Assembly: GCA_903860135.1 (NCBI GenBank)
Contig: CAIOPG010000011.1
Span: 320 to 64,319, forward strand
Direction of reading: 5' to 3'
From: Candidatus Omnitrophota bacterium
GTDB taxonomy: Bacteria > Omnitrophota > Gorgyraeia > Zapsychrales > Fredricksoniimonadaceae
Length of the DNA: 64,000 nucleotides
The notes below the pieces were generated by a model. That model did not search any database. It was not told the origin of the DNA and saw nothing but the letters and a program-made list of their open reading frames with translations. Positions 1 to 64,000 of this stretch are shown here, piece by piece. Both the position numbers and the translations under genes were made by a program. The first letter of the stretch is position 1. Each line of letters starts with the position of its first letter.

Positions 1-3000
1 ATCTCTGACATCACAGCAATGTCCTGCCAATTAACACCATTACGTGTTAACACCGTAATATCAAGCCAATTAATACTTGAAGTAGTTAAAAACTGAAGTG
101 CTGACCAATTTATTCCATTGTTTGTCAATGCTGTAACATCTGTCCAATTGATCGCGGATTCTGTTAATGTGTTTAAATTATCCCAATTAACACCGGCTTC
201 TGTTAAGACATTAACATCAGACCAATTGACTCCAGCCAAGGTCAAAACGTTAATGTCTGACCAATTAACACCAGCGATGGTCATACGTGTTATATCGTCC
301 CAATTAAGACCAGCTGTGGTCAAAATATTTAAGTCATTCCAATTAACAGCGAGACTACTCATGCGCGAAATATCAACCCAATTAACACCAGCTCGCGTCA
401 TGGCATTCATGTCAACCCAATTCATACCAGCGGCAGTTAATGCGCCAACATCTAACCAATTAACTCCAGCAAGGCTCAAAACCCCAAAGTCTGACCAATT
501 GACTCCTGCGACAGACATCCTTGTTATATCAGTCCAATTGACACCAGCTAATGTTAGTCTGTTTATATCTAACCAATTAATGCCAGCACCTGAAAAAATA
601 TTTATGTCCGACCAATTAATTCCAGCATGAGAAATGGACTGAATATCATCCCAATTAACACCGGCTTGTGTCAATGTATGAATGTCCGCCCAGTTAATAC
701 CATTCGATGACATCACCGCGATATTCAGCCAATTCACACCTTGCTGTGTCATGACTGTCACATCCGACCAATTGATCGAGGCTTCCGATAATGTTTGAAT
801 GCTATCCCAATTTATTCCTGATAACGTTAATGTGTTTACATCTGACCAATTGATCCCGGCATCAGCTAAAACCTGAACGTCATCCCAATTAACTCCTGCC
901 TGACTCAATACATGCACATCCGACCAATTTAACCCTGCTATTGACATCTCAGCAATATCCTGCCAATTAACACCACGGCTCGACATCACGCCTATATCAG
1001 ACCAATTGAGACCTGATGTAGTTATTACATTGATATCAGACCAATTAACACCAATGTTGCTAAGAACATCGACATCAGACCAATTAACACCAGCGGCTGT
1101 CATCCGGCTGATATCCGACCAATTTACACCTGCATATGTTAATGCATTGATATCATTCCAATTTACGCCGTTCAAACTCAAAGCACCAATATCAGACCAG
1201 TTAATCCCTGCGATGCTCATGCGCGACACATCGTGCCAATTAATGCCTGATGCCGTCATCTCATCTATGCTTTGCCAATTGATGCCCAACGTTGTCATTG
1301 TCTGAATGTTGGCCCAATTCACGCCTACGCGGCTTAAGGCATTTAAATCTACCCAGTTAATACCAGCTTTTGAAAAAATTTGAATATCATTCCAATTCAA
1401 TCCGGTTGTTGACAGTGTTTGCACATCTGACCAATTAACCCCAGCTTTTGTAAGTTCATTAATATCTGACCAGTTAATACCTGCATGTGTCATGCTTTCT
1501 AAATCACTCCAGTTCACACCCCCCCTTGTGAGCGCATTAATATCATTCCAATTAATGCCCAAGGATGATAAACTCTGAACATCACTCCAATTGACACCTG
1601 CGCGTGTCAAAACGTTTATATCGAGCCAATTGATACCCGTGGCCGCTAACACAGCAATATCCTGCCAATTCACCCCATTACGCGACATGATTGTTATGTC
1701 ATTCCAATTAATGCCTGCCTCTGAAAATGTTTGAACACTATCCCAATTAATACCAGATAATGTTAGCGTATTTACATCCGACCAATTGATCCCAGACTTT
1801 GTTAACTCACTCACATCTAACCAATTAACACCTGCTTGAGTTAAAACACTCAGGTCTACCCAATTAATTGCAGAATACGAGATACTGTTGATATTATCCC
1901 AATTCACACCCACTGTCGTTAGAACCTGAATATCAGTCCAATTAACAGCTTGTTTAAATAATTGTTGAAAATCATTCCAATTAATACTTGAAATACTCAG
2001 TTGATTTAAGTCTTGCCAATTGATCCCTGATTGGCTCATAAACATGATATCGGACCAATTTACTCCTGAAACTGTCAAGGTGTTAATATCCGACCAATTA
2101 ACACCGGCCATCGTCAACGCACTAATATCTGTCCAGTTAACACCCACAGCACTCAATGAACCAATATCCATCCAGTTGACACCAGCCACCGTCAATCTAT
2201 TAAGATCAGACCAATTTACACCGGCCTCTGTCAGTCTGTTAACATCAGACCAGTTCACGCCAACCGAACTAAGTAGTCCAATATCAGACCAATTAACCCC
2301 GGAAACACTCAATATTGAAATATCATCCCAGTTAATCCCTGCCGACGATAATACGTCTAGGTTAGACCAGTTAATCCCAGCGATTGTCATGGTTTGAATA
2401 TTGTTCCAATTTACTCCAGATGTACTCATATTGACTATATCTTGCCAATTTACTCCTGCCATGGTCAATGCATTAACATCAGACCAATTAATGCCGGCAA
2501 CTGTTAACCTGTTAATATCATTCCAATTTAAACCACCACGTGTCAACACATTCAAATCAGACCAATTGATCCCGTTATTAGCTAAAACTTGAATATCATC
2601 CCAGTTGATACCAGCTTCAGTCAATGTGTTAATGTCTGTCCAGTTAATGCTTGTCGTTGTAAGCCTAGCTACATCCAACCAATTAATATTATTGTTTGAA
2701 AAAATATTTATATCTGTCCAATTAATACGGGCCGTGGACAAAGCATTAAAATCAACCCAGTTAATGCCAGCCACTGTTAAAGCGTTTAAATTGCTCCAAT
2801 TAACACCGGCGACTGTCATTGAATTTAAATCCAACCAATTAATACCGTTAGCCGTCAATATATTAACATCCGACCAATTGATACCGGCAATCGTTAGTTT
2901 ATTTAAATCAGACCAATTAACGCCAGCTACCGTTAACTGATTCAAATCGGACCAGTTGATTCCATTTCGCGCTAAAGCTGAAATGTCTTGCCAATTAACG

Positions 3001-6000
3001 CCATTGCGCGTCAACGCTGTTAAATCAGCCCAATTAACACCGCTTTCAGACAAAGTCTGAATATCACTCCAATTAATACCATCATTGGATAATACTTGAA
3101 TATCAGACCAATTTACCCCTGCATGCGTTAAAGACCCAACATCGAGCCAATTAACACCCGCCGTTGTGAAGACATTAATATCCGACCAGTTAACGCCAGC
3201 CATAGTCATGCGTGTAATGTCAGACCAATTAACACCCGATTGACTTAGGGCACCGACATCCAGCCAATTAACACCCGCCGCGGTTAATGTTGTCAAATTA
3301 TTCCAGTTAATACCGGTAACCGTCATGCTTTGAAGGTCTGACCAATTAATCCCTAAGCCATGCATGGCCTGGATATCCTGCCAATTGATCGCTTTTGTTG
3401 TCACCGACATGACGTCAAACCAGTTAACCCCAGCTGTGGTCAATACACTTAAATCAGACCAATTAACTCCGGCATCGCTGAGAGATTGTATGTCGTTCCA
3501 GTTCACACCCGCCAGCGTCAATTTGTTGACATCATTCCAATTAATACCGGCTGATGTTAACGTCGTGATGTTAGACCAGTTAACTCCTGATGTACTCATT
3601 CTGTTCAAATCAGTCCAGTTAACACCTACTTGCGTTATAGCACTCAGATCACTCCAGTTAACACCTGCTTCAGAAAGAGCTTGAATATTATCCCAATTAA
3701 CAGCTGATAAAGTTAAGGACGATATGTCTGACCAATTAATATTTTTAGTTGTTAATTGGTTCAAATCAGACCAGTTAATTCCTGAAAGGCTTAACACTCC
3801 TAGGTCGGACCAGTTAACACCTGTACGCGTGATCGAATTGATGTCTTCCCAATTAATACCGGCTTCACTTAAATCGGTTAAATTTTCCCAATTAACACCC
3901 GCTCTAGTTAAGGTGTTAATATCCGACCAATTAATTCCGGCATCACTAACAAGGGCAAGGTCTGTCCAATTCATTCCCGCCAAAGATAACGCACTAATGT
4001 CAGACCAATTTACACCTGCAGTAGTTAAATAATTTAAGTTAGACCAGTTTAAACCTGCCTTAGACATTGCCCCAATATCCAGCCAGTTAACGCCCGCATT
4101 AGTCAAATTGTTAATGTCATTCCAATTAATCCCTACTCTTGTTAGCACGACAGCATCTGACCAATTGATACCTGCTGACGAAATAGATTGAATATCATCC
4201 CAATTAATACCTATATTTGCTAAAGCTGAAATGTCGGTCCAGTTAATACCACGTTGGGTCATAACATTAATATCATTCCAGTTCACCCCTGCGGCAGCCA
4301 GAGCACCGACCCCGGACCAATTAACACCGCTGAGAGTCATTGTGGCTACATCATTCCAATTGATCCCTTTTTGTGAAAAAAGCTGAAGGTCACTCCAGTT
4401 CACTGCGGCATGTGTAAGTGCCGTAACATCATTCCAATTAATACCTCGATTCAAAAGGACATTCAGATCATCCCAATTAATGCCTTCGTTTGATAATGTC
4501 TGAATATCATTCCAGTTTACGCCGGCAACAGACATTGTTTGCAGATCATTCCAATTGACACCGGCAATAGATAAGGTTCCTATATCTGACCAGTTTACGC
4601 CAGCAATACTTAAATTGGCAACATCAGCCCAATTAAGACCACTGCGGCTCAATGTATTGATATCATTCCAGTTAATACCTTTTGTTGAAAAAACAGCTAG
4701 GTCATTCCAATTTATCCCTGCTAACGCCATGACCGACACATCAGTCCAATTCAATCCCGTCTTTGATAATGTTTCAATATCCAGCCAGTTTATGCCCCTT
4801 GTTGAAAGAGACTGAATGTCGCTCCAGTTAACACCACGCGTAGAAAGAAGTTCTATGTCATCCCAATTAATACCCTTGGCTGTAATATTGGCTATGTCGT
4901 TCCAATTGATCCCAGCCCCACTGAATGAACCAATATCTATCCAATTAATTCCGTTCAATGAGAGAACCTGGATATCATCCCAATTTACACCAGCAGTTGA
5001 TAATACCTGTAAATTAGACCAATTAATCGACGCTGAGGTAACAGCGGTTATGTCGCCCCAATTGATCCCTGTTAATGACATCTGCTGAATATCTGCCCAA
5101 TTAACGCCTTGCGTTGACAAGCGGTTAATATCCTGCCAGTTAATGGCGGAGCGTGTGAGCGTTTGAACATCGGTCCAGTTAATGCCTATACGCGCCATTG
5201 TTTCAATATCGAACCAGTTAACTCCGGCGGTCGTTAAATCTTGAATATCTGTCCAGTTGATCCCAGCCGTAGTCAATGTTTCAATATTAGACCAGTTAAC
5301 ACCAGTTACACTCAATACACCAATATCGATCCAGTTAACACCAGCCGTTGACCATACCCCAATATCAGACCAGTTAATACCACCGGAAGAAAGAGCATTA
5401 ACATCACTCCAGTTAACACCAGCTCCGGCCATTCTGCTGATGTCGGCCCAATTAATGCCGATGGTGCTCATGTTTTCAATATTAGCCCAGTTTACACCGG
5501 CTATACCCAAACTTGAAATATCCAGCCAATTGACACCAGCTTCTGAGAGAGCAACAATATCAGCCCAATTAACACCAGCCGTTGAAAAACGTCCGATATC
5601 ATTCCAGTTAATGCCATTCTCAGATAAAACTTGTATATCGTGCCAATTGATCCCTCGGATACTTAAAATGTTAATATCTGACCAGTTGACGCCAGCGGCA
5701 CTCATATGGCTAATATCTGCCCAATTCACTCCTGACAAAGATAAGCTTGACACATCCGCCCAATTAACACCCTTAATAGAAAGGTTTTGCATTTCATCCC
5801 AGTTAATACCAACATTTGAAAAATGCGCAATATCCAGCCAGTTTACGCCTCGCGAAGCCAATATTCCAATATCAACCCAATTAACGCCAGTTAAAGATAA
5901 GGACTGGACGTCATCCCAGTTAATGCCGCGTAGGGTCAATGATTGCAGATCATTCCAATTAACGCCCGTCATGGTTAAACGAGCAAAATCATCCCAATTG

Positions 6001-8340
6001 ATATTTCCTGTTGATAAACGACCAATATCGCTCCAATTAATATTCGCATGCGCCAAAACAGCAACATCTTCCCAATTGATACCTTTTTGAGAAAAAGATT
6101 GGATTTCAGACCAATTAACACCTGCTGTTGACAACGAACTCACACTATTCCAATTTATACCTTTTACAGTCATCGAAACGACATCATTCCAATTAACTCC
6201 GGAAAGCGTAAGCGCATTAACATCTGCCCAGTTTACACCCGCCGCTGAAAGTGCCTGTATATCATTCCAGTTGATACCTGCCCTTGAGAACACACCAATA
6301 TCCTGCCAATTCACACCAGCAGCAGAAAGAGTGGCTATATCATGCCAATTGATCCCAATTTCAGAAAAAAGTGCTAGATCTCCCCAATTAATACCATTGG
6401 TAGTCATCTGACCAATATCAGACCAGTTAATACCATTACTAGACATCGTGGATATATTATCCCAGTTAACGCCGGCGACGCCCATTCGCGTAAGATCGTC
6501 CCAATTGATCGCGCGTGTTGATAACACCAAAATGTCATTCCAGTTAATACCTGTATTTGATAATATATTTATATCATTCCAATTTACTGAAGCTTGACTC
6601 ATGCGCTGAATATCTTCCCAATTAACCCCGGCAGTTGACAACACCTGAATATCAGACCAGTTAATAGTTCCAACAGAAATCGCCTGAATATTTTCCCAAT
6701 TAATTCCAACCGTAGTCAGCGCATTAAAATCATCCCAGTTAATTCCAGCCTGACCCAACACAGCCATGTCTGACCAGTTAATTGCCGCTAAAGATATTTC
6801 CTGAACATCCGACCAATTAATACCGCGAGCGGTCATTTGTCCAATATCTAGCCAATTCACGCCGGCAATAGATAAAATAGAAATGTCATTCCAATTTACG
6901 CCAATTCGGGAAAATGATTGTATGTCAGACCAGTTAACCCCAGCCATTGATAATGACTGGATAGCATTCCAATTAACCGCCGTGTTGGACATGGCCTGAA
7001 TATCTTGCCAGTTAATACCACTGCGGGCTATAACGCCGATATCTTGCCAGTTAATTCCAGCCACAGTTAAGGCGTTAATATTGCTCCAGTTCACCCCTGC
7101 GGTTGTCAATACTTCAACATCTACCCAGTTTAGTCCTGAGGCCGACATGCTTTGCATATCGGACCAATTGATCCCCGCCTCTGCCAGCACTTGTAAATCC
7201 GACCAATTAACACCCACCGCGGACATCGAAGAAAAATCAGACCAATTAATACCTGCACGGGTTAAGGATTGAATATCCTCCCAGTTAACTCCGGTCGCAG
7301 ACAAAACATCAATATCCGACCAGTTAACACCCGCAAGGGAAAGATCCGCTATGTCTGACCAGTTAACCCCGGCAATACTTAAAGCCTGTATATCCTGCCA
7401 GTTTACCCCAGAATAAGAAAGCGCGTGAATATCATCCCAGTTAATGCCGATCTTCGCCATGGCACTTAGATCAGACCAGTTAACACCAGCTGTTGATAAA
7501 GCAGCGATATCATTCCAATTGATCTGTGCTTGTGAAATTGTGTCAATATCTGACCAATTAATTCCCGCTTTTGATAAAGATTGAACATCACTCCAATTAA
7601 CACCTGCCGCCGAGAGTGTCCCGATATCATTCCAATTGATTCCCGCTCTCGTCATCGCTTGAACGTCATTCCAGTTCAACCCTGCCCGGCTTAAGGCATC
7701 AATATCCTGCCAATTAATTCCTTTTGTAGTTAATGACTGAAGATCATTCCAGTTCACACCACTGCTGCTCATGCGCGCAATGTCATTCCAATTTATTCCG
7801 GCAACAGTCAACGAATTTAAATTATTCCAATTAATGCCTGCCCGTGTTAGCACATCAATATCATACCAATTCAATCCCCGTTCTGACATGACCGTCAGAT
7901 CATCCCAATTAATATTCGCCGTTGTGAGCTCCGCTAAATTGTCCCAATTAACCCGATCAGGCCAATTAACACCAGCACCAGTCATAATGGCAAAATCCTG
8001 CCAATTTATGCCGGCAACTGATAAGGCATTTAAATCATTCCAGTTAATGCCACTATTGGCTAAGGCCGCAATATCTTGCCAGTTAATACCAACCGTCGTC
8101 AATCTGGCAATATCCTGCCAATTCACAGCAGCTTCAGAAAAAGCACCAATATCATGCCAATTAATACCGATACCAGACATAATTTGAATATCTTGCCAGT
8201 TTATGCCTTGGCGCGTCATGGCATAAAGATCATCCCAATTGATGCCTGCCGCACTCATCGTACTGACATCGGCCCATTTAATCCCGGCTTCTGTTAATGC
8301 CTTGGCATCAGCCCAATTAACAGTCCCCATCTGATCTGTT
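1..8340 (-). repeat. Tandem array of ~39-bp coding repeats (about 200 units) inside the giant gene. The DNA units are very similar (recurring ccaattaacaccagc core)
   Basis: Periodicity of 39 nt seen directly, for example ccaattaac at 183, 222, 261 and 300. All plus-strand shadow ORFs stay in the same frame, so the array is in-frame throughout. Confidence 0.9.
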
Positions 8341-9440
8341 ACTGTCTTTATGGCCACGACATCCGAACGCAAAACACCTAAATATTCCCAGTTCACATCT
8401 GCCGCTGCCATCCTGGCCACATCATCCCAGTTAATAGCCGACTTGCTCATTTGGCCTAGGTTATCCCAATTGACTTTGTCCAAACTTGCTTTCATGGCAT
8501 TAATATTATCCCAATTCATGCCTGACGTGTTCATCGCTGTAATTTCAAGAGGAGAGTAGGCGTCATAATGCGTTCCGCTCCAATTAATACCGAATGAAAT
8601 AAAATATGAATCCGTCTTGCTGCTGGGGGTCCAGGCATCAGCACTCACCGTACCGCTGTCGTACGCACACCAGTCATTGGCATCACTGACCTTCGGATCC
8701 CAAGTCTTTTCCGTCGTTAAGCCACCAGTGCCATTCGATTTAAAAATCGTATGTGTCAAACACTCGGCATTGACGTCTGTTATGTCCTGGCGCTTGCCAT
8801 CCATTTCGATCCAGCTGTAAACAAAATAGGCACCGGCACCAGAAGCGGCACTGCCATCCCATATAGCCGCAAACTTTGCTCCTGTACCAGCAAAAACGTC
8901 AAATGCCATTGATACAGCTGAAGTAAGCCCTTCGGCTGTAGCGACCAGCGTGTACATATTGCCTGGACGGGTGATCGACGTGTTTTTAAAAGTCGCGATC
9001 CCATTAACAACCATCATACTTGTTGTTCCCGTCAACATCCCCGCACCGGGATTGTTTTGAATAGCAAGAGTAATTAGGGTTGTATTGTTGCCAGCGACGA
9101 CATTGTTATTGGCATCAAGAACGGCCACCACCGGCTGGCGTTCAAAAACATTGTCGTGCTTGGCACTCGAAGGGATGACAAGAAAAGCAAGATGTGTCGC
9201 ATCGCCATAGGCTAAAGAACCATTGGCACCTGAACTGGCACTGGTAGTTCCGGTCTGCCCACCACCTGTAAATATATCTGTACCTATGGTAGCCGTTGCA
9301 TTACCGTTTTCTGAACCACCTGAAAACTGTGCAAAAGCCAAAGGCATTACGAAAATATTAATTATAAGAAAAATAACTAATATAGCGTCGTATGCCCGCA
9401 TGGTTTGAATTGTATTTTTTGATTTTTTAAATATTATCAT
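1..9440 (-). CDS. Giant secreted/surface repeat protein, partial (3' end beyond the left window edge). Signal peptide, Ig-like (Big) N-terminal region, then ~200 tandem 13-aa repeats G-V/I-N-W-x-D-I-x-x-L-T-x-A. Start is ATG at 9440 or the in-frame ATG at 9401
   Basis: Minus-strand frame (plus triplets starting at positions divisible by 3) carries ATG at 9401-9399, preceded by ATG 9440 and a stop at 9446-9444. Hand translation from 9401 to ~8290 gives MRAYDAILVIFLIINIFVMPLAFAQ... followed by NW repeats with no stop. Spot checks at ~1-180, 1263-1320, 2403-2460, 4983-5040, 7743-7800 and 7923-7980 found no TAA/TAG/TGA in this frame. The ORF is absent from the supplied track, presumably because it has no in-window stop. 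Confidence 0.7.
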   Translation of the reverse strand, partial: MIIFKKSKNTIQTMRAYDAILVIFLIINIFVMPLAFAQFSGGSENGNATATIGTDIFTGGGQTGTTSASSGANGSLAYGDATHLAFLVIPSSAKHDNVFERQPVVAVLDANNNVVAGNNTTLITLAIQNNPGAGMLTGTTSMMVVNGIATFKNTSITRPGNMYTLVATAEGLTSAVSMAFDVFAGTGAKFAAIWDGSAASGAGAYFVYSWIEMDGKRQDITDVNAECLTHTIFKSNGTGGLTTEKTWDPKVSDANDWCAYDSGTVSADAWTPSSKTDSYFISFGINWSGTHYDAYSPLEITAMNTSGMNWDNINAMKASLDKVNWDNLGQMSKSAINWDDVARMAAADVNWEYLGVLRSDVVAIKTVTDQMGTVNWADAKALTEAGIKWADVSTMSAAGINWDDLYAMTRQGINWQDIQIMSGIGINWHDIGAFSEAAVNWQDIARLTTVGINWQDIAALANSGINWNDLNALSVAGINWQDFAIMTGAGVNWPDRVNWDNLAELTTANINWDDLTVMSERGLNWYDIDVLTRAGINWNNLNSLTVAGINWNDIARMSSSGVNWNDLQSLTTKGINWQDIDALSRAGLNWNDVQAMTRAGINWNDIGTLSAAGVNWSDVQSLSKAGINWSDIDTISQAQINWNDIAALSTAGVNWSDLSAMAKIGINWDDIHALSYSGVNWQDIQALSIAGVNWSDIADLSLAGVNWSDIDVLSATGVNWEDIQSLTRAGINWSDFSSMSAVGVNWSDLQVLAEAGINWSDMQSMSASGLNWVDVEVLTTAGVNWSNINALTVAGINWQDIGVIARSGINWQDIQAMSNTAVNWNAIQSLSMAGVNWSDIQSFSRIGVNWNDISILSIAGVNWLDIGQMTARGINWSDVQEISLAAINWSDMAVLGQAGINWDDFNALTTVGINWENIQAISVGTINWSDIQVLSTAGVNWEDIQRMSQASVNWNDINILSNTGINWNDILVLSTRAINWDDLTRMGVAGVNWDNISTMSSNGINWSDIGQMTTNGINWGDLALFSEIGINWHDIATLSAAGVNWQDIGVFSRAGINWNDIQALSAAGVNWADVNALTLSGVNWNDVVSMTVKGINWNSVSSLSTAGVNWSEIQSFSQKGINWEDVAVLAHANINWSDIGRLSTGNINWDDFARLTMTGVNWNDLQSLTLRGINWDDVQSLSLTGVNWVDIGILASRGVNWLDIAHFSNVGINWDEMQNLSIKGVNWADVSSLSLSGVNWADISHMSAAGVNWSDINILSIRGINWHDIQVLSENGINWNDIGRFSTAGVNWADIVALSEAGVNWLDISSLGIAGVNWANIENMSTIGINWADISRMAGAGVNWSDVNALSSGGINWSDIGVWSTAGVNWIDIGVLSVTGVNWSNIETLTTAGINWTDIQDLTTAGVNWFDIETMARIGINWTDVQTLTRSAINWQDINRLSTQGVNWADIQQMSLTGINWGDITAVTSASINWSNLQVLSTAGVNWDDIQVLSLNGINWIDIGSFSGAGINWNDIANITAKGINWDDIELLSTRGVNWSDIQSLSTRGINWLDIETLSKTGLNWTDVSVMALAGINWNDLAVFSTKGINWNDINTLSRSGLNWADVANLSIAGVNWSDIGTLSIAGVNWNDLQTMSVAGVNWNDIQTLSNEGINWDDLNVLLNRGINWNDVTALTHAAVNWSDLQLFSQKGINWNDVATMTLSGVNWSGVGALAAAGVNWNDINVMTQRGINWTDISALANIGINWDDIQSISSAGINWSDAVVLTRVGINWNDINNLTNAGVNWLDIGAMSKAGLNWSNLNYLTTAGVNWSDISALSLAGMNWTDLALVSDAGINWSDINTLTRAGVNWENLTDLSEAGINWEDINSITRTGVNWSDLGVLSLSGINWSDLNQLTTKNINWSDISSLTLSAVNWDNIQALSEAGVNWSDLSAITQVGVNWTDLNRMSTSGVNWSNITTLTSAGINWNDVNKLTLAGVNWNDIQSLSDAGVNWSDLSVLTTAGVNWFDVMSVTTKAINWQDIQAMHGLGINWSDLQSMTVTGINWNNLTTLTAAGVNWLDVGALSQSGVNWSDITRMTMAGVNWSDINVFTTAGVNWLDVGSLTHAGVNWSDIQVLSNDGINWSDIQTLSESGVNWADLTALTRNGVNWQDISALARNGINWSDLNQLTVAGVNWSDLNKLTIAGINWSDVNILTANGINWLDLNSMTVAGVNWSNLNALTVAGINWVDFNALSTARINWTDINIFSNNNINWLDVARLTTTSINWTDINTLTEAGINWDDIQVLANNGINWSDLNVLTRGGLNWNDINRLTVAGINWSDVNALTMAGVNWQDIVNMSTSGVNWNNIQTMTIAGINWSNLDVLSSAGINWDDISILSVSGVNWSDIGLLSSVGVNWSDVNRLTEAGVNWSDLNRLTVAGVNWMDIGSLSAVGVNWTDISALTMAGVNWSDINTLTVSGVNWSDIMFMSQSGINWQDLNQLSISSINWNDFQQLFKQAVNWTDIQVLTTVGVNWDNINSISYSAINWVDLSVLTQAGVNWLDVSELTKSGINWSDVNTLTLSGINWDSVQTFSEAGINWNDITIMSRNGVNWQDIAVLAATGINWLDINVLTRAGVNWSDVQSLSSLGINWNDINALTRGGVNWSDLESMTHAGINWSDINELTKAGVNWSDVQTLSTTGLNWNDIQIFSKAGINWVDLNALSRVGVNWANIQTMTTLGINWQSIDEMTASGINWHDVSRMSIAGINWSDIGALSLNGVNWNDINALTYAGVNWSDISRMTAAGVNWSDVDVLSNIGVNWSDINVITTSGLNWSDIGVMSSRGVNWQDIAEMSIAGLNWSDVHVLSQAGVNWDDVQVLADAGINWSDVNTLTLSGINWDSIQTLSEASINWSDVTVMTQQGVNWLNIAVMSSNGINWADIHTLTQAGVNWDDIQSISHAGINWSDINIFSGAGINWLDINRLTLAGVNWTDITRMSVAGVNWSDFGVLSLAGVNWLDVGALTAAGMNWVDMNAMTRAGVNWVDISRMSSLAVNWNDLNILTTAGLNWDDITRMTIAGVNWSDINVLTLAGVNWSDVNVLTEAGVNWDNLNTLTESAINWTDVTALTNNGINWSALQFLTTSSINWLDITVLTRNGVNWQDIAVMSE

Positions 9441-9480
9441 TAATTAAAATCATTATAAAACGGTGGTTTTTAATGTGTCT

Positions 9481-9509
9481 ATTATGTTTAATATCATTAA
9501 ATACTTCAA
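9481..9509 (-). promoter_or_regulatory. Candidate sigma70-type promoter for the giant gene (minus strand: -35 TTGAAG, 17-nt spacer, -10 CATAAT)
   Basis: Reverse complement of 9481-9509 reads ttgaag-N17-cataat, about 35-70 nt upstream of the candidate start codons, in an AT-rich intergenic region. Confidence 0.3.
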
Positions 9510-9590
9510 TAAAATTCTAAGAATCTTTTAAGAAATTATTTTTTCTTTCGGTAAGAAAGAATTAAGCATATCCTCGTCGAGGAACATGGT

Positions 9591-11219
9591 TCACGGAGAA
9601 CTCCGCGCGAATCGCGCACCATAATAAATGCCTGCCGTGGCATCACGTCTTTGTTTAAATCCTGAACTGTCAGGGTCTTTGACAGCATACGTTCTGGCAG
9701 ATATCTGGAAATTCCTGATATTGGCTGTTTGAAAATCACCGCCGCGATACCCGATACCGATGGTTTTGTTAACCCCGCAGCGCGCATCGCTCATATCTAT
9801 GCCAGGCCAATCAACATTGGTCGCATTGCCTTCATGCCCAGAAAAACTGGAGAGTTCACCATCGCCGTGTGTCCCCAAAAACTGCCGGCCTTCTGCGCGG
9901 CCTATCGTGACCACAGGCTCTGCCAGATTACCTGAAAGTTCCATATTCCCGTAGTAACCGGCGCCGCTCGTCGTGCGTGAGGTGGAACTTTCAGCAAATA
10001 TCCCCGCGCGCAAAGGGCCTTTTTGCCCTTCAGCAATGCCGCCAGCACGGCCATCGCCAGACGTCCATCCCAGGGCATTGCGGTTTAAATTCACAGCACC
10101 GTCAAAAAGTGCTTCCGTACCATTCTCGTCGTCATTTGCAGGAAAAATCTGGGCGGCTTCCGCCGCATTATAACTTGTAGTTCCCCAAGCAAATTCATCA
10201 GCGACAGGATTCACGTCGACGCCTCGCGCGGCTTTTTCAAATTCAAGTTCTGTCATCGGACGTAACCCAGCCCAGTCTGCATAAGCCGCCGCATCAGGCC
10301 AGGAAACATAACTCATCGCACGGGCCGGTCTTGTCGTGATCGCTGCCTTTGAAGGAAAAAGAGGATCCCATGCCATGGTATTGCGATCAACGACACGGGT
10401 AGAATTCTTGCCCCCCTCGACAGCGGATGTTATATCCCTGGAATGTTTGGCCGCTATTGACAATGTATTAAAGAAAGCCACCCATTCGCCTTCTGTCAAT
10501 TCATACTTCATCAAATAAAAAGACTTGTACCCTTTGGGGAATGAGTTCGGCAGTAAAAAGATACTGCCTGAATTATTTTCACCGGAAGCACCTGTTGAAT
10601 CATAATAAAATCCGCCAGAAGGCGTGCTTGTCGTGGTAATGGCATTTTCACTGGAAACATACCAAGGGCTATCATCCGCTGTCCCTTTTTTAAAACGGAA
10701 GGGTGATGCGCTGGCTCCATCGCCTGCAAAGAATGCCCCTTCGGGAATATAAACCATTTCAATCCCAAAAACTTTAGTCAATGTATTGGCCGCCATAGCT
10801 GTATCGTCAGAAAGACCATCTTGGGCATAATTCCAAACAAAATGAACCCCATTGGCTTGTACATATCCTGCCGCTATATCCGTTCTGCGAAGAAAAAAAC
10901 CTTTCAAATCCTGAGGAACAAAAACCTCAACACATTGCGGAGCAATAAATCCAGCTGGATTCAAACCCGCCCCCCCCATGCTGGCATGATGCCAAGTTTG
11001 GCCTGCATCTGTTGAATACTTCATGAATATCCATGCCGCGTCATGTGACAATATTGTCCGCCAGCTGTTATTCTGCTGGATATCAACAGTAAAAGTCATC
11101 CGATGAGCAGATGATTCATTTTTATAAAGGTCAAAATGATTTAAAACAAGATTATTAGCAAAAGCAGGGATCGTGCACGAAAGGATTACAAAAACGATAA
11201 GAACAATTTTTTTTAACAT
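9591..11219 (-). CDS. Secreted protein with C-terminal FGE-sulfatase (formylglycine-generating enzyme / SUMF1-like, GldK/PorK-type) domain
   Basis: N-terminal signal peptide MLKKIVLIVFVILSCTIPAFA. Motifs WPDAAAYADWAGLRPMTELEFEKAARG, GYYGNMELSGN and YRGGDF match the FGE-domain signature. Confidence 0.7.
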   Translation of the reverse strand: MLKKIVLIVFVILSCTIPAFANNLVLNHFDLYKNESSAHRMTFTVDIQQNNSWRTILSHDAAWIFMKYSTDAGQTWHHASMGGAGLNPAGFIAPQCVEVFVPQDLKGFFLRRTDIAAGYVQANGVHFVWNYAQDGLSDDTAMAANTLTKVFGIEMVYIPEGAFFAGDGASASPFRFKKGTADDSPWYVSSENAITTTSTPSGGFYYDSTGASGENNSGSIFLLPNSFPKGYKSFYLMKYELTEGEWVAFFNTLSIAAKHSRDITSAVEGGKNSTRVVDRNTMAWDPLFPSKAAITTRPARAMSYVSWPDAAAYADWAGLRPMTELEFEKAARGVDVNPVADEFAWGTTSYNAAEAAQIFPANDDENGTEALFDGAVNLNRNALGWTSGDGRAGGIAEGQKGPLRAGIFAESSTSRTTSGAGYYGNMELSGNLAEPVVTIGRAEGRQFLGTHGDGELSSFSGHEGNATNVDWPGIDMSDARCGVNKTIGIGYRGGDFQTANIRNFQISARTYAVKDPDSSGFKQRRDATAGIYYGARFARSSP

Positions 11220-11250
11220 AGTTTTTATTCGAGGTTAAGGGTTGATCAGC

Positions 11251-12831
11251 CTACAGGCCTTCCGCCGAACGGACACCGCGCCCGCCATAGGTAGATGTGG
11301 CATCAGAGGAACTTGATGCCGCTTCACTGCGATCTGAGATCGAAAGATGTGTTGACGCGTCATTCCATGATCCACCACGAAAACCAGCACCAGCCGTTGT
11401 TGTGATACCTCGGGACACATCCATATTTAATCCTGGCCATGAGATTGAATCAGCATTGCCTTCAAAACCTGACGCCGTTGTTAACACGCCATCACCGTTA
11501 GCACGCGTAAAAACAAGCCCCGCCGACAAACCAACGGACACGGCCCATTCTTTCGCATTGCCTGAAAGTTCCATGGCACCATAACTGCCGGCACCGGAAA
11601 GAATGCGGTCGGTAGAATCCGTGGCAAAAATACCGCCACGTAAGGTGCCCCGACGATAAGCTGTTCCAAGAGCGGCGTCTCCGCCAGAAATCAACGTTCC
11701 GCCGAAATGGGCATTAGCACCATTAGTATTTGATGACTCAAGCCCATCTTCAGCACTGTTTGAAAGTGCTGTCAGTGGCTGGATGTCCGTTGTCCCCCAG
11801 GCAAATTCACCATTTACAGGGAGATAGGGACCGCGCGCCGCTTTTTCAAATTCAAGCTCAGTGATCGGCCTTAACCCCGCCCAATCGAGAAAGGCACACA
11901 AATCAGGCCAAGATAAAAACGTCATGGCTCTGTTTGGCCGCTCACTCGAGCACATCAACGGTGACCCAGCACAGGCTATTGTATTACGGTCAATCACAGC
12001 GTCAGCATTTTTATGTGATACGTTTGTAACATCATGATTGGCACGGCCCGGCGCAGATAATGAATTGATAAATTCAACCCATTGTCCTTCTGTTATTTCA
12101 TATTTCATCATATAAAATGCTTCAAACCCTTTAGGGAAAGTAGCGGGAATTATAAATGCAGAACCTGAAGCAAATTCACCGTTATTGCCTGCTGAAACAT
12201 AATAATAGGCATTTGAAGATGCGGCTGATACATTGATGGCAGACTCACTGGTGATGGGCCAAGGATTGTTATCAACACCGCCACGTTGAAACGCAGCCGC
12301 TGACGCAGCATAATCCCCGGCGTAAAACATCCCGCGTGGAACATAGACCATTTCATAAGCTGTAACAGTGGCAGTCACTTGACTTTCAGCACTTAAACCA
12401 GCTGTTTCATAATTAACAGTCAGCATCACATTCGTTGTTGCTACAGCCGAAGACATATGATTGGAAGTACGACGAATAAAAGCACCAACTTTATCGGAAG
12501 GAATCTGAATCTCAAGTTCAGTATTGGAACCGGCGGAAACACCGGCAGGATTTAAACCATTGATCGATAGCCGGCACAGCTTCTTTTCAGGTGATGCTGC
12601 GGTTACATCCTGCAAATGAACGGTAACCCAAGCCGCATCATGATTGATCTTGTTCCGCCAAGAGTTTTGCCAGGCAAGATCAAAAAAAACAGCAATAGTT
12701 TTTGAATTAGTATCTCTTGAGCCAAGATGAACATTGGTGACTTTTAAATCATTAGCCCATGCGCCAAATGAGAAAAAAACAACACAAAAGAAAAACACAA
12801 CTCCTAAAATCCCTGAAATTCTAACGCGCAT
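11251..12831 (-). CDS. Paralogous secreted FGE-sulfatase-domain protein
   Basis: Signal peptide ...FSFGAWA/ND. WPDLCAFLDWAGLRPITELEFEKAARG, GSYGAMELSGNAKEW and FRGGSW motifs. Same architecture as the upstream paralog. Confidence 0.7.
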   Translation of the reverse strand: MRVRISGILGVVFFFCVVFFSFGAWANDLKVTNVHLGSRDTNSKTIAVFFDLAWQNSWRNKINHDAAWVTVHLQDVTAASPEKKLCRLSINGLNPAGVSAGSNTELEIQIPSDKVGAFIRRTSNHMSSAVATTNVMLTVNYETAGLSAESQVTATVTAYEMVYVPRGMFYAGDYAASAAAFQRGGVDNNPWPITSESAINVSAASSNAYYYVSAGNNGEFASGSAFIIPATFPKGFEAFYMMKYEITEGQWVEFINSLSAPGRANHDVTNVSHKNADAVIDRNTIACAGSPLMCSSERPNRAMTFLSWPDLCAFLDWAGLRPITELEFEKAARGPYLPVNGEFAWGTTDIQPLTALSNSAEDGLESSNTNGANAHFGGTLISGGDAALGTAYRRGTLRGGIFATDSTDRILSGAGSYGAMELSGNAKEWAVSVGLSAGLVFTRANGDGVLTTASGFEGNADSISWPGLNMDVSRGITTTAGAGFRGGSWNDASTHLSISDRSEAASSSSDATSTYGGRGVRSAEGL

Positions 12832-12897
12832 ACCACTCCTTTATTCGCTCGGCCTTTTCTTAGGAAAAAAAGCCTTTTCCAACAAAATAGGGATTTC

Positions 12898-13761
12898 TTA
12901 TCTGGCTACATTCTGATGACCTGAAAGTTCAGGCTTATCCAATTTTGAGTCAATATGACTCCGGAGCGCAAGCCTCGCCGCGATTATCTTTTCTTCAACT
13001 AACTTTCGATCTTCGGCCTGAGGTTTTAAATAAAGATACCATTGATAATGCTTAAGGGCCGTTTCCTGATCACCCACAAATTCACCACTGACATAGGCGA
13101 GATTGTAATGGCCATCAGCATCATAAGGTGTTAGATCAACAGCCTGATAATATTCGACCGCCGCACGCTGATACTCGCCTCGTTCAAAATATACGTTACC
13201 CATATTGTAGTGCGCCCGTGCCAGTTCTTCTTTGAACTTTTCATCTTCAGGAGCAGTATCTCCACCCTTTTGAAGAACTTCACCGGCTTTCTTTTCTACA
13301 TCAAACGCTGGAATATCCGAACTCACAGCAACGGGTTGCTGTACGACTTTTCTGTGACCTAAATCCTGCGAATCCTGCAGATCTGTTTCAAACTTCTTCA
13401 TCCGCACTTCAAAAGACTCCTGCTGTTGCGATAAACCAGATTTTAAAGCTTCGATTTCCTTTGTCTGTTTCACATTCTGGTTCTCGGCACGGCGAATTTC
13501 CTTGATAAACTCTTCCCGTTCACGGCTCATCTGTTCGACACGTTTCGCCTCAAATTCCTTTTCATTGCGCACACGCTCAAGTTCTTTCTTTAACATTTCA
13601 GGGTCAGATTGGGCGCTCTGCACAACGCCTGTGCCTGCAGCTAATACGGCGGCAGGTGCTGATAGGAACAGACCACCGATGACCGTAGCGAAAAGAAAAC
13701 CAAAATTAGTAATTCTTGATGGCCTCATAGAGAACCTCTCCCCGAAGAGTTTGACGCTCAT
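12898..13761 (-). CDS. Secreted coiled-coil / TPR-repeat protein (pilus or secretin-assembly-type accessory)
   Basis: Signal peptide, E/K-rich coiled-coil segment, and a C-terminal TPR-like YNMGNVYFERGEYQRAAVEYYQAV...YNLAYV. 4-nt overlap with the upstream secretin gene. Confidence 0.5.
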   Translation of the reverse strand: MSVKLFGERFSMRPSRITNFGFLFATVIGGLFLSAPAAVLAAGTGVVQSAQSDPEMLKKELERVRNEKEFEAKRVEQMSREREEFIKEIRRAENQNVKQTKEIEALKSGLSQQQESFEVRMKKFETDLQDSQDLGHRKVVQQPVAVSSDIPAFDVEKKAGEVLQKGGDTAPEDEKFKEELARAHYNMGNVYFERGEYQRAAVEYYQAVDLTPYDADGHYNLAYVSGEFVGDQETALKHYQWYLYLKPQAEDRKLVEEKIIAARLALRSHIDSKLDKPELSGHQNVAR

Positions 13762-15353
13762 TTGTTGTAGGCCTTAGACGGCTTTATTGTCCCGTCAGGT
13801 GCCTTGTAATTTTCTTTGCCGGTTAAAATGTGCGGTGTAATAAAAATTACAATTTCTGACGAGGAAATGCTATCCGACTCGCGACTGAACAATTTATCAA
13901 TATACGGAAGGTTCATCAGGATCGGAAGGCCTTTTTTGCTGTGGATCTTGTCGTCCTTGCGCAAACCAGCCATGATAATGGTTGTTCCATCTTCAACCAC
14001 AAGGGTGGTCTCAACTTCGGTTTTATTAACCTGCGGGATACCACCGCCCTTGGAGGTGATCTTGTCAACCACTGAAGAAATTTCAGGACGTAATTTCATG
14101 GTTATCATGCCGTCATCATTAATTGTCGGTGTAACATTCAGTTTTAAACCGACATCAATAAATCTGACATCTTCACTCGTGATCGCATTGTCACCCGTAC
14201 CGGAAACCGTGGAGATAATATACGGCACGGTATCACCAATATGGATGCGAGACTCTTCGTTATTAACAGCCATGATCTTGGGATTTGAAAGCAACTTGGT
14301 ATCACTCACCTGTTCCATGGCACGAATGTTAAAGGCAAATCTGTCCGCGTTAATATTCCCTACCGCGATCTGACCAAAGCTACTGGATAAATTATCCGTC
14401 GAAGACATACCACTTTTATCAAGAAAAATATTTTTAAACTGCAGGTTGGGAGTTGCTTTGTTACTCGAAGCGATGTTCCAGTCAATGCCGGCGTCATAAC
14501 TTGGCTTGAATATGACCTGCAGGATGCGCGCTTCGATAAGAACTTCCTTCGTTGGTTCATCTAAATGACGAACGATCTTTTCAACCTCGTCTTTACGCCC
14601 GGGGAACACACGCACCACAAGCTGGTTTGAGCGTTCATCGGCGGATATCGAACCGACGGATTTCGCATCAATACGGGCACGCAGTTTGTCTGCGATAATA
14701 TTAGCTTTGGCATACTGCAAATTGTAGACCAGTGTTTCCAACGGCTGCTCAATTTCAGCGAGAACTTTCTTCATCTTGGCAATGGAATCAGGTGTATCGA
14801 TCAATACGACCGCACCGGTATCTTCATCTATAATGATCTTTCCGACATTGCTTTTCATATTGTCAAGCGCGGCAAGGACATAACTGGGTTTGGCATATTG
14901 CAAACGGAACGTAGCCACTACGGTCTTGTCGCTGAATTGTTTGCCGAACATCGCTTCATATTCAGCCCCTGTCATCACTTGAATAATATTGTTCTGGATA
15001 CTGTAAGCCAACCGGCTTGAAATCGTTACGATATCCAGCGCATCCTTGATCGCGACATTGTCAAGGAGAACCGTTGTCCGGCCATCTACCGACGGGCTTA
15101 TAACAACATTAAACTCACCCTTCATGGCAAGGAACTTGAGCACATCTACGATATTCATGTCGCGCACATCCAGCACGATCTTGCGTGCCATGCGCTCTTC
15201 AAGTATTTCTTTCGGCTGAGTAATAACAAGTGGCTTTGGTTGTTCTGGCTCTTCAGCCGTTGCCGGGCATGATCGTGCGATCGCTATCAGCAATGCCATG
15301 CCAGCGCACAATGTCAACATGATCCTGCGGGGGGAATGTGTGTGGTTTGTCAT
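13758..15353 (-). CDS. Secretin (GspD/PilQ family outer-membrane channel)
   Basis: C-terminal secretin-domain motifs GDTVPYIISTVSGTGDNAITSEDVRFIDVGLKLNVTPTINDDGMITMKLRPEISS, VETTLVVEDGTTIIMAGL and SSEIVIFITPHIL. N-terminal signal peptide. Confidence 0.85.
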   Translation of the reverse strand: MTNHTHSPRRIMLTLCAGMALLIAIARSCPATAEEPEQPKPLVITQPKEILEERMARKIVLDVRDMNIVDVLKFLAMKGEFNVVISPSVDGRTTVLLDNVAIKDALDIVTISSRLAYSIQNNIIQVMTGAEYEAMFGKQFSDKTVVATFRLQYAKPSYVLAALDNMKSNVGKIIIDEDTGAVVLIDTPDSIAKMKKVLAEIEQPLETLVYNLQYAKANIIADKLRARIDAKSVGSISADERSNQLVVRVFPGRKDEVEKIVRHLDEPTKEVLIEARILQVIFKPSYDAGIDWNIASSNKATPNLQFKNIFLDKSGMSSTDNLSSSFGQIAVGNINADRFAFNIRAMEQVSDTKLLSNPKIMAVNNEESRIHIGDTVPYIISTVSGTGDNAITSEDVRFIDVGLKLNVTPTINDDGMITMKLRPEISSVVDKITSKGGGIPQVNKTEVETTLVVEDGTTIIMAGLRKDDKIHSKKGLPILMNLPYIDKLFSRESDSISSSEIVIFITPHILTGKENYKAPDGTIKPSKAYNK

Positions 15354-15961
15354 AACTTAATCGTTATCTCCTCGTTTGCGTAACTGAAGACCGCCCTGTC
15401 GGTGTAAATAGTCTTGACCGTAACTCCCTCAAGCTTGTCGCCTTCTCTCAGAAAACGCGTTTCTTTTGTGGTGAGATTTTCCAGCATAACTGTTGCCGAT
15501 TCTGGGATATCAAGCCAGGCTACCCCCACAAACTTGTATTTCGCCATTTTTGCCTGCATGACCACACGGTCTGAAGGCAGCGCCTGTTCAGCGGCCGCAC
15601 GCTTTTCAAAAGGCTGAAAAATATTCCGGGCCGAAACTTTGCCGAGATACCAAGAGGCTTCTTTCATCCGTGGAATAGATACCGAACCTTCGTCTTGCAC
15701 CACAGGCAAGTCAACCGCAATGCGCACCTGCGCATCGAGGCGGGAACGTCCGTTAAGCAATTCCATGACCATAAAAATAAATCCTGCCACAACGGTTAAA
15801 AAAAGAACAAGGTTGATCTGGCGCAATGAAACGGCAATCCTCGACGGAGAAGATTTTTTAGGGATCGAAGCAGGGGCAACAACCAACGCAGCCTCTTTGG
15901 CTTTTTGGGTAGCCTCGATGATCTTGAGAAGTTTTTCTTCTGCGGTTTCTTTCTTGGCCAT
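15350..15961 (-). CDS. GspC/PilP-like single-pass inner-membrane protein (secretin-associated)
   Basis: Cytoplasmic basic N-terminus, one TM helix (LVLFLTVVAGFIFMVMELL), periplasmic beta-rich C-terminus. 4-nt overlap with the secretin gene. Confidence 0.4.
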   Translation of the reverse strand: MAKKETAEEKLLKIIEATQKAKEAALVVAPASIPKKSSPSRIAVSLRQINLVLFLTVVAGFIFMVMELLNGRSRLDAQVRIAVDLPVVQDEGSVSIPRMKEASWYLGKVSARNIFQPFEKRAAAEQALPSDRVVMQAKMAKYKFVGVAWLDIPESATVMLENLTTKETRFLREGDKLEGVTVKTIYTDRAVFSYANEEITIKL

Positions 15962-16058
15962 CGTCGCTGTCGTTGGTTAAATCAGTTTTATATTAACTAC
16001 TTTTTCGTTTCAAGAACATTTTTATATTAACATAGAGGAAATGCCCCGCAAGTTGTTT

Positions 16059-17036
16059 TTAAACTTTCTTAACAGACAAAAATCTGTTGCTCATTAAAGT
16101 CATCCCGCCGGCAACAAATCCCGCACTGCGCGCAAATGCCCGCAACCACATAACCGCTCCCGCAAGCACCGCCAATATTATAGATTTGAAAATTATAATG
16201 CCAAATATAAATTCAAAAACAAGAAGTGTCCCGCCGACAACGCTCAGCCATGGCCAAAAGAACACCAGCGGCCCGTGCGCCAGTGTCCATGGCACCTCAA
16301 CAGCATCTTTCCAGAATGTATACCCGTCGCCACCCATCATGCGGGGGTGCTCCCCGTACATCTTCGCGCGCCAGAACCCATGACGAAATTGCTCGCGCAA
16401 ATACCGCCTCAACGATTCCTGATGATAATGATCGACGCGGACATCGGGTAAAAAAAGAATGCGCCCTCCGCCGGCAGCAATGCGATAACTGAGGTCATTG
16501 TCTTCCCCGCTTGCCTGGCGGTAACCGGCGTTAAATCCGCCGGCAGCTTCGAACACCGCACGGCGAACAGCAAAATTATAGCTCCCGAAGAACCGCGGAT
16601 ACTGTGGCATCAGGGTGCGGTGGCGATAGATGATTTCAGCATGAATGATGCGTGCCAGCCACGCATGAGGATTGGCGATGCCATAGCTTCCCGATACAAC
16701 CGCAATATCCGGACGGTCAAAGCCCTGCATCATACCGGCAAGCCACCCGCGCTGGGGACAGCAGTCTGCATCCGTAAAAAAAAGAAACTCCCCGCCAGCT
16801 TCCCGGGCACCACGATTGCGCGCGCCTGCCGGACCGGTATTCTCCTGACGAATAAGGCGCACCTCCGGATAACGCGCCACAACATCTTTAGTCTGGTCTG
16901 TCGAACCATCATCGACCACCACCAGCTCCACAGAACCGGCATAAGCCTGCGCCATGACAGCCTCAATGGCTGAGGCGATCGTTTCCTGCGCGTTATACGC
17001 CGGGATAATGACCGTTATCCGCGCCTCAACGGGCAT
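16059..17036 (-). CDS. Family 2 glycosyltransferase
   Basis: VIIPAYNAQETI...VVVDDGSTDQT GT-A/DXD motifs. C-terminal TM segments. Confidence 0.8.
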   Translation of the reverse strand: MPVEARITVIIPAYNAQETIASAIEAVMAQAYAGSVELVVVDDGSTDQTKDVVARYPEVRLIRQENTGPAGARNRGAREAGGEFLFFTDADCCPQRGWLAGMMQGFDRPDIAVVSGSYGIANPHAWLARIIHAEIIYRHRTLMPQYPRFFGSYNFAVRRAVFEAAGGFNAGYRQASGEDNDLSYRIAAGGGRILFLPDVRVDHYHQESLRRYLREQFRHGFWRAKMYGEHPRMMGGDGYTFWKDAVEVPWTLAHGPLVFFWPWLSVVGGTLLVFEFIFGIIIFKSIILAVLAGAVMWLRAFARSAGFVAGGMTLMSNRFLSVKKV

Positions 17037-17382
17037 CTTTGCCGCCTTTCAACTGCTTTAATTCCAGCTCGAGCAAGCCGATGGCCTGCGCCATCCGGTC
17101 ATTGCGCCTGTTTTGCTGGCAAAGAAAGACAGTCATCAAAAGGCTGACGAAAACAAACGCACACAAGATGGCGAAGAAAATAAAGTTACTGGCCAGCTCA
17201 AAACCGCAAAAAGCCGAAATAGAAAAAAGAAGGTCCTTAAAGATGGAACAGACGACGCCCGTCGACGACAGAAAAAGCCACACAAAAGCATACTTGAACG
17301 TCAATCTTTCCCGACGCACAAGCTCTACGACCAGGATCAGGACGATCAAAGAAAGAATCGCGGCAAGCCACTGGATGGTCAT
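17026..17382 (-). CDS. Small DUF2304-type membrane protein (GT2-associated)
   Basis: 118 aa with three to four TM helices, sandwiched between two GT2 genes with overlapping ends. Confidence 0.5.
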   Translation of the reverse strand: MTIQWLAAILSLIVLILVVELVRRERLTFKYAFVWLFLSSTGVVCSIFKDLLFSISAFCGFELASNFIFFAILCAFVFVSLLMTVFLCQQNRRNDRMAQAIGLLELELKQLKGGKDAR

Positions 17383-18095
17383 GGTTCATATACCTTTCTG
17401 TTCTTTAATGTATGCAAAAGAATGGCACCCGATACTTTAAGCATATAATAAAATGGCTTCAGAAAAGAGATAGAACTGATCCCGGACGTGCGTGAACGCA
17501 TCACAACCGGCACTTCAATATGAGAACCTCCCAGGCGATGAACAACCATAGCGGCTTCCGGCTCGGGGAAGTCCGACGGATAATACGTCGCAAATACGCT
17601 TATAAACCGTTTGCCGCAAGCGCGGAAACCCGATGTCGGGTCCGTCACCGTACGCCCTGTCAGAAAACTAATGAGCACGCTCAGGAACCTGATGCCAACC
17701 CGGCGGAAAGCCGAAGAACGAAACCCCTGATTGCCCGCCATAAAACGACTGCCAACAGACATATCCGCGCGGCCTTCGGCCACAGGACGCACAACGTCCA
17801 ACAAAAAAACAGGGTCGTGCTGGGCATCCCCGTCCACCTGGATAGCGATATCATAGCCATGCGCCAGGGCATAACGGTAGCCGGTCTGAACAGCACCGCC
17901 GATACCCAGATTAAAAGGCAACCGCACGGCATCGGCTCCGGCAGCCGTAGCGCGCGCGAAGGTATCGTCAGAAGACCCGTCGTCGATCACCAGCACATGA
18001 ACAGGCACCGGCTGAGCCAGCACCTCGCCGACGATCGCCCCGATCGATCCCGCCTCATTAAAAGCAGGGATAATCACAAGGACTTTGGGCGTCAT
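17379..18095 (-). CDS. Family 2 glycosyltransferase (dolichyl/polyprenyl-phosphate sugar transferase-like)
   Basis: VIIPAFNEAGSI...LVIDDGSSDDT motifs. Confidence 0.8.
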   Translation of the reverse strand: MTPKVLVIIPAFNEAGSIGAIVGEVLAQPVPVHVLVIDDGSSDDTFARATAAGADAVRLPFNLGIGGAVQTGYRYALAHGYDIAIQVDGDAQHDPVFLLDVVRPVAEGRADMSVGSRFMAGNQGFRSSAFRRVGIRFLSVLISFLTGRTVTDPTSGFRACGKRFISVFATYYPSDFPEPEAAMVVHRLGGSHIEVPVVMRSRTSGISSISFLKPFYYMLKVSGAILLHTLKNRKVYEP

Positions 18096-19345
18096 CGCCG
18101 AAGCCCCCGTGACATATACAGATACTTCGCGGCCAGGTTCACCGCTTCGCTCTTACCTGTAACTGTCAAACTCTCATCAGGCATAACCCCGTCAAACGGA
18201 AACGGTCTTCCGTCGGGAAAATGTCCGCGGGCATTGACCAGTGCCAAGGTAGATCCGTCGGAAAGATCGAACATGCTTTTCAGGAGAACCTGCCCGGCTG
18301 TCTGCTCTCCCAGGACAACAGCACGCTTGTGATCTTGCAACATGCCTGAAAAAAGCTCGGCCGCACTCCCAGTCCCTTTGTTAACAAGGACAGCCACAGG
18401 CCAGTCCACCTGAAAGCGCGCCGGAATAACGGGAATATCCAGGTCTGCGCGCGGCCGTTTGCGACCTTCAAAATAAACCAGCGCTTTCCCGTTGGGCAGG
18501 AAGAATGAAGATATGGCCCGCGCCGCCAGCGGCGGACCACCTGGATTATCCCTGAGATCAAGGACAAGACCCTTGGGATTCCTGGGGCCAATCAAGCCCA
18601 GCAACCGGCTAAAATCATCCGGGGTCCCCTTATTGAACTTGGCGATCTCAAGGCAATAAATATCCGCCACACCGGTCGGACGAAGAAAAACCGTCTGTTT
18701 AAAATATTCGCGGCAAAGCACCTCGATGGTATGCGGGGCTCTGGTTTGACCGGAGAAGAAATTAATTAAAATCGTCGTGCCTTCCAAAGGATTGAGCATT
18801 TCTTTCAGCCGCGCCTCACCGAGCTTCAGGACATCCTGATCGGCTATGCGGACGATCAAGTCATTTTCTCTCATCCCCTTCTCATAGGCATCAGACCTTG
18901 GTTCAATGAAATCGATCAGCATGCCTTTTTCCGTCAGATGACCTTCGATGCCAAGATCGATCTTCTTGCCGTAGACTTCCTTGGCAAACTCCTGCGCGGG
19001 TTTCGGCGGCAGGAAACGGGAAAATTTGTCGTCTGGCTGTTTGAGCATATCGACAAGATACGCCGCACTGCGCCAGCGGATGTAATCCTGGCTCTTGCGT
19101 TGACGCAGGATACCGGGATAAATCTGCGCATCGAAAACTTCAAGGAAACGATCGAAGTCGGAACGGTTCAGTTCAAAGAAATACTGTGCTTCCATCAATG
19201 AATAGATCTCTTCAAAGAAAGGCAGGTATTGCTGGTGAGGCGGCTCTGCCGCACGGGCAACTGTGTTCAACGCCAAAGGAGAAATAAAGAAAGCGACCAT
19301 CACAATGCCGCATAGATAAGACCGTCCTGCCTGAAATAAACGCAT
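18092..19345 (-). CDS. S41 family C-terminal processing peptidase. Start likely Met at 19345 (signal peptide MRLFQAGRSYLCGIVMVAFFISPLALNTVARA), not the track start 19474
   Basis: PDZ-like region and S41 catalytic region (GTGSAAELFSG, VLVNKGTGSAAE). The track ORF extends upstream over the neighbouring gene. Confidence 0.75.
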   Translation of the reverse strand: MRLFQAGRSYLCGIVMVAFFISPLALNTVARAAEPPHQQYLPFFEEIYSLMEAQYFFELNRSDFDRFLEVFDAQIYPGILRQRKSQDYIRWRSAAYLVDMLKQPDDKFSRFLPPKPAQEFAKEVYGKKIDLGIEGHLTEKGMLIDFIEPRSDAYEKGMRENDLIVRIADQDVLKLGEARLKEMLNPLEGTTILINFFSGQTRAPHTIEVLCREYFKQTVFLRPTGVADIYCLEIAKFNKGTPDDFSRLLGLIGPRNPKGLVLDLRDNPGGPPLAARAISSFFLPNGKALVYFEGRKRPRADLDIPVIPARFQVDWPVAVLVNKGTGSAAELFSGMLQDHKRAVVLGEQTAGQVLLKSMFDLSDGSTLALVNARGHFPDGRPFPFDGVMPDESLTVTGKSEAVNLAAKYLYMSRGLRR

Positions 19346-19389
19346 AACACACCCCGCTGAAACCACATTACGATCAAAAAGAACCTTTG

Positions 19390-20028
19390 TTACACCGCCC
19401 CCCAGGCCTGCGCCAGAGCCCGCTTGAACTGGGGGACATCCAGGCTGATATTCGTTACAAAATCCCGGTGGCATCTTCCCCGTCGGTAATCAGGCACCCG
19501 TAAAGGCATCTTTAAACACAGGCTTACCAGGGAAAGGTCCATCGCGTAAAGGATCGTCCCGTGATGAAGGACATGCCCGCGCCCGCGCCGCTGGGCATTG
19601 CCGGAAAATTTCATTTCACCAGGGTCAAGCGCAAGGTCGCAGACCGGACGAAACAAGGCCGCGACACCGCAATCTTTTAACGCCTCAGCCACTTTCCCGA
19701 GAATGAATTTATAAGAACGGGTGATCGACGCCATATCCGCATGACGCGTCTTGGCAAGAACCAGGGAAAAATTCAGGCAACCAGGCCCCTGCAATACTGT
19801 TCCTCCGCCGGATGAACGTCGCACAACAGCCACACCAAATTTCTCACAGGCAACGGTATCGACATCATCACCCAAGACGCCTGTCCGTCCCAATACCACA
19901 AAGAACGAAGGGGACTCCCAAAAGCGCAACACTTCCCCCCCTCTGCCGGCATCGGCTTCAGCCAAAAGACGGTCATCATGATCAAGATTTTCCCGGGGAT
20001 CTTCAAAAGAAAGATCTTCGCGCCTCAT
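19390..20028 (-). CDS. Lipoate-protein ligase / octanoyltransferase family protein (BPL/LPL catalytic domain)
   Basis: RRSSGGGTVLQGPG...HVLHHGTILY motifs typical of the LplA/LipB/LipM family. Adjacent to gcv genes. Confidence 0.6.
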   Translation of the reverse strand: MRREDLSFEDPRENLDHDDRLLAEADAGRGGEVLRFWESPSFFVVLGRTGVLGDDVDTVACEKFGVAVVRRSSGGGTVLQGPGCLNFSLVLAKTRHADMASITRSYKFILGKVAEALKDCGVAALFRPVCDLALDPGEMKFSGNAQRRGRGHVLHHGTILYAMDLSLVSLCLKMPLRVPDYRRGRCHRDFVTNISLDVPQFKRALAQAWGAV

Positions 20029-21482
20029 GCCGTTGGCGCGAAGAAATTAACGTTCATCTCACGCGCCGCCTTCGTCTCATCCGGACGGGAAATAGGCATG
20101 GTGCGTGGAAAATCATGGAAGGCCGCCGGGTTTGTTCTGGCCAACGCATCAGCCTCGATCATCGCGTCGACAAAAAGATCGAGTGTCTCACGGCTTTCGG
20201 TTTCTGTCGGCTCGACCATGATCGCCTCCTTGACCGTGAGCGGAAAATAAACGGTCGGGGGATGGATGCCCTGATCGATCAGGCATTTGGCAATATCGAT
20301 CGCGTGAACACCCAACGCCGTCTGGCGCGACGCCGAGAACAGGCATTCATGCATGCAAATACGGTCAAAAGCAACCTGATAATTCTTTTTCAAACGATGC
20401 ATCAGATAATTGGCATTGAGAACCGCGTGATCGCTCGTGGCCTTAAGGCCGTCTCCGCCCAAAAGGAGCATATAGGCATAAGCACGGAGGATAATGCCAA
20501 AGTTACCATAAAAAGAGGCGATGTAGCCGATCGAATCCGGGCGGTCATAATCAAGCGCGAATGATCCGTCCGCACGCTTAACGACACGCGAAACAGGCAA
20601 AAATTTCTCAAGCCTTGCCGTTACCCCCACAGGTCCAGAACCCGGCCCGCCGCCGCCGTGCGGCGTGGCAAAAGTCTTGTGAAGGTTCAGGTGTACGAGG
20701 TCAAAGCCCACATCACCCGGCCGGCAGCGGCCAAGCGTGGCGTTGAGGTTGGCACCGTCATAATACATCAAGCCATCCACAGCATGGATCAGCCGGGATA
20801 TCTCGCTGATGCTGGAATTAAAGACACCATGCGTATCCGGGCAGGTCATCATAAGTCCGGCCACCTCATCCGTAAGAACGGCCTTGAGTTTGGCGATGTC
20901 CATGCCGCCCTTCTTGTCCGACGGAACGGAAATGATCTGATAGCCCGCAACAGCCGCACTCGCAGGATTTGTGCCGTGGGCAGAGTCTGGGATAATAATA
21001 TATTTTTTGTTATTGCCCCTGGCTTTGTGGTAAGCCGCCATGAGCATGATCCCCGTCAGTTCGCCATGCGCGCCGGCCAAAGGCTGAAGGGTAAAGGCCT
21101 TCATGCCCGTGATCTCGCCGAGCCAACGCTCGGTATCATAAAGCACCTCGAGAGCGCCCTGCACATAACGCTCGCCGCCCTTAAGCTGAGGCAAGAGCGG
21201 ATGCAGGTCGGCAAAACCCGGCATGCCCGCTGCCTTCTCGGTGAACTTCGGATTGTATTTCATCGTGCATGATCCGAGCGGATAAATATTCGCATCCAAC
21301 GAAAAATTAAGGCGGGACAACCGTGTAAAATGACGCACCACATCCAGCTCGGAGACTTCGGGAAACCGCGCCGCATCCTGACGCAGATACTTGCTGTCAA
21401 GGGATGCGTTGACCGGAACATCGGATTCCGGCAGTTTGAAGCCCTGACGCCCAGGCACGTTTTGTTCAAATATGAGTTTCAT
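20025..21482 (-). CDS. gcvPB: Glycine dehydrogenase (decarboxylating) subunit 2
   Basis: PLP-binding region LNLHKTFATPHGGGGPG. Canonical length and position after gcvPA. Confidence 0.9.
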   Translation of the reverse strand: MKLIFEQNVPGRQGFKLPESDVPVNASLDSKYLRQDAARFPEVSELDVVRHFTRLSRLNFSLDANIYPLGSCTMKYNPKFTEKAAGMPGFADLHPLLPQLKGGERYVQGALEVLYDTERWLGEITGMKAFTLQPLAGAHGELTGIMLMAAYHKARGNNKKYIIIPDSAHGTNPASAAVAGYQIISVPSDKKGGMDIAKLKAVLTDEVAGLMMTCPDTHGVFNSSISEISRLIHAVDGLMYYDGANLNATLGRCRPGDVGFDLVHLNLHKTFATPHGGGGPGSGPVGVTARLEKFLPVSRVVKRADGSFALDYDRPDSIGYIASFYGNFGIILRAYAYMLLLGGDGLKATSDHAVLNANYLMHRLKKNYQVAFDRICMHECLFSASRQTALGVHAIDIAKCLIDQGIHPPTVYFPLTVKEAIMVEPTETESRETLDLFVDAMIEADALARTNPAAFHDFPRTMPISRPDETKAAREMNVNFFAPTA

Positions 21483-22816
21483 CCCAAGACCTCCGCCAGT
21501 GCCACACCATAGGCTTCAATCTCGGCCTTGGTACGTTTCTCGGTAACAGCCACGAGTAAATAGTTTTCCAGGCCCGGATAATAACGACCTAAAGGGAACC
21601 CGGCCGCAAAGCCTCTGGGGATCATGGCCTCCACGACATCTGCCGCATCGCTGGGCAAACGGACAACAAATTCATTGAATGTCGGCGATGAACGCTTAAC
21701 CTCAACACCAGGGATCTTTTGAAGGACTTGCCGCGCAAATTCGGCCTTGTCAAGATTCAAGGTGGCAAGACGACGGAAGCCTTGCTTCCCCAAGAGCGAC
21801 ATAAAAACAGAAGCCTGGATCGCGCACACCGCCGCATTGGTGCAGATATTGGATGTTGCCTTTTCACGGCGAATATGCTGTTCCCTAGCCTGCAAGGTGT
21901 TCACAAAGCACCGGCGCCCCTGGGCATCTACCGTTTCTCCGATAATACGGCCTGGCATCTGACGGATATACGCCTTGCGCGTCGCCATAAACCCAAAGTA
22001 AGGTCCTCCAAAATTAAGCGGCAGGCCCAACGACTGCCCGTCGCCCGTCACAATATCCACCCCCATCTCGGCCGGTGTTTTAAGCAGCCCCAACGCCACG
22101 GGATAAACACTGGCGATCACCAGCGCCCCTGCGGCATGCGCCTGCGCCACCACATCGGCATGGTCATCGATCACACCAAAGAAATTCGGATTCTGAACGA
22201 TCACCGCCGCCGTATCGTTGCCGATCAGCGAAAACATGGCCGCACGGTCGGTCTGCCCGTGAACAATCGGTGTTTCCATAAACTCAATATGCAAGTTGTG
22301 TGTATAAGAACGGATCAGCTTACGGTAGATCGGGCTGACACCGCCATCCATGATGATTTTCTTACGCCCGGTCACACGGATGGCCATCATCATTGCCTCA
22401 TAAAGGGCTGTGCCCCCATCGTAAAGGGAGGCGTTGGACACTTCCATGCCGGTGAGTGTGCAAATACCGCTCTGATACTCAAATAATGCTTGGAGGGTGC
22501 CTTGAGAACATTCCGGTTGATACGGCGTATAAGCCGTATAGAATTCACCGCGGCTCATGATGGCGCCGCAAGCCGCCGGGACATAATGGTCATAATACCC
22601 GCCGCCGATAAAAGGCACCAAGACCGTCGTATTACTGGCCGCAAGGCGGCGCAAACGCTCCATCACCTCAAATTCCGAAAGTCCGGCAGGAAGATCAAAA
22701 GACTGGGGGGCATGTTCCGGCTTAATATCAGCAAAAAGGGCGTCAATGGAATCAACGCCGATCACACCGAGCATGGCGCGGACATCCTGTTCTGTATTAG
22801 CAATATAGGGATTCAA
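21479..22816 (-). CDS. gcvPA: Glycine dehydrogenase (decarboxylating) subunit 1
   Basis: TAYTPYQPECSQGTLQALFEYQ signature of the P-protein N-terminal subunit. Confidence 0.9.
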   Translation of the reverse strand: MNPYIANTEQDVRAMLGVIGVDSIDALFADIKPEHAPQSFDLPAGLSEFEVMERLRRLAASNTTVLVPFIGGGYYDHYVPAACGAIMSRGEFYTAYTPYQPECSQGTLQALFEYQSGICTLTGMEVSNASLYDGGTALYEAMMMAIRVTGRKKIIMDGGVSPIYRKLIRSYTHNLHIEFMETPIVHGQTDRAAMFSLIGNDTAAVIVQNPNFFGVIDDHADVVAQAHAAGALVIASVYPVALGLLKTPAEMGVDIVTGDGQSLGLPLNFGGPYFGFMATRKAYIRQMPGRIIGETVDAQGRRCFVNTLQAREQHIRREKATSNICTNAAVCAIQASVFMSLLGKQGFRRLATLNLDKAEFARQVLQKIPGVEVKRSSPTFNEFVVRLPSDAADVVEAMIPRGFAAGFPLGRYYPGLENYLLVAVTEKRTKAEIEAYGVALAEVLG

Positions 22817-22845
22817 GGAAAGATCCTGGTTTCCGGGTCAAAAAA

Positions 22846-23259
22846 CTACTCGTCGGTGTCCACAACGCCGTTACGGTCAAGGCTCTCCAGATAGCTTGAA
22901 TATTCTTCCGCTGTCAAAAGATTGGAAGACTCATCCATATCAGCTATTTCTATCCTCGCGATCCAGCCCTTGTCTGAGCACGAACGGTTGATCAAGCCAG
23001 GATCATCGGAAAGCTTGTCATTAACATCAATGATCCGCCCCGACATGGGACAAAAAATATCGCTGGCGGATTTCACGGACTCCACCGACGTAAGCTGCTC
23101 AAACTGCTCCACTTCGCTGTCGGTGTGCGGCAGGTCAACAAACGTGATGTCCCCCAGAGCACCCTGAGCATACTCGGTGATACCCACCGTGCCTACGCCA
23201 TCTTCAATGTTGATCCATTCATGCTCTTTGGTATAAAGATAATGCTCAACGATATCCAT
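22846..23259 (-). CDS. gcvH: Glycine cleavage system H protein (lipoyl carrier)
   Basis: Lipoyl-attachment motif ESVKSASD. About 137 aa. Confidence 0.9.
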   Translation of the reverse strand: MDIVEHYLYTKEHEWINIEDGVGTVGITEYAQGALGDITFVDLPHTDSEVEQFEQLTSVESVKSASDIFCPMSGRIIDVNDKLSDDPGLINRSCSDKGWIARIEIADMDESSNLLTAEEYSSYLESLDRNGVVDTDE

Positions 23260-23278
23260 AAGCCTCTCCGCTTTCCGT

Positions 23279-24376
23279 CTAGTTCCTGAGTGTGCCCATT
23301 TTATAAAATGGCCTTGATGCCGCCTGCGCTTCTACCCTGATTTTTTCATCCCCAAATATAATATTTTTAACTGCCCCCGTAAACTCTTTTTTAATAAAAC
23401 CCATACCCACACCAATCCCTAGGGCTGGTGAAAAAGTTCCGCTGACAACGTCGCCGATCAATATCCCGCCGGCATCGTAGAGAAAATGCCCCTGACGTGG
23501 TGCCCGGCGATTAACGGAAATGAAATGAATGAGCCGGCGAGAACCATCCTTATCCCGCCGCAAAAGCGCCTCGCGGCCAATGAAACCCTTATTGACGTCA
23601 ACAAATCTTTTCAGGCCCGCTTCCAACGGGGTTATGTCTTCAGACAGCTCATGGCCATAAAGCGGATAACAAACCTCCATGCGCAGCACATCGCGCACCC
23701 CTAACCCCGTCGGACGGACACGATCGTCCGCACAAAGGGCATTCCAAATCTTTGGCGCCCTGTCCCAGGGATAATAGATCTCATACCCCAGCTCGCCGGT
23801 ATAGCCCGTCCGGCTGATGATCACCTCTTCCCCGAGAAGGGAAAAAGTCCCGAACGTGTAATACGCCAGGTCCCTGACGCCCGGCACCAGCGACACCATC
23901 ACATCCCGGGACAAAGGCCCCTGGACATCGATCTTGGCGGTTGCATGCGAAACATCCGTGAAGGCTGTGCCCGGCGCAAGATGCGTACGAAAATGGGCTG
24001 CGTCCTTGTCAATGTTTCCAGCATTGACCACCACCAGCCACTTCTTGGGTGCCAGCCGGTACACAATCAGGTCATCGATCGTCCCCCCGTCAGCATTCAG
24101 GGCCAGGCCATAACGGCACGTCCCCACAGGCTGATCTGCCAACGGTTGTGTGACAATATTCTCCAGGCCAGACGCCGCCGCCTCGCCCTCGATCAGGAAC
24201 TCGCCCATGTGAGAACAATCAAAAACAGAACACCCCTTACGATTGGCTTCATGCTCCCTGAGGATACCATCAGGATACTGAAGCGGCATCTCCCAGCCGG
24301 AAAAAGGGACCATTTTTGCGCCCAAGGCCAGGTGCGCCGCATAGAGAGGTGTCCGCCGTACAGCTGATAAGGTCAT
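23279..24376 (-). CDS. gcvT: Glycine cleavage system T protein (aminomethyltransferase)
   Basis: 365 aa. FSGWEMPLQY and GYTGELGYEIY motifs. Confidence 0.9.
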   Translation of the reverse strand: MTLSAVRRTPLYAAHLALGAKMVPFSGWEMPLQYPDGILREHEANRKGCSVFDCSHMGEFLIEGEAAASGLENIVTQPLADQPVGTCRYGLALNADGGTIDDLIVYRLAPKKWLVVVNAGNIDKDAAHFRTHLAPGTAFTDVSHATAKIDVQGPLSRDVMVSLVPGVRDLAYYTFGTFSLLGEEVIISRTGYTGELGYEIYYPWDRAPKIWNALCADDRVRPTGLGVRDVLRMEVCYPLYGHELSEDITPLEAGLKRFVDVNKGFIGREALLRRDKDGSRRLIHFISVNRRAPRQGHFLYDAGGILIGDVVSGTFSPALGIGVGMGFIKKEFTGAVKNIIFGDEKIRVEAQAASRPFYKMGTLRN

Positions 24377-24380
24377 CCCA

Positions 24381-27300
24381 TTACTCCAGTATTACATCTA
24401 TACGCATTACTTTGCCATCACGCACATCTCCCGCAAAAGGAGACGCGATACAACCGCCCGCGATCTTCTGAACTTTACCGCCGTGCGCCGCAGCGTAGGT
24501 CAAGGTCACCCGCGCGACAACAGCGGCGTGAGCGCCAAAAGTATCTGCCCGACGGCTGTTGTGATAAACAACCAATGTCCGCCCCATGAAATGAAAAGCA
24601 TACGTATGGGCCGGAAAGTCAACGATATGCCGTTCCCCCGCCAGCGTGAACACCTCTGCCGACGACTTCTTTTCCGTGAACCAGGTTCCCTTGAGTGCCG
24701 GCTTGAAATCGAGCTCGAGCACGCCGTCGGCATTGAGCTTGAAAGGCGCCGCCCCCGCATTCATCATCATCCACATGTGCGTAAACTCGGCGGTGCTGCC
24801 GGAAAGCCGCGCCACAAAACCCTGACCATGCAGATCTTTATCCGGATGGGCACTCGAAACAATGAATGAGGAATTCTCGATGATACTGCGGCCATACCGG
24901 GCAGGATCCATGAACGGAACGCAACAGGTCGCAAGATCCTGATAAAACTCATCGTAAAGCCCCTGGCGCAATAGTTCCAGCAGGTACTTGTACTCCATAT
25001 GCAGCCAGATAGACTCATTCTCAAGCCAGCCACGGGGAAACACGCGCGTGCGCCCGATCTCTTCACTCTCGGCGGCAATATTGATATTTAATTTATACAT
25101 GCCTATCTCACGGTCAAAAAGCTGGCTCTTGCGCACTTTCCGATGCAAGGCGCGTGCGTGCGCCACACTTTTCTCACTGCGCAAAGCATGAACAAATCCT
25201 TCCAAAAAGAGAGGCAGGTCATGCCGTTCAAACGCCAGCGGCTTCACATGAGGCCCTTCTTTGGCAGGCGCGAGCCCTTCGACCACCTCATGACGGGTAA
25301 CCTTGTGGGTATAATAAGTGGCAAAAAGCCCGTCGGCCTGCAACGCCCTGGCAACGCCCTTGTTGGTCTTGCCAATGACCCCTTCGAGCAGACGCCGGAT
25401 CGCGGGGATGGACAGCTCTCTTTCAACACCTGAAATGCCCTGACGTATCCGGGAACGATATGTTTCCTTGAGCGTATTTGACCTGTCCCAATATTCAAGG
25501 TCCGAAGGCTCCTGCGTCAAGAGCTCTCCCAAGCCATTACAAAAATCAGCCAGCTCTTCAAACACAGGTACCAAAACCGAAGTCTCGAGCGTTATGTGAT
25601 CAAACGCATCGAGAATAAAAGCCGCAAAGCGCCTCAATTCAAACGTCTCGGAAATGGACGATCCCAACAACCCGGGCAATCCGTTTAATGAATCATACCA
25701 GTTCGGTTTATTGCCCTCCATCTCGATACCAATGCCGCTTGGATCAAGGGTCGCCGCCTTATTGGCGATCAGGCACAGCATCTTGACCAGGAACGTTGTG
25801 CGGTAAACATCCCCCCGGCCTTCATGGACACGCAGGGAACCATCCTTCACCTCACCGGCTTCATGAAGGGAATGATACTGCCGCACCCCGCGGGTGGTCA
25901 GCACATAACGCTTTTCACGCGGCTGGACATAGATCGCATTGTGGTAAAAACTGAAACTCCTGTTGTTCAAAAGAAGATCCCGCAGATTCTCCGGGTACAG
26001 GGCCAGATAGCTTTCCACCAGATCAAGATTGTAGGTCCAGTGATCCGTCCAGAAACCTTCCCCGTGCTGGGCTGTCTCCGACTTCCGGCAGACGCTCAGC
26101 GCGCGCGCCAAGAATTCTCGCGGCTCGACTTTCAACCGGATGCCGTTGTCCGCAATGAACGTGAATACGTCCCCCGGCATAAAGCCCTTCTTCAAAAATG
26201 TCGCAAACGCCGACGTGTCGCCAGACTTGACGCACGCAGACATCAAGTCATCAACGAGAACACCGGATTCCGGCGTAAAAGCCATACCGCAGACAACCAG
26301 CGGGTTATATCCGTCCGCACGCGTGAGCGAAAAGAAATTGACCAGCGCACTGTCCTTGAGGTCGGGATTGAACCAAACGTCATTACGCCGGTTCTGGTTC
26401 ACATCGCGATAATTTCCGTTGCCCTGGGAAAGAAAGGTTGAGGCAAGTTTGAAGAAATTATAGTCGCGTTCCATATCCCCGTGCTTGCGGCTATAGACAT
26501 TGAACACGGCCGGGCCTGTGCTTGTTTTCAGGCTCACCGGCAGTCCGCCGCGCAGGACATTATCAAGGAACGTCTGACCAGCATAGGCATTGAACGCGTG
26601 ATCTGCGCTGTGTGTGAAGGCCAACGACTTGATACCCTCGACAATGGCGCGGTTGCGCTCACGCTTGAGCGCGATAAAACCCGAAGCCGTTGCCTTCTTG
26701 ACATTAACATTCAACTCGCCGACGCTACGCGCAAACCCCGTGAGGCTCACGAAATCCCTTGATGCCCCGGCCCGGAGTGAAAACACGGCATGCGCCATGG
26801 CGCACGGGGTACGATTATCCGTCTGCTGAATGGACGGGGCACTGAATTTCTTGGCATCCATAAACCGCTCTGGCACAGCAAAATCTGTGACTTGCCCGAA
26901 TACCGCCGCCGCCTCAACGACCGGTTGCAGAAGAACACCGGGCTTGGCCTGGGGATCAAACGCAAAATAAAAATTACCTTCCTTCACATGCTGTACCTGC
27001 GGCACATCGGCCGGCTCGACATTCAGCTGAAAATAAGGGGCGTCCTTGTCAAGGTTACGGACCTTATACCAGGCCTCGATGGTACGGCACATATTCTTCA
27101 TCACCCAGTCATTCTGCCCGAAAGGAATAATAAGCGGCAACCCGTCGATCATGTCCACCGCAAGAACATCCTTGGAGATGTTCTTGAACGTGACGGTACG
27201 GACAAGCCCGGCGAAGGATTCTTCAGGCATCGTAAAATAATTAACCGTCACCGAGAGACCAAGCGTCGTGTTGACCTCTTCGATTGTCAGGTCGTGAGAC

Positions 27301-27644
27301 GTGATCATCATGGATTGACGGGTGTTGTACTGATCGCTGGCGCGAAAAGGTTCGTAAAATCTGACAGCGGCACCTTTCTTAACCTTCAAAAACGTGCGAA
27401 ACCCCTGTGTGCCCGTCAAGCGGTAGGCTTTGTTGGCGGGCTGGAATTCCAAAATTGCCTTATCTTTGGATTCAATGCCAAAAGAAGCTATGCCCTGGCC
27501 GCGGTTGGTTGTGAACACCCACATTGGAATGCCCCATTCACCCGCGATCCCCGGAAAGAAATTCGAGAACGGCTTCTTGCGGCTGAAGTCCTCAATGACA
27601 AATGTACCATCTGGCCGCAAATACTGTTCTGCTGATTTTTTCAT
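24381..27644 (-). CDS. Large (1087 aa) uncharacterized protein, possibly a GH94-like glycoside phosphorylase/hydrolase ((alpha/alpha)6 barrel)
   Basis: Long uninterrupted ORF. NWYDSLNG resembles the GH94 DWNDxLN catalytic region. Assignment is weak. Confidence 0.3.
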   Translation of the reverse strand: MKKSAEQYLRPDGTFVIEDFSRKKPFSNFFPGIAGEWGIPMWVFTTNRGQGIASFGIESKDKAILEFQPANKAYRLTGTQGFRTFLKVKKGAAVRFYEPFRASDQYNTRQSMMITSHDLTIEEVNTTLGLSVTVNYFTMPEESFAGLVRTVTFKNISKDVLAVDMIDGLPLIIPFGQNDWVMKNMCRTIEAWYKVRNLDKDAPYFQLNVEPADVPQVQHVKEGNFYFAFDPQAKPGVLLQPVVEAAAVFGQVTDFAVPERFMDAKKFSAPSIQQTDNRTPCAMAHAVFSLRAGASRDFVSLTGFARSVGELNVNVKKATASGFIALKRERNRAIVEGIKSLAFTHSADHAFNAYAGQTFLDNVLRGGLPVSLKTSTGPAVFNVYSRKHGDMERDYNFFKLASTFLSQGNGNYRDVNQNRRNDVWFNPDLKDSALVNFFSLTRADGYNPLVVCGMAFTPESGVLVDDLMSACVKSGDTSAFATFLKKGFMPGDVFTFIADNGIRLKVEPREFLARALSVCRKSETAQHGEGFWTDHWTYNLDLVESYLALYPENLRDLLLNNRSFSFYHNAIYVQPREKRYVLTTRGVRQYHSLHEAGEVKDGSLRVHEGRGDVYRTTFLVKMLCLIANKAATLDPSGIGIEMEGNKPNWYDSLNGLPGLLGSSISETFELRRFAAFILDAFDHITLETSVLVPVFEELADFCNGLGELLTQEPSDLEYWDRSNTLKETYRSRIRQGISGVERELSIPAIRRLLEGVIGKTNKGVARALQADGLFATYYTHKVTRHEVVEGLAPAKEGPHVKPLAFERHDLPLFLEGFVHALRSEKSVAHARALHRKVRKSQLFDREIGMYKLNINIAAESEEIGRTRVFPRGWLENESIWLHMEYKYLLELLRQGLYDEFYQDLATCCVPFMDPARYGRSIIENSSFIVSSAHPDKDLHGQGFVARLSGSTAEFTHMWMMMNAGAAPFKLNADGVLELDFKPALKGTWFTEKKSSAEVFTLAGERHIVDFPAHTYAFHFMGRTLVVYHNSRRADTFGAHAAVVARVTLTYAAAHGGKVQKIAGGCIASPFAGDVRDGKVMRIDVILE

Positions 27645-27689
27645 AAGCCTCCTCTTTTCGCCGTAATGAAACTTGTCCCGTAAAGGTGA

Positions 27690-28457
27690 TCAAAATGAAT
27701 TCTTGACCGCCCTGAAAAGATTGTAATACCCTGAAAGTTTGAACCACAGAACAAAGCCGCTGTCTTCATCTTTAACCCGGATGCGCTTGAGCTCATAAAG
27801 ATCTTTGGCACGATGATCTTCTCCCCGATTTGTCGTTACAGCCGCCGCATAACCGGCATCTTTTAAATCTTTCTTAACCAAGGGAGTGAACCCACCGATA
27901 GGATACGAAAAAAACAGCACTTGCCGCCCAAGGCGGTATTCCATCAACCGCTTGCTTTCCCTCACCTCGAAGGCCGCCTTCTGCGGCGTAATATCAGGCA
28001 TATAAACACCGGTGAGCGTGTGACTGCCAAATGTCATACCGTGGTCGGCCATTTCCTCAACTTGAGCCCATGTCAGACGGTCTGCCGCCCCCAGCTTAGC
28101 AACCTCCACAAAAATATCGGCCGGAAAACCATACGCAACAAGCAAGGGATAAGCCTGGGTGTAATTATTTTCATACCCGTCATCAAAAGTGATCACAACA
28201 CTTCTGCGATCAAGCGTCTGGCCTTTCTTAATACGGTCAACCAACGCTGCCAACGTTATGACCTGATACCCCTGTTGATGGATATAGGCCAATTGCCGGG
28301 AAAAATTAACCGGCCGCACATTGTTGAGCGGCTCAAACCACGAAGCTTCAACCGCATGATACATCAGGATCGGCACCTGATAACGTGGCGCCAGCCACCC
28401 GGCGGCACAGCCCCAAAGAGCCAGCCCAATAGCAACGATGAAAATATTTTTCTTCAT
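27690..28457 (-). CDS. Polysaccharide deacetylase (NodB homology domain), secreted
   Basis: Signal peptide. VVITFDDGYENNY NodB motif. Confidence 0.75.
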   Translation of the reverse strand: MKKNIFIVAIGLALWGCAAGWLAPRYQVPILMYHAVEASWFEPLNNVRPVNFSRQLAYIHQQGYQVITLAALVDRIKKGQTLDRRSVVITFDDGYENNYTQAYPLLVAYGFPADIFVEVAKLGAADRLTWAQVEEMADHGMTFGSHTLTGVYMPDITPQKAAFEVRESKRLMEYRLGRQVLFFSYPIGGFTPLVKKDLKDAGYAAAVTTNRGEDHRAKDLYELKRIRVKDEDSGFVLWFKLSGYYNLFRAVKNSF

Positions 28458-28462
28458 AAACG

Positions 28463-28915
28463 TTACAACGACGCCAGTTTTTCTTTGACCAATTCACTGA
28501 CAAGCTTGCCGTCAGCGCCGCCACCGACTTTCTCGCGCACCGCTTTCATGACATTCCCCATATCTTTCAACGATGAAGCCCCCGTCTCCGCAACCACCGC
28601 ATCGATCACGCGCCTGATCTCTTCGGCCGGCATTTCAGCCGGAAGATACGTCTTCATAACGTCCAGCTCCGCCTGCTCCTTGGCCGCAAGCTCTGGCCGG
28701 CCGCCCTTTTCGAATTGCGCGATAGAATCCTGCCGCTGTTTGATCTGCTTCTTGACAACAGCGATCACGTCATCATCGCTAACAGCGTCGAGGCGCCTGT
28801 CCACCTTGACCTGCTTGATCATGGCGCGCAAATAATTGATCGTGGCAGAAAGGTCGGTGGCCTTGTTCTTCATGGCCTGAACATATTCCCTGCTGATGCG
28901 CTCTTCTAACGACAT
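28463..28915 (-). CDS. GatB/YqeY domain protein
   Basis: Typical YqeY sequence (YLRAMIKQVKVD..., KDMGNVMKAV). 150 aa. Confidence 0.8.
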   Translation of the reverse strand: MSLEERISREYVQAMKNKATDLSATINYLRAMIKQVKVDRRLDAVSDDDVIAVVKKQIKQRQDSIAQFEKGGRPELAAKEQAELDVMKTYLPAEMPAEEIRRVIDAVVAETGASSLKDMGNVMKAVREKVGGGADGKLVSELVKEKLASL

Positions 28916-28934
28916 GCCATCCCCCTCTTAAAAT

Positions 28935-29204
28935 TTATTGATTTTTTATATTAATCACTTTATGCCGCGATTTCAAACCCTTTATTATCTCTATACGCGA
29001 TGACCGTACCCCATAATGTTCAGCCAAAAAATCTGCCAACGCTTCATTGGCTTTGCCATCGACAGGCGGTGCCGTCAAATGAACCTTGATCCCGCCCTCA
29101 ACCTCATGGACCATATTCTTGCGTGCACCAGGGATCACTTTAACATTCAGGATCATGTGGCATTGCCTCAAAACAGGTACTTCCGCGCATCGGTCCTCAG
29201 CCAC
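28935..29204 (-). CDS. DUF167 (YggU family) protein
   Basis: LNVKVIPGARKN...VHLTAPPVDGKANEAL pattern. 89 aa. Confidence 0.7.
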   Translation of the reverse strand: MAEDRCAEVPVLRQCHMILNVKVIPGARKNMVHEVEGGIKVHLTAPPVDGKANEALADFLAEHYGVRSSRIEIIKGLKSRHKVINIKNQ

Positions 29205-29836
29205 AACCTGCGGGCACGCCAGTCAGGACAAAAACGCGCCACTTCAGCCCAAAACGCACGCGAATGATCCAGATGCCGGGCATGCGCTAACTCATGGATC
29301 ACAATATATTCAAGTATCGTCGCCGGGAAGGCGATCATGCGCCAGTTCAGTTGAACACTCCTGGAACCAGCACTGTAACTTCCCCAAAGCCTTTGCTGAT
29401 CCTTGATAACAACCCGGGGCAATGGCAACGCCATCCGCACGGCCCACGCCTGGACAAGCTTCGGAAATACTTTCGTCGCTGCGAGGCGGTACCACTTGAT
29501 GACCAGCCGCCGCCTGTCAGCCTCTCCACCCTGGACACTCCAACCATCGGGGAAGTCCTCTAGCCGAGGAACTCCCGTATCATCCGCAACACATTCGAGA
29601 TGGCAGGCCTCACCCTGAAAGTACAGTTGTCCGCCTGTCAAAAAAATATTACTGCCGGCTCCCGCATCAGCCCCGGACTCTGCCAAAGCCCGGCGAATCC
29701 ATGCTTCTTTGCGCCAAAGAAAATCCTGAATATCGCTGTCAGGCATTCCCGCCGGAGCATTCACCTGAACCCCCTTGATCCCGACACGAACCTGGAGCGT
29801 TGTGCGGCGCGATGAACGGATGATATTAAAATCCAT
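29168..29836 (-). CDS. YgjP/DUF45 (M48/WLM-like) zinc metallohydrolase
   Basis: HELAHARHLDHSRAFW (HExxH...H). About 220 aa. Confidence 0.7.
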   Translation of the reverse strand: MDFNIIRSSRRTTLQVRVGIKGVQVNAPAGMPDSDIQDFLWRKEAWIRRALAESGADAGAGSNIFLTGGQLYFQGEACHLECVADDTGVPRLEDFPDGWSVQGGEADRRRLVIKWYRLAATKVFPKLVQAWAVRMALPLPRVVIKDQQRLWGSYSAGSRSVQLNWRMIAFPATILEYIVIHELAHARHLDHSRAFWAEVARFCPDWRARRLWLRTDARKYLF

Positions 29837-29902
29837 AATAATTAAAAACCGAAGCAGACTTGCGCCGGCTTCGGTTCATTCACAGGAGACGGACATTTAA
29901 CT

Positions 29903-30628
29903 TTATTTGATTTCAACCTGGATATCTACCTTGGCACCCTGACGCTTGACAGACTGATTCTGACCATCCTTAAGCAAGTATCCGTTATTCCCATACAGCA
30001 TTTCAAGCCTGTCATGCTGTTTTTGAGCAGCATCCCTTACAGCCGCCGCTTCTTTTTCAAGCACACGGATATTCTTTTTCATCACCCTGATATGCTTGCG
30101 GTATGCCACAATACTTGTCCTGATGTCAGAGGCATTGGAAAGGTCGGGCTGAAAGACCGCGAGATCCTTGCGCACGGTTTCCAAATCGCCCTCAAGACGC
30201 TTGCTCTTGCTCTTGAAAGCATTGATCATCGCCTCAAGGGAATCTCCTTTAGCCTTGGCTTTTTCCTTGTAACGTTCGAACGATTGCACCGTCAAACGCA
30301 TCGCCTCGTTCATGGCCTGTACGGACGCCAGTTGAGCGCGCGAAAGATCGAGTTCAACCTTGGCGGCTTCAAGTTTTGCGGTTAATTCGGCAACCTTCTG
30401 ATCGGCCGACGCCAGAAGAGACTTCGTCTGTTGATACTCCTTCATATAATAATTCAAATTAACAGACTGTTCCTGAGCCGCCGCCTCAAGGCTAACCACG
30501 GTCTGCTGAAGTGTTTGATAATTTTTCAACCAGATAGCGAGGGTAAAAAGCGTCAGACCCCCTACCAAAATTAAGGAAATAAGACGAAATTTAGTGCTCT
30601 TTCCAATTTCTTTCATAGATGTACTCAC
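29903..30628 (-). CDS. Membrane-anchored coiled-coil protein
   Basis: N-terminal TM helix, then heptad-rich E/K/A/L sequence. Confidence 0.4.
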   Translation of the reverse strand: MSTSMKEIGKSTKFRLISLILVGGLTLFTLAIWLKNYQTLQQTVVSLEAAAQEQSVNLNYYMKEYQQTKSLLASADQKVAELTAKLEAAKVELDLSRAQLASVQAMNEAMRLTVQSFERYKEKAKAKGDSLEAMINAFKSKSKRLEGDLETVRKDLAVFQPDLSNASDIRTSIVAYRKHIRVMKKNIRVLEKEAAAVRDAAQKQHDRLEMLYGNNGYLLKDGQNQSVKRQGAKVDIQVEIK

Positions 30629-30727
30629 AGGATTGATTAACCTTGAACGTTATAGTATTTTAAACAATGAAAAAGAGTATATCTTTACTCCGAAGCAAAC
30701 ACAAGAAAATTTCATTCTACCGCGGCA

Positions 30728-32530
30728 TCACTTGCTTTTAAAAAGATCAAAGACAGCGTTCACGGCTTGCGCAGCTTCGGGCGTACCTAAAACCTCCTGC
30801 AACTTTTCACTGCCTTGCCCCGCGATCATTTTCTGCGCCAGATATTGCATGTCCGGCATAATCTTAACTTTCAGCAACGTCCCACTCACCTTGACAGGAA
30901 GATAGATCCGCCCCTGCTCATCCTTAAGCCCGGCGAGTTCTCCGGATCTCTCTGTCAGGCGGTCTGACACTTCCTTGACAATGCGTATGTCTGCCTTAAG
31001 GTCCAGCGGGCCTGCCAAATTGATCGTGCCCTGCACCTGAGCCTGCAGATCAGGCGTGGCGACATCTGCCGTAGAAATATGCACAATACCATCAGCGATA
31101 TTCGCCTGCGCAAGGCAGGTGTTCAAACGGGTTATACCCTGGCTCGAGGCCTTCTGTGTTTCAGCCGGAAGCCCTGACATGGCACTTTCAAGAACTCCCG
31201 ATAACAAGGGGATCTTGCCCAAACCAAAGGCCAATAAATTCACATTATCAATCTGCCCGTTACTGATTGCTCCCTTGACATCACCTTTAAGGGAAGCCAT
31301 CACCGCTTCAGGTGTTTTCCCCCGGAACTTCAGATCACCCGTAAAAGCCAGCGCGCCGCTGACCTTCACCGGAAGCTTATAGCTTTCAAGAAGTTCCTTG
31401 ATATCAATGCCCTCACCGTTAACAAGGGTACTGACCGCAAAATCCGTTAAGTAATCGGAAACCAGCGCCGTGGCCTTGACACTACCACCGGCCACAACAA
31501 GAGAAATATTTTTAACGTCAACATTTTGGGCATTAACATCCGCTTGAATCGCAATATTACGCAGGGTGTCAGGCGCCAGTGTAGAAACAACCTCTCCATT
31601 ATCCAGAAGAACCTGTGCCTTAAGATCCGAAAGCACGGAAGCCCCTGCGGTCAGTTCACCTATGGCAACCGTCACAATCCCCTGGAGCTTTTTCAATCCC
31701 GCAGGGCCGATCATGGGAAGTTCCTGTTTTAAGCGTGCCGGATCAATGCTGGCAAGATCAACCAGTCCCTTCAATCCACTGATGCGCACCTGTTGACGGG
31801 CCATGTCGAATGAAAAATCAGCATCGATCGTCAGATTTTGTTCTTTCGCAAATACAGCGGCCCTGATCAACCCGTGAAATGGCTGTGTGAAATTCAGGTC
31901 GTTCACCTGCAAATCAATATGTTCCAGGCGCAAGGACAGCTCAGGCGTCATCATTTTGTCACTAAAAATAATTTCCGCACCCGAGACTTTGATATCCTTG
32001 ACAAGCAACGCCAGCATAACTGCCGGCATAATGACCGGCGGAGCCTCGGTCGCCGAAGCCTTAATATCAGTTGCAACAAGTCGTTTCCCAATGCCGGCGG
32101 CATTGATCTGCCCATCCGCTGAACGGACAATGACTATCTTGGGCGCAACGACCAGCACATGGGTCACCTGCAAGCTGTGTTGGAACACAAGCGCATTAAG
32201 GTTCAACCCGACCTCTATCCGGTCGACCGTCAAGAACGGTGCCGCGGAGAATTTTGGATCATCCGCTAGGGCGATCGCGCTGATCTGGATCCCTATGCCC
32301 TGACTCAGGGAAAATCCCATGCTCGCCTGCCCGACCTTAACATCCCGTCCCAGCATGGTCGCAAGCTGACGCGTTACCTGGGGAATGTGTTTGTTCAAGT
32401 CAATAGTTTTAAAGAAAATGACAAGTCCCGCCATCAACAAAAACAAGAACGCAAATAAACTAATGAGCACGATCTTTAAAATCTTCATTATCTTCTCCAT
32501 TTTTTTACTACAGGGATCCAAATCGATCAA
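30728..32530 (-). CDS. AsmA-family outer-membrane biogenesis protein
   Basis: N-terminal TM anchor and an AsmA-like beta-rich repeat body (LNLNALVFQ..., GSLKATAL...). Confidence 0.6.
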   Translation of the reverse strand: MIDLDPCSKKMEKIMKILKIVLISLFAFLFLLMAGLVIFFKTIDLNKHIPQVTRQLATMLGRDVKVGQASMGFSLSQGIGIQISAIALADDPKFSAAPFLTVDRIEVGLNLNALVFQHSLQVTHVLVVAPKIVIVRSADGQINAAGIGKRLVATDIKASATEAPPVIMPAVMLALLVKDIKVSGAEIIFSDKMMTPELSLRLEHIDLQVNDLNFTQPFHGLIRAAVFAKEQNLTIDADFSFDMARQQVRISGLKGLVDLASIDPARLKQELPMIGPAGLKKLQGIVTVAIGELTAGASVLSDLKAQVLLDNGEVVSTLAPDTLRNIAIQADVNAQNVDVKNISLVVAGGSVKATALVSDYLTDFAVSTLVNGEGIDIKELLESYKLPVKVSGALAFTGDLKFRGKTPEAVMASLKGDVKGAISNGQIDNVNLLAFGLGKIPLLSGVLESAMSGLPAETQKASSQGITRLNTCLAQANIADGIVHISTADVATPDLQAQVQGTINLAGPLDLKADIRIVKEVSDRLTERSGELAGLKDEQGRIYLPVKVSGTLLKVKIMPDMQYLAQKMIAGQGSEKLQEVLGTPEAAQAVNAVFDLFKSK

Positions 32531-32554
32531 AACCTGTGTGCTGGCAAAAATGCA

Positions 32555-34798
32555 TCAACGGACGGCATTACGGTCGTACACATCAAGCGTGACCTTAATA
32601 TCTTTCAAACGGCCATCTTCAGCAGGCGTTTCAACGCCTTTGGCCTGCCACGCTTTTGTCTGCGCCTTTCTGGCGGCTTCCAAATAATAGGCTGTCTTTT
32701 TATATCCCTTGATCAACGCATCAACCTGACGAAAATCCTCAATAGCTTCCTGATACATTTTTTTATTATAAAGCGTAATGGCATCATTATAAAAACGATC
32801 GACCCCCTCTTCGAATTCCTTCCGGACCGCCGCGCGCTGTTCTTCAAGCTGACGTTTTTGCCGGGCAACCGCCTGCGTTACCATGACATCCGACGTGTCT
32901 TCAGTAGCCGCTCCGCCAGGAAGATCTGTCTCCGTTAATGAAAAATCTTTCTTAGGATCTGGAAATTCCCTAAGGATCGATTGAACCGTCATCCGGTTGC
33001 GGCGTAACATATCTTGCTGTTCTCGATCTCGCTGATCCCTGGAACGCTGCTCCTGCAACTGGTCAGCCACAGCCTTTGCATCCTTCTCAACCTTTCTTTC
33101 CTCCAATAACTTTTGAAGCGCCTGTAGCTTCTTCTTATCAGCTTCTTCATCCGTCTGACGAAGATATTTCGCCTGCTTACGTAGATAGCTTGATTCCAAA
33201 GCCAACGCACGTTTATCCATCAAACGCTTTTGCTCAACGGTCTTTTGCCCCACAACGACGGGTGCCTTCACAGCCTTGCGCACCTTGGCCTCAGATACCT
33301 GTTTGGCTTGGCGCACCGCCAGCTCCTGCGACTGCCTATCCTGCTCGGCGATGGATCTGGCCCTGATACTGCGTTCTTTCAAATAACGGTTTTCGAGCGC
33401 GTTGCGCTCTGCCTCAGAAACCTTCCGGTCTTTAGCCAGAGCATCCGCAACCAGTGCCATATACTTACGCGCAGAACGCTTTTGTGCCGGCGACCCGATC
33501 TCTGCCAATTCCTCAAATTTGATACCAGCCTCCCTGTAGCGCCTGGCGCTGTAAAGGCTCTTGCCCTCTTCAGCAACATTGTTCGCCCGTCTGATCACAA
33601 CCGGCAACCTGACCTGCGGAGCCTCTAGGGCAATGGCACTTTCGGCATTGATCTGCTTCTGCAAGCGCTGGGCTTCAAAGTCACGTTTAGCAAGAAACCG
33701 GTCTATACGGACAATGTAGGATTTTGCCGCATTCTCACACGAAGGATCCATCAGTGCCGCGTCAATAAACTGGGTGCGTGCCTGCACATAATCCTGGCTT
33801 TCGTAGGATTTTTGTGCGGCAGCAAAAATAGCCCCGGACTTTTCCACCGCCGCAGGATCCTGTGAATGGCTTCCTTTACGCGTTTTGCGGCCGGAAACTT
33901 TTTTCTCCCAACGGGAAACATATTGAGTTCTACGGTCTTCCACGCGTGTTTTAACAGCCTGGATGTCTTTGAGGATCGTTTCAAGATCATTGAAACGCGC
34001 TTCCACCGCCGCATATTCCCTGCGGCGCGTCAGGTCCAGGATCTCCACATTAACTGTTGTCGCTTTCCTTGCCAGAACTTGAACCGCCTCACGATCACGC
34101 GCCTCTTCGATCCGCACCTGCTCATCATCTTTAATACGTTCCAACTTGGCGAGATATACGCGGGTGTCTTTAAAGTCATGCGACGCTGTTTCAAGCTTCA
34201 AAAAACACTCGGAAGAAGCACTATAATTCTTCTCACGCCAGAACTTTAATGCCTTCTGATAAAGATCCTCCGCCACCTTATCTGTGGGCACCGGGCACGG
34301 CCTCACCGCCGGAACAACTGCCTTGACCACCGGAGCAACCGGCTTAACCGGCACCATAGCCGCCTTGACCGCCTGACGTTTTAATTTCTCATCTTCCTTA
34401 TGTTTCTGGCGTAAGGCCGCCTCTTCTTCAGACTTCTTCTGGCGCACAACAGCCTCTTCTTCAGCCCTCCGCTGACGCTCCCTATCTGCTATGGCGCGGC
34501 GACGGTCAAGCTCAAGTCCCTCAATGAACTTGTCCACATTGGCAAACGTCCTGGCCGTAGACGCGAGTTCTTTACCTTCTGACAAAGACTTGATGCGCTG
34601 AAGGATCTTTTTGGAACGCGCGGCGATCGCCGCCAACGCTTTATCTTCACGTAAACTCTTCTGGTCTAAAACCGGAGGATTGCCTTGGGAAATATTGCTT
34701 TTGTCAGAAACAGAAGGGGGCTTTTCAGCGGCACTAACAGATATTCCGCCAACAATAGAAAGCAGTGCAATAAAAATAATAAACAGATATTTTTTCAT
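32555..34798 (-). CDS. Secreted 747-aa coiled-coil protein, highly charged (R/E/K/Q/A-rich)
   Basis: Signal peptide MKKYLFIIFIALLSIVGGISVSA. Long low-complexity alpha-helical coiled coil. Confidence 0.4.
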   Translation of the reverse strand: MKKYLFIIFIALLSIVGGISVSAAEKPPSVSDKSNISQGNPPVLDQKSLREDKALAAIAARSKKILQRIKSLSEGKELASTARTFANVDKFIEGLELDRRRAIADRERQRRAEEEAVVRQKKSEEEAALRQKHKEDEKLKRQAVKAAMVPVKPVAPVVKAVVPAVRPCPVPTDKVAEDLYQKALKFWREKNYSASSECFLKLETASHDFKDTRVYLAKLERIKDDEQVRIEEARDREAVQVLARKATTVNVEILDLTRRREYAAVEARFNDLETILKDIQAVKTRVEDRRTQYVSRWEKKVSGRKTRKGSHSQDPAAVEKSGAIFAAAQKSYESQDYVQARTQFIDAALMDPSCENAAKSYIVRIDRFLAKRDFEAQRLQKQINAESAIALEAPQVRLPVVIRRANNVAEEGKSLYSARRYREAGIKFEELAEIGSPAQKRSARKYMALVADALAKDRKVSEAERNALENRYLKERSIRARSIAEQDRQSQELAVRQAKQVSEAKVRKAVKAPVVVGQKTVEQKRLMDKRALALESSYLRKQAKYLRQTDEEADKKKLQALQKLLEERKVEKDAKAVADQLQEQRSRDQRDREQQDMLRRNRMTVQSILREFPDPKKDFSLTETDLPGGAATEDTSDVMVTQAVARQKRQLEEQRAAVRKEFEEGVDRFYNDAITLYNKKMYQEAIEDFRQVDALIKGYKKTAYYLEAARKAQTKAWQAKGVETPAEDGRLKDIKVTLDVYDRNAVR

Positions 34799-34899
34799 GA
34801 AAACTCTTGGCCTCTCGACAAAGATTGAGGGATGCAGGTTAAAACGGTTTATAGTAGCACAGCCCCAGATGCTTGTTCCACATTTTTTTCAGGAAAGAA

Positions 34900-35607
34900 T
34901 TACAGGCAGCGGGAAAGAAATGCCGTCACCGCTGTTTCCACACGCAATACCCTGGGCCCAAGCCCCGCCAAAGAACAGCCCGCGGCACAAAAAGCATCGA
35001 GCTCCTGCGCGATAAACCCGCCTTCAGGCCCGATCACAAGGACTTTCGGTCCAGGCCAAGGGATACCGATCTTGTCCCCCGAAGGATCTGCGACCAACCC
35101 CCTGCGGCCCTCCAACAATTTCGGCAAGTCCTCTTGCATAAAAGACTTCTGGCAACGATGCAGAAAAACCGCAGGCATAACCGTATCCCTTGCCTGTTCA
35201 AGGCCAAGGATAAGCTGTTCCCGGATATCTGTTGCTTCAAGCGCGGTGCTTTGCCAGAAACTTTTTTCAACCCGCTGAGAGTGAAAAACGTGAATGGCCT
35301 CAACCCCCATGGCTGTGGCTGACTGCAAGACCCGCCGGAAAACAGGCGGCCGCATAAGCGCGACCGCCAGGATAACCGGTATCTTCAGTGGAGCGTCTTG
35401 CGACAAAGCAATATCCATTTCCAACTCACTGTCGGTCAATCGGACAACAACCCCCTGCCCTGTTCGGCCATTCTCAACCCCAACAATAAGCCTGTCACCA
35501 ACAACGGCGCGATGAATAGCCATCACATGGGCATGGCGACGTCCGGCAAGAATAACCCTGCTTGTAGCGGGAATAAAATCGGAAGGAAAGAGGAGGATTA
35601 GATTCAT
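34900..35607 (-). CDS. rsmE: 16S rRNA (uracil1498-N3)-methyltransferase
   Basis: RsmE-like length (235 aa) and sequence pattern (PUA-like N-terminus, SPOUT C-terminus). Confidence 0.65.
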   Translation of the reverse strand: MNLILLFPSDFIPATSRVILAGRRHAHVMAIHRAVVGDRLIVGVENGRTGQGVVVRLTDSELEMDIALSQDAPLKIPVILAVALMRPPVFRRVLQSATAMGVEAIHVFHSQRVEKSFWQSTALEATDIREQLILGLEQARDTVMPAVFLHRCQKSFMQEDLPKLLEGRRGLVADPSGDKIGIPWPGPKVLVIGPEGGFIAQELDAFCAAGCSLAGLGPRVLRVETAVTAFLSRCL

Positions 35608-35655
35608 AAAAAGCAGGGGCGTGGGCAGAGCCCTCCACCCCTGCTGATCAACACT

Positions 35656-36051
35656 TTATTCTTCCATCCTGAGGGCCTTGCGCAGGCGCGCCGGGATCAT
35701 GCGCGCGAGGGTGTGCGACTTGACCTTCTTTTTCTGACGATCAACAACAACCTCGACCTGGCGCCGGACAGCAATGAACGCATCGCGCACAACCGCCGAA
35801 AGGTTATCATGAACGTTGCGCCCGGAATCACGCTTGACCACGATCTCGTGATGCGGCGGCATGCGCACATCGATGCGGACATGATAGGTATGCCGGGCAT
35901 GCTGATGGGTCGGGTTCTGCTCGATGAATACGCGGCAGCTGATAATATGATCGCAGGAATGCTCCAGCTTTCCGAGCTTTTCCTGTACAACCGCTTCGAT
36001 CGCGGCTTTGTCATCAACGTTCTTCATGATCAGTTCTAAAGGCAGCTGCAT
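35656..36051 (-). CDS. hpf: Ribosome hibernation-promoting factor / RaiA family
   Basis: 131 aa. KLGKLE...HVRIDV pattern typical of HPF/YfiA. Confidence 0.6.
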   Translation of the reverse strand: MQLPLELIMKNVDDKAAIEAVVQEKLGKLEHSCDHIISCRVFIEQNPTHQHARHTYHVRIDVRMPPHHEIVVKRDSGRNVHDNLSAVVRDAFIAVRRQVEVVVDRQKKKVKSHTLARMIPARLRKALRMEE

Positions 36052-36107
36052 AATACCTCCGTGTTATTGTCTTGATGCTCTTCTTTATTTTCGCCATAAT
36101 TTGCCGT

Positions 36108-36136
36108 TTGTCAACGGCGTAAATGCGGATAATAAT
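36108..36136 (+). promoter_or_regulatory. Candidate promoter for the helicase gene (-35 TTGTCA, 17 nt, -10 ATAAT-like) with a small dyad gccgtt/aacggc
   Basis: ttgtcaacggcgtaaatgcggataataatt directly upstream of the ATG at ~36163 and its aaggg SD. Confidence 0.3.
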
Positions 36137-36162
36137 TGACGCCCCAAAAAACAAGGGCTAGA

Positions 36163-38331
36163 ATGACGGCACTTATGCATTTTGAAGACCTTCTTGTCCG
36201 ACACAATTTCCCTCCGGCTTACCGGCAAGCCCTGCTGGCCGGAGGCATCACCATGCTCCATCCGCCCCAGGCCGATGCCATCCACGCCGGGGTGCTTAAC
36301 GGCACCAATGTCATCCTGGCTGTGCCCACGGCCTCGGGGAAAACGCTGATCGCGGAACTCGCGATACTGAAAGCCATCTTTGAAAAAGGCGGCCGATGCC
36401 TGTATATCGCCCCTCTTAAAGCCCTGGCCAGCGAAAAATACCGCGACTTCAAAAAAAAATACGAACCGCTCGGGATCAAGGTCGGCATCGCCATCGGCGA
36501 TCTTGATTCACCCTCGGCTTATCTGAAAGATTACCAGATCATCATCGCCACCGCCGAAAAGATGGACTCGCTCCTGCGCGCGCGTTCCCCCTGGCTTTCC
36601 AACGGGATCGCCGTCACGGTATTCGATGAGGTCCATGTCATCAATGATGCCAGCCGCGGGCCGACCCTCGAAATTCTTATTACACGCATCCGGCTGATGA
36701 ACCCGGAAATGCAGGTGCTGGCGCTGTCGGCCACCGTCGCCAATGCCCGGGAAATGGCTGACTGGCTGAACGCGAAAGCCGTGATCAGCTCCTGGCGGCC
36801 CATCCCCCTCCATGAAGGTATTTATTACAACAAGCGCCTGACCTATGAAAGCGGGCGCATCAAGATCCTCCATGAAGACGCACCCGATGAAACACAACAG
36901 CTGGTCATGGACACCTTGCGCGGCCAGGGGCAGGTGCTGGTCTTTGTCAATGCCCGGCGTTCCACGCAGTCTGTCGCCCGTGAGCTGTGCCGCTGGGTCG
37001 GGCCTTTGCTCACGCCCGAAGAAAAAGACATCCTGAAAACAGTTGCCAGCGACATCGCACCGGAAACATCCGCCACCAAAGTCTGTAAAAAACTGGCCGA
37101 AGTTGTCGTCCACGGGGTGGCCTTCCACCACGCAGGGCTCAAGCCGGACCAGCGCGAAGCCATTGAGGAAAATTTCAAAAAAAACATCATCAAGGTCATT
37201 TGCTGTACACCAACGCTGGCCGCCGGCGTCAACCTCCCGGCTCGCCGCGCCATTATCCGTGATACCAAGCGCTATGTTTCCGGCGCCGGCTCTGTCTTCA
37301 TCGCGGCATCGGAATACAAGCAGTGCGCCGGCCGCGCAGGCCGCCCGCAATACGATGAATACGGTGAAGCTGTCCTGATCGCCAAATCGCTTTCGGAACA
37401 GGATGCCCTGTTTGACCGCTTTATTCTGGCGCCGCCCGAACCGGTCATCTCCAAACTTTCCGACGAAGCCCAGTTGAGGCGTCACGTTCTGGCCTCGGTG
37501 GCCGGCGGGTATGTCCATGATGTCAACGGCATGTTTGAATTCCTTGAACACACCTTCCTCGCCCATCAGCATAAAGGCGCGAACCTGATCGAACTTGTGG
37601 GCGGCATCTTTGATTTTCTGCACCGGGAACAATTCATCGACAAAAGCGGTTTTAGGTTCTTCCCGACGCCCTTTGGCGCCCGGGTCAGCCGCCTGTACAT
37701 CGACCCTGTTTCGGCTTTAGTGTTAAAGAAAGGCCTGGCCCGCATTGCCGCCGGAACCAATTTCTCGTCGATCGGCATCTTGCACCTTATCTGCTCGTGC
37801 CCGGACAGCGAACGCCTGTCCGTCGGCAAGAAAGGCCTGGAAGAACTTGAAGATTTCGGTAACAAGGTGGCCGATGAGCTGGTCATGACCCGTGAAGATA
37901 TCCAGTCCCTGCAGGATTATTACACATCGCTTGGCGTGCTTAAAACCGTCTGGATGCTGTTACGCTGGATGGATGAAGAAAAAGAAGAAGCTGTTTGCGA
38001 GCGCTTCGACATCGGGCCAGGCGACATTTTCCGCCACACCGAATCCGCCCAATGGCTCGTCTACGCCGCGCAATCGATCGCTGAAGTTTATCAGTTCAAG
38101 AAACTGACCCATTTTCTGGAAGGCTTAAAGAACCGCGTGCGCTACGGCATCAAGGCAGAACTGCTCGAACTCGCCGGGCTCAAAGGTATCGGCCGCATCC
38201 GCGCCCGCGTCCTTTTCGACCACGGCTACCAGACCCGCGCCGATTTCAAGAACGCCACCGAAACCGACCTCGCCCCCATCAAAACCATCGGCCCGGCGCT
38301 GGCGAAGGATATTTTGCGGCAGGTGGGATGA
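36163..38331 (+). CDS. Hel308/Ski2-type superfamily 2 DNA helicase (DEVH box, C-terminal HhH)
   Basis: Walker [15 protein letters not shown] ([10 protein letters not shown]), motif [15 protein letters not shown]-terminal [13 protein letters not shown] HhH. The track start 36136 is an alternative (TTG). The ATG at 36163 has an SD. Confidence 0.8.
38116..38155 (+). repeat. Left copy of an imperfect direct repeat (attL-like) inside the helicase 3' coding region
   Basis: ctggaag(gcttaaag)aaccgcgtgcgCtacggcatcaagg matches 48190-48221 except for an 8-nt indel and 1 mismatch. Confidence 0.7.
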
Positions 38332-38386
38332 TGTTCGACCTACGAAGACCAATACTTCATATTCCCATGACTCAAATGACGTAGTA

Positions 38387-38415
38387 TTGACATTGTGAAC
38401 TTTAAATAGTATCTT
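38387..38415 (+). promoter_or_regulatory. Candidate promoter of brnTA (-35 TTGACA 38387-38392, 17-nt spacer, -10 TATCTT 38410-38415)
   Basis: Read directly, 7 nt upstream of the brnT ATG region. Confidence 0.4.
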
Positions 38416-38421
38416 AACTTT

Positions 38422-38706
38422 ATGCTTTATAAATGGGACATTGATAAGAATGCCTGGCTTAAAGAACATCGAAACGTTTCTTTCGAAGAAATCATTGGGT
38501 GTATCGCAGACCAGAAGATTATCGACGTGATCGAGCATCACAATCAACGAAAATATGCCCATCAAAAGATCATGGTTGTGGCATTAAACGGATACGCTTT
38601 TCATGTCCCATACGTTGAAGATCACGAAGGAAGTTGTTTTCTTAAAACAATAATACCAAGTCGAAAATCAACCAGAAAATATTTGGAGCATACTTATGAA
38701 ACTTGA
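38422..38706 (+). CDS. brnT: BrnT-family (DUF497) ribonuclease toxin
   Basis: 94 aa. WDIDKN...N..KH.VSFEEI family pattern. Overlaps the downstream antitoxin gene by 11 nt. Confidence 0.7.
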   Translation: MLYKWDIDKNAWLKEHRNVSFEEIIGCIADQKIIDVIEHHNQRKYAHQKIMVVALNGYAFHVPYVEDHEGSCFLKTIIPSRKSTRKYLEHTYET

Positions 38707-38971
38707 TAAAGAAGAACAGGCATTATTAAATTCTATTGAGAACAAAGAATGGATGCGGATTAAGAATTTTGAAAGCGAATCAAAAAAGTTACAACAGACC
38801 GCTATCAAAACCCTACGCAAAGATCAACGCATCAGCATTCGCTTAGCCAAGTATGATCTTGATGGGCTCAAGATGAAAGCCGTCGATGAAGGCATTCCCT
38901 ACCAGACAATTATTGCCAGTCTTATTCATAAATACATCACTGGCCGGATCGGCACGAAGATAGTTGCCTAA
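38696..38971 (+). CDS. brnA: BrnA-family antitoxin
   Basis: 91 aa. ISIRL...DLDGLKMKAVDEGIPYQTIIASLIHKY typical of BrnA (RHH-like C-terminus). Toxin-first order as in brnTA. Confidence 0.65.
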   Translation: MKLDKEEQALLNSIENKEWMRIKNFESESKKLQQTAIKTLRKDQRISIRLAKYDLDGLKMKAVDEGIPYQTIIASLIHKYITGRIGTKIVA

Positions 38972-39112
38972 CTTCCTGATTGCCCCACCACTGCCTTGAC
39001 ATCATTATCATGCACGTTCCTCGAACTCATGCCTTTGCCATGGCCATGGACACCGGGTGCCCAGGATCAGAAGTACAAATGCAAGGAAAATGAGCATCTT
39101 GTATCTTCTATA

Positions 39113-39256
39113 AACCCGGATTTTGCAATAGCCAAAGAATTTGTGTCGCAAGCTATTAAAATTAAATGAGTTGTACTATTACAATGCAATAGAAACTGTA
39201 CAATTTAGTGCATTGGGTTTCAGTCGGTATTTTGAGTCTTATTGCAAAATCCGGGA
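39113..39256. repeat. 16-bp perfect inverted repeat (cccggattttgcaata) flanking ~110 bp of AT-rich non-coding DNA. Possible MITE-like element or structured RNA
   Basis: Arms at ~39113-39129 and ~39241-39256, between convergent brnA and the DUF262-HNH gene. Confidence 0.5.
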
Positions 39257-39275
39257 TAAATGTTACCAAATTCTT

Positions 39276-40445
39276 TCACCGATTTCCTTTTGCACGATTA
39301 TGCGACTTGCATAACATCTGACAATTCTTGATATTTGTCCCACCACCCTTGCTCCATGCGGCGACATGGTCAGCGTCCATTTCAGCCAACTTCCAAGACT
39401 TGCTCTTGTTAGCATCATGCCCAAGGGCACAAAGGGGACAGTTTGACGCACCTTTTGCTTCAGCTTTTTTAGTCTGTGATTCAAAAATGGATCTCTTTGT
39501 TGCATCATCAAAAACTCGAACATCCAGCAATTTCGTATCCGTCGAACCGCCAAGGATGTACTCAAAAACACCTTTTCGATTTTTGACATAAGGATCACTG
39601 TGTAACTTTTTTACCTCGTCTGATACCTTGGCTGGACTATACGCCGTTGCGTGATACTCTTCATACAATCGTCCCCACTCAAGCCCGCGCATCTCGCTTG
39701 CAACATCGATAAAGACACTGGAAACCCATTCGATCACGCTGTTGAAATACCTTTTAAGTTCGTTGATATCTGTGTCACGGCGATGCCGACACATATAATC
39801 GCCAATATTACCCTTACTAACCCAATCCAGCGCACATTCCAGAAATTCCTGCCGATTGGCACTACCAGAAATATACGAGCTCCATTTTTGGATATTGGCA
39901 TTTTGACTATTACTAAATTCTTCCTTACCAAGTGTAACAAATGACCCTGAATACACGGCGTTGAGTCGTTCTTGAGCATTGAGTGGGACGCCGACAATAT
40001 TAATTGTTTCGAACCACTCTTTTATCTCACTTTCCGTCCCTTCACATTCATAAATAAGCAGCTTTGTTTCCAATAGCCTATCTTTCTTATCTTTTGCCAT
40101 ACCACTAAAATACTGTGGCATACCGCTTTCATCTGTAATGGCAAATTTCCCCGTCACAAATCGTCCAAGACTGGTAATGCGCTGTTGCCCGTCTAAGACT
40201 TCCAGTTTACTATCGTTGACTTTATTGAAATAAATCAATCCTATAGGGTACCCCTTGAGGACTGATGCGATGACAGCCATTTCTTTCCTGCCGCCGTCAG
40301 AAACATAAATGTAGTTACGCTGATACTCTGGTTGGATAGTCAATTTACCAGATAAGCCGAATAGACCCTTGCCTTCAAGTTCGTTATAAACAAAACCTTC
40401 GCAAATATCTCTAACAGTAATACTCGTCTTAAGCGTTGCTTCCAT
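39276..40445 (-). CDS. DUF262 (ParB-like/GmrSD N-terminal) - HNH nuclease fusion protein
   Basis: N-terminal DGQQRITSL motif (DUF262 DGQQR). C-terminal CPLC...[35 protein letters not shown] motif. ATG overlaps the methyltransferase stop by 17 nt. Confidence 0.75.
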
Positions 40446-41634
40446 AATTCTTCCTATGTCTTATAAGTACTCTTTGATAAACTTTCTCCATTAATCCGTT
40501 TTGAATAATCACCCCACTCGCATTCAAATCATATGTTCCCTTTTTCCCAAATTTATCTAGATATGCCGTCTTGCATTCTACAGTTGAATATTTTTTACTT
40601 TTTAAATTATAAAGATCTTCATTCTCACACATACCCAGTATCTCAAATTGATCAGGATTATACTTGTCCAGAAAACTAATCGGCACTCCCATTACGCCGT
40701 CATAATCACTCGGGATAGAATCGGTAAACGATACTTCTATAGCATCATAATTATCGTATTTATCATACTTTCTTTTGCCGTTGATTTCTTTATGTTTACT
40801 GTGTTTTAGATTTTCCTTCATTGTCATTAGCGGTAGCGGTTTATGACGCCGCCCGTGGTCGAGATTAGTGAACCAACAAACACCCGGAACACGATTTACT
40901 TTTACGCCATTTCGTTCTCGTTCAAATTTATACGTATCATTATAAACAAAATCACTAGAAACTTGGAAATACATGCCTGTGTTAAAATTCGTTGCACCAA
41001 GCCACAATTTATTTTCCTTAATTTCTGGGAAAACATCTTTGTAAGTAATCGCATTCATATTGCCAATAATGACGAACTTCTTATTGTACTCAAAAAGTTG
41101 TTTAACATACTGCCGAAACAGGCTGAATGGTGGATTTGTTACGACAATATCTGATTGTTTAAGCAAATTTATACATTCATCACAGCGAAAGTCGCCATCA
41201 CCTTTTAGCGGCGTCCATTCGTTGTTTTTGTTTGCCTTTAACTGCCTGGCAACATCCTTCAAGTTAAACTCGCCATCACCATCGATGTCGTGCGCCTCGT
41301 TAATAATAAACTTGTTGGCGGTTACCTTGGGACGACCTTTTGATTTTGTGAAAGTTTCGTCACCAAACAATTCCAGCTGTGTATTAGCCACGGGCGAGGG
41401 TTTGTAGCTGGTGGTGATAAGCTGTTTTAGCCCAAGCTTATTAAAATTTAGCACGAAATAACGAAAAAAATTGCTTTCGAACGGATCATCACAATTGCAA
41501 TACACTACCTTGTCGCGAAATGTATCGGGGTCGTACTCCAAATACGCTTCCATCTCCTTCTGAATATCGCCGTACTGAGTATAAAACTCGTCATTCTTGG
41601 CCCTTTTCGCACTTGTAAGATTATCGTTTGCCAT
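40429..41634 (-). CDS. EcoRI-family N6-adenine DNA methyltransferase
   Basis: N-terminal [18 protein letters not shown]...VVYCNCDDP resembles the M.EcoRI N-terminus. NPPF catalytic motif ([10 protein letters not shown]). Confidence 0.7.
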
Positions 41635-41728
41635 ATTGTTTCCTGTTATTGAATCAGTTTCTCATATTCTCTGTGCGTCCCAATCCAAAACCAAACAGTA
41701 TCTCCTCATTAACTCGATGTTAAAATCT

Positions 41729-41762
41729 AGTATAACATTTCACGAATTAACTCCCCCCCCCC
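41729..41762 (-). promoter_or_regulatory. Putative mod-operon promoter region: poly-G(10) tract (plus-strand poly-C 41753-41762) 18 nt upstream of a TATACT -10 box (41734-41729), ~95-125 nt upstream of the methyltransferase ATG
   Basis: Homopolymer cccccccccc read directly. The tract occupies the -35 position relative to the TATACT box. Confidence 0.35.
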
Positions 41763-41774
41763 ACACACATCCTC

Positions 41775-43136
41775 CTACGTCGGAAGAATATAACTAAATC
41801 CATCTTTCCCCAGCCGCGCGGTCAACTTGTCGATGATGGCCTGTGGATCATCCTCTGGCCCTGCCATAAATAACGGCTTGCCGTCGGGGCCGCCGAATTT
41901 AAACACGCGTTCCTTGCAGTCTTCGTCTTTCTCACCCAGCACATGCCGCGCCACCTCAAAATCAGGGTGCGGATCAAATCCCAGATTTTGCGCGTACGCC
42001 ACCGCCTGGTTCACCAGCCGCTGGGCACATCCGATGCAGAAATCATCCATAACCCCTGGATAATGCATCACCATGACGTCGATCTGTTTCCGGGTAAGTC
42101 CCGCTCCATAAGACGCTTGCTTGACGCCAAGACATTGCAAATCAATCAAATACACGCCAAAAATATAATGCGACGCACCCATCGCCCTTATCACCATAAC
42201 AGTCGCAAAAGCCCGCTCTTCCCAATCCTCATTAACAAGCACGTACCGCAACGGGTATTTTTCTGAAGCCTTGACTGCCTCCTTTATTTCCTGTTCTGTC
42301 AGATCCAGAGGAACCGGCGTCCGGACAGCGTCATCTTTGGCCATGCAACATTTCTTATATTTCTTGCCGCTACCACAATAGCAGGGCTCATTCCGGCCGA
42401 TCTTGGTTTTTGGTTCAGGCACTTCATCGTGATCGCCAGGACGCAGGCTTCTGCGCGGATATGTTCGCTTGGCTTTTACACCCAAAGCGATTTCCACATC
42501 CTCCAGATCACCCTGCACAGAGCAATCAACCTTGTCATACGCGAATGCTTCACGTATACAGTCGAGCGATTCCAGTGCGTTCAATCCTGTCAATCCATCG
42601 ATCAGGAATGCATTCAATGTCGAATCATTGATGAAAAAATACTTTAATTCATCTGTCAGGATCGTTACACAGCGATCTCTGACAGAACCACCTTCCTTAC
42701 CAATCAGACAAAGACTGCTCTCCGCCGCTACCCGCGCGAATAACCCGTTCCGGCGATCTTTCAAATACAAGGACAGACCCTCGATGGCACCAGCCCCGAT
42801 CATGGCCATAACCTCCGGCAATTCCTCGCCCACCCAATCGTCATCCTCCTCGTCGATCCGCCGCAATAAAGACAGCAATGCCCCGACAGCGTCAACGGCT
42901 TTCAGCTGTCCCAGCGCCCGCCACCCGTGCACCGATGCCCAGATAGTCAACGTATCACGCCCGCCTGAATGCAGGCGTTCATCCTCGATCATCCTGATCA
43001 GTTCAGGAACATGCTGTTCCCCCAGCCCCAGGCTTAAATAATCCGGCCATTCATCACCCAATTCACATTCCCCATAAACAAGTAATTGATCTACCGGACT
43101 GGCATACGCCGTATCAGCTGTCTCTTCACGCATCAA
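41775..43136 (-). CDS. SEC-C motif (zinc-binding) domain protein, 453 aa, function unknown
   Basis: Central EPCYCGSGKKYKKCC SEC-C motif. AGGGGG SD before the ATG. Confidence 0.55.
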   Translation of the reverse strand: MMREETADTAYASPVDQLLVYGECELGDEWPDYLSLGLGEQHVPELIRMIEDERLHSGGRDTLTIWASVHGWRALGQLKAVDAVGALLSLLRRIDEEDDDWVGEELPEVMAMIGAGAIEGLSLYLKDRRNGLFARVAAESSLCLIGKEGGSVRDRCVTILTDELKYFFINDSTLNAFLIDGLTGLNALESLDCIREAFAYDKVDCSVQGDLEDVEIALGVKAKRTYPRRSLRPGDHDEVPEPKTKIGRNEPCYCGSGKKYKKCCMAKDDAVRTPVPLDLTEQEIKEAVKASEKYPLRYVLVNEDWEERAFATVMVIRAMGASHYIFGVYLIDLQCLGVKQASYGAGLTRKQIDVMVMHYPGVMDDFCIGCAQRLVNQAVAYAQNLGFDPHPDFEVARHVLGEKDEDCKERVFKFGGPDGKPLFMAGPEDDPQAIIDKLTARLGKDGFSYILPT

Positions 43137-43183
43137 AGCCCCCCTGGTTTTAAAATTTGCGGAGATTCAATCGCATTCTGCAT

Positions 43184-43209
43184 CTCATTTGGCAAACACG
43201 TGTTTACAT
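43184..43209. promoter_or_regulatory. Palindrome cluster upstream of the SEC-C gene: AAACACGTGTTT (12-bp perfect) followed by ACATGT and GTCGAC
   Basis: Read directly in the 43137-43411 intergenic region. Confidence 0.3.
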
Positions 43210-43411
43210 GTGTCGACATCCCGACCTTTTAGACTTTTTTATCAAACAGCCATCAATTTATACGTATCGCCGAAATTGACATTCCACCATGTGAATGCAG
43301 GCGGCATCCGTGATATACGCCGACGTATAAATGACCGGATGATGCGGATCCAGCTGATGCACTTCCTGGATCAGTTTCTCTAAAAACCAACAAAAGCCTA
43401 CCCGCTCCTTT

Positions 43412-43645
43412 TCATTCTTTCCCCGCCCACGCGCCTTTAATGTAGTACGGCTTGCCATTGACCATCAACACCCATTGCCCCTTGTCACCGGCGACTTTAA
43501 CAATATTGCCGGCGTGTTTTTCCTGGGCAAAGATGGGATTTGAAATAATGGTAGATACTGCGAGATTGATGATGATTGCCAGTATCAGGAGGGATTTTGA
43601 CATAATGGCCTCTTTCTTAATATAGCCTTGTTTTCTCAAAATCAT
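43412..43645 (-). CDS. Small secreted hypothetical protein (77 aa)
   Basis: Signal-peptide-like MSKSLLILAIIINLAVSTIISNPIFA, then a short beta-rich mature part. Could be spurious. Confidence 0.3.
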   Translation of the reverse strand: MILRKQGYIKKEAIMSKSLLILAIIINLAVSTIISNPIFAQEKHAGNIVKVAGDKGQWVLMVNGKPYYIKGAWAGKE

Positions 43646-43776
43646 CTACATCCCATTCAACGATACACATGCTCCGCAATGACCTCGCCGTTCTCATCAT
43701 AAAAATTTCCGTCAGCTGCCATCATAATGAAGCTCTGATACTTTTGCGCCACTTTTGAAAAAACCAGCGCCGCCCC

Positions 43777-44652
43777 TCAACCCAATTCAAGTCGATCAAA
43801 GCGTTCAATCAGGATTTTATCAAAGTTTTTAGCGAGATCATGAGGAAGCCGGGATGCCTTGATCTTTTTGCGGAAATTTTCTTTCTGCCCGATAAAACGC
43901 GCCAAGCGTACTTTCTCAGGAACGCCTAGATTGTCAGCCAAAAGGTCGATCTCTTTTCTTCGGATATTGCTCTTGCGACCCTGGATGGTCAATGCTGACT
44001 CATCAGCCTCGTTCGGTAAAACAATCCTGGAACACACCAGATCATACGCAGGAGCAAGTCGGACATGACCTTCCTCGTCGTAAATGACCGAGTAATTCTT
44101 CATGTGCGCATCGCCGTTGGCAACAAGAAAGTTATAAACAATACGCTCAAAAAAAAGCTGTGTATCCAGCCCCGGGACTTCGGAAACAGCTTTCAATTTC
44201 CGCCCGATCTCCTCGACCGAACCGTCATATTTATTTTCTTTCCCAAGGATCTGCGCAAAATCTTCCTGATGGATCTTACGGCGTCCTTCCCGGTCAAAAC
44301 GCTTAACCACATACGCCAGACTCTTATCCTTCAAAGGCACCAGGCAATGCACAGGCACATCAATCCCAATATCTCCGGCAATATTCATGCAGAGTTCTTC
44401 ATTCTCCGGCAAATTCGCGAATGCTTGCACTTGCGGCTTCAAAATATACTGACCTCCCTCGCCAGCAACTTCAAGGCGAGGCTCACTATCTTTATCCGCA
44501 AGCCGGACTGAAAGCTTGGGCTGAACGCCGGAAATAGACATCTTCCCGACCATCTCCTGGGCTTTCAGAGAAACCCCGGCTAGCGTCAGATCAATGAACG
44601 GCTCACGATCGACACCAAAAACTTCTCGCCATATTGATCGCTCATGCTTCAT
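43777..44652 (-). CDS. hipT: HipT-like HipA-family Ser/Thr kinase toxin (kinase core only, lacking the HipA N-domain)
   Basis: SGVQPKLS, VKRFDR and LVANGDAHMKNYS (HipA catalytic GDxHxKN) motifs. 291 aa. Confidence 0.75.
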   Translation of the reverse strand: MKHERSIWREVFGVDREPFIDLTLAGVSLKAQEMVGKMSISGVQPKLSVRLADKDSEPRLEVAGEGGQYILKPQVQAFANLPENEELCMNIAGDIGIDVPVHCLVPLKDKSLAYVVKRFDREGRRKIHQEDFAQILGKENKYDGSVEEIGRKLKAVSEVPGLDTQLFFERIVYNFLVANGDAHMKNYSVIYDEEGHVRLAPAYDLVCSRIVLPNEADESALTIQGRKSNIRRKEIDLLADNLGVPEKVRLARFIGQKENFRKKIKASRLPHDLAKNFDKILIERFDRLELG

Positions 44653-44981
44653 ACAGCCCCGCTTTCTTTCACGGTAACAGCACCGATCGTATTCTTCCCT
44701 GTCACCAATAATATTCCGAATTCATCAGCCGGATCGATCTTCCTTGTCGCACAGACGATATCCCGATACCAACCCTCAGCGTTCATTCCCGCAAAGAAAG
44801 AAAATAATACCGCCGACTCAAAAGGCTCTGCCTGCAACGGCAAAGACAAAGAGACCGGTTTACCCGTCTTTAAATAATCAGCCCCATATACAAACCTGTA
44901 CCCGTCACCTGTTTCTTCCAGGATACCGGCCAGCTGATCATGAAGGAACACATCTGCTTTACGCTTCCTAACCCTTATCAT
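44649..44981 (-). CDS. hipS: HipS-like protein (stand-alone HipA N-terminal domain)
   Basis: VFLHDQLAGILEE...YRFVYGADYL resembles the HipA N-terminal domain. Likely start Met at 44981 (track start 45065 overlaps hipB). 4-nt overlap with hipT. Confidence 0.6.
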   Translation of the reverse strand: MIRVRKRKADVFLHDQLAGILEETGDGYRFVYGADYLKTGKPVSLSLPLQAEPFESAVLFSFFAGMNAEGWYRDIVCATRKIDPADEFGILLVTGKNTIGAVTVKESGAV

Positions 44982-45171
44982 TGCGCATAACCTCAAGATG
45001 ATGCCCCAAAAAATCCAGAACCTGATTGACCTTATCCAGGCGCACCGTAGCCTTGCCCTGCTCAAGCTCTCTCAGAAAACGAAGACCAACACCAGCACGC
45101 CGTGCAAACTCAACCTGGTCAAGGCCAGCCTTCTTCCGAAGTCCCTGTATTATTTTTCCGATGTCTTTCAT
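44968..45171 (-). CDS. hipB: HipB-like XRE-family HTH antitoxin of the tripartite system
   Basis: MKDIGKIIQGLRKKAGLDQVEFARRAGVGLRFLRELEQGK HTH. ATG at 45171 preferred over the TTG at 45276 because two operator-like dyads lie just upstream. Confidence 0.6.
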   Translation of the reverse strand: MKDIGKIIQGLRKKAGLDQVEFARRAGVGLRFLRELEQGKATVRLDKVNQVLDFLGHHLEVMRNDKG

Positions 45172-45180
45172 GATTAAAAT

Positions 45181-45272
45181 ATACACCCTGAAGGGTATAA
45201 AAGCAAGGCGCGTTGTTCGAGATATGGAGAATTTGGAAGATAAAAATGATTTATATACCCTTTCGGGTGTAT
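45181..45272 (-). promoter_or_regulatory. Two operator-like imperfect dyads upstream of hipBST: ATACACCC-tgaa-GGGTATA (45181-45199) and ATACCC-tttc-GGGTGTAT (45255-45272)
   Basis: Both share the half-site ATAC(A)CCC, spaced ~75 bp apart, 10-100 nt upstream of the hipB-like ATG. Confidence 0.45.
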
Positions 45273-45307
45273 TCAACTATTGTTTAAAGACAATATTTTC
45301 TGCCCTC

Positions 45308-45595
45308 TCACGTCGGGCGGAATATCTTTAATTTAATATCAGGGATCATTCGGAAATGTTTTTCATTGCCGGAAACAAGCAGAAGGTCATTCTCTGCCGC
45401 CGTTGCGGCGATGATGGCGTCCCCCGCCGTTAACCCATGCGACAACGCATATTGCTCCATATAAATCATGGCTCTGTGACCAATATTTTCAGTAATAGAA
45501 AGAACTGAAAAATGATACACGCTCAAGAACGACTTGCAAGAAGCCAATTGTTGTATGAACGTGTGGAGCGAGGTGGCGGCTATGTGACTATACAT
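45308..45595 (-). pseudogene. Remnant of a PIN-domain (VapC-like) toxin gene. Only the C-terminal part is present
   Basis: C-terminal PIN-like LTAGDAIIAATAAENDLLLVSGNEKHF. No N-terminal catalytic Asp region and no cognate antitoxin. Confidence 0.45.
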
Positions 45596-45627
45596 ATTTA
45601 TATATGCGTATACGGTATAAATACATC

Positions 45628-45680
45628 ACAACACATATTTATTCATGTGTTGTTGACATTAACTATATTCATGGTATCCT
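45628..45680 (+). promoter_or_regulatory. hipBA promoter/operator: 9-bp perfect dyad ACAACACAT-N8-ATGTGTTGT (45628-45653) overlapping -35 TTGACA (45653-45658). 16-nt spacer. Extended -10 TGgTATCCT (45672-45680)
   Basis: Read directly. Lies ~170 nt upstream of the hipB ATG with an AAGGAG SD. Confidence 0.5.
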
Positions 45681-45849
45681 TTTGATAGAAAGAAGCCGAA
45701 CATGTTTAGCCTATGTCTTTTTTCGCCGGCCTTACCGCGCCACTCTTTCGGCTTCTCTCGGGGGATAAACCCCCTCGTTCCAGGCGAAAAAGCACTCGGT
45801 GCTCGGCGCGGCGAACGCGCAAACCGCTAAATATGCACAAGGAGCCAGT

Positions 45850-46170
45850 ATGGATTTTTTATTTGCAGGCGACAGGGATATCCTTAAAGAATTAGGATCC
45901 CGTGTCCGTCGTGCACGACTTGAAATGAACATATCCCAGTTAAAGTTTGCTTTGCAAGCCGGCGTTGCCATTGGCGTTGTTCAGAACTTTGAAGCCGGGA
46001 AGGCCTGCTCCCTCAAAAGTTTTATCCGAATGCTCAGGGTCACGCACAACCTGGCCAATCTTGCCTTACTGGTCCCTGAACCACTTCCAAGCCCTATTGA
46101 AGTAGCAAAAATGTCCGGAAAACAGCGACGTCGCGCCGGAGCTGCCAAAATAAATAAGGATAATCTATGA
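45850..46170 (+). CDS. hipB: HipB antitoxin (XRE-family HTH)
   Basis: ATG at 45850 preceded by AAGGAG. HTH LEMNISQLKFALQAGVAIGVVQNFEAGK. 4-nt overlap with hipA. Confidence 0.7.
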   Translation: MDFLFAGDRDILKELGSRVRRARLEMNISQLKFALQAGVAIGVVQNFEAGKACSLKSFIRMLRVTHNLANLALLVPEPLPSPIEVAKMSGKQRRRAGAAKINKDNL

Positions 46171-47498
46171 GCCCGGCAAATAAAGCCATTGATCAGGCCA
46201 ATGTATTTCTTTGGGGGGCACCAGTCGGGACGGTCATATGGGACAAAAACAGGGACCTTGGCATTTTTCAGTATGACAAGTCATTCGTAAGCAAAGGACT
46301 GCAGATCTCCCCGCTCTTGATGCCGCTTAGTGTTGATACGAAGTATTCGTTCCCGGCATTGGACAGGGTAACCTATTATGGCCTTCCGCCACTCCTGGCC
46401 GATGCGCTACCTGACAGATTTGGCAACGCTCTTATTGATATTTGGCTTCGGGATCAAGGAAGAGAGTTAAATTCTTTTTCTCCCGTTGAGCGACTTTGTT
46501 ATATGGGACAGCGCGCTATGGGCGCACTTGAATTCCGCCCGGCTACGGCACGGGTCTTGGATGAATCTATTAAGATCTCCATTGATGAAATGAGCGCACT
46601 TGCTCAAAAAATTCTTACTAAAAAGGCGCAACTGTCGGTGAATAGAAACAAGGACAGCGCCATGGCCATCCGATCCATTATTGAAATCGGCACCTCGGCC
46701 GGCGGCAACAGGGCAAAAGCTGTCATCGCCTGGAATAAAGAGACTGGGGAAATCCGTTCTGGTCAAGCAGATGCCTCAACAGATTTTGAACATTGGATCA
46801 TTAAATTCGATAATGCCAGTGAAAAGATATTGGGTGATCCGCATGATTATGGGCGCGTGGAACACGCTTACTACAATATGGCCATTGCGGCCGGGATTAA
46901 TATGAGCCCCTGTCATTTGTGGGAAGAAAACGACCAAGCGCATTTTATGACGCGCAGATTCGACAGGGGGAAAAGTGGCCAGCGACTCCACATGCAGTCC
47001 CTCTGTGCCTTGGCAGGGTATGACTTCAATCAGATCGGCAAATATCATTACGAAGAAGTTTTTGGAATCATTCAGAAGTTGCGACTTTGGCATCAAGCAA
47101 TCCAGGAGCAATACCGTCGCATGGTGTTTAATGTGATGGCACGGTGCCAAGATGATCATACAAAGAATATATCATTCCTGATGACCCCGGAAGGGAAGTG
47201 GGATCTATCCCCTGCTTATGATAACGCCTGGTCGTATAGTCCCAGGGGGCTTTGGACTGGTCAGCATCAAATGCGGGTCAATGGCAAGCGAGATGAGTTT
47301 ACCGTGCAGGATTTGATAGAAGCTGGGAAATCTTATGAGATTAGTAAAGCGAAGAATATGTGTGAACAAGTTGGCGATGCCGTAGCCCGTTGGTCAACAT
47401 TTTCCAGGCAATCAGGTGTTTCCAAGGAAATGACTCACCGCATTGCAAAAACACACAGGAAAGAACTGTTTATAAAAAGAAAATCTGGTTTAAAATAA
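46167..47498 (+). CDS. hipA: HipA Ser/Thr kinase toxin (full length)
   Basis: 443 aa. HipA N-domain plus kinase core (GAQLKF-like region, DDHTKNISF catalytic loop). Confidence 0.85.
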   Translation: MSPANKAIDQANVFLWGAPVGTVIWDKNRDLGIFQYDKSFVSKGLQISPLLMPLSVDTKYSFPALDRVTYYGLPPLLADALPDRFGNALIDIWLRDQGRELNSFSPVERLCYMGQRAMGALEFRPATARVLDESIKISIDEMSALAQKILTKKAQLSVNRNKDSAMAIRSIIEIGTSAGGNRAKAVIAWNKETGEIRSGQADASTDFEHWIIKFDNASEKILGDPHDYGRVEHAYYNMAIAAGINMSPCHLWEENDQAHFMTRRFDRGKSGQRLHMQSLCALAGYDFNQIGKYHYEEVFGIIQKLRLWHQAIQEQYRRMVFNVMARCQDDHTKNISFLMTPEGKWDLSPAYDNAWSYSPRGLWTGQHQMRVNGKRDEFTVQDLIEAGKSYEISKAKNMCEQVGDAVARWSTFSRQSGVSKEMTHRIAKTHRKELFIKRKSGLK

Positions 47499-47679
47499 CA
47501 TAAAACAATGGGCTTTTTCCAAGAATCAATACTGCGTTCAATATATACAGGGCCATTATTTGCCACATCAATCTCTAAATTCAAGAATAAACGCCGACTC
47601 TTATGGCAATTATTTGAACTTCAATGAGAACTTATCAATGGGGGAATGTTAAATTTCTCTGACCAGACATCACTCACAA

Positions 47680-48183
47680 CTATTTGCGCGCAACAGCAGG
47701 AAGGCCCAATAAACTACGCAGATCCGAGACAGGACTGATATCAACAACCTCCGGCACAAAGCCTGGCGCGCGCATCAAACCGTCAAATGTCGTGTACTCA
47801 GGAAGTTTAAAATCAACACCTGCACCCGAAAGCGTCACATTCATATTTTTGCCTTTAAAATCGATACCACCTTCGTGGCGGGCAATTCCGGCATCATCAT
47901 GCGGAACGATCTCCCGCAATTTCTGCATCACCTCCCGCCTTACCAACTCTCGTTGCTCTAACGGAAGCAAGGCATACTCCCTCACGCTACCTGAAAAACT
48001 ATCTTGGGATATTCCCCATTCACGATCTGGATTAAACTTGCCATCATCAGATCTTCCAATTTCTTCTTTGGTTAACACATTCAACATACCAATAAAGAAA
48101 TCAAGTTGATCAAAATGCGGATTCCTTAAGACACTCTCTCGCAAAAAAATTGGGGCACATTGGTTCTTAATTGCTGGGGGCAC
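47680..48183 (-). CDS. Hypothetical protein (167 aa), GTG start abutting the right-hand direct repeat
   Basis: ORF only. No recognisable motifs. Confidence 0.3.
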   Translation of the reverse strand: MPPAIKNQCAPIFLRESVLRNPHFDQLDFFIGMLNVLTKEEIGRSDDGKFNPDREWGISQDSFSGSVREYALLPLEQRELVRREVMQKLREIVPHDDAGIARHEGGIDFKGKNMNVTLSGAGVDFKLPEYTTFDGLMRAPGFVPEVVDISPVSDLRSLLGLPAVARK

Positions 48184-48189
48184 ACAAGA

Positions 48190-48221
48190 CTGGAAGAACC
48201 GCGTGCGTTACGGCATCAAGG
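48190..48221 (+). repeat. Right copy of the direct repeat (attR-like). Helicase 3'-end remnant reading [10 protein letters not shown]...AK-stop
   Basis: ctggaagaaccgcgtgcgTtacggcatcaagg matches the helicase internal segment. Confidence 0.7.
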
Positions 48222-48478
48222 TCGCATGTTGCGACCTCGTAGCCAAATAGTGTGTCCCGATTTTCCCTTCACGCCCACAGCTCATCGAGTGCCAATACGC
48301 CAATTCTCCTTGCCCTTTATATGCAGAATACATCTTCAATTCCTGAAATATAAACGCCTCAAAACATTCTCCGTATTCCTTGGAACCAACGGCAATTTCC
48401 TTGCGGTTTTGCAGGAAGCGTGCGAGGCCGATATCAAAGAAATTTTACAATTTACAAGTTAAAGCCCGTATCGGGGTC

Positions 48479-49537
48479 TCAAATTCTTGTTTGAGCCATA
48501 AAATCTCTGAAATCTTTGGCATTGGCAATAGCCACATCATAAGTAATAATTCCCTGGCGATACAATGTTGCCAACGACCTATCCAAGCCAACCATGCCCT
48601 CCGCGCCGCCCGTCAATATAACTCCGTTCAATTGATTGGTATCCCCGTTGCGTATGACATGACGGACGGCCGAATTTGTGATCAGTATTTCCAAAGCCAG
48701 TGCTCTGCCTGTTTTATCTATACGCGGCAATAGCCGTTGCGAAATAATTCCTTGCAACACCCCCGCCAACTGCATCCTCACCCACTCTTGCTGACCTTGA
48801 GGGAACACATCAACAATTCTATCCAGTGCCACGATGGTATCGGAGGAATGGAGTGTGGCTAATACCAAATGTCCGGTTTCTGCTGCTGTCAATGCAATGC
48901 TGATCGTTTCTAAATCCCGCATTTCACCGATACATATACAATTAGGGTCTTGCCGTAAGGCTTGCCGCAATCCTTCATTAAAAGACCTTGTATCTTTTCC
49001 CACTTCCCTTTGTATGATAACCGAATTAATGGACGAATGAACGTACTCAACCGGATCTTCGATCGTTATGACGCGCGATCGGCGATCATCACGATTAATA
49101 CAGTCGATCATCGCCGTCATTGTTGTTGTCTTCCCCATGCCCGCCGCCCCTGTGATCAAGATCAAGCCATTGGGTCTTCGTGTAAGTTTCTTGACAATAA
49201 GAGGCAACCCCAACTGTTCCAAAGAAGGAATGCGTATAGGAATAATGCGAATGGCGGCTTCCACATTCCCCATTCGATAATAAACATTCATGCGAAAATA
49301 CGCCACTTTCTTCAGGTTGAAGGAAACATTCAACTCTTTATTTTGTTCAAAGTGCATAATTTGCTCTTCAACAAGACACTCGTAAATGAGTTGTTGTGTC
49401 ATATCCGAAGAAAACTTATCGTACGCCATGGTTTCTAATAAACCATTGACCCTCATGGTTGGCGGCATCCCCACCATCAGATGGACATCCGAAGCATGGT
49501 GAGATATGGCATCACATAATATTCTTTCTAATTTCAT
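48479..49537 (-). CDS. pilT: Type IV pilus retraction ATPase (PilT/PilU family)
   Basis: Walker A GAAGMGKTTT, Asp box, His box. N-terminal ASDVHLMVGMPPTMRVNG. Confidence 0.8.
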   Translation of the reverse strand: MKLERILCDAISHHASDVHLMVGMPPTMRVNGLLETMAYDKFSSDMTQQLIYECLVEEQIMHFEQNKELNVSFNLKKVAYFRMNVYYRMGNVEAAIRIIPIRIPSLEQLGLPLIVKKLTRRPNGLILITGAAGMGKTTTMTAMIDCINRDDRRSRVITIEDPVEYVHSSINSVIIQREVGKDTRSFNEGLRQALRQDPNCICIGEMRDLETISIALTAAETGHLVLATLHSSDTIVALDRIVDVFPQGQQEWVRMQLAGVLQGIISQRLLPRIDKTGRALALEILITNSAVRHVIRNGDTNQLNGVILTGGAEGMVGLDRSLATLYRQGIITYDVAIANAKDFRDFMAQTRI

Positions 49538-49747
49538 GGAAAGACCGCCTTTCTGTATCTCTTGACCCTAGTCCGTGCATTAAACATCTTTTTCCAACAC
49601 CTTGATCAACGTCCTGCCAGAAAAACCATCACATCGTTCATGAGCTTAACACTAATAATAACAGACATGAGCCAATTTGCACACTGCAATCGCTCAACAT
49701 GCCATTCAATACCTCAGCAGAAACTGGAGTGTTAAAGAAATAAGATG

Positions 49748-50485
49748 TTATTCCAAATACTTCGCCGCTTTGATGTTTTTTTCGAGGTGGTAGAGGAGGA
49801 AATTGTTGAGGATGTTCTTGAGTTCCTTGCGGACAGAGGGGGCAAGGGTGAGTTTGAGGCATTGAAGCCAGGGGTGTTTTTCGATGTAAATAAGGGACGC
49901 GAGGGCACCGGGAGATACGGGAATGAGACCGGGCTCCCTGCGTTCACAGCGCGGGCAAACGAGACCACCCTGTCGCGTGCTGAACTTGGCTTTGTGTGTA
50001 ACAGCGCAGGCGCACTGGACGCACGAATCAATGTGCGGGCGAAAGCCTGACAGGGCCAGAAGCTTGATCTGGAACATGTGCACGAGCCGCCCCGGATCCC
50101 TGGCCTCGCCGAGCGAACGGCAATAATCCAGGAGCAAGGTATACACAGGTTCGTTCTTCTGCTCCACCGGCATGATCTTGTTTAAAAGTTCACAGGCATA
50201 ATCAGCGGCGGTCATACGCTTGATGTCCACACGGATCGCCGGGAAATGTTCTTTCATGTCGCAATGGCTGATCAGGTGGATGTCGCTGTTGCGGTACTGG
50301 TAGAAAATGATGTCATTGACGGAAAGTTTGTCGAGGCTGGTGCGGAACTTGCGCGGATCCTTGCGGATGCCCTTAAGGACACCGTTGACCTTGCCGTGCG
50401 AACGCGTGAAAAAAAACGCGATCACGCTCGTCTCGCGCAGGGGCACCGTCCTTAAGACTACAGCTTCCGTCGATATAATGGCCAT
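49748..50485 (-). CDS. recO: DNA repair protein RecO
   Basis: N-terminal OB fold EAVVLRT...L..HGKV. C-terminal Cys4 zinc motif CVQC...CPRC. Confidence 0.8.
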   Translation of the reverse strand: MAIISTEAVVLRTVPLRETSVIAFFFTRSHGKVNGVLKGIRKDPRKFRTSLDKLSVNDIIFYQYRNSDIHLISHCDMKEHFPAIRVDIKRMTAADYACELLNKIMPVEQKNEPVYTLLLDYCRSLGEARDPGRLVHMFQIKLLALSGFRPHIDSCVQCACAVTHKAKFSTRQGGLVCPRCERREPGLIPVSPGALASLIYIEKHPWLQCLKLTLAPSVRKELKNILNNFLLYHLEKNIKAAKYLE

Positions 50486-50500
50486 AATAGATCCATGCTC

Positions 50501-50938
50501 CTACATGACCAAAGCAAGCCATGCCTCTTCACGCGCGCGCATGACGGCACGCTGTTTTAACGTGGCATCATCCTGCCCCAGCAAATGCAAGATGCCGTGC
50601 GCGAGGTACCGCAACAGCTCACGTTCCTCCGGCTCGCCGTAGATCCGCGCATTGCGGCGCGCTTCCGCCGGGCAAATATAGATCTCGCCATCGATGCGCC
50701 CGGGGACAACCCCTTCACCCAGATTAAATGTAATCACATCGGTCACATAATCATGACCCAGGCGGGCGCGATTGACAGCACGGATACGGCTTCCGGTAAC
50801 AAAGACCAGCGAAAGCTCCGCCGCATTGACACCGCTATGGGTCAGGAACACCTTAGCGGCCTGCGTGATCTTCCGGGGCGTCAGCGTGATCGTCGCCGCC
50901 GAAAGGCTTACCGTGATGTCCATTTGTTTTTTTAGCAT
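50501..50938 (-). CDS. ybeY: rRNA maturation endoribonuclease YbeY (start uncertain)
   Basis: HGILHLLGQDD metal-binding motif. The track ORF (to 50992) overlaps the upstream gene by 140 nt. Confidence 0.75.
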   Translation of the reverse strand: MLKKQMDITVSLSAATITLTPRKITQAAKVFLTHSGVNAAELSLVFVTGSRIRAVNRARLGHDYVTDVITFNLGEGVVPGRIDGEIYICPAEARRNARIYGEPEERELLRYLAHGILHLLGQDDATLKQRAVMRAREEAWLALVM

Positions 50939-52259
50939 GGGGATATTTGACACGGGCATGGTACATGGCCGCCAGCTCACGCGCGAAAACACCCGAGATG
51001 GCTTCGATCTCGCGCAAGGTCAGGTTACACGCGTCCAGCTGGCCGTCAATAAATTTATTGTTGATGATCTTGCGGACAAGTTCGCTGATCCTGACCGGCG
51101 TATGTTCGTCGAGCGCACGCGTCGCGCCTTCGACCGAGTCAGCCAGCATGATGATCGCCGCTTCCCTGGTCTGTGGCTTAGGCCCGGGATATCGGTAATT
51201 CTCTTCGAGAACAGAATCCGTATCATCTTCGGTGAGTGCTTTCTGATAAAAATAATAGATCAGACTTGTCCCGTGATGCTCCTGGATAAACTCGATCAGC
51301 CGGGGATTCAGCTTGTACCTGTTGGCGATCTCGACGCCTTCCTTCACATGATTCAGGATAACAAGGCGGCTCATCGACGGTTCAAGGCTATCGTGCTTGT
51401 TGTCGGTCATCATCTGGTTCTCGTTGAAATACTCCGGCTTTACCAGTTTGCCGATATCATGGTAATAAGCACCGACCCGGACCAACAGCGCATTGGCGCC
51501 AATGGCATCGGCCGCCGCTCCGGCAAGATTGCTCAAGACCAGGCTGTGGTGATACGTGCCGGGAGCTTCAAGTGCCAAACGCTTCAACAGCGGCTGGGTG
51601 AGCGCGTCGGAAAGTTCCAGCAGGCTAAAATGCGTCAATTCGCCAAACAGGCTTTCAAATATCTTAAGGGTCACCATAACAACCGCCGCTGATATGATCC
51701 CGCTGATCAGCAGTGGTCTGATACCGTCATAGAATACTTCCCGCGACAAATAAGGATGCTCCAGAAAAAACGCAAAAGCCTGTATCCCTCCAGCGATAAG
51801 CCCCGCCGCCAAGACCTTGCCGCGGGTACGGGCCTGACGCACCATATAAGAACCGGCCAACCCGCCAATAAACATGATCAGGCACACCTGCAGGGAAAGC
51901 CCAAGGACAAGGCTGAGCAAGGCCGACGCCATGAACGCCATGGAAAACGCCAACTGAAAATCATTGAAAAGCAGCATGGCCAGCATGGCCACACTGGCCA
52001 CCGGGATGTAATAAGCCGAAAGATGGGCGTATTCCATCATGGCCTGCCCCGACGCTGTCAAAAGGACCAACAAAAGGCCGCAATGCAGGAAACGTTTTCT
52101 CTGCACCCCACGGAACATCGCCAGATAACAGCCATAAAACACCAGCAACAGCGGGATCATCAATGAGAAACCACCCGCCAGGCAATAAAAAAGCAGTGCC
52201 GCAAAGATCCATGCCGCCATGATAATATTTTCTTTTTTATTACTTTTGATATCTGCCAT
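50853..52259 (-). CDS. 7TM-HD (PgpH/YqfF-type) membrane-bound HD phosphohydrolase. Start probably Met at 52259
   Basis: Seven TM helices followed by an HD domain (HHSLVLSNLA..., YYHDIGK). Confidence 0.7.
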   Translation of the reverse strand: MADIKSNKKENIIMAAWIFAALLFYCLAGGFSLMIPLLLVFYGCYLAMFRGVQRKRFLHCGLLLVLLTASGQAMMEYAHLSAYYIPVASVAMLAMLLFNDFQLAFSMAFMASALLSLVLGLSLQVCLIMFIGGLAGSYMVRQARTRGKVLAAGLIAGGIQAFAFFLEHPYLSREVFYDGIRPLLISGIISAAVVMVTLKIFESLFGELTHFSLLELSDALTQPLLKRLALEAPGTYHHSLVLSNLAGAAADAIGANALLVRVGAYYHDIGKLVKPEYFNENQMMTDNKHDSLEPSMSRLVILNHVKEGVEIANRYKLNPRLIEFIQEHHGTSLIYYFYQKALTEDDTDSVLEENYRYPGPKPQTREAAIIMLADSVEGATRALDEHTPVRISELVRKIINNKFIDGQLDACNLTLREIEAISGVFARELAAMYHARVKYPHAKKTNGHHGKPFGGDDHADAPEDHAGR

Positions 52260-52264
52260 AAGCC

Positions 52265-53662
52265 TTACTTCTTCTTCAACGCCACAAGGCCAAGATCCTG
52301 CAGTTGGCCGGCATCTACCGACGACGGCGCATCGGCCAGCGGGCACCAGCCGCGCTGGGTCTTGGGGAAAGCGATGGTGTCGCGGATCGAATCAAGGCCG
52401 GTCAACAACGCCACCAGGCGGTCAAGGCCATAGGCAACACCCGCATGCGGCGGAGCCCCATATTCAAACGCACGCAACAAAAACCCGAATCGAGAATTGA
52501 TCTCTTCTTCGCCGAGACCAATGATGTCGAAGATCCTCTTTTGAATATCACGGCGATGGATACGCACCGAGCCAGAACCGATCTCACTGCCGTTTAATAC
52601 CAGGTCATAAGAACGAGACCGTACTTTGGAAAGATCCTGCCCGTCAAGGAGCGCCACATCATCCGGATGCACCGACGTGAAGGGATGATGCTCGCTTTCC
52701 CAGCGGTTCTCGCCGGGATTATGCTTAAATAAAGGAAAATCCACGACCCACAAGAAGGCAAACTCATTCTTGTCCGTCTTGTCCTTACGGACGTCCGGCT
52801 TGTCGCACCCATACTGCGCCATGGCCTCGGCATGCGTCATGCGCGGGAACGGGATCGGCAGATCAATGCCCTTAACTTCCTTCAGGATCTTCTGGAACAT
52901 GCGTTCCGTGAGGCTGTACACATCTTCCTCATCAACAAACGACATCTCCATATCGATCTGGGTGAACTCCGGCTGTCTGTCTGAACGAAGATCCTCGTCG
53001 CGGAAACATTTGACAATCTGATAATAACGATCCATGCCCGACACCATCAACAGCTGTTTGAAAAGCTGTGGCGACTGGGGCAGGGCGTAAAACTGACCAA
53101 AATTAAGGCGTGACGGCACCAGAAAATCGCGCGCGCCTTCGGGCGTGGATTTCGTCAGGACCGGCGTCTCTACTTCAATAAAATTCTCGTTATTCAGGAA
53201 TGTCCTGACCGTGGCGGCCAGTTTATGACGGGTCAATAGCGCCGCACGCATCTGATCACGACGGATATCAAGGTAACGGTATGTCAGGCGGATCTCCTCG
53301 GTGACATTGGCGTCGCCGGCGATCTCAAACACAGGCACCTTGCTCTCGTTGAGGATCTCAAGCTCTTTGGCAAGGAGTTCAACTCCGCCGGTGGCCATAT
53401 CAGGATTGATATTCTTGTCGGGGCGGACGCTCACGGAACCACGGATACGCACCACAAACTCAGGCCCGAGCTTCTGCGCATTCAGATGCGCTTCTTTCGC
53501 CACCGAAGGCACAAACACGACCTGGGTGATGCCATAACGGTCACGGATATCAATAAAAATAAGTTTGCCGTGATCCCGGCGGCAATGTACCCATCCGGTC
53601 AAAACCACGTCCTGATCTTTGTGTGTAGGTCTTAATTCTCCGCATGTGTGTGTCCGCAGCAT
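52265..53662 (-). CDS. aspS: Aspartate-tRNA ligase, short bacterial-type form without the GAD insertion domain
   Basis: Class II motifs (FRDEDLR, GAPPHAGVAYGLDR). GCDKPDVR is followed directly by FLWVVDFPLF, with no ~100-aa GAD insert. Confidence 0.85.
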   Translation of the reverse strand: MLRTHTCGELRPTHKDQDVVLTGWVHCRRDHGKLIFIDIRDRYGITQVVFVPSVAKEAHLNAQKLGPEFVVRIRGSVSVRPDKNINPDMATGGVELLAKELEILNESKVPVFEIAGDANVTEEIRLTYRYLDIRRDQMRAALLTRHKLAATVRTFLNNENFIEVETPVLTKSTPEGARDFLVPSRLNFGQFYALPQSPQLFKQLLMVSGMDRYYQIVKCFRDEDLRSDRQPEFTQIDMEMSFVDEEDVYSLTERMFQKILKEVKGIDLPIPFPRMTHAEAMAQYGCDKPDVRKDKTDKNEFAFLWVVDFPLFKHNPGENRWESEHHPFTSVHPDDVALLDGQDLSKVRSRSYDLVLNGSEIGSGSVRIHRRDIQKRIFDIIGLGEEEINSRFGFLLRAFEYGAPPHAGVAYGLDRLVALLTGLDSIRDTIAFPKTQRGWCPLADAPSSVDAGQLQDLGLVALKKK

Positions 53663-53676
53663 AACAGGATGCCTTT

Positions 53677-54984
53677 CTAAGGATTAAATTGCCTGACCAG
53701 ATTGCCTATCAAGGCATCGGTAATTTGATCTAACTTTTGCTCTCCCGTCACCATATCTTTAACCGTGACAGTTCCGTTCTTCATCTCTTCAGCGCCAAGG
53801 ACAAAAACCTGTTTAGCACCAAGTCTGTCGGCCTGTTCAAACTGCTTTCTGATATTATGGCTGCCACTAAAATCCATGTCCGCAGCAATCCTTTCTTTGC
53901 GTAACTTGTCCACCAGCAAAAATGTTGCCTGTTCCGCTTCAGCCGTACCGGATACAACAAAAACATCGAGCGACCGTCGCGCCTTCACCGCCGCCCCCTG
54001 CGCTTCGAGCGCCAGCAGGATGCGCTCCATCCCCAACGCAAACCCGATGGCACCGATCGTTTGCGGGAATCGGCGATCCCCACCGCCCAGCTGTTCAATG
54101 AGCCCGTTATAACGTCCGCCCGCCCCCAGCGCGTCCTGGGTGCCAAGCTTGGCGCAGGAAATTTCAAAAACTGTGTGGGTATAATAATCAAGCCCGCGCA
54201 CCAGCTGGGCAGACACTTCATAATCAATGCCCAAACAATCCAGTCCCGCGCGCACCCGCTCAAAATAAGCCCTGCCGCTCTCGGACAGATGCCGGGTGCC
54301 GATATCAAGCCGCCCGATCACCTCCCGACAAGCCTCATCTTTTGAATCAAGCAGGCGGAACACATTGCGTTCATATTGATCCTTACACAGATCACTCAAA
54401 TGCTCGATCTTGCCCCTCAATTCATCCCTCAGCCATTGCGCAAAATGCTGTTTATCTTCAGCACTGCCCAGGCTATTGATCTTGAGTTTAAAATCGTTGA
54501 CACCCAAAGACTTAAGGATATTGACCGCTAAGGCGATCATCTCGGCATCGAGCAAAGGATGATCCGCGCCGCGCCCGATAGCTTCCGCGCCAATCTGGTG
54601 AAACTGACGCAAGCGCCCTTTTTGCGGGCGTTCCCCACGGAACATGGGACCGATATAAAATAATTTCGATAATAAATCTTCACGACCAAGGTTGTATTGA
54701 TTATACGCGCGCACCACCGCCGCTGTGCCTTCAGGCCGAAGACAAAAACCCGCCTCTTCAGCATCCGCACGCTGGCTTCTAACTTCCAGGAGCTGTTTAT
54801 TGACCACCTCGGTTGTCTCGCCGAGCGAACGCTTGAACAAGCCGGTTTCTTCAAAAACAGGCGTACGCAATTCGCTGTAACCGTAGGTTTTAAAAAGCGT
54901 GCGGGCAGTTACTTCAAGGTTTTGCCATGCGGCGATCTGTTCGGGCAAGATATCGCTGGTGCCGCGGGGAGAGGAAATTTTCAC
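53677..54984 (-). CDS. hisS: Histidine-tRNA ligase
   Basis: GGRYNGL motif 3, class II motifs. 435 aa. Confidence 0.9.
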   Translation of the reverse strand: MKISSPRGTSDILPEQIAAWQNLEVTARTLFKTYGYSELRTPVFEETGLFKRSLGETTEVVNKQLLEVRSQRADAEEAGFCLRPEGTAAVVRAYNQYNLGREDLLSKLFYIGPMFRGERPQKGRLRQFHQIGAEAIGRGADHPLLDAEMIALAVNILKSLGVNDFKLKINSLGSAEDKQHFAQWLRDELRGKIEHLSDLCKDQYERNVFRLLDSKDEACREVIGRLDIGTRHLSESGRAYFERVRAGLDCLGIDYEVSAQLVRGLDYYTHTVFEISCAKLGTQDALGAGGRYNGLIEQLGGGDRRFPQTIGAIGFALGMERILLALEAQGAAVKARRSLDVFVVSGTAEAEQATFLLVDKLRKERIAADMDFSGSHNIRKQFEQADRLGAKQVFVLGAEEMKNGTVTVKDMVTGEQKLDQITDALIGNLVRQFNP

Positions 54985-54985
54985 G

Positions 54986-55267
54986 TTATTTGATCTTCTG
55001 TTTCATCTCAAGCCCGGGTTTGAACACAACCACGCGGCGCGGCGGCACAGGCACACTGGCGCCAGTGCGCGGGTTCCGCCCGAAACGGGCCCGGCGTTCC
55101 TTGATCTTGAACACGCCAAAATTACGTAACTCTACTTTTTCGTTACGGTTAAGGCTGTCGACGATAACATCGAATGTTTTCTGGACGATCTTCTTCACAT
55201 CTACCTGCTTGATGCCTGTCATGTCGGTGATCTTAAGTACAATGTCTTTCTTTGTCATATGTGTCAA
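54986..55267 (-). CDS. hupB: HU/IHF-family DNA-binding protein
   Basis: 93 aa. RNFGVFKIKERRARFGRNPRTG arm motif. Confidence 0.85.
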   Translation of the reverse strand: MTHMTKKDIVLKITDMTGIKQVDVKKIVQKTFDVIVDSLNRNEKVELRNFGVFKIKERRARFGRNPRTGASVPVPPRRVVVFKPGLEMKQKIK

Positions 55268-55407
55268 CCTCCTAAATTTTGTAAATATCGTACCAACAAG
55301 GACTTATGGTGTCAAGGAGAAAGCCTTTCTCCTTGCGGCGCGGATTGGATCTGCCTCAACCAACTGTCATCAAGTGTAGAATATTGCGCCCCAAAAAACA
55401 ACCCCCC

Positions 55408-58400
55408 TCAAAGCACGACGTGAAAAGCATTCTCACCCACGATCACTTTGATCTCGTCCATGAGCACTTCACTGGGGGTAACATAGAGGTTGCGGCCCAC
55501 TTTGATCTCGACACTTTTATGGTTGCGGGTATCGATCTGAAGATGAACGGGAACCTGGCCGGGAAAATGTTCCAATTTCTTTTTGATCAGGGGAAGCTTA
55601 TCCGGGCTGATCCCTGTGGTGTCAATGCGGATCAACTTAACAAGCTGGTAAATCTCGTTGATGTCGCGCAGTTCATCGATGATGATGTTGCGCGGCCCTG
55701 ACAATTTACCGTCTTTCCCTTTGCGTGACAGCATCTTGCCTTTGACGACAATGATCACACCTTCCTTGAGGTAAGAATTCACGGTCTTGAAAACTTCAGG
55801 GAAGGCCACCGCCTCGACCGAGCCCTCCAGGTCTTCGAGCGTCAGGATCGCCATACGCTCGCCACGGCTTTTGGTCACCGTATGCCGTACGGCCGCGACC
55901 ATGGCGATCATGGCCACAGACTGATTTTCCGCCATACCGCTGATCTTTGAAGTTGTAGCATTGGTGAACGTCCGGATCTCAACCCCGTAACGATCGAGCG
56001 GATGCCCGCTCAGGAAAAAACCCAGCAACTCTTTCTCAAAAGAAAGCACCTGGGGTTGCGGCCACTCTTTCATCGACGGAAAAACATCCGCCACATCAGA
56101 GAAACCCCCTGATGCCGCGCCGATGGAAAAAAGTGAAAGCTGGCCGGACAGCGCGTCTTTCTGACGGCTCGCGCCGGCGCTCAACGCCTGGTCAAGAACC
56201 GCCATCATCTGTGACCGCAAGGCACCCAGACCGTCAAATGCCCCGCACTTGATGAGAGACTCGATCACCTTGCGATTGCACGAACGCAGGTCCACCCGCT
56301 GGCAAAAGTTATAAATGGAGGCAAAGGCCCCGCCCTTTTGCCGTTCCGCCACGATCACGTCAATGGCTGCAGACCCGACGTTCTTGATGCCCAGCAATCC
56401 GTAGCGGATCACGTTCTTGCCGACAACGCTGAACAGCGACCGGCTCTGATTCACATCAGGTGGCAGCACCGCAATGCCCATCGCGGCCGAAGCTTTGACA
56501 TAACCGACGATCTTGTCCATATTATCTTTTTCATTGGTCAGCAGAGCGCACATGAATTCGACAGGATAATTCGCTTTGAGAAAAGCTGTCCTGTAGGTGA
56601 TGACCGCATAGGCCGCCGAATGGGAACGGTTGAAGCCATAACCGGCGAATTTATCAATAAGGTCAAACAAGCGGTTGGCTTCCTCGTCGAGGATCTGGCT
56701 GACCTTGAGGCAGCCATCGACGAAGTAAGCGCGCATCTTGTCCATCTCGCTGGCTTTCTTCTTCGACATGGCGCGGCGCAAATTATCAGCGTCGGCCATG
56801 GAAAACCCGGCGAGTTCACACGCCATCTGCATGACCTGTTCCTGATAGATCGCGACCCCGTAACTGTTCTTCAAAACCTTTTCAAGCTTAGGATGCGGAT
56901 ACTGCACCGTAGCCTCGCCGCGCTTGCGCTTAATGAAATCATCAACCATGCCACTGCCCAAAGGCCCCGGGCGATAAAGCGCGAGCAGGGCAATAATATC
57001 TTCAAACTCCGTCGGTTTACTGCGGATAAGCAGGTTGCGCATCCCGTCGCTTTCAACCTGAAAGATACCGGCACTGTCACCCTGGCCCAAAAGGTCAAAT
57101 GTCTTCTTATCATCGAGCGCGATCTTGCGCAGGTCCAGGTCAACGCCACGCGTTTCCTTGATGATCCGCTGGGCATCCTGGATCAACGTCAGCGTTTTTA
57201 GCCCCAGGAAGTCCATCTTGAGAAGGCCGATCTTCTCAACCCCCTTCATCGTGTAAGCCGTGGTGACCTGATCGTCCACTTTATAGAGAGGGACATAATT
57301 TGTCAGGGCTTTGTCAGAAATAACAACGCCCGCCGCATGCACCGACGCGTGCCGGCTTAACCCTTCAAGGACACGCGCGATCTCCATCATGCGCCGGGCG
57401 GTATCGTCAGCGGCAATGATCCCCTTGAGCTGAGGCTCAGTTTCAATGGCAAGGTCAACCGTCACATGCATGGCCTCCCCGTTATCATCCATCACGCGGT
57501 CAGGGATCAATTTGGCAATGCGGTCAACGTCGGCATAAGGAAGGCCCAGCGCACGCCCCACATCACGCACAACGGCTTTCGCCTGCATGGTACCGAACGT
57601 GATGATCTGCGCCACATTTTCACGACCGTATTTGCGCGTCACATAATCCACAACCTCGCCGCGGCGTTCGAAACAAAAATCAATATCAATATCCGGCATG
57701 CTTTTACGGCTGGGATTTAGAAAGCGTTCAAAGAAAAGCAGATACTTGATCGGATCCAGATCCGTGATGCCCAGCAGGTAACTGACCAGACTGCCTGCTG
57801 CCGAACCACGGCCTGGCCCGACGGGAATGCCACTGCTCTGGGCATAATGCACAAAGTCCCAGACGATCAAAAAGTAACCGATGAAGCCAAGGTCGGCAAT
57901 AACCTTGAGTTCAAAGTCTAGTTTATCAAACACTTCCGCCGGAGCCTGCGCGCCGTAGCGTTCGGTAACCCCATCAAGGCAAAGGCGGCGAAGATAGGTC
58001 GACGGCGTCTCTCCCGCCGGGCAGGCATAGTCGGGCACATGATACTTGCCGAACTCCAGTTTAACCTGGCACTTGTCGGCAATGACCAGCGTATTGTTCA
58101 ACGCTTCAGGCGCCCAGGCGAAAAGGGCAGCCATTTCTTCGGCGCTCTTGAAATAAAACTGGTCAGAGTTCATGCGCATGCGTTTGGGATCAGAAAGCGT
58201 TGTCTGCGTCTGGATGCACAACAGCGCCTCATGCGCCTCGTAATGCGCGTATTCAACGTAATGGACGTCATTGGTAGCCACCAGAGGTAGCACCATTTCG
58301 CGCGACAACTTCAGAAGCCCTTCATTCACAGCCCGTTGATCGGGCAAACCATGATCCATGACCTCCAGATAAAAATCGCCGGGCGTAAATATCTGCCGGA

Positions 58401-58884
58401 ACTGATCGGCCGCACGGCAAGCTTCGTCATATTTCCCCGCGCTCAGCCTTGAGGCGATTTCGCCCTTCAGGCACGCCGAAAGACCGATCAAACCAGCGGC
58501 ATGCGTGGCCAGCAATGCTTTATCAATGCGCGGCTTGTAATAAAATCCGTCGGTATAACCCAAGGACACAAGCTTCATCAGATTAGCATAACCGGTGATG
58601 TCTTTGGCCAAAAGGATCAAATGCGCCGTACCGCGCTGGTCACCACCGCGCTCAAGCCTGGAACCGGGCGCCACATACACCTCACAGCCGATAATGGGCT
58701 TGATCCCCGCGTTGACAGCTTCCTCGTAAAACTCAAGGGCACCGAACATATTGCCGTGATCGGTCATGGCCAGCGCCGCCATCTTGTGCGCTTGAGCCTT
58801 GCGGACAAGATCCTTCAGCCGGCAGGCACCGTCAAGGAGGCTGTACTGGGTATGGACGTGGAGATGAACAAAGGAAGAAGCCAT
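55408..58884 (-). CDS. dnaE: DNA polymerase III alpha subunit
   Basis: PHP domain (HLHVHTQYSLLDG). Polymerase core motifs. 1158 aa. Confidence 0.95.
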   Translation of the reverse strand: MASSFVHLHVHTQYSLLDGACRLKDLVRKAQAHKMAALAMTDHGNMFGALEFYEEAVNAGIKPIIGCEVYVAPGSRLERGGDQRGTAHLILLAKDITGYANLMKLVSLGYTDGFYYKPRIDKALLATHAAGLIGLSACLKGEIASRLSAGKYDEACRAADQFRQIFTPGDFYLEVMDHGLPDQRAVNEGLLKLSREMVLPLVATNDVHYVEYAHYEAHEALLCIQTQTTLSDPKRMRMNSDQFYFKSAEEMAALFAWAPEALNNTLVIADKCQVKLEFGKYHVPDYACPAGETPSTYLRRLCLDGVTERYGAQAPAEVFDKLDFELKVIADLGFIGYFLIVWDFVHYAQSSGIPVGPGRGSAAGSLVSYLLGITDLDPIKYLLFFERFLNPSRKSMPDIDIDFCFERRGEVVDYVTRKYGRENVAQIITFGTMQAKAVVRDVGRALGLPYADVDRIAKLIPDRVMDDNGEAMHVTVDLAIETEPQLKGIIAADDTARRMMEIARVLEGLSRHASVHAAGVVISDKALTNYVPLYKVDDQVTTAYTMKGVEKIGLLKMDFLGLKTLTLIQDAQRIIKETRGVDLDLRKIALDDKKTFDLLGQGDSAGIFQVESDGMRNLLIRSKPTEFEDIIALLALYRPGPLGSGMVDDFIKRKRGEATVQYPHPKLEKVLKNSYGVAIYQEQVMQMACELAGFSMADADNLRRAMSKKKASEMDKMRAYFVDGCLKVSQILDEEANRLFDLIDKFAGYGFNRSHSAAYAVITYRTAFLKANYPVEFMCALLTNEKDNMDKIVGYVKASAAMGIAVLPPDVNQSRSLFSVVGKNVIRYGLLGIKNVGSAAIDVIVAERQKGGAFASIYNFCQRVDLRSCNRKVIESLIKCGAFDGLGALRSQMMAVLDQALSAGASRQKDALSGQLSLFSIGAASGGFSDVADVFPSMKEWPQPQVLSFEKELLGFFLSGHPLDRYGVEIRTFTNATTSKISGMAENQSVAMIAMVAAVRHTVTKSRGERMAILTLEDLEGSVEAVAFPEVFKTVNSYLKEGVIIVVKGKMLSRKGKDGKLSGPRNIIIDELRDINEIYQLVKLIRIDTTGISPDKLPLIKKKLEHFPGQVPVHLQIDTRNHKSVEIKVGRNLYVTPSEVLMDEIKVIVGENAFHVVL

Positions 58885-58943
58885 CAGCTAAAACCTTGAC
58901 CGCAACGGCAGCCGGCATTTTCCGGCCACCGCGGCGGTAAAGA

Positions 58944-60692
58944 TCATTCCCATTCGATGGTCGCGGGAGGCTTTGAACTGATATCGTAAACCACGCGGTT
59001 CACCCCGCGCACTTCATTGATAATGCGGTTGGAGATCTTGCCCATCAATTCATAAGGTAAATGCACCCAGTCAGCGGTCATCCCGTCGATACTGTTGACG
59101 CACCTTAACGCAATAACATTTTCATACGTGCGCTGATCACCCATGACCCCCACGGTCTTGACCGGCAGGAGTACGGCAAACGACTGCCAGACTTCATTGT
59201 AAAGCCCGGCGCGCTTCATTTCCTCAAGGACACGTTCGTCGGCTTCACGTAAAATTTCCAAACGCTCCTCGGTCACTTCGCCCAGGATACGGATGGCCAA
59301 GCCAGGACCAGGGAACGGCTGACGCTTGAGGATGGATTCGGGTACCGCCAGATGCTTGCCAATAACACGCACCTCATCTTTGAAAAGATCACGGAAAGGT
59401 TCGAGCAATTTTAGTTCAAGGGTCTCGGGAAGGCCGCCCACATTATGATGGCTCTTGATAACAGCCGAAGGACCGCCTGTCGGAGATATCGACTCGATGA
59501 CATCAGGATAAAGCGTCCCCTGTCCGAGAAAGTCAACGCCTTTTATCTTTTTAGCCGCTTCCTGAAAAACCTCCACAAAAACACGTCCAATGATCTTGCG
59601 TTTCTGCTCCGGATCCGTAATGCCTTTGAGTTCATCCAGGAATCGCTTCTGGGCGTCGACCACCGTCAGATTGATCTTGTAATAACCTTTAAAAGTCTTC
59701 TGAACCGAGGCCACCTCGTTCTTGCGGAGAAGGCCGTTATCCACGAAAATGCAGTAAAGATTATTGCCGATGGCCTTATGGATAAGCACCGCCGCCACCG
59801 AAGAATCAACGCCGCCGGAAAGCCCCAAGACAACCTTACTCTTGCCAATGTCTTCGGTCATTTTACGCAACGAAGCTTCAATGAAACGATCCATGGTCCA
59901 GCGCGGCAAACAGCCGCAGATCTGATTCACAAAGTTCTGGATGACCTGCACCCCGCGCTGGGTATGCACTACTTCCGGATGGAACTGAACACCAAATATC
60001 TTCTTGCCGCGATGCCCCATGGCCGCGCAACTGTTGTTGAGCGTGTGCGCCAGTTTCTCAAACCCGGCTGGCAATTCAACGATCTCATCGCCATGGCTCA
60101 TCCAGGACGTCAGGTTCGTGGGCAGGTTCATGAAAAGATCGCGGCTGGAATCAACAAAAAGTTCGGCACGCCCGTATTCCCGATCCTTGCATTTATTGAC
60201 CTTACCGCCAAGAAGCTGTGTAATAAGCTGCATACCGTAACATACGCCTAAGACAGGAATCCCGAGCTTGAAAATATCCTTATCCGGATACGGGGCGTCC
60301 TTGTCATAAACACTCATGGGTCCACCCGAAAAAATGATCCCCTTCGGGCCAATCTCCTTGATCTCGGCCAGCGATATATTGTACGGAACAATGCGGCTAA
60401 AAACTTTGTTCTCACGGATACGCCGGGCGATCAACTGGGTGTACTGGGAACCAAAATCAAGGACAAGAATAACATCCTTGGTCTTTACTTGTTTGACCTT
60501 GATATTCACCGTTTTGGTAGACCCTGCCAACAAATTGACCTTCTTATGCTCCATCCGGTGAAAACCATGCGCTGGCCTAATCACAGAAGATTTGTGTGTC
60601 CCTGCAGAAACCTTGACAGCCTGTTTTCCTGCATTCTTTGAAGCTGACTTAACAACCGGCTTTGCACCAGGATTTTTAACAGCGTTAGGCAT
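58944..60692 (-). CDS. guaA: GMP synthase (glutamine-hydrolysing). Track ORF has a ~65-aa basic N-terminal extension. True start may be internal
   Basis: GATase [20 protein letters not shown]-PPase SGGVDSSV, C-terminal dimerisation domain. Confidence 0.9.
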
Positions 60693-60768
60693 TTATTTCT
60701 CTCTTTCCCTTAAAGTTATCGTCGCGCGCAAAGCACCGGAAACACACGGGACCGCCAGCGGGCACAGC

Positions 60769-61929
60769 TCATTTTCCCATACCGATCTTCTGGCTCATCT
60801 GGAAAACCTTCCCTTCGCTCTGGAAGGAATGGGCAATAATGATCTCAACATCATGCATTTCCTTGATGTTACTGGCACCGAGCGATCCCATGGATGTCTT
60901 AAGAGCGCCAACAAGATTCTGCGAACCGTCATCAACCTTGGCAGGACCCAGAAGAATTTCCTTGAGCGTCCCGGCCTGCCCAACCTTGACACGCGTACCG
61001 CGCGGTAAATTGGCATTGGATGTGGCCATGCCCCAGTGATAGCCTCGCCCGGGCGCCTCAAAAGATTTTGCGAAAGCAGAACCGACCATACAGGCATCAC
61101 CGCCGGCCGCGATGGCCTTGCAGATCTCGCCGCCGATGCGCATGCCGCCATCAGTGATGATCGGAACATACTTGCCTTTGCGCTTGAAGAAATAATCACG
61201 CGCCGCCGCACAATCGACCGTTGCCGTGATCTGCGGGACGCCGATCCCCAGGACACCACGGCTGGTGCACGCCGCGCCAGGGCCGATACCCACCAGGATC
61301 CCAGCCACACCGGCCTCCATCAGCTCCAGCGATACATCATAACTAACCGTATTCCCAAGGATCACGGGGATCTTTATTTCACGGCAGAACTTCTCGATAT
61401 CAAAAGCCTTGTATTCCGTGGCCACATGCCGCACCGTCGCAACGGTTGACTGGACAACGAACATATCACAACCGGCTTCCGTGGCAATATCAGCAAATTT
61501 CTTAGCATTTTGAGGGATACAGCTGACCACAGCGGGAACCTTGTGCTTCTTGATCTCTTCGATACGCCGGGCGATCAACGCATCCTTGACCGGCTTGGTG
61601 TAAAGCGTCTGGATCAGCTTGGTGGCTTCATCGGGGCTGGCTTCTGCGATTTGGTCGAGGATCTCGTCAGGATTTTCATAGCGCGTCTGGATACCATCAA
61701 GATTCAATACGGCAATACCACCGAGCTTGCCCATTTCGATGGCGAACTTGACATTCACAACCCCGTCCATCGACGCCGCCAGGATAGGAATATTAAATGT
61801 CATTTCGCCGATCGACCAGCTAGTATCGACCTCATTGGGATTAACCGTTTTGTCGCCAGGAACAAGGGCAACCTCATCGAAACCATAACAACGGCGAGCT
61901 CTGCGATTAATACCTATCCAGTCGGCCAT
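60769..61929 (-). CDS. guaB: IMP dehydrogenase-family protein lacking the CBS subdomain
   Basis: TIM-barrel motifs (ILAASMDGV, GIGPGAACTSR catalytic Cys loop). 386 aa, with no CBS pair. Confidence 0.7.
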   Translation of the reverse strand: MADWIGINRRARRCYGFDEVALVPGDKTVNPNEVDTSWSIGEMTFNIPILAASMDGVVNVKFAIEMGKLGGIAVLNLDGIQTRYENPDEILDQIAEASPDEATKLIQTLYTKPVKDALIARRIEEIKKHKVPAVVSCIPQNAKKFADIATEAGCDMFVVQSTVATVRHVATEYKAFDIEKFCREIKIPVILGNTVSYDVSLELMEAGVAGILVGIGPGAACTSRGVLGIGVPQITATVDCAAARDYFFKRKGKYVPIITDGGMRIGGEICKAIAAGGDACMVGSAFAKSFEAPGRGYHWGMATSNANLPRGTRVKVGQAGTLKEILLGPAKVDDGSQNLVGALKTSMGSLGASNIKEMHDVEIIIAHSFQSEGKVFQMSQKIGMGK

Positions 61930-62043
61930 GAAACATAACCTCCAGTGTTTAAATCATTTATAAGAAATAAACGTATTTTATACTAAATATTAAGTATTAT
62001 ATTATTAAGAATAACGATGAATGTCAAATGGAAAAATCCAGCC

Positions 62044-63720
62044 TCATATCTTTCGTCGACGCCAACCAAGAAAGAATCCGCCGCCCAACAGGCATAAAAC
62101 GGTCAGCCAAGAGATCAATTCTCCTGCCACACGCACCGGTGTGTGGCCGAACGTGATCCGGATATCATGAACCCCGGGGGGCACCGCAAAAACAATAAGG
62201 CCGTAAGGATTTTCAGGATGAATAGCCGTTTCCTGCCCGTCAATAAATACCTTCCAGCCTGGGAAATAAAAATGATGAAAACAAACAATGGCCGGCGTCG
62301 TGGCATTAACCGTAAACGCGTGGTGAACCCCCGAGATCTTTTGAGGAGCACTAATGATCGCCTGCCCCTGCATGACCAAATACCGTGCGGGTGGTGGCGC
62401 CATCGGGATCTTCTGGACCCATCGAGGAAGATATTCCATATTATCCATCGGCCAATGTGACCCTAAAAACGCGCGTGGCGAGGCCAGGTCGAGCGCATAA
62501 GTGGCATTGGGTTTGGCATAAGAAAAATTCAAAGCCAGGATCAGGGCAATGGCGCAAGGAACGATCCAGGCTGACGCACGGCCCGGTTTCCAGAGAACGA
62601 TAGCGCCGGACAAAAAAGACAGCACAAAAGCGATCAGCACGATCAAACGCCACGGCGCGGCGACATACTTGACCAGCGGCAACGATTCCCATACAAAGGC
62701 CGATGCCTTGAGCATCATAAACCCGCAGGCCACCCCCACCACCACCCAGAAAAACATGTGCCAGGATGTCTTTTTATCCGCACGCCACAGGATGGGGATC
62801 ACCGCCAGGGCGATCACAGTCAAAAACAAATGCCCGATGCCGATCTGAAAAGAATGCCCGTACCCCATCCCCCAATGCGCGTAAGTCCAGGCCGCAAAAA
62901 GCAGCTGGTACAGGCTCATCATGTGCACATGAAAATCCCAGTTGCCCTGGGTGATCTTGTTGATCATGACATACTGTTTTTCCGCTAGGGCGGGCAACCA
63001 GTAATAAGCTGTCAAGGCAAACGCACAGGTCATGGCCCCGCCGGACCAGATGATTTTCATCCATGATTTTGGGGAATCGATCACATACTGAAAAACAACA
63101 TACGCCACCATCACCGGAAAAAAGAAAAGCGCGATGGCATTATGGCTGATGATCAGCCCCGCAAACGCCAGCGCGGCCCAAACAAAATAAGCAAAGCGAG
63201 TATCCACCCAGAGCCGGTAAAAACCCCAGGCCGATAGCGGTAAAAAAACAAATGACAAAAACTGGGCATCGGCCGAACGCTGGTAAATATCACAGAGATG
63301 GAACGGCGCAAACACATACGCCACTGCCGATAAAAGAGCCCCCTGCCGCCCCCAGAAGTCACGGGCGAACAGGTACATCGCAAACCCGGAACCAATAAAC
63401 CCCAGGATCAAAATAATGTTGGTTCCAACCATGTAATTATTAACAATCAGCGAGGCAATAGCGGTGAGATAAGAAAAAAGCGGCGGATAAAAATTGAGCA
63501 GAGGATACCCGTACCCGTAATTGATATCCGGCAACCAGCGCCCCGCGACCTGCCCGTCCTGCCAGACCATGGCCAACCCCACGGTCTTGACCATGGCGCA
63601 GAAACTATCATTGAACTGAACGATCTCCGCCTTAAACAGCGGCAATGACGCCAACAGGGACACGAGGAGAATCACCCCCAGACAAAGCAGATCCTTAAAC
63701 GCCCATTTCCCCTTGCCCAT
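62044..63720 (-). CDS. Polytopic membrane protein, GT-C-like glycosyltransferase / YfhO-PMT-like
   Basis: More than 10 predicted TM helices. Large periplasmic C-terminal region. No firm motif. Confidence 0.35.
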   Translation of the reverse strand: MGKGKWAFKDLLCLGVILLVSLLASLPLFKAEIVQFNDSFCAMVKTVGLAMVWQDGQVAGRWLPDINYGYGYPLLNFYPPLFSYLTAIASLIVNNYMVGTNIILILGFIGSGFAMYLFARDFWGRQGALLSAVAYVFAPFHLCDIYQRSADAQFLSFVFLPLSAWGFYRLWVDTRFAYFVWAALAFAGLIISHNAIALFFFPVMVAYVVFQYVIDSPKSWMKIIWSGGAMTCAFALTAYYWLPALAEKQYVMINKITQGNWDFHVHMMSLYQLLFAAWTYAHWGMGYGHSFQIGIGHLFLTVIALAVIPILWRADKKTSWHMFFWVVVGVACGFMMLKASAFVWESLPLVKYVAAPWRLIVLIAFVLSFLSGAIVLWKPGRASAWIVPCAIALILALNFSYAKPNATYALDLASPRAFLGSHWPMDNMEYLPRWVQKIPMAPPPARYLVMQGQAIISAPQKISGVHHAFTVNATTPAIVCFHHFYFPGWKVFIDGQETAIHPENPYGLIVFAVPPGVHDIRITFGHTPVRVAGELISWLTVLCLLGGGFFLGWRRRKI

Positions 63721-63850
63721 AGGTCTTTCTCCGGTTAATAATAAGACTTAATTCAAAAACAACACTCTTTCCTGCGGCAACTATATCACAGAGCATGCCG
63801 GGCAATCAACGCAAATAACACGCAAAAAGCGAACTTGGGGATAAATAATA

Positions 63851-63884
63851 AAAAAATCCCCGGGGATTAGCCGGGGATTTTTTG
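63851..63884. terminator. Bidirectional rho-independent terminator (A7-TCCCCGG ... CCGGGGA-T6)
   Basis: aaaaaaatccccggggattagccggggatttttt, 33 nt downstream of the groEL stop on the minus strand. Confidence 0.55.
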
Positions 63885-63916
63885 AACTCTTGCAACGGGT
63901 GCGTGTTCGGGAATTA

Positions 63917-64000
63917 CATCATCCCGCCCATGCCGCCGCCCATACCACCCATACCGCCGCCCATCGGAGGCATGGACGGTTTGTCTTTTTCAGGAGCATC
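63917..64000 (-). CDS. groL: Chaperonin GroEL, C-terminal end (partial, continues beyond the window)
   Basis: Reverse complement encodes ...APEKDKPSMPPMGGGMGGMGGGMGGMM-stop, the characteristic GGM-repeat C-terminus. Confidence 0.7.

Follow-up and report, generated by a model that had tools for sequence, protein, structure and literature searches.

The locus described here is very probably an intact hipB-hipS-hipT kinase toxin-antitoxin (TA) cassette of about 1.5 kb with two operators, located on the chromosome of an uncultured member of the Omnitrophota. It adds one member to the described HipBST family, whose HipT kinases form clade III of Gerdes et al. 2021, and is no new kind of system. 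A preliminary description of the window (the whole 64-kb stretch of DNA that was analysed) had already proposed a HipBST architecture, and our data support this proposal: Pfam and NCBIfam domains are split over three ORFs, and the best PDB match of each ORF is the matching component. What is directly established comprises the gene structure, the homology and the fold, the conserved catalytic and regulatory residues, the purifying selection on the genes, and the conservation and placement of the operators.

The three genes are co-directional and lie on the minus strand where they had been reported (Table 1), with the HTH gene first, as is required of a HipBST operon, and hipS directly 5' of hipT; the order is identical in about 50 related loci. 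Gene calls of 67, 110 and 291 aa are the same on two independent assemblies. Both junctions had been described as 4-nt overlaps, which holds for hipS/hipT (ATGA) but not for hipB/hipS, where the overlap is 14 nt (hipS ATG at 44981, hipB stop at 44968) and a GAGG Shine-Dalgarno motif is found within hipB, 9 nt 5' of the hipS ATG. Likewise, hipS and hipT form separate ORFs at about 50 related loci of different MAGs, with junctions of -4, -8, +2, +5, +20 nt and others, some being real intergenic gaps of +2 to +25 nt. Purifying selection acts on each of the three genes (pN/pS 0.13-0.21, with 0.13 for hipB; pS 0.64-0.74). The range originally given for the system, 43777-45276, corresponds closely to the block that is conserved among relatives, in which conservation ends exactly at the distal operator and at the hipT stop. 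Neither Rfam nor tRNA scans returned a match in the window, and a terminator scan detected no terminator 3' of hipT.

Table 1. Features of the hipBST locus, in positions of the window.
Feature	Position	Strand	Description
hipT	43777..44652	-	291-aa HipA_C kinase core without N-subdomain-1; predicted Ser/Thr kinase toxin
hipS	44649..44981	-	110-aa stand-alone HipA N-subdomain-1 protein; predicted antitoxin
hipB	44968..45171	-	67-aa Xre/Cro-type HTH protein; predicted repressor and scaffold
inferred promoter	45178..45206	-	-35 TTGCTT (45206-45201); 17-nt spacer; -10 TATATT (45183-45178)
proximal dyad O1	45182..45199		TATACCCTTCAGGGTGTA on the minus strand (45199-45182), half-sites TATACCC and GGGTGTA around TTCA; starts 28 nt 5' of hipB ATG
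distal dyad O2	45254..45271		TACACCCGAAAGGGTATA on the minus strand (45271-45254), half-sites TACACCC and GGGTATA around GAAA; starts 100 nt 5' of hipB ATG

By score as well as by fold, the kinase is clearly nearer to HipT than to HipA. Its profile content is HipA_C alone (9.9e-49, Pfam/NCBIfam), and its PDB sequence matches are HipT of Legionella pneumophila, HipT(Lp), at 1.5e-45, HipT of E. coli O127 at 2e-20 and HipA at 1.3e-7, with bit scores of 159, 77 and 35, respectively, which places it closer to the L. pneumophila HipBST than to that of E. coli O127. An AF2 model (pLDDT 87) has Foldseek TM-scores of 0.87 to 7VKC, ~0.8 to 7AB4 and ~0.68 to HipA. With 291 aa the protein lies within the HipT size range of 291-346 aa (PMC8262856). 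The Gly-rich loop reads G36-K-M-S39-I-S41-G-V-Q-P-K46 and the catalytic motif D181-A-H-M-K-N186, with D204 (PAYD) as the Mg-binding residue; GKMSISGVQPK, DAHMKN and PAYD align with their counterparts in HipT(Lp) and E. coli HipT, HipT(Ec), and S39, G42, Q44, K46, D181, H183, N186 and D204 are among the positions that are invariant across 42 homologues. Related loci carry SIS in 47 of 48 readable Gly-rich loops and D-x-H-x-[KR]-N in 49 of 52 cases, the exceptions being one full-length HipT and two truncated ones. The partner gene hipS is situated upstream of hipT, unlike in hipJS and hipIN, in which the partner is downstream; this comparison with other short Hip kinases is by gene order. In PADLOC, HipT gives only weak matches (6.9e-10) to PDC-M03A, a candidate defence family, and these are insufficient for calling a defence system.

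The middle ORF had been interpreted as a stand-alone HipA N-terminal domain, and profile searches agree: Couple_hipA is its only domain (8.4e-24, residues 9-104), and its top PDB matches are HI_0666 (3.9e-19), HipS(Lp) (1.4e-14) and HipS O127 (1.6e-13), so that, as a small N-subdomain-1 homologue encoded beside the kinase, it has the sequence traits of a HipS that scores about equally against Legionella and E. coli HipS. Here, and likewise in about 50 relatives, Couple_hipA and HipA_C thus belong to two different ORFs and not to a single polypeptide as in HipBA. An E-G-W motif aligns onto APEGW of HipS O127 and is the equivalent of Glu63/Trp65 in HipS(Ec); it is present in 51 of 52 related loci, i.e. 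in every relative in which the motif can be read. The single-sequence AlphaFold model of HipS (pLDDT 43) is too low in confidence to use. HipB matches HTH_31/HTH_3 (1.8e-7) in Pfam and TIGR03070, couple_hipB, in NCBIfam (4e-22, 77.9 bits against a cutoff of 71.65), and HipB(Lp) (8ezt, 1.5e-8) is its top PDB match and the sole Hip protein among its PDB matches.

Upstream of hipB two dyads are present, as had been noticed before, but they are spaced 72 bp start-to-start (a gap of 54 bp) and not 75 bp. The pattern TAYACCCNNNNGGGTRTA, with at most one mismatch, has exactly two matches in the 64-kb window, both at this locus, compared with 0.03 expected per window by shuffling and with two or more matches in none of 100 shuffles. 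The suggestion that these dyads are operators is strengthened by phylogenetic footprinting and by a geometry shared with the EMSA-validated operators of the Legionella HipBST. All 19 close relatives possess the proximal dyad at -28, as a near-invariant TATACCCtttaGGGTGTA, and the distal dyad at -98 to -100, and the flanking DNA is unconserved; besides the dyads, TTG and TATATT are the sole conserved upstream columns among these relatives. Across the related loci the stretches 5' of hipB contain 138 dyads in 14.8 kb, against 23 in 252 kb elsewhere in the loci, a roughly 100-fold enrichment, and the distances between dyads take discrete values of 31, 41-42, 52, 62 and 72 bp. One more period upstream, at about 45326-45343, the sequence belongs to a PIN remnant and contains no third operator, and more than two sites were not found in any close relative.

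The proximal dyad fills the spacer between the -35 and -10 elements of a putative promoter that can be read directly off the sequence. A generic sigma-70 scan missed this promoter because its -35 element matches just three of six positions of the generic consensus, against which it was judged although promoter rules in Omnitrophota may differ. The same kind of generic scan called a 'terminator' at 45199-45182, which is merely the proximal dyad. Six nt lie between the end of the -10 element and the hipB ATG; the hipB mRNA is therefore predicted to have little or no leader and is probably leaderless.

We infer the toxicity of HipT and its cellular target, the antitoxin role of HipS, the binding of HipB to DNA and the transcription start site, and would picture the system as follows. 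Free HipT, a HipA-family Ser/Thr kinase core, would phosphorylate an essential translation factor and so cause growth arrest; by analogy with E. coli HipT, which targets TrpS, an aminoacyl-tRNA synthetase is the most likely candidate. HipS is the detached N-subdomain-1, and the double serine of the SIS loop may provide two autophosphorylation sites that tune the inhibition of HipT. HipB is expected to dimerise, to bridge two HipS-HipT pairs and to bind both 18-bp dyads. Because the proximal dyad lies within the -35/-10 spacer, its occupancy should exclude RNA polymerase and lead to autorepression, and the distal dyad, 72 bp or seven helical turns away on the same face of the DNA, would allow cooperative or looped binding. 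Translation of hipS and hipT is presumably coupled via the 14- and 4-nt overlaps.

The family is large: 4226 metagenomic sequences match at E<=1e-10. The relatives share 74-87% amino-acid identity, with synonymous sites near saturation. Identities of 79% for HipT and 59% for DnaE, the latter from a comparison that did not include the 420-kb MAG contig of that HipT, are not used to argue for horizontal transfer. No flanking gene family is common to more than 6 of 55 loci. In the window the cassette is surrounded by other TA and restriction-modification genes, and a hipBA pair of canonical type adjoins it at 45850-47498; these window neighbours (hipBA, PIN, SEC-C) are absent beside hipBST at the other loci. 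According to the preliminary description, the arrangement would deserve attention if found outside Proteobacteria. DnaE places the host in the Omnitrophota and thus outside that group, but HipBST outside Proteobacteria has already been published: systems of the HipBST(Lp) type are reported to be widespread in the FCB superphylum (PMC10653801), and a HipS from Lentisphaerae is shown in Fig. S4B of PMC8262856. Omnitrophota had no match in the portion of the supplementary files of the 2021 and 2023 HipBST surveys that was searched.

The three-gene structure might in principle go back to a normal bicistronic hipBA whose hipA was interrupted, either by a frameshift from sequencing or assembly or by a pseudogenising mutation of recent date. 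HipS and HipT (110 + 291 aa) are jointly HipA-like, and the 4-nt ATGA junction could arise from a single indel. A sequencing error is ruled out, however, by the identical split in the second assembly, by the approximately 50 split MAG loci with their varied junctions, some of them true gaps, and by purifying selection acting on both halves. HipT moreover fits the structures of split HipT proteins far more closely than those of fused HipA, and the genuine fused HipA, only 1.5 kb away, looks quite different. The chance that the locus is a broken hipA is therefore negligible, and the frameshift raised as a concern in the preliminary description can be dismissed.

Two other explanations accept the three genes and assign them different roles. 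HipB could be the true antitoxin, as in HipBA, with HipS in a merely structural role, completing the fold of the kinase; in favour of this, HipB has homology to the antitoxins of HipBA (TIGR03070), and HipS to a part of HipA that is non-inhibitory there. We consider this very improbable, since HipS, and not HipB, is the antitoxin in both characterised HipBST systems (PMC8262856, PMC10653801), since the E-G-W wedge with which HipS(Ec) inhibits its kinase is retained in all readable relatives, and since a HipB of 67 aa is scarcely more than an HTH domain. Alternatively, the cassette might be a domesticated, non-toxic kinase module, i.e. a physiological phospho-signalling switch under HipB instead of an addictive TA pair. 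The amino-acid sequence is conserved, with synonymous sites near saturation, to a degree that is unusual among TA systems, the module occurs very commonly within one phylum, and the Legionella homologue is likewise conserved across its genus and has a non-canonical target. On the other hand, the unconserved flanks and the sharp ends at distal operator and hipT stop are the signature of a mobile cassette and not of a core regulon, none of the residues typical of toxic HipT/HipS pairs, whether for catalysis, autophosphorylation or the antitoxin wedge, has been lost, and the cassette is set among other TA and restriction-modification genes, which together make domestication unlikely. We accordingly retain the reading of a HipBST cassette with HipT as predicted toxin and HipS as predicted antitoxin.

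The locus leaves the understanding of how HipBST systems work unchanged, and its relevance lies in the clade to which it belongs. The range of HipBST is extended to Omnitrophota and neighbouring candidate phyla, with thousands of metagenomic sequences, and about 50 naturally varied promoter/operator arrays become available for studying how HipB reads phased operators. Standing between the two HipBST systems that have been characterised, the clade forms a natural intermediate and could help to decide on the ancestry of the double serine and the Trp. It is conceivable, though in our opinion rather doubtful, that this Omnitrophota-centred clade constitutes a third HipBST subtype, which would unite a backbone and an operator geometry like those of Legionella with the SIS loop and Trp wedge of the E. 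coli type, a leaderless promoter embedded in an operator, helically phased arrays (31, 42, 72 bp; two to five sites) and possibly a target other than TrpS. Should this be true, the SIS loop and the HipS Trp would be ancestral and lost in Legionella, and the conservation and abundance of the module in an ultra-small, possibly host-dependent phylum would suggest a role, in physiology or defence, that is specific to the lineage.

Among known systems, canonical HipBA of E. coli K-12 and Shewanella oneidensis shares the kinase fold, the catalytic motifs and an HTH partner with the present cassette, and autoregulates through multiple palindromic operators, as is predicted here. In canonical HipA, however, N-subdomain-1 is fused to the kinase, in contrast to the separate gene hipS; HipA matches our HipT at only 1e-7 (TM ~0.68), and the published HipBA operator motifs are unlike those of HipBST. 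The HipBST of E. coli O127:H6 (PDB 7AB3-7AB5; PMC6581861, PMC10627512) has the same tripartite architecture and the same catalytic and Mg-binding motifs. The SIS double serine aligns with S57/S59 of HipT(Ec) and the E-G-W of HipS with Glu63/Trp65, residues for which a mechanism involving HipS Trp65 and the SIS loop has been published (PMC10627512). E. coli HipT is nevertheless the more distant relative (2e-20, ~24% identity in structural alignment) and, with 335 aa compared to 291 aa, possesses a larger N-terminal mini-domain and insertions.

All three proteins have their closest relatives in the HipBST of L. pneumophila (Lpg2368-2370; PDB 7VKB/7VKC, 8EZR-8EZT; PMC9325769, PMC10653801), with 43% identity for HipT and 41% each for HipS and HipB. 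Both systems have overlapping genes in the order hipB-hipS-hipT, a short HipB (67 aa here, 75 aa in Legionella) and operators of 18 bp with a period of 71-72 bp, of which the one nearest to hipB overlaps the promoter. EMSA has shown Legionella HipB to bind dyads of 18 nt separated by gaps of 53 bp, with O1 overlapping the promoter (PMC10653801), and these operator sites were recovered at the same 71-72 bp period in loci L084 and L085. The array geometry of HipBST(Lp) is thus found here (sites of 18 bp at a period of 72 bp, the proximal one in the spacer), but the operators differ in sequence (TAYACCC-N4-GGGTRTA vs TTACYG-N6-CAGTAA), in number (two vs three) and in the distance of the proximal site from the ATG (10 nt, with a leaderless mRNA predicted, vs 24 nt). 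HipT is 21 aa shorter than HipT(Lp), and the host belongs to the phylum Omnitrophota and is without the Dot/Icm context of the Legionella system. HipT(Lp) targets neither TrpS nor GltX and is not regulated via the P-loop serine; in view of these differences the target and the role of SIS are not simply transferable between the two systems. HipS(Lp) has Ile/Met in place of the Trp and is functional, so the Trp may be dispensable in Omnitrophota HipS too. The traits that define the HipBST(Lp) subclade (Lin et al. 2023), a single P-loop serine (SVQ/SIQ; SVQ in HipT(Lp)) and a HipS without an equivalent of Trp65, are not those of our sequences, and with its SIS loop and EGW motif the clade is therefore related to the Legionella group but is not a typical member of it.

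Three separate, successive ORFs on the same strand carry HTH_31/HTH_3, Couple_hipA and HipA_C domains (see table), which confirms the three-gene HipB-HipS-HipT-like cassette of the preliminary description; in Pfam, none of the three ORFs carries both HipA domains. The hipB product additionally scores over the curated cutoff of TIGR03070 'couple_hipB' (NCBIfam). Of the 4-nt overlaps claimed at both junctions, that between hipS and hipT stands (stop and start share ATGA), but at the other junction the hipS ATG, preceded 9 nt upstream by GAGG, sits 14 nt ahead of the hipB stop. Directly 3' of hipT, both public assemblies have a called gene of 77 aa whose product begins with a signal-peptide-like segment; Pfam gives no match for it, and relatives do not keep it downstream of hipT.

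Features of the cassette and its surroundings (window coordinates)
Feature	Position	Strand	Description
Type II R-M pair	39276-41634	minus	EcoRI-like adenine methyltransferase (7.8e-130), overlapping GmrSD_N + HNH endonuclease (PADLOC REase_II 9e-81)
SEC-C-motif protein	41775-43136		453 aa; after R-M pair
77-aa ORF	43412-43645	minus	3' of hipT
hipT	44652-43777	minus	291 aa; HipA_C 9.9e-49 (Pfam)
hipS	44981-44649	minus	110 aa; Couple_hipA (HipA N-terminal domain) 8.4e-24, residues 9-104 (Pfam)
hipB	45171-44968	minus	67 aa; HTH_31/HTH_3 (Pfam)
Predicted hipBST promoter	-35 TTGCTT 45206-45201; -10 TATATT 45183-45178	minus	conserved columns, read from sequence
Proximal dyad	45182-45199		putative operator
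Distal dyad	45254-45271		putative operator
PIN ORF	45308-45595	minus	95 aa, between the two Hip modules; PIN C-terminal half only (profile positions 64-114 of 120)
hipBA upstream region	45628-45680		26-nt palindrome ACAACACAT-N8-ATGTGTTGT
Canonical-type hipBA	45850-47498	plus	106-aa HTH gene, 4-nt overlap with 443-aa HipA (fused Couple_hipA + HipA_C)
Helicase	36136-38331	plus	731 aa
AspS	52265-53662	minus	465 aa

The feared alternative, an ordinary hipA split by a frameshift or sequencing error, is ruled out, and the split is genuine. An identical HipT with identical 67/110/291-aa neighbours is found in an ENA assembly (75-kb scaffold) and in an independent Logan assembly. Scanning one genome per species yielded 80 loci, and in about 50 of these tblastn recovers the hipB-hipS-hipT order (HipT identity 43-81%). 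The hipS/hipT junction varies among these loci (-4 in 21 of them, elsewhere -8, +2, +5, +20 or another value); the split is hence ancient and does not depend on one particular indel. Low pN/pS against 17 close relatives (hipB 0.13, hipS 0.21, hipT 0.20), at a pS of 0.64-0.74, indicates that all three genes have diverged for a long time under strong constraint.

The motif TAYACCC-N4-GGGTRTA occurs in the 64-kb window only as the two dyads upstream of hipB, which form a 22-nt inverted pair, against a chance expectation of 0.03. Counted from the hipB ATG, dyads begin at -28 and again at -98 to -100 in all 19 close relatives. The earlier reading of the pair as plausible operators is supported by these sole copies at fixed positions and by a Legionella-like geometry. 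The only conserved columns of the upstream alignment are the two dyads, a TTG directly 5' of the proximal dyad and a TATATT overlapping its 3' end. In the promoter predicted from them, which a generic promoter scan did not call, the proximal operator would form the 17-nt spacer. As the -10 element ends only 6 nt ahead of the hipB ATG, the mRNA is probably leaderless or nearly so. Across all loci the motif is about 100 times denser upstream of hipB than in the remainder of the loci; dyad spacings cluster at 31, 41-42, 52, 62 and 71-72 bp, all whole helical turns, which puts the sites in helical phase. Relatives with 50-60% identity bear arrays of two to five copies of the same dyad upstream of hipB, spaced mostly by 31 and 41-42 bp, in some cases by 52, 62 or 72 bp. 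Conservation among relatives ends at the distal dyad on one side and at the hipT stop codon on the other, delimiting a cassette of about 45271-43777.

The window is chromosomal, because it encodes DnaE, GuaA, AspS, HisS and RecO. Against the bacterial AspS profile (590 aa) the AspS ORF aligns in two unconnected stretches, a sign that it may lack the usual insertion domain. The window also encodes a DEAD/Helicase_C helicase with an 'archaeal helicase domain 4' and a C-terminal HHH_5, a Hel308-like architecture in a bacterial genome, which also matches HamB-type helicase models (PADLOC). Genes of a mobile type form a small islet around the cassette itself: the R-M pair, the SEC-C protein, a truncated PIN gene and a divergent hipBA. 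Elsewhere hipBST has none of these genes beside it, and related loci share no flanking genes, which fits a self-contained mobile cassette. The PIN ORF has no vapB-like partner and is probably a VapC remnant. The hipBA module diverges from hipBST at a distance of about 680 bp; solved structures include no close relative of its HipA (the best PDB match is HipT of Legionella pneumophila, 4.7e-8), and the upstream palindrome, which abuts a TTGACA/TATCCT promoter-like site, may be its operator. Two distinct hipT loci with upstream hipS were found on different contigs of one MAG (CAYPYT010000167.1 and CAYPYT010000016.1, hipB being detected only at the former), so the module can probably be multi-copy within one genome.

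HipBST was first defined in E. coli O127 (PMC6581861), and clade III HipT proteins (291-346 aa) occur exclusively in hipBST operons (PMC8262856). The arrangement had been called noteworthy outside Proteobacteria. The host is indeed an omnitrophotan (the best named DnaE matches, at 89, 78 and 71% identity, are all Candidatus Omnitrophota), but a Lentisphaerae HipS was already published in 2021 (Fig. S4B of PMC8262856) and the Legionella-type subclade, a later addition to the family, has been described as occurring widely in the FCB superphylum (PMC10653801); HipBST outside Proteobacteria is therefore no novelty by itself. Omnitrophota are absent from the searchable supplements of both surveys, and we found no paper linking them to HipBST in the literature searched. 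Most of the closest loci belong to Omnitrophota MAGs; further ones come from Firestonebacteria, Auribacterota, Thermodesulfobacteriota and Aminicenantes. Modestly new are a large, strongly conserved hipBST clade centred on Omnitrophota and operator arrays with helical phasing and a probable leaderless promoter.

The HipBST interpretation is supported by solved structures, among which the best match of each protein is the corresponding HipBST chain: HipT matches Legionella HipT at 1.5e-45, E. coli O127 HipT at 2e-20 and E. coli HipA only at 1.3e-7, and HipB matches its Legionella counterpart at 1.5e-8. HipS matches HI_0666 (3.9e-19), Legionella HipS (1.4e-14) and O127 HipS (1.6e-13), in agreement with the HipA N-domain homology found by profile. 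An AlphaFold model of HipT (42 homologues, pLDDT 87) superimposes with TM 0.87 on Legionella HipT, about 0.8 on E. coli HipT and about 0.68 on HipA. Compared with the L. lytica locus (L084) and a second Legionella-type locus (L085), HipB, HipS and HipT each show 41-43% identity to the corresponding protein. From homology and conservation we infer toxicity, the antitoxin role of HipS, the kinase target and binding of HipB to the operators; TrpS and GltX are not targets of the Legionella system (PMC10653801).

Alignment places the catalytic motif at D181-A-H-M-K-N and the Mg-binding residue at D204. The Gly-rich loop, GKM-S39-I-S41-GVQPK, lines up with S57-I-S59 in E. coli HipT, where the two serines serve as alternative autophosphorylation sites (PMC10627512), whereas Legionella HipT has S-V-Q. 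Likewise HipS shares E-G-W with E63-G-W65 of E. coli HipS, in contrast to E-G-I-M in Legionella. Trp65 wedges next to the ejected loop, and antitoxin function depends on it (PMC10627512); Legionella HipBST lacks both the double-serine loop and the Trp feature (PMC10653801). Among related loci, 47 of 48 readable loops contain SIS, and EGW was detected in 51 of 52 loci. EMSA has shown that in Legionella HipB binds to three inverted repeats of 18 nt with 53 bp between neighbours; the proximal repeat overlaps the promoter, 24 nt upstream of hipB (PMC10653801). We recovered such sites in L084 and L085 as TTACYG-N6-CAGTAA at -42, -113 and -184/-185, a period of 71-72 bp. They resemble the window dyads in site size, period and a promoter-embedded proximal site, but differ in sequence and number; shared geometry with differing sequence would be expected if HipB and its operators had co-evolved. 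Likewise modestly new is the mosaic nature of the Omnitrophota-centred clade, which pairs a backbone and an operator geometry of the Legionella kind with SIS and Trp features like those of E. coli.
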